In this document: one piece after another, positions 1 through 64,000 of the stretch
How positions within the stretch are numbered: the stretch's first letter is position 1
Layout of the letters: the number at the start of each line of letters is the position of its first letter
Assembly: GCA_963807235.1 (NCBI GenBank)
Contig: CAWEBF010000023.1
Span: 15,693-79,692 of the forward strand
DNA from: an uncultured Acidobacteriota bacterium
GTDB taxonomy: Bacteria; Acidobacteriota; Vicinamibacteria; Vicinamibacterales; UBA2999
Direction of reading: 5' to 3'
DNA length: 64,000 nucleotides
Translations under genes and position numbers: made by a program
Notes under the pieces: generated by a model
The model's input: only the letters and a program-made list of their open reading frames with translations
Database searches by the model: none
What the model was told of the DNA's origin: nothing

Positions 1-2438
1 TGATGTTCACGGTCGTGTCCTGCGGAAAGCGCGCTTCGAGATCCTTCAAAAGCGTCTGCGATCGCGACAGCTCACCGGTCAGCGCCAGCGCGAAGGCGGC
101 GGCGTATGACACGTCGCGGCCTGTCGACATGTCCAGTGCCAGCGCGGCGGTTCGACGAGCCTCCGCGACGTTGCCCATGAGCGCGTGCCACACCGCCGGC
201 GCCGCTTGAAACACCGCCGCAACTTCACGCTGGCGGGCCTTCTCGGACAGATCGACCGCGCGCCGCGCAAGCGAGCCTGCGCGCTCCAGCTGGCCCGATC
301 GGGCGAGGGCGAGCGCCTTGAAGTGGGTCAACTCGGGCTCGGCCGCGTTACCTTGGGCCCGCGCGAACTCCCGTTCCATGGCCGCGTCGTCCCCTCTGAG
401 GAACGCGAGGTTGAAAATGGTGGCGAGTGAACTCGGGCCCCGATACCTTCCGGTCCGCAGCTCGCTGGAGCGCCTTTGCAGCTTCGTCGAGCCGATCGAG
501 ATACATGTAGCAGGCTGCGGCATTGAGATATCCGAACTGCGACTGGGGATCCGCAGCCTCCGCTTTCGCGGCGCGTTCAATGCAGCCCTCATACTGGCCC
601 GATCCCTTCGTCACGAAGCCGGATGCCAGACCGTACTAGTTGAACGTGCGCGGATAGGTCTGTGCCCACAGGTCGAAGGCCTGGAGCGCCAGCTCGAGAT
701 TGCCGGTGACCTGGCGATGATAGGTCGCCGTGATGAAGAACTTTTCATCGTCGGTGGCCCGCTCGCGAAGCTCGAACGCCCGCGTTGTGTGTTGCATCCC
801 GAGCACGGACTCGCCGGCGATGCTGTACGCGGTTCCTAATCGTGCGTGCGCCACAGCAAAGCCGTCGTCGATCTCGACGGCGCGCTTGAACTGCTCTATC
901 GCAGCAGGCCGCCCTCGTCCCGCGCACCTGCAAACCTGCGCTGTACGCTTTCAACGCGTCGAGCGATGCCGTGCTGACGTCGGGAAGCGGCCGGTTGTGC
1001 TCATCGAGCGTCGAGAGTGACTCACCGAGTCGCACTCTCAACCGGCTCGCGATGTCGCTCAACGCGTTCAACACGTCTTCCTTCCTCGCGACCTGCTCCT
1101 GTTCCTCGCCGAGCACTTCGCCGCTGCGGCATCCGGTGGCGCGCACACCAAGAACGTATTGAGCGCCGAGGCTGGCGATGCTCCCTTCGAGAATGGCGCC
1201 GCCGCCCATCCGCTCGCAGATGTCACGGGCGATGGCCGGAGTGAGCTTCGCGCCCGCCGGCTGGCCCATCAGCCGCAGCAGCTGCTGGATGCGCGTGTCC
1301 GAGGTCAGGCTGAGGAACGTTGACTGCTGGAGCTGAATCGCCAGCCCTTGTCGCAGAGTGCCGTCGAACACCGGATCGCCAGTGGTGTTTGCGAAGTCGG
1401 CGAGGACCACGGTTTCCTTGTCGGTGAGCGGCGCCGGACGGCGCGAGGACAACGATACCAATAGCCGCCGCCAATCGCCGCGATCGCAAGCAGCGCTCCC
1501 GCGGTCAGCAACAGCATGCCTCGTCGCGCGGGCGCGGGCGCCGCGCGACCGACAGCGGCAGTCGCGGTTCCGTCTGTATCCCGCTTCAGCCGCTGCAGGT
1601 CGGCGCGCAGATCGGCCGCCTGCGTGTAGCGCAACGTTCGATCTTTTTCGAGCGCCTTCAGAACGATCTCGTCGAACCGGACCGTCAGCTCGGGACGCAG
1701 CGTCGATGGCGCTTGCGGCTGTTCATGAAGGATCGCCGCCGCGACGACCGCGCCGTTCGCGCCCGCAAAGGCCGGACGCCCGGTTGCCATCTGGAAGAGG
1801 ACGAGCCCGAGCGAGAACACGTCCGTTCGTGCGTCGACCTCGTCGCCGCGCAGCTGCTCGGGTGACATGTAGGCGAGCGTGCCGACGGCCGCCCCTTCGG
1901 CGGTCAACATCGGCCGTGCGGCGTCCATTTGGGTGACGGAGTCCGCATTTGCGACTCGCGGCGCCGTCTTGGCAACGCCGAAGTCGAGAAGCTTCGGGCC
2001 CCATGCCGTCAGAAAGACATTCGCCGGTTTGATGTCGCGATGAACGATTCCGGCGGCATGCGCCGCAGCGAGCGAGTCGGCCAGTGCAATCGCCGTCTCC
2101 AGCAGGATCGGGAGGTCGAGCGGTCCCTTGCGCAGCCGCACCTCGAGCGTTTCGCCCTGGAGGAACTCCATGACGATGAACGCCTGCTGATCCGGGGTTT
2201 CGCCGACGTCGTAAATCGCGCAGATGTGTGGATGGTGCAGCGCCGCGACCGTCCGCGCTTCGCGCTGAAAACGCTCGTGTGCCAGGTCGGAGCTGGTGAG
2301 CCCCGGCGACAGCACCTTGATGGCGACCTCGCGGTCCAGGCGTGTGTCGCGCGCGCGATAGACCTCGCCCATGCCGCCTGCGCCGACAACGGCAACGATT
2401 TCGTATCGGCCAAGCCGAGTGCCAGCGGACAACGTCAT
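1..2438 (-). CDS. Ser/Thr protein kinase with C-terminal TolB_N-like/TPR region; split by indels and one in-frame TAG; runs off the left edge
   Basis: ORF 1305..2438 has GAGGMGEVY, VAIK, HRDIKPAN, DFG and YMSPEQ. The protein continues through ORFs 745..1461, 636..854, 348..614 and bases 1-220, all colinear with the paralogue at 8579-11412. Confidence 0.9.
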
Positions 2439-2766
2439 TCGAACAGCTGAAGCGGGAGCCTCGCGGCGATTCTATACTTGTCGCTGCGCACACGCCGCCG
2501 CGCGCGGCAACATCGATTGTCAGCGCTACGCGTGGGCAACGATCTGATGCCTCGACCCGCCTCAGCCACGGCATTACGGGTTGGTTCCAACTGGAGGCCG
2601 TTCGACAGCGGCACGTTCACAGCCGTTCGAGCTGCCCCACGGCATTTCGGAAGTTCCTCACCACATATCGCAGCTCGTCCGGCCGGATGAACGAATCGCC
2701 CGCGGGTGGTTCGTGCGCCGGCGTGAAAATCCCAATGAATCGGCCGGACCATGCCTTCCTCTGCGC

Positions 2767-2782
2767 CGGCATACGCGTTGCT
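2767..2782 (+). promoter_or_regulatory. Putative sigma-54 (-24/-12) promoter
   Basis: CGGCAT-ACGCG-TTGCT fits TGGCAC-N5-TTGCW with exact GG/GC spacing, 30 bp upstream of the ATG at 2813 (RBS GGAGG at 2803). Confidence 0.5.
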
Positions 2783-2812
2783 GCCGAAGCACGCAGCAAC
2801 TTGGAGGAGCTC

Positions 2813-4462
2813 ATGACAACACTGAGCGTGGCCTGTGAGAAGTGGCGCCATAAACGAGTGATTGCGGCCGCGGTGACACTGCTCGCCCTTTCGATGCCCG
2901 CCGTGGCACAGCAGGCGCCATCGGGGGCCGCCCAACAGCCCGCCATCAAGGTAGAGGCACAGTCAGGGCCCACCGAAACTCTGTACCGGTGGATCGCGCC
3001 GAGCGCCAAAGAACAGCTCGCCGCCGATACGACCGTGGTGCCGCCCGGCTCCGGCGCCGTGTTCGTGCCGGCCATGACCAATGGCGCCGACGAGCCGGCG
3101 ACGCTCGTGTATCAGGGGGATCAGCGCGTCGCCTCCGGCCAGAACGGCATGCGCATTGTTCTTGCGCCCGGCAGCTACGTCCTGCGCATCGGATCGAGCC
3201 CGCTCAATCAGATGATGACGGTTCCGGTCCAAGTCACGGCCGGCAACACGACACTCGTGCCTGTGACGTGGGGCGGCATCATCGTCGAGGTCGTGGACAA
3301 GAACAACGTTCCCCATCGCGGTACGTACGAGCTGATCTACGTCGCCGACCGCCAGCCGTACACCGTCGGCTTCGGCGCCGACACGCTCCTCGGGGAAAAA
3401 CTCAAGACGATTCTGGCGACGCCGGGCCTCTATCGCATCGTGCGGCCAGGCGCCAACTATCGCACGCGCGTTGACTTCTCCACGGTCGTCATCCCGGAAG
3501 GGGCGATGGTGTATTTCAAGCTCGTCCAGGATCCGGACGACGGGAGCCTGCTCGGGGCAGGCGTGGTCCCACCCAATGAAATGGGCATCGTGCAGCCAGG
3601 CTCGGCCTGGACGCGCACCTTCACAGTCGGCGTCGGTCTGCCGATCACGGGGTCCTCGAATGTCGTCGGCACATCCAACCAGACGACGGTCGGCGCGGAC
3701 TTTACGTTCGACACCTACATGATTTACGACCGCGGCAAGAACTACGCGGGGATCATTTTCGAGGTCGAGGAAGGGTTCGTGTCGATCGATCCGGAGGTCT
3801 CGCCCAAGCTGCCGCTGCAGAAGACAGTCGACCGCCTGCGGTTCGACACGATCTACACGCGGTTGCTGACCACGCGCGTCGGGCCCTACGTGCGCTTCGG
3901 CGTGCTGACGAACTTATGGGAGTCGAATGTGCTGGTCACCGAAGACACCACCGTGGTGAAGCACCTGCTGGACGGCACGACGAGCACCGAGTTCGTGCCG
4001 GCGAACGAAGACTTCAATGTCGGGAAGGCCTTCGCGCCGGTGTCGATCAGGGAGGGAGTCGGCATCAACGTCCGTTTGCTGCGCGGCCGGATAGCGTCGC
4101 TCGACTGGCGCGGCGGCCTCGGCTTCCGGCAGAACCGGTTCAATGGCGCGTTCGTGCTCGACGACAGCGCGGAAGGCTTTCAGGAGTTCTCGGAGCAGGA
4201 GAGTTTCAACGAAACGGGTCTCGAGACCACGGTCGTCGGCACCGTCAGGCTGTCCCGGCTGCTGCTGAACACGAACCTCGATCTCTTTGGCGACTTCAAC
4301 GAGCTCGAGGATCCGACGCTCGACTGGCGCAACACCTTCAGTTGGAGGCTGACAGGAGGCTTGTCCCTGGACTACCGCATCGACGTGTTGCAACAGCCAC
4401 AGGTGACCGACGACACCCAGTTGAGGCAGACGCTGCAGTTCAGATACTCCTGGGGCCGGTAA
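2813..4462 (+). CDS. Secreted hypothetical protein, probable C-terminal outer-membrane beta-barrel
   Basis: Part of ORF 2342..4462. RBS GGAGGAG precedes ATG 2813; signal peptide (..LLALSMPAVA-QQ); amphipathic strands ending LQFRYSWGR. Confidence 0.7.
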   Translation: MTTLSVACEKWRHKRVIAAAVTLLALSMPAVAQQAPSGAAQQPAIKVEAQSGPTETLYRWIAPSAKEQLAADTTVVPPGSGAVFVPAMTNGADEPATLVYQGDQRVASGQNGMRIVLAPGSYVLRIGSSPLNQMMTVPVQVTAGNTTLVPVTWGGIIVEVVDKNNVPHRGTYELIYVADRQPYTVGFGADTLLGEKLKTILATPGLYRIVRPGANYRTRVDFSTVVIPEGAMVYFKLVQDPDDGSLLGAGVVPPNEMGIVQPGSAWTRTFTVGVGLPITGSSNVVGTSNQTTVGADFTFDTYMIYDRGKNYAGIIFEVEEGFVSIDPEVSPKLPLQKTVDRLRFDTIYTRLLTTRVGPYVRFGVLTNLWESNVLVTEDTTVVKHLLDGTTSTEFVPANEDFNVGKAFAPVSIREGVGINVRLLRGRIASLDWRGGLGFRQNRFNGAFVLDDSAEGFQEFSEQESFNETGLETTVVGTVRLSRLLLNTNLDLFGDFNELEDPTLDWRNTFSWRLTGGLSLDYRIDVLQQPQVTDDTQLRQTLQFRYSWGR

Positions 4463-4473
4463 TCGCTGGCTGG

Positions 4474-5606
4474 ATGCAGGACCCCGCTCTTCTGAGGAGT
4501 CCATCCACGGTGCGCACCGGAGCGTTGATTCTGGCGTTGCTGCTGCTGGTCCCAACATGGTCCGGCGAAGCCAGCGACAAGGCAGTCCTGATGGAGCTCG
4601 ACCTGAGGTCCGCCGCGCAGCCCTTAGGCGTCAGCGCGGGCGGCGCCGTCGTCGTCGGCGGGCTCGGCAGCTGGCGGCGGGTTCTACTGGATGCCCACGA
4701 CCGGCGTGATTTTCACCGGCGGTCTGTTCGCGACGAAGGTGAGCCGCGACGGCAAGGTGATCGTCGGACAAGCGGTCGACGCACGCGTCCGGCAGGCTGC
4801 CATCTGGCAGCGCGGCGCGGAGTGGCGAGTCGCTCGGGTCGTTCCCGAACGCGCTGCCATGTGACGCGTTTCTAAGCTCGGCGAACGACACCAGCCGTGA
4901 TGGAAAAATCGTCGTCGGCTACGCGTGCAACGGGTGCACGCTGGCGCACGCATTCCGGTGGGAAGAGTCGACAGGCATGGTCGATCTGGGTTCCAGCGTT
5001 GCGGGCCAAGGCACCCAGGCCCTCGGCGTGTCCGCGGACGGGCAGGTTGCCGTCGGCTATCAGGAACAAGCGGGGGGATTCGTTGAAGGCACGAAATGGG
5101 TCGGGACCAGACAAGAAAGAGTGCCGGGTGCCGACGGTTTCGTCGGGACCGCGAACGCCGCGAACGTTGACGGCTCGATCGTCGTCGGCCGTATCTGCAG
5201 GCCAACGGCTGCTCGTCCGAGTGATCCGGACTATCAGAGCGCGTGGGTCTGGACGCGCGACGGCACACAGTGCTTGCCCCCGCCGAGACTGCGCGTCGCC
5301 ACCGGCGGTCCGTTGATCATCGTTGAAGCCAACGCGACGAGCGACGACGGCAGCGTGATCGGTGGCGGGCAGGCGGTCGCGAGCTCGCCGGATTCCGACG
5401 CGATCATCTGGATCGATCGCAAGCCGGCGTACTTGAAGGAGTTCCTGCAGGCCAACGGCGTGCCCGACGCGTTCCAGACGTGGATCAATACGGGCGCGAT
5501 TAAAGGCATCTCACCCGACGGCCGTGTCCTGGTGGGCACCGGAGCCGCGCTCGGCGGCTTCCGAGGCTACATCGTGATTCTCGGTTCGAGCAGGGTGATG
5601 CCATGA
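4474..5606 (+). CDS. Secreted protein with HAF-like extracellular repeats (frameshifted)
   Basis: Signal peptide in the 3916..4875 frame, then repeated 'A.GVSADG.V.VG' units in 4977..5606; indels between about 4670 and 4970. Confidence 0.7.
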
Positions 5607-6212
5607 GCCGCCTCAAGGTCCTCGTCGTTGCGCTCGGCTTGCTGTTCGCGTGTCAGCGGGCGGAGGCGCAGTCGTGGGAGGCGTCGGCGTTCGTCGGGTA
5701 CACGCCTGCGGCCGACATCGACCGTCAGCGCGTCCGATCTGAATCAGCTCGACGTCCGTGGCGCGTTCACCTGGGGCGTCCAGGCGGCCCGCCTGTTCAC
5801 GACCCACTGGGGCGCCGAGGTGCTGTGGACGCAGCAGCAGTCGGCACTCGAAGGGGGAACCGCCACGTCCGGTGCGTTCGATTTTTTCACCATGACGGTC
5901 AGACAACTGCAGGGCAACGTGCTCTATGAGTTCGGCGCTCGCGAGGCAAAGGTGCGGCCGTTCGTGTTTGGCGGCATCGGCGCGACGTTCTTCAGCGCCG
6001 CCGATCTGCAGTCGGAGACCAAGCTGTCGTTTGATGGCGGCGCGGGCCTCAACTACTTCGCGTGGCGGCGCATCGGCTTGCGTGCGCACGGCCGTTTCAA
6101 GCCGACGGCACTGGACGACAAATCGGCCGGTGACTTCTGCGATCCCTTCGGCTTCTGCCAGTCATCGCTTTCACAGGTTGAGTTCGCAGCGGGGGCGGTT
6201 GTCCGCTTCTGA
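5603..6212 (+). CDS. Small outer-membrane beta-barrel protein (OmpA-TM/OmpW-like), one frameshift near 5730
   Basis: Signal peptide MSRLKVLVVALGLLFACQRAEA; VRPFVFGGIG; C-terminal AGAVVRF. Confidence 0.75.
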
Positions 6213-6245
6213 GCAGTCGTCATCGACTGGTCCGCGAAAAGCTAC

Positions 6246-8564
6246 ATGAGATCATTCCTGAAGAAACTTGCTCTCGCAATAATATTGGCCGCTGGCCTCA
6301 GCCAAGGGGTCGCGCTGTCCCAATCACCGCCGCCCCAGACCGAGTCGAGTCTTTCCAGAAATCCCGCCCTGGTACGTGACTGGGCAAATCGCCTGCTGGC
6401 CAACGACCGGAAGGTCCGCGCAACCGCCGAAGCCGCCTTGGTTAAAGCGGCGGGGCGTTCGCTACCTTTGCTGAGACGATTCCTCGCGAGTGACGATGAC
6501 GACCTGCATCAGCAAACTTTTGAAATCATCCGGCAAATCGGTCCGCCGGCCATTCCGCTGCTGGTCGATCTGCTTCGGCATGAGGAGGTCTCCTTCCGGG
6601 GCTTTGCTGCTGATGCCTTGATCGACCTGGCGCCCGATACAGAATCGATTCAGCCGGCGTTGAGACGGGCGCTGAGAGACGAGGATTCGATGGTCGCGGC
6701 CGATGCCGCACGTGCCCTGGGCGCTTTGGGCGAGAGGGCCAGTCCTTCGGTAGCCACTCTAGTCGAGGCGCTGTCGCACAGCGAACCACACGTCCGTATT
6801 TACGCGGCGGAGGCCTTGGCGTCCATCGGTCCGAAGGCGGGCGCGGCGGCTAAGGACCTCGCCATAGCCTTGGGCGATCCGATTCCCGGGGTCCGATGGG
6901 CGGCAGGTGAGGCCCTCGCAGGCATCGGTCCGGCCGCGCAGTTGGCCGTGCCTCAGTTGATCGAAGCTCTGAAGGATGAGTTCCTCTACGTTCGCATCTG
7001 CGCCGCCGAGGCGCTCGGACGCATCGGGCCGAAGGCAGAGACAGCCCGGGAGGCGTTGATCGCATCCGCAAACGAGCCTGCATTGCGTGACCAGGCCGAG
7101 TGGGCGTTGAATCGCATCGCAGGCATCGAATCTGGAAAGCCTGTGGTCTCACCCCATTTGCCTGACCCTTCCGTCCCGCTCCAACCCCAGACGACTGTGG
7201 CTCAAACGGGCAATCCTCCCGTTGACTGGGATACGACCACGCGGCGGAACATCGTCTGGAGCGTCGAGTTGGGAAACGAAGTGTACGGCAGTCCCGTGGT
7301 TGCCGGCGATGTGGTCTATGTGGGTGCCGACAATACCCGGCAAATCAACCCCGCCTTTCAGGAACATTCAGGCGTGCTCATGGCGTTTCGGGCGACGGAT
7401 GGCGCGTTCCTTTGGCAGGATGCGGCCCCGCGGGTGGAGCGCGGCCTGAGGGAGTGGCTGTTGCCTTCGACGACAAGTGCTCCTTATGTTGAAGGCGACC
7501 GGTTGTACTACGTCACCGCCCAGTGTCAACTCCGTAGCCTCGACACGCAGGGTTTCGGCGATGGTGAGAACGATGGTCCATATCGGGAGGAGGTCTTCAA
7601 AGACAAGGGTGCAGCAGACATCGTCTGGCAACTGGACATGCCCGCCTTGGGTGTCTTTCCGCATGAAGCCTGCAATAGCGACGTGTTGCCCCTTGGTGAT
7701 CTGCTCATGGTCGGTACCTCCAACGGCCAGAATGAAGGCCATACGCGCGTCCCATCGCCGCGCGCTCCAAGTTTGATCGCGGTGAACAAGCACTCGGGAG
7801 GGGTGGTCTGGCGCGCCATCGGAGCAGGAGACCGGGTGCTGCACGGCGCCTGGTCCAGCCCTGTGGCGGCCAACGTCAACGGGCGCGTGCAGGTGCTTTT
7901 CGGGGGAGGAGATGGTTGGCTGCGCGCCTACGACGCAGCGTCGGGTCAGGAAGTCTGGCGATTTGACGGCAACTCGAAGGATGCCCGCTGGCTTCCGCGC
8001 GCCGGTGTCCTTTCGCGCAGCTCCATCATTGCTTCACCGATCTTCGCCGACGGCCGCATCTTCGTTGCCATGGGGCTGTCTCCTGGGCACGCCAACGGAC
8101 CTTCGTTGATTCATGCGATCAGTCCCAACGGCCAGGGAGACGTTACTGAGAGCGGGCGCCTGTGGACTTCGCGTGAGGTCGGCCGCGTGGTGGGAACGCC
8201 CATCGTGAAGGACGGTCTGCTGTACGTTGGGGACTTGGGCGGAACCGTTCATTGTTTGGACGCAGCAACCGGTGCCCACCTATGGAAGCACGAGACGAAC
8301 GATGCCATCTGGGGATCCCTCCTGCTGGCCGGCGACCGCCTTTACGTTGGGAACGCTGGAGGACTCATGACCGTTCTTCGTGCCGGACGGCGAAAGGAAT
8401 TGCTGGCGCAGATCGAAATGGATGCCCCGCTCTATTCGCGTCCGGCTGTGGTCGGCGATGCCCTTTATCTGGCCACTGCGAGCCGGTTGTACTCATCGCG
8501 ACAAAGCATTGATTCTAAACGCGCGTCAGGGGCCTCCATCCTGATCGGACTCATCGTGCACTGA
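6246..8564 (+). CDS. Secreted HEAT-repeat + PQQ-like (BamB-type) beta-propeller protein
   Basis: Signal peptide; about 6 'VR..AA.AL..IG' HEAT/PBS-lyase repeats; 'LDA.TG...W' propeller motifs. Confidence 0.85.
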   Translation: MRSFLKKLALAIILAAGLSQGVALSQSPPPQTESSLSRNPALVRDWANRLLANDRKVRATAEAALVKAAGRSLPLLRRFLASDDDDLHQQTFEIIRQIGPPAIPLLVDLLRHEEVSFRGFAADALIDLAPDTESIQPALRRALRDEDSMVAADAARALGALGERASPSVATLVEALSHSEPHVRIYAAEALASIGPKAGAAAKDLAIALGDPIPGVRWAAGEALAGIGPAAQLAVPQLIEALKDEFLYVRICAAEALGRIGPKAETAREALIASANEPALRDQAEWALNRIAGIESGKPVVSPHLPDPSVPLQPQTTVAQTGNPPVDWDTTTRRNIVWSVELGNEVYGSPVVAGDVVYVGADNTRQINPAFQEHSGVLMAFRATDGAFLWQDAAPRVERGLREWLLPSTTSAPYVEGDRLYYVTAQCQLRSLDTQGFGDGENDGPYREEVFKDKGAADIVWQLDMPALGVFPHEACNSDVLPLGDLLMVGTSNGQNEGHTRVPSPRAPSLIAVNKHSGGVVWRAIGAGDRVLHGAWSSPVAANVNGRVQVLFGGGDGWLRAYDAASGQEVWRFDGNSKDARWLPRAGVLSRSSIIASPIFADGRIFVAMGLSPGHANGPSLIHAISPNGQGDVTESGRLWTSREVGRVVGTPIVKDGLLYVGDLGGTVHCLDAATGAHLWKHETNDAIWGSLLLAGDRLYVGNAGGLMTVLRAGRRKELLAQIEMDAPLYSRPAVVGDALYLATASRLYSSRQSIDSKRASGASILIGLIVH

Positions 8565-8578
8565 TACTCTACATTCGC

Positions 8579-11412
8579 ATGCGAGCTGGCACCCGCCTCG
8601 GCCCGTACGAGATCGTCGCCGCCATCGGTGCGGGTGGCATGGGCGAGGTCTACAAGGCGCGTGACGAGCGACTTGCAAGAGACGTGGCCATCAAGCTGCT
8701 GGCGGCGCATTCCACCGATTCGACTCGAGCTCGCGAGCGATTCAAGCGCGAAGCGCAGGCAGTGGCAGCCCTGCAGCACCCCAACATCTGCACGATCTAC
8801 GACGTCGGCGAAACGGCCGATGGCCGGGCATTCATTGTCATGGAGCTGCTCCAGGGTGAGACCTTGCAGCAGCGAATCGCGCACGGCCCGCTGGACCTGC
8901 GGGTCATCCTCGAGATCGGCGCGGCCCTCGCCGACGCCCTTCAGGCGGCTCATGCCGCCGGCATCGTCCACCGCGATATCAAGCCCGCCAACATCCTGTT
9001 GACCTCGCGCGGACCGAAGATTCTCGACTTCGGCCTCGTCAAAGCCGACCCGCGCGTTCCGCCAGGAGACGCGGCAGCGGCGGAGCTCGAGACCCGAGCG
9101 CTCCTGACCGACGCGGGCAGCGCGGTCGGCACGTTGGCCTACATGTCGCCGGAGCAACTGCGCGGCGAAGAGGTCGACGCGCGAACGGACCTCTTCTCGT
9201 TCGGGTTGGTGTTGTACGAAATGGCGACCGGCCGTCCGGCGTTTGCGGGAAGCAGTGCGGTCGTCGGGGCCGCGATTCTCCATCAGCAACCGACGCCGCT
9301 GCGGACCATTCGACCCGATTTGCCCGAAGGCTTCGAACAGGTCGTGCTGAAGGCGCTCGAGAAGGATCGACAGCTCCGGTATCAGACTGCCGCGGACATC
9401 CGCGCCGATCTGCAACGCCAGAAGCGCTCCACCGATCAGAACGCCGCCGCGATCTCTGCGGTCGCGGCGCCGCCGCCGCGCCGATCGAAGCGCGCGCTGT
9501 TGGCTGGCACCGCCGCCGCGCTTGCCGCCGTCATCGCTGCTGGATACTGGGCGTTCTCCAGACCGGGCACGCCGAAACTGACCGAGACCGACACCATCGT
9601 GTTGGGCGACTTCACCAACACGACTGGCGATGCGGTGTTCGACGAAGCCCTCCGGCAAGGCCTGATCGTCCAGCTACAGCAATCGCCGTTCCTCCACGTC
9701 CTTCCCGATCAGCGCGTTCGCCGCGTGCTCACGATGATGGGCCTGCCGCCCGATGCGCGGCTGACGCCGGCCGTCGCGCTGGAGGTCTGCGAGCGAAGCA
9801 GCAGTGCCGCCGTCATCGAGGGATCGATTGCCAGTCTCGGCAACCAGTACGTCCTGGGGCTACGGGCGACCGATTGCCGGTCTGGAGAGGTGCTCGATAC
9901 GCAGCAGTCGCAGGTTCCCGGCAAGGAAAACGTGCTCAGCGCGCTCAGCGGAATGGCACGTGCGTTCCGGGCGCGCGTCGGAGAGTCCCTCGCGACGATC
10001 CAGACACATGAAAAGCCGCTCGAAGAAGCGACAACGGCATCCATCGAGGCGTTGAAGGCGTACAGCGCCACGAGGGCGCCAGGATTCGGTGGATGCGATG
10101 CCAGGATTCCGCTGCTCGAGCGCGCGGTCGAGCTCGATCCCGAGTTTGCTCTGGCCCACGCCGGCCTGGGTGTGTGCTACAGCGGGACCGGCCGGCGGGA
10201 GTTGGCGATTCAGAGCGCGACCCGCGCCTACGAGCTGCGGCAACGAACGACCGACCCGGAACGATTCAATATCGAATACGCGTACCGACCGCGACGTCAC
10301 CGGCGATCTCGAAAGGGCATTCCAGACCGTCACGCTATGGACACAGACCTATCCTCGCGATCTCAATGCGTGGGGCCTGCGCGGTGGCTACAGCGCGCAT
10401 GGCACCGGCAGGTACGAGGATGTGATCCAGTCGGCGCAGCGCGCCCTGGCGATCGATCCCGATTTTGTCTTTGCCCACAGCGAGTTGGTCTCGGCCAACA
10501 TGTTTCTGGACCGCTTCGATGCGGCCAAGCGCGCGCTCCAGCGCGCGGGCGTCGTGGTCGATCCGGCCGCGCTTGCGCTCGGCTACTACATCGCGATGCT
10601 GGAGCACGACACCGACGGCATCGAGCGGTTGGCCGCGCGATTCAAGGAATCGTCCAGCCCCCAGCTGCTGCGACACGCCCAGTCGCTCGCCCTGGCTCGC
10701 GCCGGACAGCTCGAGCGCGCGAGGACGCTCGGGCGAGAGGCCATCGACGCCGCCGAAGGACTCGGCCAACGCGAGACCGCGGCGATCTACGAATCGGCGG
10801 CCGCGGTGTGGGAAGCGTGGTCGGGAAATCAGTCAGCGGCCAGGCGGCGTGCGGCGACGGCCCTCAATAAGTCGAGTGGACGCGACGTCACCTATGCCAC
10901 CGGGCTTCGCGCTGGCCCTCGCGGGGGAGACCGCACGATCGGAATCGCTGGCGAACGATCTCGAGCGCCGATTTCCACGCGATACGATCGTCAGATTCAC
11001 GTATGTGCCGACGCTGCGCGCGCTCGCGGCAGTCGCGCGCAACGAACCGGCCAGGGCGATCGAGCTGCTGCAGGCAAACGTCCCCTACGAGCGTGCAATC
11101 CCGCCGACGGCATTCAACTTTTTCTTCGGAAGCCTGTATCCCGTGTATGTCCGTGCTCAAGCCTATGCCGCCAACGGACAGCATCAGCAGGCGGTCGCGG
11201 AGTTTCAGAAGATCCTCGACCACCGGGGATTGATGATGGGAGACCCGGCCGGCGCTCGCGCTCTCCTGGAGAAAGCCCGATCGCTGGCGCGCGCGGGTGA
11301 TCAGATGGGCGCACGAGCCGCGTACGAGGAATTCCTGTCGTTGTGGAAGGACGCAGACCCGGATGTGCCCGTTCTGGCGCAGGCGCAGGCAGAGTACGCG
11401 AAGCTGAAGTAG
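8579..11412 (+). CDS. Ser/Thr protein kinase with TM segment and TPR C-terminus (frameshifts near 10285 and 10900)
   Basis: Complete kinase motifs in ORF 8579..10870. TPRs continue in 10089..11300 and 10465..11412, ending WKDADPDVPVLAQAQAEYAKLK. Confidence 0.9.
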
Positions 11413-11446
11413 GGTGGGCGCCACATATAATTTGGGCGCTTAGACG

Positions 11447-11710
11447 ATGGATCCCAACGGGAGCGCTGGCGGACGAAGGCGGGGCGCCGATGACGTCGAG
11501 GACGCCTGCGATCCGCTGATCGGTCAGACACTCTCACACTACCGCAGCGTATCCAGGCTGAACCGCGCGAACATCTGCACCATCCACGATGTCGGCGAGC
11601 AGGACGGGCGGTCGTTCATCGTCATGGAGTATCTGGAGGGCAGGGGGGACGCCGACGCCAGGATCGCACTCATGGACGAAGCACGGGCGGAACGCGCCCG
11701 GTTGCGGTGA
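11447..11710 (+). pseudogene. Collapsed remnant of a kinase-TPR gene
   Basis: [33 protein letters not shown] and a DAD..I....ARAE.ARL tail, with no catalytic loop. Confidence 0.7.
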
Positions 11711-12741
11711 GCGCTGAAAGCGCCGACGCTCGGCGCAGTGCAAGGCAACCCTCGAATCCGCGCATCGTCATCGTCGCGACCGGCGGAACGATTGCCGGCA
11801 GCGCCGAGTCCTCGACCGCTGCCGGTTACCAGTCCGCCGCAGTCGCCGTCGATGTTCTCATCGCCGCCGTGCCGCAAATGAAGAGGTTCGCGGACGTCCG
11901 TGGCGTGCAGGCGTTGTCGGTCGGCAGTCAGGACATGAACGACGAGCTTTGGGTGATGCTCGCGACCGAAGTCAATCGTCTGCTGGCGTCAGCGGATGTC
12001 GACGGTGTCGCAATCACGCACGGCACCGATACGATGGAGGAAACCGCGTACTTCCTCAACCTCGTCGTCAAAAGTGACAAGCCGGTGGTCCTCACTGGTT
12101 CGATGCGACCGTCCACGTCGCTCGGCGCCGATGGCCCGTTGAATATCTACAACGCAGTCGGCGTGGCGGCCGATCCGAGGGCGAAAGGGCGTGGCGTACT
12201 GGTGGTCGCGAACGACGATATCCACGATGCGCGCGCGGTGACGAAGCGTCACACGAGCGACGTGCAGACGTTCGTCTCATCGGAAGCCGGGCTGGTCGGC
12301 GTCTGCCTGTTCGACGATCGTGAGTTCGAGCGCTCGCCCGCGCGGGCGCACACGACGGCCACACCATTCGCGATCGTCACCGGCCAGGTGCTGCCGCGCG
12401 TCGACGTGATTTACGCACACGCCGGGATGTCGCCCGATGTGATCGACGGTGCCGTTGCCAACGGCGCGAAGGGCCTGGTTGTCGCCGGCGTCGGCGGCGG
12501 CAACATGACCACGCCGGCGCTGGACGCCGTCAAGCGCGCAATCGGCAAAGGCGTCGTCGTCGTGCGCTCGACGCGAGTGGGCGACGGCATCGTCCGCCGC
12601 AACATCGAGGTCGACGACGACACGGTCGGCACGGTCGCGTCGAAGGGGCTCAATCCGGCGAAGGCGCGCGTCCTGCTGAAGCTTGCACTGACTCAGACGT
12701 CGGACCCGAAGCGAGTGCAGGAGTTCTTCGACACCTACTGA
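11707..12741 (+). CDS. ansB: L-asparaginase/glutaminase-asparaginase, type II-like
   Basis: [27 protein letters not shown] and NPAKARVLL motifs. Confidence 0.9.
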
Positions 12742-12769
12742 CGCGCGCCCTCCCATGCCAGAGGACCAA

Positions 12770-13750
12770 TCATGGGACCTCTCGCCAGGATGCGTCCGGG
12801 TTGTAGACCGTCATCTTTCGAGCGACGGCATCAGTCTGAGGGCCCAGGTCTCGTTCACGCACGATGCCGTCTTGATTGACGACGAACGTCATGATCCCGG
12901 TCGCGTCGTACTGAGCTGGCCAGGCGACGAGCGCGAATCCTCCAGACATGTCGCCCTTGACGACATAGTTCCTGGCTCCACCTGGTACCGCGGCTCCCTG
13001 GCGGGTCAGGATCTTGAAATAGTAACCACGAAGGGGCGTTGGCTTCGTGCGATCCGCGTTGAGCTGACGTCCTTCCTCCGCTGCCTGTGCCAACATGTCA
13101 CCAAGTGGACTCCGCTTCTGGCCGCGCGCGGTCGGCCAATACAGGCCGTTCTCTTTGCCGGGATCGCTCTGGAACTTCGTCGCGTGAACCCCTGCGGGCT
13201 TGCCGTCGTGTCCTTGTTCCGCGTAGCGCCGCTGCGCGGTGACGTAGGCACGGCTGCTCGCGATTGCGCTCATCTCGTTGCGTCCGATCCGCCGCGCCAG
13301 CACTTCTTCCTTGCCGGCGGCTGTGTCGAATCGCCATCCGTCCGCCCCCTTGACGAGCGGCACCGGGAAGGGCCACTCCTCGTTGCCGATGACGAGCGTC
13401 TTTCGGTTGGGCGCCGCATCCTCGAGATGCCACTGCTCGCCGACCGCGACAGTGAACACCCGCCGGTTCATACGAGCGGTCGCGGGATCGGATGACGCCG
13501 CCAGCTCCTTTCCTCCGGGGCCGAAGATCGGCAGCAGCGCGTCGGGGTTCCCGGTCTTGACGGCGTCGACAAGCGCCTTGACGGCGTCTTCAGGCGTCGC
13601 AAACGCGCGGTGCGTCGCGGTCTGTCCCCCGGCGGTCGCAGATGATGCGAGAAGCGCCAGCAATGCACCCGCGAACACTCGAGCGCTGAGGCTGCGGCGC
13701 ACGGGGCCGAGATCGTCGCCCGATCGATTCATACCGATCGTCCTGGTCAT
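12770..13750 (-). CDS. DUF2950-family secreted protein
   Basis: FATPEDAVKAL, WPFPVPLVK, RRIGRNE, GLYWP, GYYFKIL, GFALVAWPA and GIMTFVVNQDG; start at MTRTIG. Confidence 0.85.
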   Translation of the reverse strand: MTRTIGMNRSGDDLGPVRRSLSARVFAGALLALLASSATAGGQTATHRAFATPEDAVKALVDAVKTGNPDALLPIFGPGGKELAASSDPATARMNRRVFTVAVGEQWHLEDAAPNRKTLVIGNEEWPFPVPLVKGADGWRFDTAAGKEEVLARRIGRNEMSAIASSRAYVTAQRRYAEQGHDGKPAGVHATKFQSDPGKENGLYWPTARGQKRSPLGDMLAQAAEEGRQLNADRTKPTPLRGYYFKILTRQGAAVPGGARNYVVKGDMSGGFALVAWPAQYDATGIMTFVVNQDGIVRERDLGPQTDAVARKMTVYNPDASWREVP

Positions 13751-13772
13751 GTGTCGCCCTCTTTCGAAGCGC

Positions 13773-14984
13773 TCACCGGCGGCGGCCCCCGCCCCCGCCC
13801 CCGCGCGAGCGCGAGCTGCCTCGGCTCTGTTGTCCACGAGCACTGGTCGAGCGTTGTGATTGTCCGCTCGAATATCCCGAGAATGCGTCCGAGCCGCCGC
13901 TGGTCCGTTGAGGCGCTGCCTGACTTCTGCTTCCTTCGCCGTAACCGCGCGCTTCCGCACTTCCTGTGCGATCCGAACGTTGTGCCTGCGACGTCGCGCT
14001 CTGGGTCGAAGCGCCTTGTGCCTGGGCGCCCCGCTCCGCTCGTTGCGCCTGCGCCTCAGGTCGATTTTCCTGCCGCGTCTGTTGACGGTCCGTCCGCTGC
14101 TCCTGGGTCGTGCCAGTGCGCTCGGTCCGCTGCTCCGACCGGTTCTCCGCGCGATCGCCGCGGTCCTCGATGACGTCCTCGCGGTGGTCCATCCAGTCCT
14201 CGCGCGCGTCCTCGCGATGGTCGTAGTAGTCGTCCCAGGCATCGTTGTACATGTAGCCGCCGCCGTAGAATCCGTACGGACCGTAGTAGTAGCTGTTGTC
14301 CATCGCCGCGCCCATAGCAATCCCGGCCGTGAACCCGATGAGGCCGGCCGCGATCGCCTCGTCAGCGTCATCGTCTTCCTCGATGACGATCACCGACGTC
14401 GGAGCCTGGGTGTAGACCACCTCGGTGTTGTATACCGGGACATAGACGACCTGCGGATTGGTGGGCTCGATGACGATCACTTCCTGGCCAGTCGAGGTTT
14501 TCTTGGTTTCGACCTCCTGCTGTGGCGAACTCTTCAGAGTCCCGACGTTCTTCGCCTGCAGCCGCAGTTTCTGAATGCTGGCGAAGACCGCGCTGCGATC
14601 GGACGTGAACGCCTGCCCCAGGACCTTCGTCCACGCGATCTGGTCCGCCATCCTCGCCACGACCTGAGGGAAGAGCACCAACGCCACGAAGCTCGCATCG
14701 AACCCGGCCTTGACCGCGGCGTCCTGAAGCTGCGTGCCTTTCAGCGTCTGGTTGGCCTTCAGCCACGTGTCGAGCTCCGTGATTTTCGCGGGGTCGGCCG
14801 CGCTCATCAGCATCTGGGCGAGCAGTGGATCTGGGTAGAGCGCAATCGGAGCGAGCAATTGGTCCAGCGTGCCTGTCGGTAGCGGTGCGGCCTGTGCGGC
14901 CTGCGCGCTCGCGGCGGCCTGGTCCTGCGGCGAACCGCACGCCACGAACAACACGACGGTTGCGGCAATCAAGCGTGTGGTCAT
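13773..14984 (-). CDS. DUF3300-domain protein (probable lipoprotein) with low-complexity C-terminus
   Basis: LDQLLAPIALYPDPLLAQ, IQKLRLQA..GTLKS and IEPTNPQVVYVP; lipobox-like FVAC; adjacent to DUF2950 as is usual for this pair. Confidence 0.85.
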   Translation of the reverse strand: MTTRLIAATVVLFVACGSPQDQAAASAQAAQAAPLPTGTLDQLLAPIALYPDPLLAQMLMSAADPAKITELDTWLKANQTLKGTQLQDAAVKAGFDASFVALVLFPQVVARMADQIAWTKVLGQAFTSDRSAVFASIQKLRLQAKNVGTLKSSPQQEVETKKTSTGQEVIVIEPTNPQVVYVPVYNTEVVYTQAPTSVIVIEEDDDADEAIAAGLIGFTAGIAMGAAMDNSYYYGPYGFYGGGYMYNDAWDDYYDHREDAREDWMDHREDVIEDRGDRAENRSEQRTERTGTTQEQRTDRQQTRQENRPEAQAQRAERGAQAQGASTQSATSQAQRSDRTGSAEARGYGEGSRSQAAPQRTSGGSDAFSGYSSGQSQRSTSARGQQSRGSSRSRGGGGGGRRR

Positions 14985-15246
14985 AGTCCGCCTTTCAGTC
15001 GCGCGCGAAGCAGCTCGTCGCCAGTTACTGCCGCTGGTAACGGAGTCACGAAATACCGTGGCACCGCCGATGTGATGGAGGCGGTTTCCGCGGAGATCCG
15101 TCGATCCGCCGATTCCTTCGGACTGCTGAGGCAGAGATCGTGCCGGCTTACGGTTTCGGGCCGCGTGGGCTCGAGGTTCGGGACTCGACGCGGCCAGCTG
15201 ATCAGTGGGTCCAACTGGCGATGATCTGGTCCTCAGCTCGTGCCTT

Positions 15247-15838
15247 TCACGCCGGGTCCATGAATTCGGCCTCCCACAGGCCTTCGTAAGAAAGCACGCG
15301 TCCGAACACGTCGGTGTCCAGGCGCGCGACGAACGGTTCGTTGTCGATCTGCGCGCGATATCGAAAGGTCTGCTCGCTCTCCCGCGTGTACGTCTGTTCC
15401 AGCGGCTCGAGCCGAAACTCTGGAAAGCGAAGCCAGGCACTCCGCACGGGAGCGCTCTCCCCAACCGCGAGCGCAAGGCGCCGGATCGGCAGCGTGTTGG
15501 TCGCAGGCGTGAACCCAAGGTCCACGTCCAACGCACCCGCCAGCTCGGGCGCCAGCACGCCGTCACGCATCCAGTGCCCTGTCCCGCTCGCAGTGAGCGA
15601 GAACCGAACAGTGGCACCGCCCACGTCGCCCTCGATGAGTGCGGAGCGCGTACGCCATTCGGGGTCGCAGTCGATGCCGTAACGGAGCCTCGCGGCGACG
15701 CCGGCTTCTTCAATATCGAGCTCGCCGCTCAATCGCCAGCCGGTAGCCGGTACGGCCGGCGCGCGCTTCTTCGCGTCCTGGTACGTCGAGGCGGCGCCAC
15801 CTCATGAGCGATGTAGTGGGGAAAGGCCGAAGAGTCAT
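15247..15838 (-). CDS. Putative glycolipid-binding (DUF1089) protein, frameshift near 15750
   Basis: RWRRLDVPG at the N-terminus; DVDLGFTPATNTLPIRRL and LEQTYTR; start could be 15805 or 15838. Confidence 0.75.
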
Positions 15839-15863
15839 GATGCTACCCTGGTGCGCACGATCC

Positions 15864-16769
15864 ATGATCGCTCGAGCGTTGACATTCTTTCTTCTCGCGG
15901 CGCCGATTCTGCTGGGTGTCGGCAGCACCTTCGACGCCACCGCACAGCAGCCGGTAGCTCCCATTCGGCGAATCGACCACATCATGATCAGGGTCGATGA
16001 CCCTGCGACGCTCTATGGCTTCTTCACTGAAGTCCTTCGGCTTCCCGTGGCGTGGCCACTGATGAGCCCGCGCGATGGCGTCGCGACGGGAGGAGTCGGA
16101 TTCGGCAATGTGAACGTCGAGGCGATTCGGGTCCCTGGCCAGAAGACCCAACCCTCAGGAGCGCACCTACTCGGATTTGGATTCGAGCCCTCTGCCCTCG
16201 CCGAGTCCCTTGCCGAATTGGACCGAAGGGGTATCACACACGGGGATCCGCGACCTTTGATCGCCTCCGGACCGAACGGCTCGAAGAACACGCTGTGGAC
16301 GAACGTGACTCTGCGACAGTTCTCCGATGGTGAAGTTGCGGATGCGACGATACACGTCTTCCTCAGCGAGTACAGTCCGACGTACGTCAACGTCGAGGAA
16401 CGTCGTGAACGTCTGCGCCGGCAGTTGACAGAGAGCGGCGGCGGGCCTTTGGGCGTCGAAGCCGTGAAGGAAGTCGTCATCGGCGTCCGCGATCTCGACG
16501 CGGCCCGACGTCTCTGGCAGAAGCTGCTGGATCCCACCCCGATATCCAGCCTGGGTTCGTGGCAGGTGGGCGACGGGCCCGCCATACGCCTCATCCAAGC
16601 TCGGGAGAATTCGCCTCAGGGGTTCGTGATCGCCGTCGCATCGTTGCCGCGGGCGAAGGCCTTCCTTCGGGAGAATGGCTTACTCGGCGCCGATTCCGCC
16701 AGGGAGGCGACGATCGATCCGTCCAAGATCCATGACCTCAACATCCGGGTTGTGGAGACGGAGAGATAG
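15864..16769 (+). CDS. Secreted VOC/glyoxalase-like protein
   Basis: Signal peptide, then IDHIMIRVDD...FFTEVLRLP and a second VOC-like half. Confidence 0.7.
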   Translation: MIARALTFFLLAAPILLGVGSTFDATAQQPVAPIRRIDHIMIRVDDPATLYGFFTEVLRLPVAWPLMSPRDGVATGGVGFGNVNVEAIRVPGQKTQPSGAHLLGFGFEPSALAESLAELDRRGITHGDPRPLIASGPNGSKNTLWTNVTLRQFSDGEVADATIHVFLSEYSPTYVNVEERRERLRRQLTESGGGPLGVEAVKEVVIGVRDLDAARRLWQKLLDPTPISSLGSWQVGDGPAIRLIQARENSPQGFVIAVASLPRAKAFLRENGLLGADSAREATIDPSKIHDLNIRVVETER

Positions 16770-16771
16770 AT

Positions 16772-17245
16772 TCAAGAGGTCTTGGACTTCCGAGCCGTCT
16801 TGCCGCTGGTCGTCGCCTTCGCGGTCCGGGCCGCCAGCACCTCAGGGAACTCGTAGGCCTCGCGCAGCCACTCGGTGAGCGGCGGCTCCACCTCGTCGCG
16901 GTGCTGCACGTGCACCAGGTTGGCGAACTTGTTCTTCGACTTCTTGTCGGCGCGGCGAACACGAGGATTCTTGAGCGCCCGACCCAGGAAGATGCACACC
17001 TCGAGCGCTTTGCGCTTGGGGCGGACGAAGACGTAGCAGGCCTCGCGGGAAAACATGATGCAGCTGCCCGAGGCGTAGATGCGCTGGTCGCCCAGTTCAG
17101 CGAGCGACTCACGCAAGCGCTCCCAGGCATCGCGCAGGTCCTCGGAAAGATCCCCGGTCAGCGCCTTTTCGGTGGTGGTCCAGCAGTCGTGCGCCTCGCC
17201 GTCCTCGATCCACGACTTGCAGTGATAGCACTCGTGTCCCGCCAT
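16772..17245 (-). CDS. DUF5655-like protein with N-terminal Cys/His (CxxC...HxC) motif
   Basis: ECYHCK..HDCW; FVRPKRKALE; C-terminal WLREAYE. Confidence 0.65.
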   Translation of the reverse strand: MAGHECYHCKSWIEDGEAHDCWTTTEKALTGDLSEDLRDAWERLRESLAELGDQRIYASGSCIMFSREACYVFVRPKRKALEVCIFLGRALKNPRVRRADKKSKNKFANLVHVQHRDEVEPPLTEWLREAYEFPEVLAARTAKATTSGKTARKSKTS

Positions 17246-17278
17246 CGATAGATCCTACATAGATAGAATAGCCGGGCC

Positions 17279-19763
17279 ATGACACTGACGCCCGGCACAC
17301 GGCTGGGTCACTACGAGGTCGTGTCCACCCTCGGCGCAGGCGGCATGGGCGAGGTGTATCGCGCGCGCGACCCGCGCCTGGACCGCGACGTCGCCCTCAA
17401 GGTGCTCTCGGGAAATCTGGCCGGGGACGCTGCGGCCCTCGCGCGATTCGAGCGCGAGGCGATGAGCGTCGCCAGGCTCTCGCATCCGAACATCCTGTCC
17501 ATCTTCGAGTTCGCTCGCGACGGCGCCACGGCGTTCGTGGTCACGGAGCTCGTCGAAGGGGAGACGCTGCGGGCGCGCCTTGCCGACAGCCCACTGACAC
17601 CCCGGCGGGCCGTGGCGTACGCCCTGCAGATCGCGCGCGGCTTGGCGGCGGCCCATGCGCGCGGGCTGGTGCATCGCGATCTCAAGCCCGAGAACGTGAT
17701 GATCACGCGCGACGACCAGGTGAAGATCCTCGACTTCGGGCTCGCCAAGCCGGTGGATGCGGGGGTCGCCGACGAGACCCGCGCCGCCACCTTGCTGACC
17801 AGCGCCGGCGTGGTGCTGGGCACCTTCGGATACATGGCGCCTGAACAGGTGCGCGGCGTGGCCGTGGATCACCGTGCGGACATGTTCGCGTTCGGGGCCG
17901 TCCTGTACGAGATGCTCACCGGCCGGCGCGCCTTCGAGGGAGAGACCGCCGCCGACACCATGACGGCGGTCCTCACCAAGGATCCACCGGAACTGGACAC
18001 CGCTCGGCTCGCGATTCCCGCGGGTCTCGACCGCATCGTCCGGCGCTGTCTCGAGAAGGCGCCCGACCTGCGCTTTCAATCGGCCAACGACCTGGCCTTC
18101 GCCCTGGAGACGCTGACCGCTGGCTCCGGCGCGTCATCGGCAGCGACCGCCGTGGCCGCGCCCTCGACCCGCCCGGCGCGCGGCCCCTGGCTGCCCTGGG
18201 CCGTTGCGGCTGCGGCACTTCTGGCAGCCGGCGCCTCCTGGGTCGGGCGAAGCGCCGCACCGGACGCCGAGGCGCGCTGGAGCTCGTTTACCCGCGTCTC
18301 CGAAGCCGCTGGCGAGGAGACATCACCCGCCTTGTCGCCAGACGGGACGACCGTCGCGTATTCGATGCGCGTGAACGGAAATTGGGACATCTACGCGCAG
18401 CGCGTCGGCGGGCGCAACGCGACGCCCATCGTGAACGACCCCGTGCGCCACGAACGCGGAGTGGCGTATTCGCCGGACGGATCGCTGATCGCCTTTCACG
18501 ACTCGACCGCGACAGGAGGCATCTTCGTCGCGGGAGCGACCGGCGAAGCGGTTCGGCGCGTCACCGACAACGGCTTCGACCCCGCGTGGTTTCCCGACGG
18601 AAAGCGGATCGCCTTTGCGACCGAAGAGATCAATGACCCAAGCTCACGCTACGGCGAGAGCCGCATCTGGGTCGTGGACCTGAGCGGCGGCACGCCCCGG
18701 AGGGTCATGGAGACCGACGCGGTGCAGCCCTCATGGTCGCCGTCTGGCGAGCGCCTGGTCTACTGGCGGAACGTCGGGGGCCAACGCGACATCTACACTG
18801 TGGCGGCAGTTGGCGGCGAGCCGTCGTCCGTAACCACCGATGCCGCCGTGGACTGGTCACCGGTCTGGTCTCCGGACGGCCGCTTCATCTACTTCTCGAG
18901 CGACCGCGGCGTCTCGATGAACCTGTGGCGCGTCGCCGTGGATCAGTCGAGCGGCCGCGTGCTGGGCGCCCCCGAGCCGGTCACCGCGGGCGTTCAAGCG
19001 TCGGCCGGGCTGCCTCGGTTGTCGAGGGACGGCTCCAGGCTGGCGTTCAGGTCCCGCGTGGCGTCGGTCAATCCCGTGGCGATTCCGTTCGATCCAGTCG
19101 CGATGCGCGCGGGCGAACCCGTTCTGCTGGACGCGCAGAACAACATTCGCATCCCGAGCGGGATGTCGCCGGACGGCAAGCAGCTTGCCTATTACTCCAT
19201 CGGCGAGCAGCAGGAGGACCTGTTCATCGGGCCGGTGGGCGGGCCCATGCGCCGCCTCACTGACGACTCCGGCCGCGATCGGATGCCGGATTTCGCTCCC
19301 GACGGCCTTCCTTGTCTTCTACTCGACCGGCGGCCTTGGGCCATCTAACGGCGTAGACGAGGCGGCCTCGAAAAGTAGCGGGACCGGCGACAGGCACTTT
19401 ATATCAATCTGTCTCCCCAAGCCTCGGGTTCCGTTTCCACTAATAAAAAAAACAGGGTTTCCACGGCGCCGCTCGCCCCCCCCCCCCCCCCCCCCCCCAA
19501 ACTCCCCCCCCCCCCCCTGGCCCCGCCCCCTCCTCTCCCCCCCCCCTGTCCCGGACCGCCCGCCGCGGATCTCCCCCCCCCGCGGCCCCCCCGGCCGGCC
19601 CCCCCCACCCCCCCCCCCCGTCACGCGGTCCCGCACGCCAATCCCCGTCCGGCTGCCCGGACCAGCGGGCGAGGAGTCGATCGTGATCAGCCCCGACAAC
19701 CGGACCATCTACTACGGCGCGATGCGCGTCGAAGCGGATATCTGGATCGTCGAGCGCAAATAG
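17279..19763 (+). CDS. Ser/Thr protein kinase with TolB-like PD40 beta-propeller; 3' part corrupted
   Basis: Kinase motifs plus repeated P.WSPDG units. The terminus ISPDNRTIYY..EADIWIVERK at 19763 resumes after the low-quality 19310-19640 stretch. Confidence 0.85.
19310..19640. other. Low-quality/scrambled poly-C segment (probable sequencing artefact)
   Basis: Long C homopolymers and an A-run interrupt an otherwise regular propeller-encoding gene. Confidence 0.8.
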
Positions 19764-19766
19764 CGT

Positions 19767-20450
19767 TCAGGCCACTGCGAGCCGTCGTGGCGGCGCCATC
19801 AGCTTCACGAGGACCAGGCCGGCGACGAACCCGCCGATGTGGGCCATGTAGGCCACGCCGGCCGTCTCTGTCGTTGCCGTCACCGAACCAACGCCGTTGA
19901 TCAGCTGGATGACGATCCAGAAGCCCAGCACGACAATCGCCGGCACCTGCGTAACCCCGCCGCGCACCAGCACGCGCACGCGGTTGTGGGGAAACAGCAA
20001 CAGGTAGCCACCAAGCACGCCGCTGATCGCGCCCGATGCGCCGACCGCTGGAATACCCGAACCAGGACCGAAGGCGATGTGCGCGAACGACGCGACGAGA
20101 CCGCAGACGAGGTAGAAGGCCAGGAACCGAGCCGCACCCATGACCTTCTCCAGGTTGTCGCCGAAGATCCACAGGTAGAGCATGTTGCCGCCGAGGTGCA
20201 TCCAGCCGCCGTGGAGGAACATCGAGGTGAAGAGCGTGGACCAGAATGGCAGCGGGATCATCGGCGGCAGATCCTGTGCGGCCGAGTATTCCTGCGGCAC
20301 CACGCCCCAGGCCTGGATGAACGACTGAAGCGCCGCCTCCGACGGCTGCGCCAACTCGACGAGAAACGCCACGACGTTCAGCGCGATGAGGCCGAACGTC
20401 ACCACGGGCGGCGGACCGCCCTGCACTCTTTCATCGCCGATTGGAAACAT
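19767..20450 (-). CDS. Rhomboid-family intramembrane serine protease
   Basis: FLHGGWMHLGGNM, catalytic GASGA and AHIGGF. Confidence 0.92.
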   Translation of the reverse strand: MFPIGDERVQGGPPPVVTFGLIALNVVAFLVELAQPSEAALQSFIQAWGVVPQEYSAAQDLPPMIPLPFWSTLFTSMFLHGGWMHLGGNMLYLWIFGDNLEKVMGAARFLAFYLVCGLVASFAHIAFGPGSGIPAVGASGAISGVLGGYLLLFPHNRVRVLVRGGVTQVPAIVVLGFWIVIQLINGVGSVTATTETAGVAYMAHIGGFVAGLVLVKLMAPPRRLAVA

Positions 20451-20524
20451 GCGCTGGCCCTCACCCGATTACCAAGCAATAGAGGTACCGGCCCGGGCGA
20501 CGGAACAGCTGGCGCCGACTCGGT

Positions 20525-21143
20525 TCAATCGCTCGCGTTGCCCTTGAACTGGTCGGCCTCGTCGGCGAACAGCACGTTGAAGCTGGTCAGCGATCCGTAG
20601 CAGCCGCTCACATAGGCCTGCAGCTTCACCTTCACGTCGTCGGACAGGTCCGACGCGTTCACCTGCTGCTCGAGCGTGCGCAGGCGATTCCGCAGCATGA
20701 CCACCTTGTGGAAGAAGGTCTCGATCGGCCAGCTCTTCTCTTGAAGGCCTGGGGTCGCCGGACGCAGCACCAGCGTGCCGCCCCGCCACTTCGGTGCGGG
20801 CGTCACCGTCGTGACGCCAGCCTCTTCACGGATGATGCGGCGCAACAGGCGCTCGAGGTCTGGCGAGGCATCTGGAAGCGTCATGGGTGGCGTGGTCCTT
20901 TCGTCCTCGCTCAGGTTGGGCGCGCTCGGGATCGGTGATAGCGCACGGGAAGGCCGCCGCGGCGGGCGCGTCAGCGCCGATGCGTGGACCGCCGCGGTAG
21001 TTGTGCTGGCTCTGGCAGTAGTCGCACGTGACTCGCAGGGGTCTGCCACCGTCATCGACGACGACGATCGTGTGTGTTCGATCGGTCTTGCAGGCCCGGC
21101 AGAAGTCCTCGATTGACCCGCCGGGTCGATGCACGCGATCCAT
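20525..21143 (-). CDS. Conserved hypothetical protein with N-terminal Zn-ribbon (frameshift near 20960)
   Basis: MDRVH..CRAC..H..CDYCQSQH in one frame joins PIETFFHKVVMLRNRLR..YGSLTSFNVLF in ORF 20525..21055; TGATG overlap with the upstream gene. Confidence 0.7.
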
Positions 21144-21355
21144 CACCACCCGGCCCGCGTCGCGAACCACACGGCAGCGCCCAAGACAATGCCGACAACT
21201 GTCATGGATGTCGTGGTAGTCGTGAAGTAGGGGTACACCATGAAGACCAGGCCGGCCACCACGTAGATCCAGCGCTGCTGCTTCTTGCCGTAGACGAACA
21301 TCACGAACCCGATGCCGCCAGGGATGAGCGACAGGAACAGCCAGGTCGCGTCCAC
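21143..21355 (-). CDS. Small membrane protein
   Basis: 70 aa, three hydrophobic segments, YGKKQ and YPYF motifs. Confidence 0.7.
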   Translation of the reverse strand: MDATWLFLSLIPGGIGFVMFVYGKKQQRWIYVVAGLVFMVYPYFTTTTTSMTVVGIVLGAAVWFATRAGW

Positions 21356-21384
21356 GCCTCACACTGTAGCAGGGTGAGCGTGCG

Positions 21385-21981
21385 TCAACTCAGCAGGGTG
21401 CTGTAATCCTCGGGCGTGTCGATGTCGCGAAGGCAGCCGTCGTCGGGCGGCACCACGTTGACGATGCGCGATTCGTGACGCCGGATCACCGTCTTCGCGC
21501 CTCCATCGAGCGGCGCCTGGCGCAGCTCGTCGAAGAGCGATTTGTCGAACAGGACCGGGTGGCCGTGCGCGGTTCCGATGGCCGGACGGACGATCGGGGC
21601 GCGCGACCGGCGCCACTCGTCCACCACGGCCTCGACGGTGGCCGCGCTCAGCATCGGCACATCGACCAGCGTCATCAGCAGCGCCTCCGTGTCGGGGGTG
21701 ACGGCCACAGCCATGCCCGTCCACAGCGACGACAATTGCCCCCGGCCCGGGTCGGGGTTGCGGACCAGCCGCACCGAGCGCGGAAGCGCCGCCTCGCCAA
21801 CCGCCTCGACAATCTGGTCGTGCGCCGAGCCGGTTACGACCACCACCGGGTCCACGCCCGCGTCGGTGAATGCCCGGCTAATCCGCACCACGAACGGCCG
21901 GCCGTCCGGCGCCGCCAGCAGCGCCTTTGGCGTCCCCATCCGGGTCGATTCCCCCGCGGCCAGCACGACGGCGACGACCAC
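21385..21981 (-). CDS. Nucleotidyltransferase family protein (MocA/MobA-like, molybdenum cofactor)
   Basis: VLAAGESTRMGTPKALL, LVDVP, GHPVLF and DIDTPEDY. Confidence 0.88.
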   Translation of the reverse strand: MVVAVVLAAGESTRMGTPKALLAAPDGRPFVVRISRAFTDAGVDPVVVVTGSAHDQIVEAVGEAALPRSVRLVRNPDPGRGQLSSLWTGMAVAVTPDTEALLMTLVDVPMLSAATVEAVVDEWRRSRAPIVRPAIGTAHGHPVLFDKSLFDELRQAPLDGGAKTVIRRHESRIVNVVPPDDGCLRDIDTPEDYSTLLS

Positions 21982-22003
21982 TCGGCCGAATGTTAGTGCC
22001 AAC

Positions 22004-22032
22004 TTGACATTAATTGGGCCTGTTCCTACACT
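22004..22032 (+). promoter_or_regulatory. Sigma-70 promoter of the cold-shock gene
   Basis: TTGACA-17 bp-TACACT, about 130 bp upstream of ATG 22163. Confidence 0.75.
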
Positions 22033-22162
22033 TCGCCCAACGCCGACGCTGGCGGTTCGCGATTGGTTCGTTCGTGGCCCATGCGTCCGCTCAGGCGGTC
22101 TGGACGCACCTGGGATTTTCTCAGCCATGCGCCTCAGGCACTCGCGCGTGGAGGTCACGGCT

Positions 22163-22369
22163 ATGGCGACCGGCACTATCGCACGTCTTCTCATCGACAA
22201 GGGATTCGGGTTCATCCGCGACGAGGGTGGCACCGAACATTTCTTCCACCGGAGTGCCGTGCGCGACTCGGTGTTCGAGCTGCTCCGCGAAGGCCAGCGC
22301 GTGGACTTCCAGCCGGAAGATTCCACCAAGGGCCCGCGTGCGGGTAACGTGCGCCTGCTCGAAGGTTAA
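22163..22369 (+). CDS. Cold-shock domain protein
   Basis: KGFGFI (RNP1), FFHRS (RNP2) and KGPRA; RBS GGAGG. Confidence 0.92.
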   Translation: MATGTIARLLIDKGFGFIRDEGGTEHFFHRSAVRDSVFELLREGQRVDFQPEDSTKGPRAGNVRLLEG

Positions 22370-22373
22370 GCTC

Positions 22374-23096
22374 CTACGCGAACCACCGTCGCCAGCCGCT
22401 CGATGAGCTCAGCTCACCAGTGGCTGGTTGCAGCGTCAGCACTTCCTTCCCGACAATCTTCGCGAACTCCTGATCGGCGGTGAGATACACCGCCGCCATG
22501 CGGCGCCGTGCCACCACGCCGGCGAGCGTGCGGGCGAACGGCGCGACATCGCTCCGCTCGACGTTCGCCGTCGGGTGCTCGGCCAGCAGGATCTCGGGAT
22601 CCAGCACCAGCACCTTTCCGAGACGCACGCGCGCCAGGTCGAGGGGCGCCAGGCCCTCAACGGACGCGGCCATCAGGTCGTTGGAGAGACCCAGCTCGCC
22701 GGCAATCCCGCGCACGGTGTCGCGCACCTCAGGCGGGATGGGGTCGACGGCCAGGGTCTGCGGGATCGCCAGGTTCTGCTCCACCGTCAGCTGATCCACG
22801 AGCACGGTCCGTTCGCTGAGCAGGGCGAAGCGCCGCAACGACTCCAGCCAGTCCTTGGTGTCGGCGATCTCCGATGTGGCGCGGCCGAACACGCGCACCA
22901 CGCCTTCATCGGGCAGGCTCGACCCCGTGAGGAGATTGACCAGCACTTCGGCGGCTGTCTTGTCGAAGCCGTGAAGCGCCACCGCCTGCCCGCGAGCTAC
23001 TCGCCAGTCCCGAAGGCGAAGGGGGCGCAGCGCGTTGTAGTGCTTGACCACACCGGCGACGTGGATCAGCACATCGTCGGGAGGCCCGGTTGTCAT
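22374..23096 (-). CDS. Degenerate ABC-type ATP-binding-domain protein
   Basis: ABC-fold landmarks (LTVEQNLA, LDPEILL..PT), but Walker A reads GFDKTAAE and Walker B reads LLAEH. Confidence 0.7.
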   Translation of the reverse strand: MTTGPPDDVLIHVAGVVKHYNALRPLRLRDWRVARGQAVALHGFDKTAAEVLVNLLTGSSLPDEGVVRVFGRATSEIADTKDWLESLRRFALLSERTVLVDQLTVEQNLAIPQTLAVDPIPPEVRDTVRGIAGELGLSNDLMAASVEGLAPLDLARVRLGKVLVLDPEILLAEHPTANVERSDVAPFARTLAGVVARRRMAAVYLTADQEFAKIVGKEVLTLQPATGELSSSSGWRRWFA

Positions 23097-23926
23097 TGTG
23101 GCCGGTGCCGGTTTCGGGCCGCGCGCAGCTGCTCCCACTCCCTCGGCGGGAGCGTGACCGTGCCGACTGTCAGCGGTGACGCCGGATCCGCGTGGAAATC
23201 GGTGCCGCCCGTCATCAACACGCCGAGGTCCCCGGCCATGGCCCGATAGCGCGACACCTCGCCGGCGTCGTGGTCCGAATGGAAGACTTCCAGCGCGTCC
23301 AAGCCGTCGGCCACCATTTGCGGAATCTCTTCGTCGATGCGTGTCCGGCCTGGATGGGCCAACGAGATCAGGCCTCCCGCGGCGTGAACGATCCCGATCA
23401 CGGTAGCCGGAGACGGGCCGTTGCGCTCGATGAAAGCCGGACGCCCCTCGGCGAGCCACGCATCGAACGCGGCCTGGACGGTCCTGGCATAGCCGGCGGC
23501 CACCATCGCACGCGCCACGTGTGGGCGCGCCAGCGACGTGCCCGTCGGCAGCCGGGCCACTGCGATCTGCGCCGCGAAATTGAGCGGCATCCGCAGCTCC
23601 GCCAGGCGCGCGACGATGGCCTCCACGCGCGCGATGCGCTCCTCTCGCTGCTCGGCCAGGAACGCCACCAGGCCGGGATAGCGGGGCTCGAAGAAGTAGG
23701 CCAGCATGTGGACGTCGCGGGAGTGCAGGACGGCCGTGATCTCGATGCCCGACACGGCCTCGATGCCGCGGGCGGCCGCAAACTGCTGCACGTCGGCCAC
23801 GGCCGCTGTGGTGTCGTGATCGGTGACCGACATGGCCGTCAGGCCCGCGGCGCCGGCAAGCTCCACGAGCTCGCTGGGCGTGGACCGGCCGTCCGACGCG
23901 ATGGTGTGAAGGTGGAGATCGATCAC
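23093..23926 (-). CDS. PHP-domain metal-dependent phosphoesterase (TrpH/YciV-like)
   Basis: DLHLHT..SDG, TDHDT, GIEI, LAHP and GGTDFH. Confidence 0.92.
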   Translation of the reverse strand: MIDLHLHTIASDGRSTPSELVELAGAAGLTAMSVTDHDTTAAVADVQQFAAARGIEAVSGIEITAVLHSRDVHMLAYFFEPRYPGLVAFLAEQREERIARVEAIVARLAELRMPLNFAAQIAVARLPTGTSLARPHVARAMVAAGYARTVQAAFDAWLAEGRPAFIERNGPSPATVIGIVHAAGGLISLAHPGRTRIDEEIPQMVADGLDALEVFHSDHDAGEVSRYRAMAGDLGVLMTGGTDFHADPASPLTVGTVTLPPREWEQLRAARNRHRPQ

Positions 23927-24901
23927 CGCGCGCCGGCGCGCGAGGTCGAGGCGGCGCGCCCGGCGCGACCGGCCTTGCCCTGGCGCTTGACGAGCGCACG
24001 GTATTCGCGCATCAACAGGTCGAGGTGCTCACGCTCCTCGTCGGCGAACTCCAGGAAGATCTGCTTGCCCTCGGACTCCTCGAACTGCTCGCCGTACTTC
24101 TTGAAGAAGCGGTGCGAGCCGCGCTCGCACTTGATGCCGATGAGCAACGCCTGCTGGTCGTCGCCGTGGACCAGCCGCTCGGTGCCCTCGGCGAAGATGC
24201 CGCTCGCCGCTCCCTTGAAGAAGAGGAACGTCGGGCGCGACTCCAGATGCGCGTCGCGCCGGATCAGCTCCTTGTAGCGCGACTCCAGCTTGCCCAGGTG
24301 TTCCTTCTCTTCCCCGGCCAGGTGCTCGAACACCACACGGGCGCGCGCGTCGCGGGTCACCTTCGCGGCGCGCGTATAGAATTCGAGGCCGCTGCGTTCG
24401 GTGGCGATGGCGATGCGCAGCGCGTCGCGCGCGAACACCAGAGTCGCTGTGGCCGTCGTCGGCCGATCGCCTTGCGGCCCTCCCGGCAGTCCTCGCAGGT
24501 CCCGTAGATCTGCACCACGCTCTTGGCGGCGAGAACGACCGTGCCGTGGCCACTTCCTCGATCAACAGCTCGACGTCGGAGCTCAGGAACTCGAAGGAGC
24601 GGTGGCAGGTCTGGCAGATCAGGTGGAAGTGCCGCGGCTGGCGGTACGAGTGCTCGAAGCGGGAGCGCCCTTCGCCGAAGTCCACTTTGCGGGCGATGCC
24701 CGCGTCCACCATCCACTGCAGCGTGCGGTAGACGGTGGCGCGGCTGACGCGATGGTCGTCCTTGCGGATGATGTCCACCAGATCGTCGGCGCTCAGGTGT
24801 CCTTCCTGGCGCAGGAACACGTTGACGATCTGCTCGCGTTTGCTGGAGCGCTTGCCGCCTTTCGGCTTCAGCCGGCTGAAATCAAGGGGCGTAGTGGACA
24901 C
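23923..24901 (-). CDS. Fur-family regulator probably fused to a rubrerythrin/ferritin-like di-iron domain (two indels near 24530 and 24450)
   Basis: Fur motifs: H.SA..L, SRATVYRTL, HFHLICQTC, YGTCEDC. The ferritin-like ORF 23923..24438 has E..EEKEH..E..EEREH. No stop codon separates the parts. Confidence 0.75.
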
Positions 24902-24926
24902 ACTCGTCGTGAACCCCTCTCGAGCC

Positions 24927-25280
24927 TTAATGACTGTGCCCGCCGCCGCCCTCGCCGTCCACACTGAAGGACGACCCGCATCCGCAGGTGGACGTCGCAT
25001 TGGGGTTGCGAATGGTGAAGCCGCCGCCCGTCACGGTGTCGACGAAGTCCACTTCGGCGCCCTTCAGGTAGCTGATGCTGACCGGATCCACGAACAGCCG
25101 CACGCCGTTGGACTCGTAGACCTGATCGCCGGCGCCGCCGGCCTCTTCGATCATCAGGCCGTACTGGAAGCCCGAGCAGCCGCCGCCCTGCACGAACACA
25201 CGCAGGCCGCTGCCGACCTTGCCTTCCTCGTTGAGCAGCTCGGAAATCTTCTCGGCTGCGTTGGGGGACACGTTGATCAT
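24927..25280 (-). CDS. erpA: A-type Fe-S carrier protein ErpA/IscA
   Basis: GGGCSGFQY and NPNATSTCGCGSSF. Confidence 0.93.
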   Translation of the reverse strand: MINVSPNAAEKISELLNEEGKVGSGLRVFVQGGGCSGFQYGLMIEEAGGAGDQVYESNGVRLFVDPVSISYLKGAEVDFVDTVTGGGFTIRNPNATSTCGCGSSFSVDGEGGGGHSH

Positions 25281-25350
25281 TGCTCTCCGCTCCTAGTCAA
25301 ACTGCTCGAATACCGTTCAATTATACGCCGACAGTCCGTTGGGGGCCCGT

Positions 25351-25376
25351 AGCCTGGAGCCTGGAGCCCGGAGCCT
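25351..25376. repeat. Heptamer tandem repeat (AGCCTGG)x3.7
   Basis: agcctgg agcctgg agcccgg agcct, directly downstream of the fumarase gene. Confidence 0.85.
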
Positions 25377-25381
25377 CTGTT

Positions 25382-26902
25382 TCAGGCCCCGATCGACGCC
25401 AGCTCGGCGGCCGAGGCCTTTTCCACGTCGGCGTGCAGGCTGCGGCCGTGGGCGTCCATGGTGACGATTGCGGGAAAGTCCTGCAGTTCCAGGTGCCACA
25501 TGGCCTCGGGCGTCCCAAACTCCATCAGCGACACCCCGTGGACCTTCGTGATGGCCCGGGCGTAGAACTGAGCAGCGCCCCCGATGGCGTTGAGGTACAC
25601 CGCTCCCGCGTCCTTCAGCCCGGCAAGCGTTTTGGCGCCCATGCCGCCCTTGCCCATGACAGCGCGGACGCCGTAACGCTTGATGATGTCCGCCTGGTAG
25701 GGCTCCTCGCGAATGCTGGTCGTGGGTCCGGCGGCAGTCACGCGCCAGCCCTCGCCGTCCTTGGCCACCACGGGCCCGCAGTGATAGATGACGCCGCCGC
25801 GCAGGTCCACGGGGGGCTCGTGCGACATCAGGTGATGGTGCACGGCATCCCGCCCGGTGTACGCGCGTCCGGACAGCAGGACGACGTCGCCGACGCGCAG
25901 CGAGCGCACCTGCTCCTCGGTCAGCGGCGTGCGCAGCGCCACCTCGCGGCCCGTTCTCTGGAATCCCGCCTGGTCGGCCAGCGGGATGACGGGCGTGGAC
26001 GGATCACGATACAGCCAGCGCGTGATCTCGCCCGATTGTGCGTCGAGCACCACGCCCAGCCGCCGATACGCCCAGCAGTCATAGGCTACCGACACGAAGA
26101 AGCTGGCGGGCAGGCGATTCAGCGCGCCCACCTTGCAGCCGATGAGCGAGACCCGCCCGCCGAACCCCATGGTGCCCACGCCCAGGTTGTTCACGGTTCC
26201 CATGATCGACGCTTCCAGCTCGGCCAGCCGCGAGTCGGGGTTCACGTCGTCGAGGGTGCGGAACAGCTGCTCCTTCGCGTGGACGTAGCCGGATGTGCGA
26301 TCGCCTCCGATGCAGACGCCGAGCGCGCCTGGCGCGCATCCCTTGCCCTGTGCGTGCCACACGGCGTGGAGGATGCACTTGCGGACGCCTTCGATCGACC
26401 GGTCGGCGCGGCCCAGGTGGGCGAGCTCCGCCGGCAGCGAGGACCGCGAGTTCATGTTCTCGCAGCCGCCGCCTTTCAGAATGAGCTTCACCTCGATCTC
26501 GCGGTCGTTCTCCCACTGCTCGAAGTGCATGATGGGCGTGCCCGGGCCCAGGTTGTCGCCGCTGTTCTCGCCGGTCAACGAATCCACGGAGTTGGACCGC
26601 AGCTTGCCGCGCCGGGTGGCCTCGGCAATGGCCGCGCGGATCTCCTTCTTCATCGCGATCTGGTTGGCGCCCACGGGGGCCTTGACCTCAAAGGTGGGCA
26701 TCCCCGTGTCCTGGCAGATGGCGCCCTCGCCTTGCGCGGCCTGGTCGATGTTCTGCGCGATGATGGCCAGCGCCTGCGCGGAACGGGTGCCGGGTTCCTC
26801 CTGTTTCATGGCCGCTTTCATGGCGGCGCGCACGTCCGGGGGCAGGTCCGTGGACGTGCGGACGACCAGCGACAGGACGCTCTCGAAGAAGGCGGACGGC
26901 AT
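25382..26902 (-). CDS. Class I [4Fe-4S] fumarate hydratase (fused alpha/beta)
   Basis: ICQDTG, KGGGCEN, GRDA.H, AGPTTS.R and MGKGG motifs. Confidence 0.92.
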   Translation of the reverse strand: MPSAFFESVLSLVVRTSTDLPPDVRAAMKAAMKQEEPGTRSAQALAIIAQNIDQAAQGEGAICQDTGMPTFEVKAPVGANQIAMKKEIRAAIAEATRRGKLRSNSVDSLTGENSGDNLGPGTPIMHFEQWENDREIEVKLILKGGGCENMNSRSSLPAELAHLGRADRSIEGVRKCILHAVWHAQGKGCAPGALGVCIGGDRTSGYVHAKEQLFRTLDDVNPDSRLAELEASIMGTVNNLGVGTMGFGGRVSLIGCKVGALNRLPASFFVSVAYDCWAYRRLGVVLDAQSGEITRWLYRDPSTPVIPLADQAGFQRTGREVALRTPLTEEQVRSLRVGDVVLLSGRAYTGRDAVHHHLMSHEPPVDLRGGVIYHCGPVVAKDGEGWRVTAAGPTTSIREEPYQADIIKRYGVRAVMGKGGMGAKTLAGLKDAGAVYLNAIGGAAQFYARAITKVHGVSLMEFGTPEAMWHLELQDFPAIVTMDAHGRSLHADVEKASAAELASIGA

Positions 26903-26924
26903 GTGGTCAGTATAATTTGATCGG

Positions 26925-27623
26925 ATGAGCCGCCTGGCCGCTGCCCTCGTACTGGCCCTGTTCTCGTGCGCCGAAGGCGCGCGCGCGCAGACGTCCGCCA
27001 ACCAGGAGCACCGGCGGCTGTTTCCGCCAGAGAACCTCGGCCTGCTCGAGGGCCCGGACCGCGCGATCTGGCAGAAGCCGGATCAGATCATGGACGCGCT
27101 GAGCATCGCCGATGGCGCCAAGGTCGCCGACATCGGTGCGGGCGCGGGCTGGTTCACCATGCGGCTGGCGCGCCGAGTCGGACCAAACGGCGTCGTGTAT
27201 TCCACCGACGTGCAGCGCGAGATGCTGGACGTGATTCGCCGCCGCGTCGCGCGCGAGGGTCTGCAGAACGTGCGGCTGCTGCAAGGCGACGACAGCTCGC
27301 TTGGCTTGCCGGTCAAGGGAGAGCTGGACGCCGTGCTCGTCGTGGACGTCTATCCGGAGGTCAAGGATCGCGTGACCTTCCTCCGCAATCTCGCCACGGC
27401 GCTCGCGGCCGACGGGCGGATCGGCATCGTGAACTACAAGCTGGGCGGCGGTGGTCCTGGACCGTCGCCCTCCGAGGGCCCGCGCGTGGCGCAAGCCACC
27501 GTGGAGACCGACGCGCGCGCCGCCGGACTGCGCGTCAAGGGCAGCGCAAACCTGCCCTACCAGTACTTGCTGATCCTGGGCAGGGAAACAGCGGCTGCTG
27601 GGACCCGCTCCGCGGGGCGGTAG
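26925..27623 (+). CDS. Class I SAM-dependent methyltransferase with signal-peptide-like N-terminus
   Basis: VADIGAGAGWF motif I; WQKPDQIMDAL. Confidence 0.88.
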   Translation: MSRLAAALVLALFSCAEGARAQTSANQEHRRLFPPENLGLLEGPDRAIWQKPDQIMDALSIADGAKVADIGAGAGWFTMRLARRVGPNGVVYSTDVQREMLDVIRRRVAREGLQNVRLLQGDDSSLGLPVKGELDAVLVVDVYPEVKDRVTFLRNLATALAADGRIGIVNYKLGGGGPGPSPSEGPRVAQATVETDARAAGLRVKGSANLPYQYLLILGRETAAAGTRSAGR

Positions 27624-27659
27624 ACAGTGTCTGTTTGGCCCCGCTTCGCGGGGCGGTAG
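27604..27659. repeat. Pair of REP-like palindromic direct repeats
   Basis: CCCGCTCCGCGGGGCGGTAG (27604-27623) and CCCGCTTCGCGGGGCGGTAG (27640-27659). Confidence 0.75.
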
Positions 27660-27663
27660 TAAT

Positions 27664-28299
27664 ATGCCCGACATGCACGCGCACACGCCGGGCACGCTGT
27701 TCCAGGTCCTCGCACCGCGGACGCGGGCCGACAGAACGCCGCTGCCGGTGCAGGCCGCCTCGGTCGCTTTCATCGCCGTGCTCACGGCAGCGGCGGCGCA
27801 GTTCAGCGTCCACCTGCCGTTCACGCAGGTGCCGATCACTTTCCAGCCGATGGTGGTGCTGCTGGGCGGGCTGGTGCTGGGCTCGCGCCTGGGGGCCTAC
27901 AGCCAGTGCGTGTACCTCGCGGCGGGCATCGCCGGCCTGCCGGTGTTCGCGGCCTCGGCCACGTTGCCGCCCGGAATCTTCCGGCTGCTCGGCCCGACCG
28001 GCGGGTACCTGATGGCGTACCCCCTTGCGGCCTTCGTCGTCGGGTTGTGCGCCGAACGCGGATTCGATCGGCGCTGGGCGACGTCGGTGGTGGCGATGCT
28101 GACCGGGCTGGCTGTCATCTATCTGGGCGGCACACTCTGGCTCGCCTACTTCGCCCGGCTGGGTGGAGCCTCAGCGGCAACGGGGCTGGCGGTGGCGGTC
28201 GCCACCGGCGTGGCGCCGTTCGCGGTGGCCGACATCCTCAAGGCCGCCGTTGCCGCGGGCGTGGCGCCAGGGCTGTGGCGACTGTTCCAGTCGCGCTGA
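27664..28299 (+). CDS. bioY: Biotin transporter BioY
   Basis: VPITFQP, GLPVFA, GPTGGYL..Y and PF...D.LK motifs. Confidence 0.92.
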
Positions 28300-29078
28300 C
28301 GATCGCGGGCAGCGACTCGGGCGCCGGCGCCGGCATCCAAGCCGACCTCAAGACGTTCGCGGCACACGGCGTCTACGGCGTGTGCGCCATCACCGCCATC
28401 ACCGCGCAGAACACCCTCGGCGTCTCGGCTGTGGAAGTGGTGTCGGGGGACGTCGTGCGGGCGCAAATCCAGGCGGTGATGGCCGACTTTGCCGTGCGGG
28501 CGGCCAAGACCGGGATGCTGGCCACGGCCGATCTGGTGCGCCTGGTGGCCACAGCCGTGCGCGACCTGCGCGTGCCCAACCTGGTGGTCGATCCCGTGAT
28601 GATCGCCAAGAGCGGCGACACGCTGTTGGCAGACGATGCCGTCGAATCCATGAGGACGGCACTGTTGCCGCTCGCAGCGGTGGTGACCCCCAACCTTCCC
28701 GAGGCCGAGGCGCTGGCGGGCATGGCGATCCGCTCGGAGGGCGACGTCGAGGAGGCCGCACGACGCATCGCGGCGCTGGGACCGGGGGCTGTCGTGGTGA
28801 AAGGCGGGCATGCGGATGCCCCAGACATCGTGGATGTGCTGTTCGATGGGGTGAGCGTGCGTCGCTTCCCACAGCCGCGCGTCCCCGGATCCGCGACCCA
28901 CGGCACCGGCTGCACGTTTGCGGCGGCCATCGCCGCGCACCTGGCCCACGGGCGTTCGCTGGCGGACGCGGTGCCCGTCGCGCAGCGCTACGTGGCGGGC
29001 GCTATCGCCGCCGCGCCGGGGCTCGGCCAGGGACACGGGCCGATGGACCACTTCTGGCAGCTGCGCCGCGATAGTTAG
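28275..29078 (+). CDS. thiD: Hydroxymethylpyrimidine/phosphomethylpyrimidine kinase
   Basis: [34 protein letters not shown] and HGTGCT. Confidence 0.95.
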
Positions 29079-29110
29079 CGGGGCTGGCGCGCCCTTTATA
29101 CTTGAAGGGC

Positions 29111-29593
29111 ATGCCGACACCTCTCGTGGCGGTCACCCCGAACCGGCTGGACCTCGAGGGTTTGACGGCCGTGGTGGCGAGTGCGTCCGGAGCGGACGGG
29201 GCCGTGGCGTCGTTTGCCGGCCTGGTGCGGCAGCAGAACGTGGGCCGGCACGTGGCGTACCTGGAGTACGAGGCGTACGAGCCGCTGGCCGTGCGGGCGC
29301 TCCAGCGCATCGTGGACGAGGCGGTGTCGGCCTGGCCGGGGGCCCGCGTGGGCGTGCACCACCGGATTGGCAGGCTGGAACTGGGCGAGGCAAGCATCGT
29401 GATCGTGGCGGCGTCGGCACACCGTGCAGATGCGTTCGCGGCCTGTCGATACACGATCGAGCGCGTGAAGCAGATCGTGCCCATCTGGAAGCACGAGCAC
29501 TTCGACGGGGGCGACGTGTGGCTGGAAGGTGCGACGGCCGACCCCGACGACGAGGCGGCGCGCCAGACGGCGTACCGCATCGCATGCGCGTAA
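29111..29593 (+). CDS. moaE: Molybdopterin synthase catalytic subunit
   Basis: GAV..F.G.VR, LEYEAY, HRIGRL..GE, SAHR..AF and PIWKHE. Confidence 0.95.
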   Translation: MPTPLVAVTPNRLDLEGLTAVVASASGADGAVASFAGLVRQQNVGRHVAYLEYEAYEPLAVRALQRIVDEAVSAWPGARVGVHHRIGRLELGEASIVIVAASAHRADAFAACRYTIERVKQIVPIWKHEHFDGGDVWLEGATADPDDEAARQTAYRIACA

Positions 29594-29829
29594 CGGTTCG
29601 TCTCTTTGCCCGGCTGCGCGACCTGGCCGGCACCGGCGAGCTGGTGCGGGAGGTGCCGTCCGCGTCCACGATAGACGGCGTGTGGCGGAACCTCGTGGCG
29701 GAAATGCCGGCGCTCGGTGAGTACGAGCGCACGATGTCGGTGGCGCTCAACGCCGACTACTCGCGGATGTCGGCAACGGTGAAGGATGGAGACGAGGTGG
29801 CGTTCCTGCCTCCTGTCTCCGGCGGATGA
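29584..29829 (+). CDS. moaD: Molybdopterin synthase sulfur-carrier subunit
   Basis: VRLFARLRD...DEVAFLPPVSGG C-terminus. Confidence 0.95.
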   Translation: MRVTVRLFARLRDLAGTGELVREVPSASTIDGVWRNLVAEMPALGEYERTMSVALNADYSRMSATVKDGDEVAFLPPVSGG

Positions 29830-29870
29830 CAGTGGGGTCGGGCCTAAATCAGGTCAGGTGACATTTCAGT

Positions 29871-30944
29871 ATGTTCGATAAGCTGGCCACGGTCGAATCG
29901 CGCTACGACGAGCTGATGACCAAGATCGGCACGGCCGAAGTGCAGGCCGACCCCGCCGAATACACCAAGTCGGCCAAGGCGCTCGCCGAGCTGGAACCGC
30001 TGATCCAGAAGTACCGCGAGTTCAAGGCACTCGACGCCAACATCGCCGGGGCCGCCGAGCTGGCCAAGGGCGGCGACGCCGAGATGCGCCAGCTGGCCGA
30101 AGAGGAGCTGACCACGCTGCACGCCCGGCGCGAGCCGCTGCTGCAGGAGCTGCGGACGCTGCTCATCCCGAAGGATCCCAACGACGAGAAGAACGTGATC
30201 CTGGAGATTCGTGCCGGGACCGGCGGCGACGAAGCCGCGCTCTTCGCCGCGGAACTGTTCCGGATGTACAGCCGGTTCGCGGAGCGCAGCCGGTGGCGGC
30301 TGGAGGTGCTGTCGTCGAGCGACAGTCCGGCCGGCGGGTTGAAGGAAGTGATCGCCACGGTTGAAGGCCGCGGCGTCTACAGCCGGCTCAAATACGAGAG
30401 CGGCGTTCACCGCGTGCAACGTGTGCCGGCTACCGAGGCAAGCGGGCGCATTCACACGTCCACGGCGACGGTGGCCGTGCTGCCGGAAGCCGAGGACGTG
30501 GACATCCAGATCCACGAGAAGGATCTGCGCATCGACACCTTCTGTTCGAGCGGCCCCGGCGGGCAAAGCGTGAACACCACCTACTCCGCCGTGCGTTTGA
30601 CCCACATCCCCACGGGCCTCGTGGTGTCGCAGCAGGACGAAAAGTCCCAGATCAAGAACCGCGCGAAGGCGATGAAGGTGCTGCGGGCGCGTCTCTACGA
30701 GATCGAGATGCAGAAGCAGCAGGACGCCATCGCCAAGGAACGGCGGGGATACGTGGGCACCGGCGATCGATCCGAGAAGATCCGCACCTACAATTTTCCG
30801 CAGAGCCGCATCACCGACCACCGCATCAACTTCACGACCCACCAGCTGCATGCGGTGCTGGAGGGCGACATCACGGAGCTGCTCGATCAGGTGACGGCGT
30901 TCTACAACGCCGAGAAGCTGAAGCAGGTCACGCAGGTCGCCTGA
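29871..30944 (+). CDS. prfA: Peptide chain release factor 1
   Basis: GGQ motif, PAT anticodon tripeptide (VQRVPATE) and [11 protein letters not shown]. Confidence 0.97.
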
Positions 30945-31801
30945 GTGCAGCAGGCCACCTCGCTCGGCGACGTGCTGGCCGGCGCGCGGACGCTGCTGGA
31001 AGCCGCAGGGATACCGCCGACGAGGCGGCCGTGGACGTGGATCTGTATGCGCGCCGCATCCTCGGATGGGATCGCGCGCGCGTGCTGACGAGCCGGACCG
31101 AGCCTGCGCCGGCCGCGCTCGAGCCCACGTTCTCGGCCTGGGTCGCGCGGCGCGTGCAGCGCGAGCCCTCGGCTTACATCATCGGGCACCGCGAGTTCTA
31201 CGGGCGAGACTTCGACGTCTCTCCCGCCGTGCTGATTCCCCGTCCGGAAACGGAGCACATCGTCGACGCCGCGCTGCCGCTGCTGGCCGCGCGGCCGGGG
31301 GCGCTGGTCGCCGACCTGGGCACCGGTTCGGGCAATATCGCCGTCACGCTGGCGTGCGAGTCCTCGTGCCTGGTGCTGGCCACCGACGTATCGGCGGAGG
31401 CGCTCGACGTGGCCCGGCTCAACGCCGCCCGCCACGGCGTCGGCGACCGCGTGTCGTTCGTGCACACGTCATATCTGGACGGTGTCGAGAACACGTTCGA
31501 CGTCATCGCGGCCAACCCCCCCTATGTGCGTGACAGAGATCGCGCCGGCCTGTCGCCGTCGGTGCGGCGCGAGCCGGCCGTGGCGCTCTTCGGGGGCGAA
31601 GACGGCATGCGCGGCATCGAGAGCGTGCTCGACGCCACGTTGGCGCGCCTGCGGCGGCAGGGCTGGCTGCTGATGGAGTTCGGCTTCGGCCAGGAAGACG
31701 ACGTGCGCGCGGCCGTGGCCCGCCGGCCCGAACTGCGTTTCGATCGCGTGATCGCGGACTTGCAGGGGCTGCCGAGAACGGTCGTCGTGCAGCGGCAGTA
31801 G
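30945..31801 (+). CDS. prmC: Release factor glutamine methyltransferase (frameshift near 31020)
   Basis: LIPRPETE, DLGTGSG and NPPY; follows prfA. Confidence 0.93.
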
Positions 31802-31819
31802 CGAGACTGGAGACTTCGG

Positions 31820-32164
31820 ATGCTCGACTGCCTTTTCTGCAAGATTGTCGCGGGCAAGATTCCATCCTCCGTGGTCTACCAGGACGATGAGCTCTTCGTC
31901 TTCCGCGACATCAACCCACAGGCGCCGTTTCACGCGCTCGTGGTGCCGAAGCGCCACATCGCGACGCTGAACGACATCACGGCGGACGATCACGATCTGG
32001 TGGGCGCCATGGTTCGTCGGGCCGCGGCGCTGGCCGGCGAGAACGGCTATGCCGCGCGCGGGTATCGGACGGTCTTCAACTGCAACGCCGACGCTGGACA
32101 GAGCGTCTTCCACCTGCACTTGCACGTGCTGGCCGGGCGTGGGCTCGCCTGGCCGCCTGGGTGA
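31820..32164 (+). CDS. hinT: Histidine triad nucleotide-binding protein
   Basis: CLFCKI and GQSVFHLHLHVL.GR..WPPG. Confidence 0.93.
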   Translation: MLDCLFCKIVAGKIPSSVVYQDDELFVFRDINPQAPFHALVVPKRHIATLNDITADDHDLVGAMVRRAAALAGENGYAARGYRTVFNCNADAGQSVFHLHLHVLAGRGLAWPPG

Positions 32165-32178
32165 CCTGGAGGACTTCA

Positions 32179-33880
32179 ATGCATCGACCCCTACGAGCAG
32201 GGCTCGCGGCGGTCATCGCGGCGCTCGTCGCGCACGCGTTCGACGGATAGCCCGGCGACTGCCCAACAGACGCCGGCCTCACCCATGAACGCGTCGGCCT
32301 TCGCGGAGGCCGACCTCCGCGGCTGGCTGACATACGTCGCATCCGACGAGCTGCAGGGCCGACAGGCCTACACCGAGGGCATCGGCCTGGCGGGCGCCTA
32401 TATCGCACGCAACCTGGAGCAGTGGGGCATCGCGCCCGCCGGCGACAACGGCGCCTACTTTCAAACGGTGCGCGTGCTGGGCATGCGCGCCCGCAGCAAC
32501 TCGAGCGTCACGGTGACCGTGAAGGGGCAGACCCGGACCTTCAAGGACGGCGAGGGCGTGACCTTCCCGCTCAACCAGGGCGGCAAGCAGACCGTTTCTG
32601 GCCGCGCGGAGTTCGTCGGCCACGGCATCGCCTACGCGCCGCTGGGGCACAACGACTACGCGCGCGCGAACGCCGCCGGCAAGGTGGTGCTCTACACTGG
32701 AACCAAGGGACCCAGCGGCTTCACCGACACACACAACCGGCTGCTGAACGCGCGCGGCCGGAACGCCATAGAGGGCTTCGGTGCCGTGGCGGCCATCGGA
32801 CCCGCGTCTGCAGCGTCCGCGTCGCGGACTCCGCAGCCCGGCAACCAGCGGGTGGATTTTCAGACCGCGCAACGCGTGGACACGCCGGTGGCGCCGCAGA
32901 TCACGGCCAGCGACGAGTTCTTCAACTTCGTCCTCAGTGGATCGGGCCAGAGCTACGGCGACCTGAAGTCGAGCGCCGAACGCCAGCAGGCGGTGCCGGC
33001 CGTGTCGCTCGGCGACGTCACCATCACGATCAACGTCGATGCGGAGTACGAGGTCATCCAAACGAGGTTCACGCGCAACGTCGTCGCGATGGTGCGCGGC
33101 GCCGACGCCGCGCTCGCCGACCAGTACGTGTTGCTGGGCGCGCACTACGACCACATCGGCTACCAGCAGTTCGCGCCCACGGCCGCGCCGGGCGCCCCCG
33201 ATTCCCTGATTGCCAGCTGCGCGGGCCAGTCGCGGCCCACGCCCAGGACCGGCGACAACATCAACAATGGCGCCGACGACGACGGCTCCGGCACGGTGGG
33301 CCTGATGGCCATCGCGCGCGCGTTCGCCAAGGGGCCGCGGCCGCGTCGATCGGTGATCTTCATCTGGCACACGGCCGAAGAGGGCGGTCTCAACGGCTCG
33401 CGGTACATGGCGGACCATCCGGTGGTGCCGCTGGATCGCGTGTCGGCCCAGCTGAACATGGACATGATCGGCCGCAACCGCTGCGACGACCCGGCGGAGT
33501 CGAACACCGTACACATCGTGGGAGCGGACCGCATCAGCACGGACCTGCACAACACGAACGAGGACGCGAACGCGTCCCTGCCCCGGCCACTCACCCTGAA
33601 TTACGAGCTGAACGACGGCGCCGACCTGGAGTCCCTATACACGCGCAGCGACCACTACAGCTACGCGGCCAAAGGCGTGCCGGTGATCTTCTTCACGACC
33701 GGCCTGCACCGCGACTACCACTACGTGACCGACGAAGTGGACAAGATCGTCTTCGACAAGATCAGCCGCATCGCGCAGCTGGCCTACACAACGGCCTGGC
33801 GCCTGGCCAACAACGACAAGGCGCCGGCGCGCGATCGGCGGGGACCGCGCGTCGGCAAGGGTCAGAGCGGTCGATTGTGA
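32179..33880 (+). CDS. Secreted M28 family peptidase with PA domain (frameshift near 32235)
   Basis: AHYDH, NGADDDGSG, EEGGL.GS, SDHY and DYH; signal peptide from ATG 32179 with RBS GGAGG. Confidence 0.9.
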
Positions 33881-33921
33881 ACCCGACTTGGCGGACATGC
33901 GCACGCCAAGCCGGTTGATGG

Positions 33922-34310
33922 TCAGTAGATGAACTGGCGGCCATCGGAGCCGTCCGCCGGGTACCACACCTTGATCGGCTGCGCGGCGTTTCGAGGCGCC
34001 TCACCGAGGGTCACCGCCGACAGCCCCTTCAGGCGGTCCGGCCGCGGCACCCTGTGCGTGAAACCCATGAACTCCGCGGCATTCGAGCTCCCGTTCCGCA
34101 CACGCACGATGTCGAGGTACCCGCTCCCTCCACGATCTCGAACGTATAGCGGCCGGGAGCCAAGGTGACGCCCGGCAGCGCGACGCTCCGACTGAACGAG
34201 AGCGTTGCCGAATCACCCCGCGTCCCCGAACCGGCCGATTCGGTAGCCAGGGCGGCCAGCGCCAGACCACACGCCACGGTTGCCGCAACCACCGACTTTT
34301 TCTTCAGCAT
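33922..34310 (-). CDS. Secreted hypothetical protein (frameshift near 34125)
   Basis: Signal peptide; TLSFSRSVALPGVTLAPGRYTF...WYP...GRQFIY; RBS GAGGAGG. Confidence 0.7.
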
Positions 34311-34531
34311 TTTCTGTCCTCCTCTGCCCATGGAAACGCAGCTCATCGCTGAATCGCACTGGCATCGCCTCAAGGCGCGGTCCGTGCGGTTTCTGGGCGC
34401 CCAGCGTTTGCTCAGGTGAGGGCGTTGTCATCGGCAAGCAGTTGTGGCGAGTGGTTGGCTGGGTGCAAGGACTAGTAAGATTCGCCACACGACAGCCGGC
34501 CATTGGCAAGGGCGCCCCGCAAAGGAGGCGT

Positions 34532-35116
34532 ATGGAAACCACGATCGAGCTGTTGGAACGGGTCAAAGGGGGCGATCAAGCCGCGCTCGACGACCTGGTG
34601 GAACGTTCCGTTCCGCCGTTGAAGCGCTGGGCGCGGGGCCGGTTGCCGCAGCATGCCCGAAGCCTGCAGGAGACGCAGGATCTGGTGCAGAACGCCGTCA
34701 TGCGGGCCATCCCCCGCCTGAAGACCTTCCAGGCGCTGCACCCCGGAGCGCTGCAGGCGTTCCTGCGCCAGGCCGTGGCCAACGAGATCATCGACGAGAT
34801 CCGCAAGGTGAAGCGGCGGCCCGAACCAGTCGCCATTGCTGATGAGCTTCCGTCACGGGAACCGAGCCCGCTGGAACAGGCGATCGGCCGGGAAGGGTTC
34901 GAACGCTACGAGACGGCGCTGGCGCGGCTGAAGCCGTCGGACCGCGAGGCCATCATCGCCCGCATGGAGCTGCAGCAGAGTTACGAGGAAGTGGCGCTGG
35001 CCCTTGCCAAGCCCAACGCCAACGCCGCGCGGGCCGCCGTGAAGCGGGCCATCGAGCGGCTGCTCAAGGAGATGGTCAGCCTGCGCGCGGCGGCTGGCCC
35101 CAGCAAACCGAGCTGA
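34532..35116 (+). CDS. ECF RNA polymerase sigma factor, kinase-associated
   Basis: Sigma2 (QDLVQ) and sigma4 (SYEEVA) regions; RBS AAGGAGG; directly upstream of a kinase gene. Confidence 0.9.
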   Translation: METTIELLERVKGGDQAALDDLVERSVPPLKRWARGRLPQHARSLQETQDLVQNAVMRAIPRLKTFQALHPGALQAFLRQAVANEIIDEIRKVKRRPEPVAIADELPSREPSPLEQAIGREGFERYETALARLKPSDREAIIARMELQQSYEEVALALAKPNANAARAAVKRAIERLLKEMVSLRAAAGPSKPS

Positions 35117-35184
35117 ATCGCAGAGCTCAACGGCTGAGACGGCTGGAACAGGAGTAAGATTCGCGCGGCGGGGTATCGCGCGCG

Positions 35185-37131
35185 ATGGCCGACGACGATC
35201 CGTTACCGGAGCTGATCGAGGCCGTCGCGGATGGTACTCTCGACCGCCGGCGGCTGCCCGGCACCCACCAGGACCCCACCATCTCCAAGCTTCTAGCCGA
35301 GCTGCAGATCCTCGCGGGTGTCTCTGAGGTCCACCGCTCTCAGGTGGCCGGCGACGAACCAACCACCGCGACCGCCGGCTTCGACAGCGTTTCCACGTCC
35401 CGAACCCAGCCGACACCGGTCACCGGTGCGGACGATGGCTCCGGCCCCATCGACGTATCTCCCGCGCGGCTCACGCAGTGGGGCAACTTCGAGCTGATCA
35501 GAAAAGTGGGCGAAGGCACGTTCGGCGAGGTGTTCCAGGCGCGCGACCTGTGGCTTGGTCACGACGTGGCCTTGAAGCTGCTGAAAGCCAATGTCACCGA
35601 CAGGGCCAGGATGCTGCACGAGGCTCGCATGCTGGTGCGCGTGCGGCACCTGAACGTGGTCACGGTGCACGGGGCCGACGTGCACAGCGGACGTCTGGGC
35701 TTCTGGATGGATTTCGTGGAAGGCGCGACGCTGCACGAAGCCATCCGCCGGGAGGGCCCACGCAGCGCCGGCGAGGCCTTTGCCTGGGGCCAGGACTTGT
35801 GCCGCGCTCTGGCGGCCGTCCACGCCGCGGGCATCGTGCACCGCGACGTGAAAGCGCAGAACGTGATGCGCCGCACGAGCGATGGCCGGCTGGTCCTGAT
35901 GGACTTCGGAGCCGGAGAGATACTCGGCAAGCCTCGGGCTGGCGCCGCGGCAGGTACGCCTTTGTATCTCGCGCCCGAGCTTCTGCACGGGGCCGTGGCA
36001 TCGCGCAGCTCCGACATCTACGCGCTCGGCGTGCTGCTGTTCTTCCTCGTGTCGCGCAAGTTCCCGGTGCAGGCCACGACCTGGGACGAGCTGATCGCCG
36101 CGCACCAACGGCACGAACGCGTGCGGCTCGAGGACGTGCGGCCCGACATGCCGGCCGCGTTCGTGGACGTGGTCGAACGGGCGCTGCGGACCGACCCCGC
36201 GCACCGCTTCGCCAGCGCGGGCGAGATGCTGGCCGCCATGCGCGGCCTGGATTCCGGTCCGTTGAGCATCTCTTCCACGCCGCTGCCGGTCGTGACCCCG
36301 CCGCCGACGTCTCAAATGCGGCAGACCGCGATCCGTGTGGGAGGCGTGTCGCTCGGCTCTGTTCAGTCTGACGCTGGTGCTCGGGTATGTGGCCTGCTCG
36401 TCGTTCGAAGTGGGGTTCAAGATCGACCCGTTCTTCGCCAGCGGCTTCTCGAGCTACCTCACGGTCGGCGCCGGCGCCGTGCTGCCAATCGTGCTCATCT
36501 GGGTCGTCGCATCCGCCGCCGTCGCGGTGTCCGGGGCCGGCCGGCACCTGTTCGCGACCTGGCGCGCGGCCAGCGAACGGCGCAGGAACAGTCTCCTGGC
36601 GCGCGTCGATCCCGTGGTCCTCGGCACGGCGATCTGCGTCGTCGGCGCATTGGGTTGCGTGGCCACGACAATGTGGTTCTATCCGGTGTTCGCGGCGCTA
36701 GACGGAACTGCGGACGGGGGCGACCACGCCTGCCAACCTGGCGGCGCTCGCGCCGGGTGGAGCCAACACGAACCATGGAGTGCTGTCGGCCTTTCTCAGT
36801 TTCGCGCTTGGTTTCGCCGCCTGGAAGTGGTTTCCGGCACTCGAAAGGCGCGGCGATGTTCCCGCGGCACTTCGGGCCCTGCGATGGGCGACGGTCGGTG
36901 TCGCGCTGCTGACGATCGTCCTGTACGGCGATTCCTCGCCGATTCGTCTGGGACGAATTCGAGGTGGTGCAGTACCAAAACCAGCGTGCGTTCGTTTTGG
37001 CGAGTAGAGGGGAGCAGCTTCTCCTCTATCTCACCGATTCTCCGGGATCCCCGCTGCGGAGAGTGTCTGCCTCGGCCAACACCCTGGAGCGGACGGGTGA
37101 GACACGAAAATTGTTCGAGCCGCCGTCATAG
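35185..37131 (+). CDS. Ser/Thr protein kinase with multi-TM C-terminus (several indels after 36350)
   Basis: GEGTFGEV, VALK, HRDVKAQN, DFG and YLAPE; hydrophobic segments in shifted frames, ending TRKLFEPPS*. Confidence 0.85.
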
Positions 37132-37149
37132 TGGCGCGGCTGGGAGGTC

Positions 37150-37769
37150 ATGATGCGTCGATCTTCGGGATTGCTGCGTCCTTTTCGCTCTCGTGGCGGG
37201 CGTCGTGCTCTCCGCGCCCGTGAACGCCTCGCGCGGGGATTATCGACTACATCTTCGACATGAGCGGGCCGCAGATGATCGGCAAGGTGGGGCGATGCCG
37301 TGTGCCCGTTTCGGGTGGCGTGACGAAGTGCAACCTGTTCGGGATCCCCGTTCGGGAGAACATCGACATCATGAGCGAGAGCCGGGTGTGGGTGAACCTC
37401 GAGGGTTCCGTCCACTTCTCCACCGGCAAGAACGAGGGAGATACCGACTATCGCGCATTCCGCACCTACATGGCGTCCTTCGAGCCGCTGATCGAGGTCA
37501 CCTCGGGGAGCAGCGGAAGGGTCCGGTTCTTCCACGGCGCGGGCCTGGCGTCTCACTTCCTGGCCGGACCGGACTTCCGCCGGTTCACCAACGCGGGGTA
37601 CAAGGTGCGGCCGGTCGGCGTGGAGATCGGTGACCGCTGGGAGTTCGCGTTCAACTTTCGGCTCTATCCGGACGGCTTCGGAGCCGACCAGTTCGGCTTC
37701 GGCCCGTCGCCTTCCGGGGATCGCGCCTTCGAGTACACGTGGGGCATCGTGGGGGGCTACAAGTATTGA
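37150..37769 (+). CDS. Secreted hypothetical protein (N-terminal indels)
   Basis: RBS GGAGG plus ATG 37150 and a signal-like segment; body is ORF 37260..37769. Confidence 0.55.
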
Positions 37770-38749
37770 GATTTCGTCGACTCGTTCGAGTGGGGCCGGC
37801 AGTCGTCGCGTTGCTGGCGCCTGTCGTTCTGCTGGCGCAGGCACCGAATCCGATTCCGCCGTCGGTGCCACTGGCGGCCGACGCGCCGTTCACGGTCGCG
37901 GTCAACACCTCCACGATCGAGGGTGCGCCGGTCTACGTCGCCGACAACGGCCCGGCGGGCGCCGGCTTCACCGTGATCAACGGCGGCGTCCGCAACCTGG
38001 CCAACGGCGGCGCGCATGCCGCCACTAACGCCGAGACACAGCTGCTGGTCGTGGGCACGCCGAACGTGCGGTTGCTGTTCACGGTCGCGGAGGGCCTGTA
38101 TCGCGTCGTCGCCAAGCGGTCGGCAGGCATCAGGACGCCGGCGGACCTGCGCGGCAAACGCATCTCGATCCCGCGTGACACCTCGGCGCACTACTACCTG
38201 GTGCGCACGCTGGCCGCCGCGGGCTTGAGCGAGACGGACGTCACCCTGGTGGTGGACTTGCCGCGCGATCAGATGGCGGCGGGCGTGGTGGCCGGCCGCG
38301 CTGACGCGCTGGTGATGTGGGAGCCGGAAGCTGAAAAGGCCGTGGCGGCCCTGGGCCAGGACGTGACGATCTTCCAGGACAACCGGATGTACCGGGAGTT
38401 CTTCAGCCTGTATGCCTCCACCGAAACCCTGGGCAACCCCAAGCGGCGTCAGGAGCTGGTGGCGTTCGTACGCGCGCTCCTGGCCGCGACCGACGAGGTG
38501 AAGCGCCGGCCCGAGCCGCACTTTCCGCTCATCGCCAAGACGGTCAACCAGTCCGTGGACTGGGTGACGCGCAGCTGGCGCCATCACGCATTTCCGGGCG
38601 CGCTGCCGACTGAGCTCCTGGACGTGATGGTCGAGGAAGACCGCTGGGTGGCGCGCAATCAGAAGCGTGAGCCGCGGTCGCGCGCCGCGCTGCAAAGCCT
38701 GATCGACACGAGCATCCTGACCGAGGCGCGCACGCCGGGCGCGCGCTGA
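37766..38749 (+). CDS. ABC transporter substrate-binding protein, NMT1/SsuA/TauA-like
   Basis: GI.T.ADLRGKRI, TSAHYYL and ADA...WEP; signal peptide. Confidence 0.85.
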   Translation: MRFRRLVRVGPAVVALLAPVVLLAQAPNPIPPSVPLAADAPFTVAVNTSTIEGAPVYVADNGPAGAGFTVINGGVRNLANGGAHAATNAETQLLVVGTPNVRLLFTVAEGLYRVVAKRSAGIRTPADLRGKRISIPRDTSAHYYLVRTLAAAGLSETDVTLVVDLPRDQMAAGVVAGRADALVMWEPEAEKAVAALGQDVTIFQDNRMYREFFSLYASTETLGNPKRRQELVAFVRALLAATDEVKRRPEPHFPLIAKTVNQSVDWVTRSWRHHAFPGALPTELLDVMVEEDRWVARNQKREPRSRAALQSLIDTSILTEARTPGAR

Positions 38750-38757
38750 CGCCCGCC

Positions 38758-39468
38758 CTAGAGCAGCGCCGCCAGCTCCGCCAGCGTCCGGATCACGGGT
38801 ACGTCGACGGCTGACGCTGGCGCCGAACCCTCGGCGCGGTGCAAGAGCACCGGCCGCATGCCCACGCCGCGCGCGCCTTCCACGTCGTGAGCCACGCTAT
38901 CCCCCACCATCACGGATGCGTCCGCGCGGACGCCGGCTCGCTGCAGCGCCTCGTGGAAGATGCTGGGGTGCGGTTTCAGATACCCATGTTCGGCCGACGA
39001 TACCGCGGCCACAATCACGGCGCCCAGCCTGAAGTGCTCCTGGAACTCTTCAAGCGAGCGGTGCGAGTTGGAGATCAGGCCCACCTTGATCTGCTGCGCC
39101 GCCAACTCGCGCATCACGCCGTCCACGTCGTCGTAGAGATGAAAGTGGTGGCACCGCGCCCATTCCACGTAGATCTCGGCCGCGCACGCGTCCAGCACCT
39201 CGTCGGTGGCACGGCCGCCCATGCCCTCGATGATGCGCCTCGTGTATCGGATGAAGATCTCGTCCTCGTACACGTGCCCCGCGTCGTCCAGGCTGGCCAG
39301 CGCCGCCCGCACGGCCTCGTCGAAGTGCACCTCGTCGACGGCGATCCCGTGCCTCGCGCAGAACCCGCGATAGCCAATGCCCTGGAAGGCCGGCCCCGGA
39401 TAAATCAGCGTGAAGTCGACGTCGAAGAAGACGGCGTCGGTGCGCCGCGCGGCGGGTCCCAGCCTCAT
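38758..39468 (-). CDS. HAD-family hydrolase
   Basis: [18 protein letters not shown] and VGDS..HDV.GA. Confidence 0.9.
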
Positions 39469-39519
39469 GCCGCCGAATCAGCCCGGCACATCCCGTAATT
39501 GTACAATCGGCTATCGACC

Positions 39520-42341
39520 ATGCCCGAGTGGAAAGAGACCGTCAACCTGCCGCGCACCGGGTTCCCGATGAAGGCGAACCTGCAGACCGCGGAGCCCGAG
39601 GCCAACGCGCGGTGGGAGGCCATGGACCTCTACGCGCGATCCAGGAACGGCGCAAGGACGCGCCCTCCTTCGTGCTGCACGACGGACCGCCGTACGCCAA
39701 CGGGCAGATCCACCTCGGCACCGCGCTCAACAAGATCCTGAAGGACCTGGTGATCCGGTCGAAGTCGATGGCCGGCTTCGGCGTGCCCTTCGTGCCCGGC
39801 TACGACTGTCACGGCCTGCCCATCGAGTTGCGCGTGGACCGCGAGCTGGGCTCGAAGAAGCGGGAGATGTCGCGCGCCGACATCCGCCGCGCGTGCCGCG
39901 CGTACGCCGAGCGGTTCATCGGCGTGATGACCGGCGAGTTCAAGCGCCTGGGCGTGATGGGCGAATGGCACCACCCGTACCTGACGATGGACTACCGCTA
40001 CCAGGCGGACATCGTCCGCGCGCTGGGACGGTTCGTCGAGCAGGGGCTCGTGTACAAGGGCAAGAAGCCGGTGCACTGGTGCATCCACTGCCGGACGGCG
40101 CTGGCCGAGGCCGAGGTGGAGTACGCCGACCACACCTCGCCGTCCATCTACGTCGAGTTTCCGCTGGCTCAGGAGAGCGCGGCGACGCTCGCCGAGCGGG
40201 TGCCAGCCTTGGCCGGGAAGCCGGTGTCGGTCCTCATCTGGACCACCACGCCCTGGACGATCCCCTCGAACCTCGGCATCGCCTTTCACCCGGAGTTCGA
40301 CTACGCCGCCTACCCGGTGGACGGCGGCGCCGTAATCGTGGCCGAGGCGCTGGCGCAGCGCGTGGCCGCCGCCGTGGGGCGCGAGCTGACCACACCGGTG
40401 GCCCGCATGAAGGGCGAGACGCTGGAGGGCATCTCCTTCCAGCACCCGCTCTACGATCGCGTGTCGAAGGGCGTGCTGGGCGACTACGTGACGCTCGAGC
40501 AGGGAACCGGGGCCGTGCACACGGCCCCGGGCCACGGCGCCGACGACTTCCTGACCGGCGTGAAGTACGGCCTCGATATCTACGCCCCGGTCGGGCCTGG
40601 CGGGCACTTTCTGGAGGACGTGGGCCTGTTCGCGGGCCTGCGCGTCTTCGACGCCAACCCGAAGGTCGAGGAGGCGTTGCACGCACGGGCCCGGCTGTGG
40701 CACCGCGAGAACTTCGAGCACCAATACCCGCACTGCTGGCGCTGCCACAACCCGGTGATCTTCCTGGCCACCTCCCAGTGGTTCGTTCGCATGGACGGCG
40801 ATCCGGTGATCCTCTGCGAGGACGGCCAGAAGCGGACGCTGCGACAAGCCGCCCAGTACGCGATCGATCACCAGGTCCGGTGGATCCCATCCTGGGGTCG
40901 CGACCGCATCTTCAACATGGTCACGAACCGGCCGGACTGGTGCATCTCGCGCCAGCGCGCCTGGGGCGTGCCGATCCCCGCCGTGGACTGCGAGGCGTGC
41001 CGCGAGGCGGTGCTCACGCCGGAAATGGTGCGGATGGCCGGCGACGTGTTCGAGCAGCACGGGGCCGACGCCTGGTACGAGCGCCCGCTCGAAGAGTTCC
41101 TGCCCAAGGGGCTCGCCTGCCCCAAGTGCGGCGGCACGTCCTTCGAGCGCGAGCAGGACATCCTGGACGTGTGGTTCGACTCCGGGTCCAGCCACGAAGC
41201 GGTGCTGCCGCGATGGGAGGGCCTGCGCTGGCCATCCGACATGTATCTCGAGGGCAGCGATCAGCACCGGGGCTGGTTCCAGAGCTCGCTGCTGGTCGCG
41301 CTGGCCACGCGGGGGCGGCCCCCCTACAAGGAGGTCCTCACCCACGGCTTCCTGATCGACCTGGAAGGCCGCAAGATGTCGAAGTCGGTGGGGAACGTGA
41401 TTGCCCCGCAGGCCATCATCCAGGAGAGCGGCGCCGAGATCATCCGCCTGTGGGTGGCGATGACGGAGTTCACGGAGGAGCTGCGCGTCAGCAAGGAGAT
41501 CCTGACGCGCGTGGTGGACACCTACCGCAAGCTGCGCAACACCTGCCGCATCCTGGTCGCCAACCTCTACGACTTCGATCCGGCCGTGGACATGCTGCCG
41601 CTCGCGTCGCTGGACGCCGTGGATCGGTTCGCGCTGGCACGTTTTGCGGACGCCGACGCGCGCATCAGGCGCGGCTACGCGGAGTACGACTTCTCCACCG
41701 TGGCCCAGACACTCAACACGCTGGTGACGGTCGAGCTGAGCGCGTTCTACGTGGACGTGACCAAGGACCGGATGTACACCTTCGCCGCCGGCTCGAAGGC
41801 AAGGCGCTCGACCCAGACCGCCATGTACCGCATGTGCGACGGGCTGGCGCGGCTGCTGGCGCCGATTCTGCCGGTGACGGCCGACGACTTGTGGCGGCAC
41901 ATGCCGGGGAAGCGATCCGAATCGGTGCACCTGGAGCGCTTCGCGCCGGCCGATGACGCGGCCGACTCGGCACTGGTCGCCACGTGGAACCGTCTGCTCG
42001 CCGTGCGTGAGGCGGTGAACGCGGCGCTGGAACAGAAGCGCAAGGACAAGGTGATTGGCACCTCACTGGGGGCCCGCGTGGTGCTCACGGCATCAGGTCC
42101 CGTGGCCGCGCTGCTCGATGCGCACCGCGCCGACCTGCCCATGCTGTTCATCGTGTCGGACCTCGAGCTGCGGCTCGGACCGGCCGACGGTCCCGATACG
42201 GTCACCGTGGAAATCGAGCGCGCGCCTGGCACGAAGTGCGAGCGATGCTGGCGGATTGTCCCGGCCACGAGCGCGGACCCGGCCTGGGCGGGGCTGTGCA
42301 CGCGTTGCGTGGACGCGCTGGCCGAGCCGGCGGCGCGCTGA
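39520..42341 (+). CDS. ileS: Isoleucine--tRNA ligase (type 1; frameshift near 39635)
   Basis: [38 protein letters not shown] and C-terminal KCERCW...CTRC. Confidence 0.97.
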
Positions 42342-42348
42342 GCCCCGC

Positions 42349-42843
42349 GTGACCCGTACCCGGACGCTCGTCGCCATTGCCGGCCTGGTCGTCGTGGTCG
42401 ATCAGCTCACGAAGCTGATCGTCAGGCGGCAGTTCGAGCTCCACGACAGCCTGCCGGTCGTCCCCGGCTTCTTCAGCCTGACGCGGGTGCACAATACCGG
42501 GGCGGCGTTCGGGATGCTGAATGCCGTGGAGATACCATACAAGGCGGCCGTGCTGACCGTGGTCCGAATCGCGGCCCTTGGCGGCCTGACGTTCTTCGCC
42601 GCCACGCTGCCGGCCACGCATTGGCTGGCACGGGTGGGGATTGCGCTCGTGGTCGGAGGGGCGGCCGGCAATCTGGTGGACGGCTTGACGCTTGGCTACG
42701 TTGTGGACTTCTTCGACTTCTACTGGAACGCCTGGCACTTCTGGGCGTTCAATGTCGCGGACGCATCGATTTCGGTCGGGATGGCGCTCGTCATCCTGGA
42801 CCAGCTCGGAGTAGGACGTCACCGTGTATCCGGAACTGTTTAA
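42349..42843 (+). CDS. lspA: Lipoprotein signal peptidase II
   Basis: DQLTK, NTGAAFG, GNLVD, VVDF and FNVAD. Confidence 0.95.
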   Translation: MTRTRTLVAIAGLVVVVDQLTKLIVRRQFELHDSLPVVPGFFSLTRVHNTGAAFGMLNAVEIPYKAAVLTVVRIAALGGLTFFAATLPATHWLARVGIALVVGGAAGNLVDGLTLGYVVDFFDFYWNAWHFWAFNVADASISVGMALVILDQLGVGRHRVSGTV

Positions 42844-43636
42844 CGTCGGCCCGCTGACCATCTACTCGTACGGCGTGCTGCTGGCGGCGTCCTATCTGCT
42901 GGGCCTGCGCCTGGCGATGTCGCGAGCCAGGAAGTGGGGCCTCGACGCCAATCGGGTGCTGGACCTCGGGATCTACATCATCATCGCGGCGCTTATCGGG
43001 GCGAAGCTCCTGCTCCTCATCGTGGACTTCGACCAGTTCAGCACGTCACCCGCGGACCTCTTGTCCCTGGCGCGCTCGGGCGGCGTTTTCTACGGCGGGC
43101 TGCTTCTCTCCGTCGCGGTGGCCTTCTGGTACATCGCCAGGCACGGCATGCCCTTCTGGACCACGTGCGACGTGTTTGCTCCGGGCATCGCGCTGGGTCA
43201 CGTGACCGGCCGGCTGGGCTGCTTCGCGGCCGGTTGCTGTTACGGCAAGGCGACGACGGTGCCGTGGGCGGTCGTGTTCACCGATCCCGCCGCGGCGGCC
43301 AACGTCGGGACGCCGCTCGGCATCCCCCTGCACCCGACGCAGCTGTACGAAGCGGGCGCCGAGCTTCTGATCCTCGGCGTGCTGCTCATGGCGGAACGGC
43401 GGGGCCGCGGGTTCGCCGGCCGCACTTTCTGGGCGTACATGTTCTGTACGCGGTGTCGCGGTTCGTGATCGAGTTCTATCGGGGCGATCCGCGCGGCACG
43501 TGTCTTCGGGGTCCTGTCCACCTCGCAGTTCATCTCGGTGGTGCTGGCGCCGCTCAGCCTCGTGATGTTGGCGTGGCTGGCGCGGCTGAAGCCGACGGCC
43601 CCGCAGGAAGCCCGCGCGCGCCGCCGTGCGGCCTGA
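42824..43636 (+). CDS. lgt: Prolipoprotein diacylglyceryl transferase (indels near 43440-43500)
   Basis: YSYGV, GGVFYGG, GRLGCF..GCCYG, HPTQLYE and RF.IEF.RGD. Confidence 0.93.
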
Positions 43637-44615
43637 GCCTCTCACGTTCATCGCCGGCGCCGAACACGAAGGGCAGCGGCTCGACCGCTTTCTGGTCTCG
43701 GTGCTGGAGTCATACTCCCGGTCACAGATCCAGAAGCTGATCGCCGACGGGCTGGTGACGCTCGGCGCGCGCGTGGCCAAAGCCAACACCGCCCTCAAGG
43801 CAAACACCGCTGTTAAAGCAAACACTGTCCTGCGCGTTGGGGAGAGCGTCGAAGTGCAGCTTCCGGAGCCGGTCGCCGCCGAAGCCGCCGCCGAAGCCCT
43901 GCCCATCGAGGTGCTGTACCAGGACGCGGACGTGGCCGTGATCGACAAGCCCGCCGGCATGGTGGTGCATCCCGGCGCGGGTCACCCGTCGGGCACGCTG
44001 GTCAACGCGCTCCTGCACCACATGGAGGACCTGAGCGGCATCGGCGGCGAGCTGCGGCCCGGCATCGTGCACCGGCTGGACCGCGGCACTTCCGGCGTGA
44101 TGGTCGTGGCCAAGCACGACGCCGCCCACCAGGAGCTGGCGCGGCAGTTCCACGATCGCGAGGTGGAGAAGGAATACATCGCGCTCGTGTGGGGCGTGGT
44201 GCAGGCGGGCCGCCGCATCGACGCCGCGATCGGCCGCGACGCGGCCGATCGCCTGAAGATGTCGGCGCGAGCCAAGCATGCGCGCCACGCCGTCACGCGC
44301 ATCACGCGGGCGATGCCACTGCCCGGGCTCACGCTCTGCCAGGTGGCGATCCACACGGGGCGCACGCACCAGATCCGCGTGCACCTGAGCGCGATCGGGC
44401 ATCCGATCGTCGGCGACTCGGTGTACGGCGGCGTGCATCGCCGCGTGGCCGGCGACATCAGGGCCGTGCAGCGGCTGGAGCGCCCGTTCCTGCACGCGGC
44501 GCGCCTGGTGTTCCACCACCCCACGGACCGGCGCCGCATGGAGTTCATGGCGCCGCTGCCGGGCGACCTGCAGAGCGTCCTCGACGATCTCGTGACGCGC
44601 GCCGAGAACGCCTGA
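43626..44615 (+). CDS. rluD: RluA/RluD-family 23S rRNA pseudouridine synthase
   Basis: S4 domain (RLDRFL..SRSQIQ), KPAGMVVHP, HRLDRGTSG and TGRTHQIRVH. Confidence 0.93.
   Translation: MRPEPLTFIAGAEHEGQRLDRFLVSVLESYSRSQIQKLIADGLVTLGARVAKANTALKANTAVKANTVLRVGESVEVQLPEPVAAEAAAEALPIEVLYQDADVAVIDKPAGMVVHPGAGHPSGTLVNALLHHMEDLSGIGGELRPGIVHRLDRGTSGVMVVAKHDAAHQELARQFHDREVEKEYIALVWGVVQAGRRIDAAIGRDAADRLKMSARAKHARHAVTRITRAMPLPGLTLCQVAIHTGRTHQIRVHLSAIGHPIVGDSVYGGVHRRVAGDIRAVQRLERPFLHAARLVFHHPTDRRRMEFMAPLPGDLQSVLDDLVTRAENA
43779..43832 (+). repeat. Intragenic 18-bp tandem repeat x3 (KANTAL/KANTAV/KANTVL)
   Basis: aaagccaacaccgccctc aaggcaaacaccgctgtt aaagcaaacactgtcctg. Confidence 0.85.
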
Positions 44616-44623
44616 GGGACGTA

Positions 44624-44688
44624 AATTCACAATGCACAATTCACAATTCACAAACTGCAGACCTGGAGCCTGAAGCCAGGAGCCTGAA
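44624..44688. repeat. Two adjacent heptamer tandem arrays, (AATTCAC)x4 and (GCCTGRA-like)x4
   Basis: 44624-44653 and 44661-44688, filling the rluD-NUDIX gap. Confidence 0.85.
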
Positions 44689-45234
44689 ATGACCGACAAG
44701 GCCGCAGTCCCTCACGCCGTGCGCGTCGTTCACGCTGGGCGCGTGTTCACGGTGCAAGTCGAATCGATCACGCTGCCCAACGGCATGCCGCTCGAAGCGG
44801 AGATCGTGCGGCACCCCGGTTCGGTGGTGGTGGTGCCGGTGGCCGACGACGGTGCGCTGGTGCTGGTGCGCCAGTACCGCCATGCGGTCGGCCGGCACGT
44901 CTGGGAGCTGCCCGCCGGCACGTTGAAGCCGGGCGAGGAGCCCGAGGCGGCCGCGATGCGCGAGTGCCAGGAGGAGATCAGCCTGATCGCCGGGCGGCTG
45001 GACTATCTAGGCGCCTACTACCCGACGCCCGGCTACTGCGACGAGGTGATGCACTTCTATCGCGCCACGGGCCTTCGACGCCCCGGCGCCAGACGACCCG
45101 AGGCGCACGCCGACGAGGATGAGGACATCGAAACGCGCGCGTTCGACCGCGACGCCGTGCGCGGGATGATCGCGGCTGGCGAGATCGTGGATCTGAAGAC
45201 GATCGGGGGGATGGCGTTGTTGCCGCGCGACTGA
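44689..45234 (+). CDS. NUDIX hydrolase (ADP-ribose pyrophosphatase-like)
   Basis: VRQYR, ELPAG..KPGE...AAMRECQEE and PGYCDE. Confidence 0.92.
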   Translation: MTDKAAVPHAVRVVHAGRVFTVQVESITLPNGMPLEAEIVRHPGSVVVVPVADDGALVLVRQYRHAVGRHVWELPAGTLKPGEEPEAAAMRECQEEISLIAGRLDYLGAYYPTPGYCDEVMHFYRATGLRRPGARRPEAHADEDEDIETRAFDRDAVRGMIAAGEIVDLKTIGGMALLPRD

Positions 45235-45242
45235 TGTGGTCT

Positions 45243-46215
45243 TCACGCGATGAAGTCGATCTCGCGGCCGACACCACGAAGCTGGGCAGCCTCGTAAATC
45301 GCCCAAGCCGCGACAACGTCCTGGAACGCCAGGCCGACACCTCCGTAAACCGTCACCTGTTCCGAGGAGCTGCGGCCAGGGTGCAACCCCGCGAGCACTT
45401 CGCCCAACTCCGCCGCTACAGCGTCCGAACCGATGCCGACTCCCCCGAGGGCACCCATCTCGACAGCGAGCATTCGATTGTCGCAGACGAACAAGGCGTT
45501 GCGAATCACGGCGGCAGCCACTTCCGCCTTGCCAGGCTCATCGGGCCTAGTGTCGTCACGTGCGTGCCAGGAGCGAGCATTCCCGCCAGAATAAAGGGTT
45601 CTCTCGCCCAACGTGGGCTAGTGAACACGACTCGCGGCCTCGCGTATACGGGCATCGGCGACGGACTCGACGGCCTCCACGACCATATCCGAAGTTCCGA
45701 TGACAACTCGCGCGCGAATGTAGCTGCCCGCTCCGGCACACACATCGTAGACCGACGCTTTATGGAGCCGCCGAAGGGCGGCGAACGAGCGAAGCTGGCA
45801 CCGTCCTTGAACACCGGCACCGATGACAGCGACTGTCTCCGCTTCCTTGCAGGCGAGCACGTCCGCGGCGAGAGCGCCCGCAAGTCCCGTTCGCACCGCC
45901 GTAAGGTGCGTCGAGTCCATCACCGCAAGGAGTTCCCCGGTCTCAAGGCCGTGCAAACACAGCACGCCGCGGAATTGCCGGGCTCTGACCCGGAAACTTC
46001 GCGTGTACCTTCACTGAATACGCAGGGATGCCAGGCGTGGTGCCCGGAAACAAGACGGTCGCCGTGCCAAGTCCCGGCAGTTGAGAACGGACCCGATGTG
46101 CTTTGGCCGCCGGACTGGTGGAGTAGTTGATGAACGCCTGGCGAAGACCCGCAAGCAGCGTCATCGGATCGAGCAGCGACTCTATCTCGGACCTGATCAA
46201 CAGCAGCGTGGACAT
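45243..46215 (-). CDS. Ornithine cyclodeaminase/mu-crystallin family protein (multiple indels)
   Basis: LTAVRTG..GALAA, VIGAGVQ, PGTHVTTLGP and GVGLAFQD across four frames. Confidence 0.8.
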
Positions 46216-46228
46216 CGATTCTGCTGCT

Positions 46229-47432
46229 CTACGGCAACTCGAGCTGGAAGCGCGTACCCGCGGTCCAGTAGGGCCGTCCTTGCCGGCCTCGGGCGCGGAG
46301 CGGTCGTCGCTGAACGTGTCCACGCCGCCGTTCACCAGGACGCGCGCCCACCGCATCGGCTGCCATGACGCAGTCAGGGTGGCAGATCGCGCGGCGCGCG
46401 CGCGGATGTCGGTGGCCCGAAGGCGCGTGCTGTCGCGCCCGGTGTCCGGGCCGGTGTCGTCGAAGCCGAGGCCATCGAGGCGAATCCCCAGGTCGAACTC
46501 GCGCAGGCGTGCACGCGGCTGGCCCTGCGCGCGGCGCCCGAACTGTCTGACGAGCGACACGCTCCACCCGATCGTCTCGACACTGGGCAGGTCCTCGAAG
46601 TCGAGGCCCTGCTCGTCGCGCGAGTCCGCCACGCGAAGTCCCTCGGCCGTCACGCCGCCACGGCCCAGGCGACCACTCGACGTCGCCGCCGAAACGAACC
46701 CGGCGGCCATCGACGTACACACGGTCGAAGAAGCGATATCCCGAGGAGGTGCGGCCGTCGATGCCGTTGGCCGCAAGCTCGTCCACCGCGTCGGTTCGTC
46801 CCAGCGCCGCCGATCCCGCAATCTCCACGTCGCGGAATGCGTCCCACACCACACGCCCCGCCGAGGTCAGCTTGGCCCTGGAGCCGCGACCGCGCCCGTC
46901 GCCGGCGAAGACGCCGACCTCGTAGTCCACGCGTCCGAGGTCGCCCAGGACCATCGCGCCCACGTCTCGTCCCGCCGCAGCCAGCTGCGCCAACGCCGGC
47001 CGCTCCATGAAATCCAGCGTCCGCGCCGACGCGTCGTAGTCGCGGCTGCCCGGCACCTTGAACTGGCCCGCCTGGAGCTCGATGGTCCGCGAGAAGGGCC
47101 AGCGGCCGTACGCGTCGCGCACGAACGTGTCGTCCAGGTCCTGCGGATCGACGGTCACTTCGTAGACGAGTCGCCCGACCCGTCCATCCACGCCGACACG
47201 GGCACGCCGCACCTGCAAGGTGTCGTGCACCAGCCGCCCCGAGCCTGGTGTCACCGGCCAGTCGGGAAAACCTCGCCAGTCGAACTGGACATAGCCCCGT
47301 GGTGCAATCTCGAACCGCGTGTTCTGGGCCTGTGGGGTCTCGGTGGTTTGCGCGTACGCGGCTCGCGGTCGCTACGAACGACAACAGGGCTCCGAGCACC
47401 ACGCGGGACCGTGTGAGCGGGCGTCGCATCAT
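46229..47432 (-). CDS. Phosphate-selective porin (OprO/OprP-like), frameshifted
   Basis: VRRARVGV.G, DAY, GQFKVP, F.ERP and GRDVG; C-terminal WTAGTRFQLELP; signal peptide. Confidence 0.75.
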
Positions 47433-49119
47433 GGCGCCACTCCAAGCGCCCGGCGAACCGCGGCGACGCGATTCGTGTAGGAGGCGATCAGGCCGTTGGC
47501 GCCGAACAGCACGGCGTCGAACTGCGCGGCGCCGCCAGCAAAGGTACGGCCCGGCCGTCTCGCCTTCGGCGCCGATGACGAACGGCGCGATGCGCGCCTG
47601 CTCAGAACGAAGGATGGCGCTCACGCGCGCGGGCTCGAACGAGGTGTTCAGAAGGTCCTCGACATGTGCGCGGTAGGCGGCGCGATACACCGGATCGTCC
47701 ATGAAGAAGCGAATCAGCGGCCAGTTGGCGCCGATCGCCTGGTGGAACAGGTCGACGGTCGCCGCGCCTCCGGCAGCCACCCCCGAGACCACCGCCGCCG
47801 GACATGGCCAGGTCGTGATCCCACGGGATCCAGAACAGCCGGTCACGGTGCCGGGGGCTGCCATACACGTAGTAGTTGTGGGCCGACAGCCCACCGTAGG
47901 TATCGAAGTTCCCCACGATTGTGTTGGCGGCCAGCCATCGCAGAAATCCATTCACCTCGAAGCGCGCCTCGATTCGGCGGCGCCAGGCGTCCCGATCGGT
48001 CCGCGAGGCGTTCACGGCGGCGATCGCGTCCTCGATGTCGGTCCAATCCTCGTCGTCGGCGTTGGTGCGTTTGGGGAAGTTGTTGCGGTTGAACACGGTC
48101 CACCGGCCGCCGGTTCCGTTTGGTTTGTATAGGTTTCCGTCGTCGGACCCGAAGAGGCGAATGAGATACGGCGAGTCGGGCACCTCGGTCATGGTGTAGA
48201 GCCCGAGGTAACCGGGGCCGGCGCCGGTGTCGAGGAACACGCGGACAAACGCGCGTACGCGCCACGGGCAGTGCGGCATCGCGCAGCAAATCGGTCACGA
48301 CCTTGGCCCGAAGATAAGAGCTGTCCAGCGCGCCGTTGCTGAAGGTGAGATTCGTGAAGCCGAAGAAGGTCTGGTCGCGCGCGTCCGGGAACTCCGACTC
48401 CAAGCCGTCGATGTTCAGCCGGAACGGCATCTTGTCGGTCCCGCTCCGCCAGCTGTTGATCAGACTGGAGTTGCCCTTGAACCTGAGGCCCACGTGCTTG
48501 AACGATTCGCCGTCGAACGTGAGGTCGGCCGGCACGTAGATCGGATTTCGCTGCAGCAGTTCCACGTCGTCGCGCGCCTGGTTGCCGCCGCCCCCGACCA
48601 TGCCGCCCCCGACCTGGCCCCCGCCGCCACCCGGCAGCGCCACGCAGGCAAGCTGGCCGGGTGCGCCCGTCTGAATACATCGTCCGGCAGTGGGCGGCGT
48701 TCCGACAGTGCAGGCGGAGGCCTCCAGCTGTCCCGCGCACGCGGCGATGGCCGCCTGGGGAAACATGAACCCCCGCCGGGCTGTCCCCCGCCGGGTTGTC
48801 CTCCGCCCGGCTGTCCCCCGCCGGGTTGTCCCCCGCCCGGCTGCTGCCCTCCGCCTCCTCCGCCGCCACCGGCAAGGCCGCCCTGGCCGCGGGTGCCGGC
48901 CAGCGACACCATGTCGGCCAGCATCGTGTTCCAGCTGGCGGGGCTGATCGAGATGTCGAGGCGATTCACGATGTCGGACGGGAAGACGCGCGCGTAGTCA
49001 GGCACCGCGTCGCGCCCGCGCACGTCGTCTGGGGATGCCAGGGGACGACGTTCGAACAGCACCAGGGCGGTGCACATCGCGAGGACGACGAAGGCGAGCC
49101 GGTGTGAGGGGGACAACAT
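47429..49119 (-). CDS. Secreted CotH-family kinase with Gly/Gln repeats and a Cys-rich insert (several indels)
   Basis: VGLRFKGNSS, K..FRLN, YLGLYTMTE, GNLYKP, N.DTY...HNYYVY and IPWDHD. Confidence 0.85.
48770..48846 (-). repeat. 15-bp tandem repeat x5 encoding (QPGGG)n
   Basis: Five CARCCSGGCGGRGGW-like units inside the cotH-like gene. Confidence 0.85.
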
Positions 49120-49204
49120 CAGTCCCCCGATCCTAGTACAGGTGAGCAGGGGCTGGTGTTAAGCCCCTGCTAAGACTTCGCAAAGATTAGGCACGGGATG
49201 CGGA

Positions 49205-50305
49205 TCAGCGCTTCAAGGTCACGCGCTGCACCCGCCAGTTGCACATCTCGCCCACCAGCAGCTCGTTCTCGGAGCGGCAGTCGATCGAGTTGGCGACGCC
49301 AAACTCCTTGGGCAGCTTGCCGGCGGACCCGAAGCGGCCCACGACTTTGCCGTCCAGCTGCACCTTGTAGATCGTGGCGTCGTCCATGCCGCTCTGGTCC
49401 CCCACATGCGACACGTAGAGATACTGCGTGGCGCCAGTGGTCATGCACAACGCCACGGGCGTGCCCACGCCGCCGAATTCCGATTTGAAGGCGCCATCGG
49501 CGTCGAAGACCTGGATGCGTTTGTTGCCCATGTCCGCGGCGTACACGTTGCCCTGCGCGTCGATCGCCAGAGCCTTCACACCGCTGAACTGGCCGGGGCC
49601 CGACCCGGTCGAACCCCATTGCCTGATGAAGCGGCCGTCCTTGTCGAACTTGGCGACGCGGTTGGTGGTGCCCACGCCGTCGGCCACGTAGATGTTGCCG
49701 GCACGGTCCCAGGCCACGTCAGTCGGCTGGCTGAACGTCGAGCCCGGAATTCCCGATCCGGGCGGAGGCGCGGGCGCTCCGCCGGCCCGACCGCCGCCCG
49801 CGGCTGCCCCTGCGGCCGGGGCTCCACCGGCCGGCGGCGCGGCGGGACGGACCGCGATGGCCTCGGGTTTCCGGCCGAGCACCAGCACCACCCGGCCCTG
49901 GCCGTCGAACTTCACCACTTGATTGGCCGACTGATCGATGGTCCAGACGTTGTCCTGCGGATCGACACGCAGTCCAATCGCGGTGTTGAAGCCGTAGACG
50001 TCCTGACCCAGCTCCCGCAGGAACTTGCCCCCCGAGTCGAACTCGAACAACCGGGAGCCGCCCCGATAGAACGTGCGGTTGTCGCCCAGTGTGGCGTAGG
50101 GATGCCCGGTCCGGGTGTAGACGAAGATGCGTCCCTGCGAGTTGCGGCCGACGCCGCCCACCTCGCCAAGGTAGATGCTGGCCGGCGTTCGCAGCAGGTC
50201 GGCGTTGGCGTCGAAGGCCAGCTCCGGAACCGTTCCCTGTGCCAGCATCGCCGCGCCCTGCACGAGAGCGAACGACAGAACGAGAGCCGTAATCAAGCGT
50301 CGCAT
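49205..50305 (-). CDS. Secreted NHL-repeat protein (peptidyl-alpha-hydroxyglycine alpha-amidating lyase-like)
   Basis: PTDVAWD..GNIYVADG, RVAKFD, WGSTGSGPGQF and NKRIQVFD. Confidence 0.85.
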   Translation of the reverse strand: MRRLITALVLSFALVQGAAMLAQGTVPELAFDANADLLRTPASIYLGEVGGVGRNSQGRIFVYTRTGHPYATLGDNRTFYRGGSRLFEFDSGGKFLRELGQDVYGFNTAIGLRVDPQDNVWTIDQSANQVVKFDGQGRVVLVLGRKPEAIAVRPAAPPAGGAPAAGAAAGGGRAGGAPAPPPGSGIPGSTFSQPTDVAWDRAGNIYVADGVGTTNRVAKFDKDGRFIRQWGSTGSGPGQFSGVKALAIDAQGNVYAADMGNKRIQVFDADGAFKSEFGGVGTPVALCMTTGATQYLYVSHVGDQSGMDDATIYKVQLDGKVVGRFGSAGKLPKEFGVANSIDCRSENELLVGEMCNWRVQRVTLKR

Positions 50306-50317
50306 GGTCGTGGACCT

Positions 50318-51397
50318 CTAGTTCGTGCTGGTGCGCGTAGCCGCGGGCTTCAGTCGAATCTTCTGCGACCGCCAGTCGTTGATCTCGGCGGTGTAGAGGA
50401 CGTCGGGGTCGCGGCAGTCGATCTGGTGAGTGGTGGCGAACTCTCCAGGCGCCTTGCCGCCGCGGCCGAACTTGCCGACGATGGTGCCGTCGAGCTCCAT
50501 CTTGTAGATCTCGCCGGTGAACTCCGCCGCCGCCGCCGGAGCGCTGTCGGGCCACGAGTTGGAGACGTAGAGGTACTGCTTGCCCGGATTCTTCGGCCCG
50601 GGCCCGCCCGACACGCACACCGCCCACGGGTTGCCCACGTTCGGGTAGTTGGCCTTCCAGTTCAGATCGTTGTCCAGCACCTGGACGCGCTGGTTGCCAC
50701 GGTCGCCCACGTAGACGTTGCCCTGGAAGTCGGTGGCGATCGAGTGCGGCGTATTGAACTGGAGGTTGCCGTTGCCGCGCGTCCCCACGGCCTTCACGAA
50801 GCGGCCGTTCTTGTCGTACTTGACGACGCGCGCGTCGAAATAGCCGTCCGACACGAAGATGTTGCCCTGCTGATCGAAGGCCACGTCGGTCTGGCGGCCG
50901 AATGTGTACTTCCCGTTGCGGCCGTGATACACGCCGGCGCCCGGCATGTTCACCAGCATCTTGACCGGGTCCTCACGGCGGCCGATGGTCATCAGCACGC
51001 GCCCGTCGGGCGCGAACTTGACCAGCATGTCGGTGCCCTCGTCCACCGCCCAGATGTTGTCCTGGGCGTCCACGCGCACCGAATGTGCGAAGGCGAAGCC
51101 GTAGTTGTTACGTCCGATCTCGCGGATGAACTGGCCCTGCGGCGAGTACTCGAAGAGCCGCGTCTCGTAGGCCCGGTGGTAGATGTAGACGTTGCCCTTC
51201 GAGTTGGTGGCGATGCCCATGTTCTCGCCGGTGTAGATGCCGGGCGGGTTCTTGAAGAAGTCGGGCACCACTTCGTGCGGGATCACCGGCACGTTGGTGG
51301 CGGTGGCCCGGTTCTGCGCCGCCACGGGGGCCACGCGCTGAGACACCAGCCCGACGAGCATGGACACGGCGATAGCGAGACCAAACCAGCGTTTCAT
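50318..51397 (-). CDS. Secreted NHL-repeat protein (PAL-like), paralogue of the downstream gene
   Basis: FAHSVRVD, TDVAFD..GNIFVSDGY, PHSIA and NQRVQV; RBS GGAGGAG. Confidence 0.85.
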   Translation of the reverse strand: MKRWFGLAIAVSMLVGLVSQRVAPVAAQNRATATNVPVIPHEVVPDFFKNPPGIYTGENMGIATNSKGNVYIYHRAYETRLFEYSPQGQFIREIGRNNYGFAFAHSVRVDAQDNIWAVDEGTDMLVKFAPDGRVLMTIGRREDPVKMLVNMPGAGVYHGRNGKYTFGRQTDVAFDQQGNIFVSDGYFDARVVKYDKNGRFVKAVGTRGNGNLQFNTPHSIATDFQGNVYVGDRGNQRVQVLDNDLNWKANYPNVGNPWAVCVSGGPGPKNPGKQYLYVSNSWPDSAPAAAAEFTGEIYKMELDGTIVGKFGRGGKAPGEFATTHQIDCRDPDVLYTAEINDWRSQKIRLKPAATRTSTN

Positions 51398-51442
51398 GAG
51401 CTCCTCCAGCAAAACCGACCGCACTCTATCACCACCGCCCTC

Positions 51443-51476
51443 CACTTTAGCCCTTTGCCTTTTGCCTTTTGCCTTC
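51443..51476. repeat. Heptamer tandem repeat (GCCTTTT-like)x4
   Basis: cacttta gcccttt gcctttt gcctttt gccttc. Confidence 0.8.
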
Positions 51477-51486
51477 GAGGCCGCGC

Positions 51487-52071
51487 TCAGTTCCCGCGGC
51501 CTCGACCCGGCCCCCCCTGGCGGTTTTGCTGCTGTTCGGTGGACGGCGGCACCACGCCCTTCAGACGCTGATACACCGTGCCGATGCCATACATCTCGTT
51601 GCCGTGCTCCAGCACGGCGCTGAGAATGACCGCCCTGGCCCTGGGGCCGCCCCGGCCGCCCGTCACCATCTCGACGGCCGACTGATCGGTCAGCGACGCA
51701 AACGCCTCGTCGCAGAGGACGAACGAGTCGGCGAGGGCCTTCACCACGGCCGCCTTGGTGGTCGCCGTCTGCTCCAGGTTGTTGCCCTGATTCGGATTCG
51801 GAACGCCCCTGGCCTGCGCGCACTGGCCGTACTGAAAGTTCGCCACGTGCCCCCAGAGCTGCCCGTAGCCGCGGATCTCGTTCGTCGGCTTGAAGGCGTA
51901 GTCCGCCTCAGACAGCTTGTCGGCCGACGCCACCAGCAGTCCCTTGATCCGGGCGTAGGCCGCCTGCATCCCCGCGGCCAGCCCGACAGGCTGCCCCCCG
52001 GGCCCTCCCTGCGCGTACGCGGCCGGGGCGACAAGCGACAAACAGACGACGAGACACACGAGACATTTCAT
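51487..52071 (-). CDS. Secreted DinB-family protein
   Basis: Y.FKPT..R..GQL.GH, H.NE.YG and YQRLKGVVPPST; signal peptide. Confidence 0.8.
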   Translation of the reverse strand: MKCLVCLVVCLSLVAPAAYAQGGPGGQPVGLAAGMQAAYARIKGLLVASADKLSEADYAFKPTNEIRGYGQLWGHVANFQYGQCAQARGVPNPNQGNNLEQTATTKAAVVKALADSFVLCDEAFASLTDQSAVEMVTGGRGGPRARAVILSAVLEHGNEMYGIGTVYQRLKGVVPPSTEQQQNRQGGPGRGRGN

Positions 52072-52075
52072 GGTT

Positions 52076-52621
52076 TCAGGCTCCCTTGGTTTGGATCAGG
52101 TCAGGATGATGCGTGCGGGCGTCCCACAGTTGGAGCACGGCGCCAACTGCCGCGTCCAGGTTCACGCCGCTCGTGTCGATGGTCAGCTCCGGATCCGACG
52201 GCGCTTCATACGGATCGCTGACGCCCGTGAATGAGCTGATCTCGCCGCGCCGCGCCTGCGCGTAAAGGCCCTTCGGATCGCGCCGTTCGCATTCGGCGAG
52301 CGGCGTCGAGACGTAGATTTCCAGGAACACCCGGCACATCGACCGCACGGTCCGGCGGGCCTCGGCGTACGGAGAAATCAGCGCACACAGCACCGTGACG
52401 CCATGGTGTTCGAGACGGCTTGCAAGGAAACCCACCCGCTGTACGTGGGCGTCGCGTTCGGCGCGACTGAATCCGGTAGGCGACAACGCGCGGACAGCGT
52501 CGCCGTCGAGAAGCTCTGTGGGAATCGCGTGAGCGTGCAGCGCGCGCTCGACCGCTGTGGCCAGCGTGCTCTTCCCCGCTCCGGAAAGGCCCGTGAACCA
52601 CAGCACCGCTGGCGCTCGCAT
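52076..52621 (-). CDS. cysC: Adenylyl-sulfate kinase
   Basis: WFTGLSGAGKST, LDGD, ISPY, RDPKGLY and FTGVSDPYE.P. Confidence 0.95.
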   Translation of the reverse strand: MRAPAVLWFTGLSGAGKSTLATAVERALHAHAIPTELLDGDAVRALSPTGFSRAERDAHVQRVGFLASRLEHHGVTVLCALISPYAEARRTVRSMCRVFLEIYVSTPLAECERRDPKGLYAQARRGEISSFTGVSDPYEAPSDPELTIDTSGVNLDAAVGAVLQLWDARTHHPDLIQTKGA

Positions 52622-52681
52622 CCGGAGCGCATTTTACCGGCTCGCGCATGGACGATATGTAAAGACGTGATTCTTGCGCCA

Positions 52682-52710
52682 TTGACGACCCGTTGGAACA
52701 GGAGTAGCGT
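52682..52710 (+). promoter_or_regulatory. Sigma-70-type promoter for the riboswitch-SPFH transcript
   Basis: TTGACG-17 bp-TAGCGT; the predicted start site (about 52716) coincides with the aptamer 5' end. Confidence 0.6.
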
Positions 52711-52716
52711 CGAAGT

Positions 52717-52832
52717 ACGCCTAAGACGCCAGCACGACTGGCGACACGGGGGACCCAATCGGTGGGGCGAATCCGGTATTACGCCGGACGAGGACTTCCA
52801 ACCTCGAGCCCGTCAGCTAACCCCGTCGGCGC
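52717..52832 (+). ncRNA. Cyclic di-AMP riboswitch (ydaO/yuaA class)
   Basis: Hallmark blocks CGGGGGACCC...GGGGCGAATCC...CCCGTCAGCTAACCCCG; P1 CGCC/GGCG; P2 CGCCAG/CTGGCG; 15 nt upstream of ATG 52848. Confidence 0.9.
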
Positions 52833-52847
52833 GATTGGAGGCCTGCC

Positions 52848-53795
52848 ATGTTCGCGTTTGGTTCTACTTCCCCCGTCCGACGTGTGCCTGCCGCCGCCCG
52901 CGTGGGTGTCGCGGCGCTCGTTGTCTCTACAGTCGCCGCCAGCGCCCTGGTGTGGCTCGCCGGCTCGTCGAATCCCTTCACGCCCGCGGGCTACGTGGGC
53001 TACCTCACGCGAGGCGCCGTGTTCGGGCGCTCCTCGTTCTACGCCACGCAGCGCGGCCCCACCTCTCCCGGGCGCGGCTGGCTGCTGCGCGTCGCCAACG
53101 TCAGCGTGACGCCGTACACCTACTCCGACGACTTCGTGGGCGACGACGCCGTGCTGAGCCGCGACAACCTGATGATCGGGTTCAAGGTGCACACCGTCTG
53201 GCGCGTGGACGATCAGCGAGTGCCGCTCTTCATGGAGCGGTATAGCACCACGGTCACGAACGGTCGCACGGAAGATCACCCCGACGCCATCGTGAAGGTG
53301 GCTTACGGCAACTTCATCCGCGAGCCGCTGCGAACCTATGCGAGAGACGAGGTGCAACGGCGGAACGGTCTCGAAGTGAAAGACGCGCTGGTCGCGATCG
53401 GCGACGCCGTGCTGGCGCGCATCAGGGCCTACGCGCTGAACAGCCCCTTCGTCATCACCAGCGTGGTCGTGGGCAACGTGCAATACCCCGAGGAGATCGC
53501 CACGGCCGTGTCGAACAAGCTGGCGGCCACGCAGGTTCTGCAGCGCAAGGACACGGAAATCGAGATCGAGCGCAAGGAACGCACCAAACGTGAGGTGCAG
53601 GCGCAGGGCATCGCCAACGCCATGCAGATCATCCGCGGGCAGCTCAGCCCGCTCTACGTGCAGCACGAGGCCATCGAGGCGCAGAAGCAGATGGTCAACT
53701 CGCCCAACCACACCGTGGTCTACATTCCCGTGGGGCCTATGGGCGTGCCCGTGACGGCCACGATGACGGCCGACCAGGGAGCGGCCGCACGCTAG
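52848..53795 (+). CDS. SPFH/band-7/prohibitin-domain protein
   Basis: N-terminal TM, P.GYVGY, LSRDNL, P.EI..AV..K and EA.GIA coiled coil; RBS GGAGG. Confidence 0.85.
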   Translation: MFAFGSTSPVRRVPAAARVGVAALVVSTVAASALVWLAGSSNPFTPAGYVGYLTRGAVFGRSSFYATQRGPTSPGRGWLLRVANVSVTPYTYSDDFVGDDAVLSRDNLMIGFKVHTVWRVDDQRVPLFMERYSTTVTNGRTEDHPDAIVKVAYGNFIREPLRTYARDEVQRRNGLEVKDALVAIGDAVLARIRAYALNSPFVITSVVVGNVQYPEEIATAVSNKLAATQVLQRKDTEIEIERKERTKREVQAQGIANAMQIIRGQLSPLYVQHEAIEAQKQMVNSPNHTVVYIPVGPMGVPVTATMTADQGAAAR

Positions 53796-53798
53796 TCG

Positions 53799-53846
53799 CG
53801 CACCCGCGGCCCCTCCGCCCAGTCGGAGGGGCGAGCGCGGGAGTGC
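53799..53846 (+). terminator. GC-rich stem-loop after the SPFH gene
   Basis: GCCCCTCCG...CGGAGGGGC core extended by CCCGCG/CGCGGG; no clear U-tract. Confidence 0.45.
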
Positions 53847-53878
53847 ATGTTAGGCTAACGCTCTGCTGGCGAAACTCT

Positions 53879-56420
<2,542 letters not shown>

Positions 56421-56429
56421 GCCGTTGCC

Positions 56430-56990
56430 GTGGGCGACCGCCAAGTCACGACACTCCTTCAGCGCGCATCGGCCGGCGACGATCAGGCTCGGGCCGCACT
56501 CTTCGACGTGCTGTACAGCGAGTTGCGGAAGCTGGCCGAGGCGGCGATGCGCCGGGAGCGGCCCGACCATACGCTGCAGCCCACGGCCCTGGTCCACGAG
56601 ACCTACGTCCGCCTGGCCGACGACAGCGGCCGCTTCGAGAACCGTGCCCACTTCTTCGGCGTCGCCGCCAGTGCGATGCGCCGCGTGCTCGTGGATCACG
56701 CGCGGGCACGCGGGGCACAGAAGCGGGGCGGAGGCGAGGCTTTCGTCGCCGTGGACAATCTCGACAACCTGCCGGGCGCGCCTCCAGGCACGGTGGACCT
56801 CGTGTCCCTGGACGATGCGCTTTCGAGGCTCTCGGTCCTCGATTCCAGGCAGGGGCGCGTGGTCGAGCTACGGTTCTTCGGGGGCCTGTCGGTGGAGGAA
56901 ACGGCCACCATCCTCGACCTGTCGCCCCGGACCGTCAAGCGCGAGTGGCAGATGGCCCGCGCCTGGCTGCGTCGCGAACTCGCTCAGTAG
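56430..56990 (+). CDS. ECF sigma factor, TIGR02999/ECF43 type
   Basis: VT.LL, LY.ELRKLA, HTLQPTALVHE.Y, NRAHFF, AMRRVLVDHAR, KRGG and ARAWL. Confidence 0.93.
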   Translation: MGDRQVTTLLQRASAGDDQARAALFDVLYSELRKLAEAAMRRERPDHTLQPTALVHETYVRLADDSGRFENRAHFFGVAASAMRRVLVDHARARGAQKRGGGEAFVAVDNLDNLPGAPPGTVDLVSLDDALSRLSVLDSRQGRVVELRFFGGLSVEETATILDLSPRTVKREWQMARAWLRRELAQ

Positions 56991-57000
56991 GACGTCTATT

Positions 57001-57037
57001 CCTTTTGCCTTTAGCCTTTAGCCTTTTGCCTTGTTTT
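57001..57037. repeat. Heptamer tandem repeat (CCTTTWG)x4 plus CCTTGTTTT
   Basis: ccttttg cctttag cctttag ccttttg ccttgtttt. Confidence 0.85.
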
Positions 57038-57081
57038 TCGACCTTGGCCCCTGGCGCCGGAATTTCTCGCCATGTCTGGGT

Positions 57082-57519
57082 ATGGACGAGGTGTGGCTGG
57101 TGGCCGACGACTTTCGATTGGACGGGCAGACGCGCGCGATGTTGGAGCGGTGGGTCCGCTCTTCGTCCTCGCAACAGCGGGCGGTCAGACGAAGCCGCAT
57201 CATCCTGGCGCTGGATGACGGCCTCTCGGTGACGGCCGTGTCGGCCCGAGAGGGCATCGGCCGGCGAACCGTTGCCGTGTGGAAACAGCGCTTCCTGTCG
57301 GAAGGCCCCGATTCGCTGCTGCGGGATCGTCCCGGCCGCGGGCGGCCAAAAGGCCGGCGGGCCGACGCGGTGGCGTCCATCCTGACGGCGACGGCCACGC
57401 CGCCGCCTGGCACGAGCCGCTGGACGTCGCGCGCGCTCGCCAAGCAGTTGGGCGTCAGCCACTCCACGGTGCTGCGCGTGTGGCGCGACGCCAGCATTGC
57501 TGACCTTCGCCGAAATTAG
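57082..57519 (+). CDS. IS630-like helix-turn-helix protein lacking the DDE catalytic domain
   Basis: RSRIIL, TVAVWKQRF..G...L.DRPGRGRP and RWTSRALAKQLGVSHSTV.RVWR; stops before any DDE region. Confidence 0.75.
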   Translation: MDEVWLVADDFRLDGQTRAMLERWVRSSSSQQRAVRRSRIILALDDGLSVTAVSAREGIGRRTVAVWKQRFLSEGPDSLLRDRPGRGRPKGRRADAVASILTATATPPPGTSRWTSRALAKQLGVSHSTVLRVWRDASIADLRRN

Positions 57520-57529
57520 AGCGCTCGCT

Positions 57530-57583
57530 TGGGCTCTGGGCTCTGGGCTCTGGCCAAAGCCTAGAGCCTAAAGCCTAAAGCCT
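57530..57583. repeat. Inverted heptamer arrays (TGGGCTC)x3 / (ARAGCCT)x4 forming a hairpin between convergent genes
   Basis: The two arrays are reverse-complementary when G-U pairs are allowed. Confidence 0.8.
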
Positions 57584-57591
57584 CCGACGGC

Positions 57592-58428
57592 CTAACGAGC
57601 GGAACAGGCCGTCGGATTCCAACCGGCCGCGCCGGGCAACTTCTTGAAATCGGAGCTCGTGAGGTGCGGCCGGGTGAAGTAGACCGGGTCCTCCACCCTG
57701 GTCGTCACCGTCAGCCACCGGTCGCCGTTCGGCAGCTCGTTCACGTCGAAATACTCGGTCACCGACGTCCGGTCGCTGTAGGGCGCGCCGTTCTTGCGCA
57801 CGTAGCCGCCGCGAAGGTGCGTGGTCGTCACCTTGAGGCCGCCGCCGCGGTTCTGGACGCCGCGGCCACCGGGGCCCAACTGCCACACCGCCACCGAGTG
57901 CCCCTGCCAGGTCGGCGTGGTTGGCGGCGTCGCGGCTGGGTCGAAGCGCAGGAGGCGCGTCTGGGTGCCGGCGTCGGTGTCGATCTGGAGCGTGTTGGCG
58001 TCGGGCCAGGTGATGTGGAGCCGGCCGGGAACGCGCATGATGTTGCCGGCGCCGTATGCGCGGCACTGCTCGCCGGCGGCTTCATCGCGCGCCGGATCCC
58101 AACTGTCGCCCACCTTGCGGCCCTCGGCGTTGAGCGGCAGCGTCTGGTAAGCGCCCTTTTTGGGCGTGACCATCCGAAATTTCCAGTCCTCGGTGATCAC
58201 GGACACCCAATAACCGGTCAAGTCGATGGGGGCAGCATCGCGCGGCGTCGTCGCCGTGCCCCGCCCGCGCCCCTGCGCCGCGGCGGTTGCCGCGATGCCG
58301 AGGCACGCGACCGCGAGGGCTAGCGAGGCTGCGCCTCGGACCAACGAGCAGGTAGGCTCCGCCTCGCTAGCGCAGTGTCTTCTTGCCCGCGCGTTCGCGC
58401 GGGCGTAGACCAAGTCCCGATCAGTCAA
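57592..58428 (-). CDS. Secreted conserved hypothetical protein
   Basis: Signal-like AASLALAVACLGIAATAAA; DLTGYWVSVITEDW, C.AYG, WQG.S and EDPVY; start position uncertain. Confidence 0.75.
   Translation of the reverse strand: MTDRDLVYARANARARRHCASEAEPTCSLVRGAASLALAVACLGIAATAAAQGRGRGTATTPRDAAPIDLTGYWVSVITEDWKFRMVTPKKGAYQTLPLNAEGRKVGDSWDPARDEAAGEQCRAYGAGNIMRVPGRLHITWPDANTLQIDTDAGTQTRLLRFDPAATPPTTPTWQGHSVAVWQLGPGGRGVQNRGGGLKVTTTHLRGGYVRKNGAPYSDRTSVTEYFDVNELPNGDRWLTVTTRVEDPVYFTRPHLTSSDFKKLPGAAGWNPTACSAR
58319..58372. repeat. REP-doublet-like inverted repeat inside the 5' end of a gene
   Basis: GCTAGCGAGGC...GCCTCGCTAGC, a perfect 11-bp arm with an inner GCCT/AGGC pair. Confidence 0.7.
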
Positions 58429-58816
58429 CGGCTTCGCCCGACCGCGCGCCCCAACTGAAACCGTCGAGCGGGCGCTTCAGGCTGACCATGAGCAGCCGGA
58501 ACTCGCCCGGCACCCGCGATGGCCGTCCGACGATCACGATCTGGTCGCCCACTCGCAGCGTCTCGCGGGTGATGCCCTGGCCGCCCAGCTGGCCGGTGCC
58601 GCTCCACTCCACCGCCCAGCGCTGCGGTACGCCCTTGTCGTCCGGCGCCTGGACGGTCACGAACGAGTGCGGGTTGCGGTAGACGAACTGGACCAGTTTG
58701 CCTTCGACCGTCACCTGTTTGGCCAGGTCGTAGGTGGCGCCGTAAGAGTGATGCGCACGCGTTGCCACCGGCAGCAGCAGCGCCACCGCGACACAGAGGC
58801 CGAGCCACATTCTCAT
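58421..58816 (-). CDS. DUF6152-like secreted protein
   Basis: Signal peptide ending ATRA, then HHSY...YD, G......NPHS and W.VE; RBS GGAGGAG. Confidence 0.8.
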   Translation of the reverse strand: MRMWLGLCVAVALLLPVATRAHHSYGATYDLAKQVTVEGKLVQFVYRNPHSFVTVQAPDDKGVPQRWAVEWSGTGQLGGQGITRETLRVGDQIVIVGRPSRVPGEFRLLMVSLKRPLDGFSWGARSGEAVD

Positions 58817-60759
58817 CGTCGTGTCTCCTCCAGGCTCCGATACACCGCCTCCACGAACATCGCCGTCGTCCACGGTCCCGTGGTCGACCCATAGCGGCCG
58901 TCGAAGTCCATCGTCGGCCGCGCCGCCTGTACCTGCGCCAGCGTCATCCCCTTGCCCTTCAGATCGCGCACGCGGTCGCGGATCATCGTCAACATGTTGC
59001 GGTACGACGCCACGTCGGCCGTGTCCCCGACGCGGCCGCGCGCCGGCACGATCCAGGTGCCGCCCTGCGAGCGGTACTCGGCCACCGCCAGATCCAGGAT
59101 CTTGTTCAAGCCGTCCAGCACTCCCTGGATGGTGCCGCCCTTCGCCAGGTCGATCACCGGATAGCTGATGGTCGAGAACAGGTTGCCGGCGCTGATCACC
59201 TCGGAGCGCCGGAAGTAGACGAAGCTGTCGCCGTCGGTGTTGGCGGCCGGCGCGTGGTGCATGATCACCGCTTCGCCGTTGAAATAGGCCGGCAGCTTGA
59301 AGAACTCGTCGAAGTAGGTGTCGGTCGGCCATGCCGCTTCCGGCATCGGCCGCCTGCTTGCCGGCCGGCGCGCTGATGCGGTTCAGCACGTTTTCGTGCG
59401 CGACGATCGACGCCTTCTGCCCGAGTGCGGTGACGGCGGTGCCAAACGCGGCCGTGCGCGGGAAGAAGCCGGCCGCCGACAGCTTCTCGTTGCCGCCGAC
59501 GTGCTCGGCATCGGCGCTGGTGTTCATGATGAAGCGCAGCGGCTTCGGTGAGCCCGGCGAGGTGGTGACTGCGTTGATGTAGGGGCTGGACCAGCCCCAC
59601 GTGCCCGGGCAGTTGACGCCGGCACAGGCGTTGGCCATCGGCGGTGTCACGGTCGCGTTGGCCAGCTGGCCGAGCGCCGCGAGCACCTTGTCGGACATCG
59701 CCGCCGCGCCGGTGTTGACCAGCAGCACGCCTTCGGCGCCAACCGACGCCGTGATGTTCACGCCGTCGGCGACCAGCATGAAGACGTTGCCCTGCACCGG
59801 CAGCACGTGCACCTGGCCGTCCTTGGGGCTCTGGTCGGCGATGCCTTCTCGACGGCGACCGCCGATTTGGACGACGGCACGCGCAGCGTCCGCGCCGCCG
59901 CGGGATCCGCGAGCGCCGCCCTGTATTCGGGGTAGAGCGTGGCAACGCCGCCGCGCACGGCTGCTTCGGGCACCCACGGCTCGTTCTTCAGCAAGTCGCC
60001 GAGGGCCGTGTTCTGGCCCGGCAGGAAGTGCGGCACCCAGTGCCGATCGGTGCCGCCGTTCTCGGCGAACGCCGACGCGCTGCACGTCTCGTTCTGCGTC
60101 GTCCCGGTCAGGTCGGAGACGTAAGTCGTGGAGTGCACATACGGCTCGTCCATGTAGACGGGGTCGTCCACCACGCTGGTGATCGTCAGGATGTCGTCGT
60201 GGCGGGTGATGAACTCCGTCATCGTGTACAGGTCGCTCGTCTGCGGCCCGCCGCGCTTCAGGTAGCCGTCCTTGAAGTGCGTGGTCGTGATCTTCAGCGT
60301 GTTGCCGACCCACTGGCCGGTCGAGAAACCGGTCCAGGTGTGCGGCGCATACGCGGGCGGGTGCGGCCGGCCGTCCATGAAGATCGGCCGGTCCAGCGAG
60401 CGCATGAACTGGATGTGGTAGACGCTCACGTCGCGCGTCAGCGGATCCTGCTCCTTGAGGATGCGCGCGCCGCCCAGGCCGCGCCACTGGTGCGGCGCGG
60501 AGTGCGGGCGGCACTGATACTCGGGCGTGCCCCAGATCGACTCGGCCGACGTATCGGCGCGCAGGCGGCCGGCGTCGTTGAACGGGATGCCCAGGTAGTC
60601 GCCGAGCGGCGGCTGCCCGGAGGTGTCTTCCTCCCACGTCTCGAGCGTCCACTCGCCCGAGATGTCGGGTGGCGCCTGCGGCCGCGGCGGCTGCGCGGAC
60701 GGACGCGCCGCCGTCAGGAGCGGCGGGTGCAATCGCCAGCAGCGCAACGACCGCGTCAT
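58813..60759 (-). CDS. Secreted fusion of a hypothetical N-domain and a degenerate metallo-beta-lactamase/cyclase-like domain (several indels)
   Basis: N-domain DISGEW..GDYLGIP..QCRPH..W.GFS.G.W; C-domain VQGNVFML, NTSADAEHVGGN, ANTDGDS and VPARG. Confidence 0.75.
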
Positions 60760-60763
60760 CGTG

Positions 60764-63034
60764 CTAATTCGCCAGCGGATCGGGCCGCAGCTGGAACTTC
60801 ACCAGCTTGCCCTTGGTGCCCTTGCCGCCCTCGATGTGCCACACGAAGTGGGTGCCGTAGTTCGCGTACAGCGCGCGGCCCTTCCAGCCGCCGTTGGGAT
60901 CGTCGATGCGGCCGTCGAGCCCGCGCGAGTAGAAGCCGAGCGGATACGGCACGCGCAGCGTGACCCACCGCCGCGTCTGCGGATCGAGCACGAGGAGCGA
61001 GTCGGAGTTCGATCCGGTGGCCATCGGCTTGTTGGCGCCGAGCCCGAGGATGTTGTGCTGGTCCACCCAGTTGTAATAGTGGAAGTCGGCCGGGATGTTG
61101 GTGCCCTTCAGCTTCGGGCCCGGCGTCTGATACAGCGTCCAGCCCTCGGGGCACTCGCTGCCGTCGGCCTTGCGCGGCCCGGTGATCGCCTTGCACTTGC
61201 GGCGGTCGAAGCTGGCCATGTGGCTGCTGGCCGCCAGCGCCGTCCACACCACGCCGTTGGTGTCGATGTCCACGCCGCGCGGATCGAAGCCGGGCTCAGG
61301 CACCTTGTAGATCTCGGTGATGCACGACTGCGGCGGGTTCTTGCCGCGATCGAGGCGCACCAGATAACCGGGATAGCGCTCCGAGACGCCCCACACCGAG
61401 TCGTCCACCGGGCTCGGGATCACGGCGTAGAGGCTGAAGCTGACGAGCGTGTCGAGCTTCGGATTGGGTCCGCCGGCCGGGGCTGGGGCGCCGCCGCCCG
61501 CGGCCCGGCCACCTGGGGCCGGCGCACCGCCGGTATCACCCGAATACAGAATCGACTCGCCGCGCGCCGTGATCTGGTTCCACGGCGGCGCCGTGATCTT
61601 GCCGTCGCCGTTGGTGTCGACCACCTGGCCGCACCAGCCGACCGCCTTCTGCTCGTCCTTGGTCTGGTCGAAGATCTTGGTGTCGATCCAGCCGAAGATC
61701 GGGCCGGTCAGCTCGTTGAAGTACAGCGTCTCGTTGGCGTCGTTGTCGAACTGCAGGTGGTGCGTCGCGTAGCAGGTGTCGATCAGCACGAACTGCCGCG
61801 TCTTCGGGTCGTAGAACGACGCCTGGCGGCCGCTCTGGCGCAGCGGGAACCACGACGCGAAGCTGTTCTTGCCGGGTCGATGCACCACGCCGCGTTCGCG
61901 TTCGGACGGATCTTCGACGTCATCCACACGCGGCCCTTGCTGTCCAGCATCGCGTTGTGCGGATCCGCCGGGTTGTAGGGCGGGTTCGCCCACAGGTGCT
62001 CCTCGCCCCAGTGCAGCGACGGGCGGTTCGGCTGCGGGAACCGCGACGGCACCTCGGCGCGCGGCGCGCGCGTCGGGATCTCGATCTCCTCGGTGCGATG
62101 CGTCTTCGGGTCGACCATCGTCAGCATGCCGTGGCCGGCCGAGACGGCGTAGACCGGGCCGCCGGCGTTGACGGTCGGGCCGGTTCTTGTCGGTCGAGAT
62201 CTCGTCGTGCATGAACGACTTGTCCGTGCCCCAGTCCCACAGCGTCAGCACCACGTTGCGCTCGACGCCGGTCGGACGCGGCGGCGTCGGCGGCACCTCG
62301 CCCTTGGCGACGCGCTCGGTCCAGTCGGAGTAGGTCTTGAGCGCGCGCGGCGGGCCCTGGTTGGTCAGCACGCCGTACATCGAGTTGCCGCGGACGCCGG
62401 TGCCGAGCCGCCACTCCCACGCCTCGGCGTGCGTCTTCAGCTCGGGCTTCGCCTTGAGCACGTGGTCGACGCTGCGCGTCAGCTGGTTGCCGAGCTGATG
62501 GCAGAAGTTGCAGTCGGACTTGAGCGAGTTGACCCAGTGGTTCTGCGACTGCATCGCCGTGCCGATGCCGTTGCCCTGCGGTCCCGTGCCGGTGCCCGGG
62601 AACTCGCTCGCCGCCGGCGGCTCGAGCAGCGACAGCCAGTAGTCGCCCGGATAGACCTTCGCGGCTTCCTGCGGCGAGGCCGCGGCGCTGGCGCGCAGCG
62701 TCACCGACGCGGCGCCGGGCTTGAGCTGCTGCTTCTGCGAATCGGCCAGCCCATAGCCGCGCACCCACACGCTGTAGCTCGCGCCCGGCAGCTCGGGCAG
62801 CATGAAGCGGCCGCGGTCGTCGGTGACGACGATCTTGATGAAGTTGGTCGGCAGGTCCTTGGTCTCGGCAATGACCCAGACGCCGGCCTCGGGCCCGTTG
62901 GCGCCCTGGACGACGCCGCTGATGAAGCCGGTGGCCGCCGGCGGCGCGCCGCGTCCCTGCCCGCTGACCGTCACCACCGCGGCCACGAGCGCCGCGAACG
63001 CCACCGAAATCGCCACCTTCAGATGTCGCCTCAT
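60764..63034 (-). CDS. Secreted protein: carboxypeptidase-regulatory-like domain + CxxCH heme-c motif + beta-propeller (indels near 62180 and 61880)
   Basis: EAGVWVIAET..KIVVTDD.GRF..PELP, CNFCHQ, THHLQF, PRGVDID.NGVVW and LRVPYPLGFY.RG.DGRIDD. Confidence 0.8.
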   Translation of the reverse strand: MRRHLKVAISVAFAALVAAVVTVSGQGRGAPPAATGFISGVVQGANGPEAGVWVIAETKDLPTNFIKIVVTDDRGRFMLPELPGASYSVWVRGYGLADSQKQQLKPGAASVTLRASAAASPQEAAKVYPGDYWLSLLEPPAASEFPGTGTGPQGNGIGTAMQSQNHWVNSLKSDCNFCHQLGNQLTRSVDHVLKAKPELKTHAEAWEWRLGTGVRGNSMYGVLTNQGPPRALKTYSDWTERVAKGEVPPTPPRPTGVERNVVLTLWDWGTDKSFMHDEISTDKNRPDRQRRRPGLRRLGRPRHADDGRPEDASHRGDRDPDARAARRGAVAVPAAEPPVAALGRGAPVGEPALQPGGSAQRDAGQQGPRVDDVEDPSERERGVVHRPGKNSFASWFPLRQSGRQASFYDPKTRQFVLIDTCYATHHLQFDNDANETLYFNELTGPIFGWIDTKIFDQTKDEQKAVGWCGQVVDTNGDGKITAPPWNQITARGESILYSGDTGGAPAPGGRAAGGGAPAPAGGPNPKLDTLVSFSLYAVIPSPVDDSVWGVSERYPGYLVRLDRGKNPPQSCITEIYKVPEPGFDPRGVDIDTNGVVWTALAASSHMASFDRRKCKAITGPRKADGSECPEGWTLYQTPGPKLKGTNIPADFHYYNWVDQHNILGLGANKPMATGSNSDSLLVLDPQTRRWVTLRVPYPLGFYSRGLDGRIDDPNGGWKGRALYANYGTHFVWHIEGGKGTKGKLVKFQLRPDPLAN

Positions 63035-63041
63035 CGCTCTT

Positions 63042-63082
63042 CCTTTTGCCTTTGGCCTTTTGCCTTTAGCCTTGTTTTGCCT
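63042..63082. repeat. Heptamer tandem repeat (CCTTTNG)x4 plus CCTTGTTTT
   Basis: ccttttg cctttgg ccttttg cctttag ccttgtttt; near copy of 57001-57037. Confidence 0.85.
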
Positions 63083-63114
63083 CGCTGAGCCCCGCGAGCG
63101 AGAATTCTACTCCC

Positions 63115-64000
63115 TTGCCCCCGCCCGACGCCCTCCGGCCCCGCTCTCGGACGTCACCGTCCTCGACCCCACCACGGCGCTGGCGGGCCCCTATGCCACC
63201 CTGCTCCTGGCCGGGCTGGGCGCCCGGGTCATCAAGATCGAAAACCCTGTCGGCGGCGACAGCTGCCGCCACAACCCGCCCTACGTCGGCGCCGGGGGCC
63301 TGCGCCTGACCCGGGAATCCCCCGACGACATGTCGGTGTCGTCGCTCAACCGCCTCCGCAACAAGCTGGGCGTCACGCTGAACCTCAAGCACCCGGCCGC
63401 GCGCGACGTCTTCCTCGATCTGGCGCGGCGCGCCGACGTGCTGGTCGAGAACTTCAGCCGCGGCGTGCTGGACCGGCTGGGCGTCGGCTACGCCTTCGTC
63501 CACGAAGTGAACCCGAAGCCTGGTGTATTGCTCGATCAGCGGGTTCGGGTCGACCGGCGGCGCCGACGACGGCAAGGCGATGGACACCATCATCCAGGCG
63601 CTGAGCGGCGTGATGTACACCTCGGGGCAGGCCGGCGACCCGCCGGTGCGCGTGGGCTTCCCCATCGCCGATCTGGCGTCGCCGCTCTTCGGCGTCATCG
63701 GCGTGCTGGCGGCGCTGCACCAGGCGCGCGCGACCGGGCGTGGGTCAGCACGTGGACGTCTCGATGCTCGGCGCGCTGACCTCGCTCATCACGGACGAGC
63801 CGTTCGACGCGCTGCGGCCGTTCGGCGTGCCGACGCGCACCGGCCCGACCATGCCGCGCCTGGCGCCCTTCGGCGTCTACGGCGCCACCGACGGCTACGT
63901 GGCGATCTGCGCCTTCACCGATCCGTTCGCGCACGCGCTCTTCCGCGCGATGGGCGAGCCCGGCCTCAGAGGCGATCCGCGGTTCGGCGACGCGCGACAT
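63115..64000 (+). CDS. CoA-transferase family III (CaiB/BaiF), frameshifted, runs off the right edge
   Basis: L..V.VLD....LAGPYAT..LA.LGA.VIKIE, NK.GVTLNLK, ADVLVENF, CSISGFG and D.IIQA.SG. Confidence 0.88.

Follow-up and report, generated by a model that had tools for sequence, protein, structure and literature searches.

Why does a riboswitch of the c-di-AMP class precede a gene encoding an SPFH/band-7 membrane scaffold, and what would such a scaffold do in a cell where this signal is low? The question is raised by a 64,000-nt stretch of acidobacterial DNA (hereafter the window), whose initial annotation proposed that a c-di-AMP riboswitch controls the translation of a lone SPFH gene. The riboswitch class and its mechanism are known, whereas its attachment to this target gene does not appear in the literature searched. 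Full-text searches retrieved no paper linking c-di-AMP or a ydaO riboswitch to SPFH/band 7 genes (in a body of literature that leaves out Nelson 2013 and Block 2010 with their gene lists), no paper joining SPFH with potassium transport and, among the matches listed, no paper on the c-di-AMP regulon of this lineage.

We consider it probable that this riboswitch, whose pseudoknot includes the Shine-Dalgarno sequence of the SPFH gene, acts as a translational OFF switch, the SPFH protein being made at low c-di-AMP together with potassium importers of the same regulon; with less certainty, the protein would support the control of potassium or turgor. In what follows, L-numbered loci are loci from relatives, the close set comprises 77 of them encoding 72-82% identical proteins, and the 78 sequences are the window plus these 77.

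The riboswitch, its gene and its host

The Rfam scan gives a covariance match to RF00379, the c-di-AMP (ydaO) riboswitch, at 52708-52845 on the forward strand (74.2 bits, with the cut-off at 38, and E 2.3e-15), complete over positions 1-134 of the model. The proposed ydaO-class aptamer is therefore borne out at about twice the Rfam cut-off. This is the sole Rfam match within the window and the only copy of RF00379 in the genome (6.25 Mb, 82% complete, all 99 candidates scored). Stems P1-P3 and P5-P7 and the pseudoknot between the P7 loop and the 3' tail are all present in the model alignment and the pair tables, P1 being formed by 52718-52721 with 52828-52831. Pair counts were made on an anchored register rather than on the MAFFT alignment, and the two first P3 rows were excluded from the pair tables; the P2 pairs alternate between G-C and A-U among relatives. 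Among the conserved junction bases of the two ligand pockets, GACCCA, GGGGCGAAU and CCCGUCAGCUAAC agree with the sequence that PMC5393176 gives for the crystallised RNA; the base after P1 is U, where the Rfam consensus has G. The aptamer had been described as ending 15 nt before the SPFH start, but the ligand-bound fold, which includes the pseudoknot, reaches 52841, 6 nt before the ATG.

The riboswitch lies within the 226 nt that separate the SPFH ORF (from 52848) from a divergently oriented adenylyl-sulfate kinase gene (start at 52621). It forms the 5' leader of the SPFH gene, on the same strand, behind a promoter deduced from conservation. This sigma-70-type promoter (52682-52710, forward strand) consists of TTGACG at 52682-52687, a 17-nt spacer and TAGCGT at 52705-52710; transcription is predicted to begin near 52717, where the 5' side of P1 starts. 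Its hexamers score 8/12 consensus matches, so that it was not listed by a scanner whose threshold is 9/12. Nevertheless, the hexamers are present as first annotated, and 69 of the 74 parsable sequences have a TTGA(C/T)-N16-18-TAnnnT site at a distance of 7-13 nt on the 5' side of P1.

The SPFH gene itself (52848-53795, forward strand, ATG to TAG) encodes a protein of 315 aa that matches Pfam PF01145 (Band_7) with an E-value of 9.8e-14. Just 3' of its stop codon, on the same strand, lies a strong G+C hairpin devoid of any U-tract (53800-53843; -40.3 kcal/mol for 53793-53870), which is absent from the list of the terminator scan and likely marks where a transcript of this one gene ends. As for RNA data, five runs contain 5-14% of the words and one soil RNA library holds a 217-nt contig identical to 53488-53704, but these library data are contigs only and therefore bear neither on transcription nor on the start site. 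On either side, the divergent adenylyl-sulfate kinase gene (52076-52621, reverse strand) is not conserved as a neighbour, and the region 53860-56990 carries a gene for a Ser/Thr kinase with TPR repeats, whose reading frame is interrupted near 53970-54006 by what is likely an assembly error, then one for an ECF sigma factor (TIGR02999).

Acidobacteriota titles, many of them Vicinamibacterales, are found for 74 of the 77 closest loci, in agreement with the acidobacterial host that had been suspected. The presence of a diadenylate cyclase, on which the first interpretation depended, is also verified: the genome encodes CdaA (PF02457 with 144 bits, TIGR00159 over its cut-off, DGA and RHR motifs) from a gene located behind folP and followed by a YbbR-domain gene, and a DAC domain occurs in 145 of 150 genomes of the host's order. 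The host would thus be able to make c-di-AMP, as judged from its cyclase gene. No PgpH-type 7TM phosphodiesterase domain was found in the genome, which is 82% complete and encodes three DHH proteins.

Conservation of the riboswitch-SPFH association

The SPFH orthologues of related genomes do keep the aptamer, a point that the initial annotation had proposed to check. The core motif lies at most 400 nt upstream of the gene at all 77 close loci and at none of three distant ones; Rfam confirms it in 27 of the 27 close loci scanned, the other 50 being supported by the core motif. Since these 77 loci belong to one clade (support 100), their count reflects a single association that was retained and not 77 events. 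Their gene neighbours vary. An even sample of the order, chosen to avoid the bias of best-hit selection, contains the SPFH gene in 19 of 150 genomes, with an Rfam match directly upstream in 18 of the 19; the remaining locus lies at a contig end, with 136 nt upstream. The gene is patchy, being found in none of 12 genomes of the host's family and in 2 of 301 genomes of a phylum-wide sample. Three riboswitch-SPFH loci (L045, L056 and L066) that group together (support 98) bear Acidobacterium, Cyanobacteriota and Acidimicrobiia titles, which may reflect either transfer of the cassette or mislabelled bins.

A control was provided by 80 metagenome loci fetched by sister-clade alignment, which were counted if they had at least 150 nt upstream or the motif, 19 short loci being left out. 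The aptamer precedes all seven loci at 68% identity or more versus only 4 of the 54 sister-clade loci at 53-65%. These four sister-clade aptamers (L231:1141-1293, L232:273-425, L239:614-766 and L247:275-427) are Rfam-positive, with 62-64 bits, and correspond to a second type that differs in its loop, its tail and its leader, the RBS lying about 70 nt further on. The free tree nests this second type among aptamer-less genes, which favours a second origin of riboswitch control for these four loci, but the AU test does not reject a single origin (p 0.116, 31 rows). Furthermore, in three genomes that carry the sister gene, all incomplete, no cyclase was found and no aptamer was found anywhere. As 50 of the 54 sister-clade loci lack the aptamer and no cyclase was found in these three incomplete genomes, the protein family works without c-di-AMP. 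Three sister SPFH genes in low-G+C loci (L241, L242 and L246) have no aptamer and are followed by one ORF whose start we take to read like that of a membrane pyrophosphatase.

In Verrucomicrobiota, a relative of the SPFH protein is encoded by 8 of 251 genomes, and none of these eight loci has an aptamer within 1.5 kb. RF00379 itself occurs there in 5 of 150 genomes (20 candidates scored per genome), always before TrkH, KimA-like or Na/H exchanger genes.

The potassium-transporter regulon and a possible role of the SPFH protein

In the order of the host, RF00379 is found in 67 of 150 genomes, with 94 matches, 18 of which (about a fifth) lead this SPFH gene. The other targets were surveyed from 54 downstream ORFs of loci from the class, the order and Verrucomicrobiota, of which 48 were scanned after exclusion of four SPFH and two wrong-frame ORFs. 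They encode 30 APC/KimA-like proteins, seven Kup, three TrkH, one TrkA, one Na/H exchanger and six proteins without any Pfam match. One of the APC members matches KimA of B. subtilis (E 6.5e-136), and four of the six Pfam-less proteins are members of one family, which can be aligned with the KimA group at 97.8% probability and retains the Asp and Tyr of the first-helix motif. A KimA-like APC family of about 640 aa without Pfam or PDB sequence match (L013:3659-5554, L011:3386-5296, L068, L103, L128, L135 and L139) sits behind either c-di-AMP aptamers or SPFH genes and may be regarded as a candidate potassium importer. The two kup genes of the window genome have no riboswitch; the second (L173, G000:C14:52077-53975) is split over three frames, likely by assembly frameshifts.

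The same aptamer class and a regulon of potassium importers are known from the leaders of Bacillus subtilis kimA (ydaO) and ktrAB and of B. thuringiensis kdpFABC. Those leaders differ in acting by transcription termination, and no SPFH member appears among their genes in the passages of PMC6488665 and PMC7266159 that describe them.

Some SPFH genes are themselves adjacent to potassium transporter genes. In L025 and L047, a kup gene comes directly after SPFH, its start codon overlapping the SPFH stop codon, and in L011, L013 and L068 a KimA-like gene takes this position, while L003 (1894-2264) carries two back-to-back c-di-AMP riboswitches, one leading a divergent kup and the other leading SPFH. 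The SPFH gene, described as lone, is indeed alone in the window, but a Kup or KimA-like gene comes directly after it at 5 of the 77 close loci (six when L003 is counted). Metagenome loci add two more SPFH-kup pairs, and two sister-clade genes lie downstream of a kup or KimA-like gene. L003 and L013 also have a small hydrophobic ORF that shares nucleotides with the SPFH stop codon; in L013 it precedes the KimA-like gene.

The predicted structure of the SPFH protein (AlphaFold, mean pLDDT 88, 70 sequences) comprises an N-terminal helix at about 15-39, which hydropathy indicates to be hydrophobic, SPFH domains and a long coiled-coil helix at 215-265. The PF01145 domain, the putative membrane anchor and the modelled coiled coil are the features by which membership of the SPFH/band-7 family is recognised; no NCBIfam model matches the protein. 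A PDB profile search returns prohibitins only, with matches over the C-terminal half at E-values from 9e-14 to 2e-6, and prohibitins also lead the fold searches, closely followed by erlin, HflK/C and stomatin: Foldseek gives an E-value of 1.8e-12 to PHB2 and VIA-align a Z of 14.4 to PHB1/2 (rmsd 9.0, 233 aligned), with erlin and HflK/C tied within 1. The N-terminal membrane helix, SPFH domains and coiled coil are shared with human prohibitin 1/2 (8RRH, 9O9Z), erlin, E. coli HflK/C (7VHQ), QmcA-YbbJ (8Z5G) and stomatin-aquaporin-1 (9ZD2). However, the protein is only 10-18% identical to these ring-forming relatives and is encoded by a single gene with no adjoining gene for a partner subunit, NfeD or FtsH. 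By analogy with its family, it would form a membrane-bound ring facing the periplasm.

The least certain step of the proposed mechanism is that this anchored ring, on the periplasmic side, would support potassium uptake or turgor control. In the simplest form of this step, the ring would house or stabilise Kup or KimA-like importers. Human stomatin encloses aquaporin-1 and UT-B, according to PMC12407830, which makes a transporter-housing role plausible for the SPFH protein. The main competing explanation keeps the same c-di-AMP OFF switch but gives the protein a general role in the envelope, as a ring around an FtsH-type protease or as a stiffener of the membrane at low turgor, without its ever touching a potassium transporter; for the role of the protein, we give this explanation only slightly less than an even chance. 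It draws on the nearest solved relatives, prohibitins and HflK/C, which house AAA proteases (as reported in parts of PMC12005517), on the control of cell-wall hydrolases by other c-di-AMP riboswitches (passages of PMC9960051) and on the 71 of 77 close loci where no Kup, KimA-like or Trk gene lies within 2.5 kb. Nonetheless, neither ftsH nor nfeD nor a second SPFH gene occurs among the recurring neighbours or the 60 scanned downstream genes, the sampled members of the regulon in this lineage are ion-transport genes, and the transporter genes that follow SPFH occur in three separate branches of the tree, all of which speaks against this explanation.

Expression platform and predicted control by c-di-AMP

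The initial annotation had noticed that CTTCCAA can pair with TTGGAGG in the RBS region. This pairing turns out to be the pseudoknot of the riboswitch class itself. Its 5' strand is the P7 loop, which acts as anti-Shine-Dalgarno and lies at 52795-52801, one base to the left of the coordinates first given (52796-52802), and its 3' strand, at 52835-52841, includes the Shine-Dalgarno sequence GGAGG (52837-52841), 6 nt 5' of the ATG, both being on the forward strand. Five core pairs are kept in all 78 sequences, and an ATG or GTG lies 10-11 nt downstream of the start of GGAG in all 78. Covariation is weak in the SPFH set (80 versus 74.5 +/- 2.4 in shuffles, p 0.017, from flanking columns and 28 distinct rows of related sequences) because the core of the pseudoknot is almost invariant there; among 38 transporter-linked aptamers of the same lineage, the loop and the tail change together by two-sided changes. 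Minimum-energy folding is uninformative (z -0.88), as this method can represent neither a ligand nor a pseudoknot.

A second pairing had been put forward, between CCAATCG in the J3/4-P4 segment (52755-52761, forward strand) and CGATTGG (52832-52838). The two strands are complementary in the window genome, but only there, and the pairing has a probability of about 4% in the computed ligand-free ensemble. It was rejected as a regulatory alternative: of the 78 sequences, 56 allowed P4 to be parsed for this check, the match between the heptamers is found again in none, and a long P4 hairpin stands at this place in most relatives. The complementarity is likely incidental.

The proposed translational control fits an RBS located inside the pseudoknot with the start codon directly 3' of it, and the RNA is likely to be a translational OFF switch by analogy with two characterised riboswitches. 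The closest is riboCdA of Thermoanaerobacter pseudethanolicus, which has the same RF00379 fold, a P7 loop-tail pseudoknot including the Shine-Dalgarno sequence, a close start codon and no terminator. According to PMC11963983, its pseudoknot closes off ligand site 2 and masks the Shine-Dalgarno sequence, with about 6-fold repression of a reporter that mutation abolishes. The present case differs by its SPFH target and its acidobacterial host, and both binding and repression are here predicted from the sequence. The nlpC riboswitch of Corynebacterium glutamicum also lacks a terminator, and a similar anti-RBS model of translational repression, in which a CTCC loop would pair with the RBS GGAG, is proposed in parts of PMC9960051; its target is a cell-wall peptidase and its host uses the cyclase DisA, versus CdaA here.

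It is improbable that the main effect of c-di-AMP is on transcription or on the stability of the mRNA, through Rho-dependent or non-canonical termination after a block of translation, as is reported for the Streptomyces riboswitch. High G+C genomes often lack U-tracts, so that the lack of one leaves some room for this explanation; however, only 6 nt separate the pseudoknot from the start codon, the Shine-Dalgarno sequence lies within the pseudoknot throughout the 78 sequences, and the terminator scan detected no U-tract terminator in 51500-55000, as first annotated. Still less credible is a variant aptamer with another ligand, or a relic carried from a kup leader. In its favour, most of 74 sequences have UAA instead of GAA behind P1, 19 of 76 have GUA or GCA at the second junction, and the kup-linked aptamers of L003, L142 and L145 closely resemble the SPFH-linked ones. 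Against it, pairing, promoter spacing and core persist across 72-82% identical proteins although the stems differ both in length and in sequence, and the three genomes that carry the sister gene and in which no cyclase was found have no aptamer. U is the usual first base behind P1, versus G in the Rfam consensus, in the transporter-linked aptamers of the lineage as well; an SPFH-specific ligand variant is unsupported, the aptamers before KimA-like and Kup genes carrying the same bases.

At 11 of the 77 loci (L003, L013, L031, L032, L036, L041, L042, L043, L050, L060 and L063), falling in at least two branches of a quick tree, the captured Shine-Dalgarno sequence opens a short ORF of 16-35 codons, and SPFH starts 90-160 nt later with its own RBS, behind a structured spacer. 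An anti-Shine-Dalgarno sequence inside the short ORF exceeds shuffles in L003 and L013 (p 0.003 or less) and marginally in L041 (p 0.037), not in the other eight; the short ORF of L003 runs on in frame. Ribosome-constrained folding of these leaders gave no consistent shift. The short ORF could possibly relay translation to the SPFH start in L003 and L013. Seven of the short-ORF loci have common spacer motifs without Rfam match, and five other loci show out-of-frame starts that suggest frameshifts introduced by assembly.

For the translational OFF switch, the sequence of events would be as follows. At high c-di-AMP, the ligand-bound pseudoknot would sequester the SPFH Shine-Dalgarno sequence. 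At low c-di-AMP, a state which in Bacillus accompanies a shortage of potassium and may do so here, the SPFH protein would be translated alongside the potassium importers of the same regulon. A bolder proposal, which we regard as rather unlikely, is that this SPFH subfamily serves specifically as an accessory of potassium import, its ring housing Kup/KimA-type importers as a bacterial counterpart of stomatin-aquaporin-1, and that it came under c-di-AMP riboswitches on at least two occasions, through different platforms (direct capture of the Shine-Dalgarno sequence, leader-peptide relay and the second aptamer type of the sister clade).

Globally, these data document a CdaA cyclase and a riboswitch regulon in a diderm soil lineage beyond the literature searched. 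As the riboswitch names the signal to which its gene answers, it also gives the SPFH protein a testable job, the control of potassium or turgor, and thereby likely links a scaffold about which little is understood to the control of both potassium and turgor.

Follow-up and report, generated by a model that had tools for sequence, protein, structure and literature searches.

Four genes lie on the minus strand over 57592..63034 of the window, by which we mean the whole 64,000-nt stretch of DNA analysed. An earlier note had read them as one periplasmic metallo/redox complex, consisting of a heme c propeller protein, a degenerate metallo-beta-lactamase (MBL) fusion, a His-His protein and a relative of the MBL fusion's N-terminal domain. 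Is this set of four the conserved unit? The comparisons described below answer that it is not: genes 2-4 constitute an unstudied operon that recurs in other genomes and whose products are likely exported.

Locus layout and assembly state

The dense, co-oriented arrangement was confirmed. Genes 1 and 2 are separated by a 4-nt gap, genes 2 and 3 overlap by ATGA, and genes 3 and 4 overlap by 8 nt. The family III CoA-transferase reported to diverge from the cluster is likewise present (63084..64000, plus strand, start approximate), frameshifted and cut by the window end. Between 57000 and 63300, neither a sigma-70-like promoter nor a terminator was found above chance.

In the assembly, genes 1 and 2 are frameshifted, with switches near 62180, 61875, 60740, 59845 and 59350. 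The two in gene 1, near 62176 and 61869-61881, compensate each other, and the remaining three fall in gene 2. We considered real frameshifts or recoding and rejected both, since a 94%-identical genome of the same genus is broken at other places and short-read contigs of relatives reveal indels at 59842, 61869, 61881 and 62176 (the sequencing runs come from relatives only, with a share of at most 0.20). The interruptions are therefore most likely long-read assembly errors. In its 5' end, gene 4 carries an in-frame insertion (58319..58410, no strand assigned) of a roughly 90-nt repeat that forms two hairpins and is dispersed, with 139 blastn matches in the own genome. It is missing from the same-genus genome and coincides with a read-depth peak and loose ends. 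An alternative TTG start of gene 4 lies at 58344.

The signal peptides proposed for all four products were confirmed with a qualification: that of gene 2 falls into two different frames in the window. By a hydropathy rule (not SignalP), an N-terminal hydrophobic stretch occurs in 109 of 120 gene-2, 105 of 120 gene-4 and 114 of 120 gene-1 homologues, and gene 3 has an A-x-A site.

Domain composition of the four proteins

Gene 1 (60764..63034, minus strand) encodes a predicted exported protein with a CarboxypepD_reg-like domain, a monoheme c domain and a seven-bladed propeller. The CNFCHQ motif and beta-propeller seen earlier were both recovered, the CNFCH heme c motif at 62498..62512 (minus strand) and the propeller, following a helical domain, in the model of an intact homologue. 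Exactly one CxxCH is kept in 120 of 120 homologues, and C175, C178, H179 and M219 are present in 30 of 30 divergent ones; from this conservation, M219 is likely the distal heme ligand. The protein thus has the marks of a c-type cytochrome (CxxCH, predicted export, a candidate distal ligand and maturation genes, the genome holding three PF01578 genes of the heme c maturation system). Among solved structures, the propeller comes closest in fold to virginiamycin B lyase Vgb (2z2n; Foldseek E 5e-12; Z 24.2, rmsd 2.5, 290 residues aligned), which leads the second match by 4 Z units. However, identity is 13%, the gene-1 profile had no match to any Vgb chain at E <= 1, and gene 1 adds the signal peptide, the CarboxypepD_reg-like and heme c domains and four more invariant Cys. 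The profile had no match among PDB sequences, and among the papers listed by our literature search on heme c, seven-bladed and Vgb proteins, none deals with this family. By analogy, gene 1 would combine in one chain the division of labour between thiocyanate dehydrogenase, whose seven-bladed propeller houses a metal centre in its tunnel, and its single-heme acceptor cytochrome c552 (PMC9456337). Thiocyanate dehydrogenase is not among the structural matches listed for gene 1, though, and the likeness is one of architecture, implying neither copper nor a sulfur substrate.

Gene 2 (58813..60759, minus strand) fuses an unnamed beta-rich domain, here called domain A, to an MBL fold, and its unbroken homologues have a length of about 650 aa. 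An AlphaFold model of one of them (P0001; pLDDT 89.6, pTM 0.89) has a nine-strand meander as its N-domain. The C-domain matches chlorothalonil dehalogenase Chd (6uxu; Z 27.0, rmsd 3.0, 266 residues aligned) and a Burkholderia MBL-superfamily protein (8d2z; Z 25.8, profile E 1e-18) best, C-terminal helices included, at 21% and 18% identity, respectively. In a viral structure library, MBL matches were the only ones below E 0.001. Literature searches gave unrelated papers for 8D2Z and, for Vicinamibacterales, MBL and paralogues, nothing relevant among the papers listed.

The described reduction of HxHxDH to SADAEH was located at 59501..59518 (minus strand). The Zn1 positions H116/H118/H196 read S/D/N in the window, and each of them holds His in 0 of 120 orthologues, which rejects an active di-zinc MBL hydrolase. 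The Zn2 positions D120/H121/D-or-N221/H263, mapped by sequence alignment rather than superposition, read E/H/N/R and are complete in just 2 of 120 (D221 in 16, H263 in 2, Arg at the His263 position in 117), which likewise rejects a mono-zinc enzyme of the Chd type. According to PMC12784990, Chd employs one zinc together with His117, His257, Asp116 and Asn216; gene 2 departs from it by the Arg at His263, the absent Zn1 ligands, the domain A fusion and a Cys-pair insertion. Neither site is complete in 118 of 120 orthologues. The quinoprotein relay system zinc metallohydrolase TIGR04559 was discarded as an identity, each of two in-frame pieces reaching 14 bits against a cut-off of 280. Gene decay is rejected: over 66 pairs, the dead MBL has a median pN/pS of 0.32 and domain A one of 0.27. 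The MBL of gene 2 is thus a predicted pseudo-enzyme kept under purifying selection, in agreement with the non-catalytic role foreseen for it. A relevant parallel is PqsE of Pseudomonas aeruginosa, whose MBL fold aligns with that of gene 2 at Z 21.0 and whose partner-binding role needs no catalysis, as reported in PMC9600345. PqsE differs in that it is still an enzyme and has a transcription factor as its partner. Gene 2, by contrast, lacks the ligands, encodes a product with predicted export and would have other partners.

Gene 4 (57592..58428, minus strand) encodes domain B, a paralogue of domain A with two conserved Cys. The relationship to the gene-2 N-domain, suspected from shared motifs, was confirmed (28% over 201 aa, E 4e-15; hhalign 99.4%). 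About 225 domains of this family, at a median identity of about 29%, are encoded in the own genome. A and B are sister clades in a tree of 195 barrel domains (FastTree support 0.97), and within that tree both occur solely beside a module MBL (30 of 30 A, 23 of 23 B), by which we mean an MBL of the A/MBL/B kind; more than 100 paralogues stand without any MBL. The gene-4 profile matched no PDB sequence, its relatives hit no Pfam family at a meaningful E-value, and its Atlas neighbours are unnamed clusters. For the whole gene-2 model, no solved structure was listed over domain A, the lists being filled by the MBL. Since no solved structure matched, "ligand-binding barrel" is an inference from the strand pattern of the model. 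The domains may be calycin-type barrels (avidin, FABP, lipocalin): modelled domain A shares with these an N-terminal G-x-W strand and an up-and-down series of nine strands, but it has no Pfam, PDB-sequence or listed fold match, and it differs by a long lid rich in Trp and Pro and by two paired Cys that are conserved.

Gene 3 (58421..58816, minus strand) encodes a DUF6152 protein (PF19649; E 1.6e-20, 73.4 bits against a Pfam gathering cut-off of 27), and its best 30 Atlas matches are all DUF6152. With the cleavage site read by rule, the mature protein is predicted to start with His-His (58753-58748) directly after the A-x-A site, and an NPH motif follows at 58675-58667. Among 78 DUF6152 matches in the own genome, 69 have a small-x-small site followed by His-His (the other 9 are truncated or lack it), and all 69 copies with a readable N-terminus keep the NPH histidine. 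The mature N-terminal His-His that the earlier note had singled out is thus invariant, and a third His fits a predicted Cu/Ni site. A first-residue His plus further conserved His is also what distinguishes histidine-brace and N-terminal-His metalloproteins in sequence; DUF6152 likely binds Cu or Ni via His1, His2 and the NPH histidine, and this small protein is a candidate for a metal site of a new type built on N-terminal histidines. Closest in kind are the signal-strapping N-terminal-His metalloproteins (DUF4198, DUF6702, anglerases), which share the signal peptide followed by His and more conserved His; in PMC12537917, Ni, Co or Cu binding is shown for such families. DUF6152, which is not named in the main text or five supplementary files of that paper, differs by its His-His and NPH, its length of about 110 aa and its tie to the barrel family. 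The gene-3 profile had no match among PDB sequences. No paper naming DUF6152 or PF19649 was found in the literature searched, a scope that leaves most subscription papers and bioRxiv supplements outside.

Which genes travel together and which metal sites they keep

We compared 23 orthologous loci, which come from Acidobacteriota and Gammaproteobacteria. In 15 of them, the A-MBL fusion is followed by DUF6152 and then by B; of the 8 exceptions, 2 are cut by contig ends, 4 lack a DUF6152 orthologue between MBL and B, and 2 lack B. Around close gene-3 relatives, partly in the same genomes, the order recurs in 15 of 20 regions. Gene 1 behaves differently. It stands directly upstream of genes 2-4 in 1 of 23 loci, that of the same-genus genome (20 of the loci have at least 1 kb upstream), and in 0 of the 20 gene-3 regions; conversely, domain A or a module MBL lies downstream in 0 of 80 gene-1 loci, 61 of which offer at least 600 nt of room. 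A CoA-transferase divergent from gene 1 was seen in two loci only (L093 and L161). Co-occurrence elsewhere was found for genes 2-4, and beyond the closest relatives it was not found for gene 1 and the CoA-transferase. With its monoheme c domain and seven-bladed propeller, gene 1 belongs to a family of its own and is only a local neighbour of genes 2-4. It would be an independent periplasmic protein, likely an oxidoreductase, that joined the operon in this lineage.

The own genome (6.25 Mb) contains about 30 A/MBL/B modules in several orders and fusions. DUF6152 sits between MBL and B in 2 of them and mostly pairs with other barrel paralogues. Module MBLs were found in 14 of 40 relatives, at 3-33 each. 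Across 79 module loci, the recurrent neighbours were TonB-type receptors (17), PQQ dehydrogenases (9), MFS transporters (7), an esterase (5) and GSDH (5), with tannase, LigB, an aromatic hydroxylase and a P450 as single cases. Because flanks vary from locus to locus and catabolic genes are common in the carrier genomes, this neighbourhood is weak evidence of function.

We compared 152 module MBLs, leaving out of the count 23 matches below 140 bits, 17 short or frameshifted sequences, 13 duplicates, 5 without downstream room and 2 with a ligand gap. Both sites are intact in 33, Zn2 only (the mono-zinc site of the Chd kind) in 51, Zn1 only in 7 and neither in 61, which makes the clade a natural series from di-zinc via mono-zinc to metal-free proteins. 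At least 23-25 metal-site changes are required on the tree. Given these counts, catalysis is dispensable for the module, the fold being kept.

Loss of both sites is more frequent in MBLs followed by DUF6152 (36 of 58) than in the others (25 of 94), in a DUF6152-positive set that was enriched by sampling. The trend vanishes on 6 independent pairs (sign test, median p 1), so that a replacement of the lost zinc site by DUF6152 is not supported. Since, moreover, 3 of the 58 MBLs with DUF6152 behind them are fully intact and dead MBLs occur without it, including in four close relatives that lack an adjoining DUF6152 orthologue (L096-L098 and L150), the suggestion of a partner-complemented MBL is unsupported.

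Possible functions of the module

The reading that we tentatively favour, at somewhat less than even confidence, is that exported A, B, pseudo-MBL and DUF6152 assemble in the periplasm into a module that captures or processes small organic compounds. Two related predicted barrels would be held on the zinc-less MBL fold; mutual binding of A, B and MBL is suggested because their neighbourhood is fixed, in any order, and A is fused to MBL. The parent form may be a zinc hydrolase of small organic, probably aromatic, compounds that enter through TonB receptors, and the diversified barrels would be its subunits for ligand recognition. In the subtype of the window, the MBL would persist as a scaffold or as a pocket for binding, and any metal site would reside on DUF6152. 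A complex prediction of a gene-2 homologue, gene 4, gene 3 as the scored partner and zinc gave a score of 0.00, the mark being 0.32; this score, which does not cover the gene 2-gene 4 pair, counts neither for nor against the assembly.

Alternatively, the pseudo-MBL and the barrels might share their regulation in the periplasm yet act singly, each binding or sensing its own ligands or partner proteins with no stable complex. MBL folds can indeed work by protein contact with catalysis dispensable, as for PqsE-RhlR in PMC9600345, and the many barrels without MBL would fit. The restriction of A and B to module MBLs, the frequent A-MBL fusion and the absence of a receptor or regulator as fixed neighbour render it rather unlikely. 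Metal trafficking, with DUF6152 as a Cu/Ni chaperone or store that loads periplasmic metalloenzymes from a docking scaffold of barrels and pseudo-MBL, is unlikely as well. It draws on the invariant His-His and NPH histidine, on Ni/Co/Cu binding with weak or no oxidase/peroxidase activity in DUF4198 and DUF6702 (PMC12537917), and on gene 1, whose propeller with conserved H276, H359, H424, H425, H603 and H731 could be a client. Yet none of the annotated neighbour clusters present in at least 5 of the 79 module loci is a family of Cu/Ni transporters, regulators or chaperones, DUF6152 is missing from most modules, and 78 DUF6152 proteins and about 225 barrels this divergent point to many different ligands and not to a single pool of metal.

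That a histidine-brace copper centre on DUF6152 took the place of the lost zinc, so that a former hydrolase would now work as an oxidase or peroxygenase, we consider improbable. The excess of metal-less MBLs before DUF6152, and the union of both in the window subtype, speak for it; the independent pairs, the sampling, the intact MBLs before DUF6152 and the dead ones without it speak against it. As for a single metallo/redox complex of all four proteins with the gene-1 heme as electron acceptor, there is the tight co-orientation in the window and the same-genus genome, and three database proteins corresponding to genes 1, 2 and 4 share a longest contig of 67,635 nt, which hints at another four-gene locus. 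Against this stand the separate distributions given above, since gene 1 and the CoA-transferase are absent beside genes 2-4 beyond the closest relatives. In addition, the three other gene-1 copies of the own genome have no module alongside, its second A-MBL fusion, DUF6152 and B set has no gene 1, and several genomes with numerous copies of gene 1 gave no match to the module MBL (15 versus 0 in G009). The complex is hence very improbable and, as a general system, largely refuted; the "redox" label, having rested mainly on gene 1, does not carry over to the conserved unit.

Extending the favoured reading of a periplasmic module, the barrels of a genome might each pair with either a zinc MBL head for hydrolysis or a DUF6152 His-His Cu/Ni head for oxidation, as a mix-and-match enzyme platform; here, the MBL would serve as scaffold and a new N-terminal tri-histidine site would do the chemistry. 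We regard this as a quite doubtful conjecture. If true, soil Acidobacteriota and related Gammaproteobacteria would possess in it a catabolic arsenal that ranks among their largest uncharacterised ones. Barrels, DUF6152 proteins and module MBLs together already amount to several hundred genes without described function in this one genome.

The conserved part of the locus

Genes 1-4 lie on the minus strand (63034 to 57592), and the earlier note's picture of four co-oriented, abutting or overlapping genes was confirmed. The heme-c propeller gene (gene 1, 60764-63034) is separated by a 4-nt gap from gene 2 (58813-60759), which encodes domain A fused to an MBL fold; gene 2 shares an ATGA overlap with the DUF6152 gene (gene 3, 58421-58816), which in turn overlaps the domain B gene (gene 4, 57592-58428) by 8 nt. 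Judged by codon bias, gene 1 switches frame near 62180 and returns near 61875, and gene 2 switches near 60740, 59845 and 59350. These breaks are most likely long-read errors, because G001, a genome of the same genus that matches at 94% identity along 5.6 kb and also carries genes 1-4 and the divergent CoA-transferase, is broken at other places; because indels appear at 59842, 61869, 61881 and 62176 in short-read contigs of relatives; and because intact homologues exist for gene 2 (P0001, 650 aa, 95% to the gene-2 N-terminal part) and gene 1 (P0392, 754 aa). Structure models were built on these two homologues.

The earlier note had read all four genes as one undescribed periplasmic metallo/redox complex. 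Searches of the own genome by tblastn and iterated HMMs returned ~225 ORFs of the family of domain A and gene 4, 78 DUF6152 matches and ~30 A/MBL/B modules of varying order and fusion. Gene 1 has four copies there, only the window's copy being adjoined by a module, and the genome's second copy of the fused A-MBL, DUF6152 and B arrangement has no gene 1 alongside. Of 79 loci fetched with P0001, 23 had an orthologue of domain A (300 bits or more); Vicinamibacterales, Terriglobia, Solibacteraceae and Gammaproteobacteria were among their sources. A DUF6152 orthologue was next in 18 of these, B in 19 and all three in 15; gene 1 was upstream in one (G001), with at least 1 kb of upstream sequence present in 20. 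Around close gene-3 relatives, the trio was found in 15/20 regions and gene 1 in 0/20, some genomes being shared with the 23-locus set. Neither domain A nor a module MBL lay downstream of gene 1 in any of 80 metagenome gene-1 loci (61 with at least 600 nt of room), and in 19 gene-1 regions from other genomes a module was 0.3-2.4 kb away in two, not co-oriented and abutting as in the window. The CoA-transferase was divergent from gene 1 only in the loci L093 and L161. Because the trio recurs in orthologous loci, with gene 1 and the CoA-transferase seldom alongside, the conserved unit is genes 2-4. The earlier interpretation thus stands in part: the loss of MBL ligands holds, the inclusion of gene 1 in one unit does not.

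Several loci vary this layout. L099 and L100 have A-MBL and DUF6152 without B after, with IS21-type genes downstream in L099. In the close subtype L096, L097, L098 and L150, A-MBL is followed by B and then by a DUF6152-barrel fusion in place of free DUF6152, with DUF6644 pairs, GSDH and esterase upstream. In L094 (2084-7799), the genes immediately before the module, in its orientation, encode a DUF1592-type cytochrome and DUF1552 and ankyrin proteins.

Just behind the gene 4 start codon, a ~90-nt dispersed repeat with two hairpins (58319-58410; 139 blastn matches in the own genome, about 80 near full length) forms an in-frame insertion, giving either 28 additional N-terminal residues or a restart at TTG 58344; G001 lacks it at this position. 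Tandem purine-rich 7-mer-like short repeats (AAAGGC-type) lie in the intergenic gaps 63040-63076, 57520-57582 and 57000-57030, and a short HTH_23/HTH_32 ORF (57031-57519, plus strand), like the N-terminal part of a transposase, converges on the end of gene 4.

A metal-less MBL fold and the neighbouring families

In the P0001 model (pLDDT 89.6, pTM 0.89) the N-domain has nine strands, and the MBL domain is most similar to chlorothalonil dehalogenase (Chd; Z 27.0), followed by 8d2z (Z 25.8). Since Chd uses a single zinc ion, whose ligands are Asp116, His117, Asn216 and His257 (PMC12784990), the two zinc sites were scored separately. In the window, the seven ligand positions of gene 2 are occupied by S, D, E, H, N, N and R. 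In the conventional MBL numbering, His occupies positions 116, 118 and 196 in 0/120 gene-2 orthologues, D221 is Asp in 16/120, and H263 is His in 2/120 and Arg in 117/120. Neither site is complete in 118/120, in agreement with the degenerate motif (SADAEH) noted earlier. Both sites are kept in 33 of 152 module MBLs; 51 retain Zn2 alone, 7 retain Zn1 alone, and 61 have neither. On the tree this takes a minimum of 23-25 changes of state.

Decay of the gene-2 MBL domain was rejected: it is maintained, since the median pN/pS is 0.32 versus 0.27 for domain A (66 pairs, 12 orthologues; uncorrected proportions) and four Cys are invariant. The earlier note offered a "partner-complemented" MBL as one option, and both sites are indeed lost in 36/58 MBLs with DUF6152 next versus 25/94 without. 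Complementation by DUF6152 is nevertheless not supported, because the DUF6152-positive set was enriched by sampling, the sign test on six independent pairs gave a median p of 1, and the MBL is fully intact beside DUF6152 in 3/58. For the window's own subtype it keeps a low probability. In a diverse MBL alignment, structural glycines and C-terminal helices are best conserved rather than metal ligands, which suggests that the fold may serve as a scaffold or binding surface. Such a role would resemble PqsE, whose partner binding is independent of catalysis (PMC9600345).

Sequence and profile comparison identified gene 4 as a paralogue of domain A. Of 195 domains of this barrel family in the own genome, the 30 A and 23 B domains form sister clades and occur only beside module MBLs; the other 142 share ~29% identity with one another, and 56 of them adjoin DUF6152. 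D..G.W, two Cys, DGR, G.S.G.W and DP are common to all. Neither Pfam models nor PDB sequences matched the family; its strand pattern makes it a candidate calycin-like barrel. DUF6152 and barrel pairs, in either order, form at least 34 two-gene clusters in the own genome, with a few fusions. A Cys-His/Asn-Glu-Gly motif stands at the end of many lone barrels but is missing from A and B.

Gene 3 is a DUF6152 protein by profile match. A small-x-small motif followed by His-His stands at the N-terminus in 69/78 own-genome matches, all 69 with the NPH histidine, and H1, H2, P28 and H29 are invariant in 38/38 aligned relatives. Such a terminus recalls what is called a histidine brace, and gene 3 likely binds metal. 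N-terminal-His exported proteins of DUF4198 and DUF6702 have been shown to bind Ni, Co and Cu, their oxidase activity being weak or absent (PMC12537917); DUF6152 is unnamed in the text and five supplements of that source. DUF6152 occurred in 14/151 genomes sampled from the phylum and 0/14 control genomes; the system is therefore patchy, with heavy expansion in a few lineages. The subset of literature searched yielded no paper on DUF6152 or its module.

Gene 1 as a separate heme-c propeller family

The P0392 model (pLDDT 87.9) shows an N-terminal CarboxypepD_reg-like sandwich, present in 65/65 family members, then a helical CxxCH domain and a seven-bladed propeller closest in fold to Vgb lyase (Z 24.2). 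CxxCH proved conserved in 120/120 homologues. Met219 of this domain is invariant, and H276, H424, H425, H359, H603 and H731 are kept in 25-30 of 30 divergent homologues. Cytochrome c assembly proteins are encoded in the own genome. Thiocyanate dehydrogenase and its cytochrome (PMC9456337) offer an analogy by which gene 1 would probably be an oxidoreductase of the periplasm, with a His-based propeller site and a fused electron acceptor. The family comprises 7,252 of 7,997 scored candidates and occurs in 30/41 genomes searched, some without any module MBL match.

Neighbourhood and proposed function

Related loci come from Vicinamibacterales and other Acidobacteriota. Among 50 selected annotated neighbours, a subset of all, the families found in at least 5/79 module loci included TonB-type receptors (17), PQQ dehydrogenases (9), MFS transporters (7), esterase (5) and GSDH (5); single loci carry tannase, LigB, an aromatic hydroxylase or P450. 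These neighbours fit the import and degradation of small organic compounds, weakly so because module flanks vary between loci. On our best reading, which we hold tentatively and at somewhat short of even chances, A, the pseudoMBL and B would assemble in the periplasm and handle small organic ligands, the His-His DUF6152 protein would be an accessory metal-binding subunit of this assembly, and gene 1 would be a lineage-specific neighbour of genes 2-4.

Elsewhere in the window, two tandem exported NHL-repeat propeller genes (49205-50305 and 50318-51823, minus strand) have a DinB-family gene (51487-52071) and an APS kinase (52076-52621) upstream. An SPFH/band 7 gene lies at 52848-53795, and a putative Ser/Thr kinase-like gene with a TPR-like tail (54006-56990, plus strand) stands beside an apparent ECF-type sigma factor.
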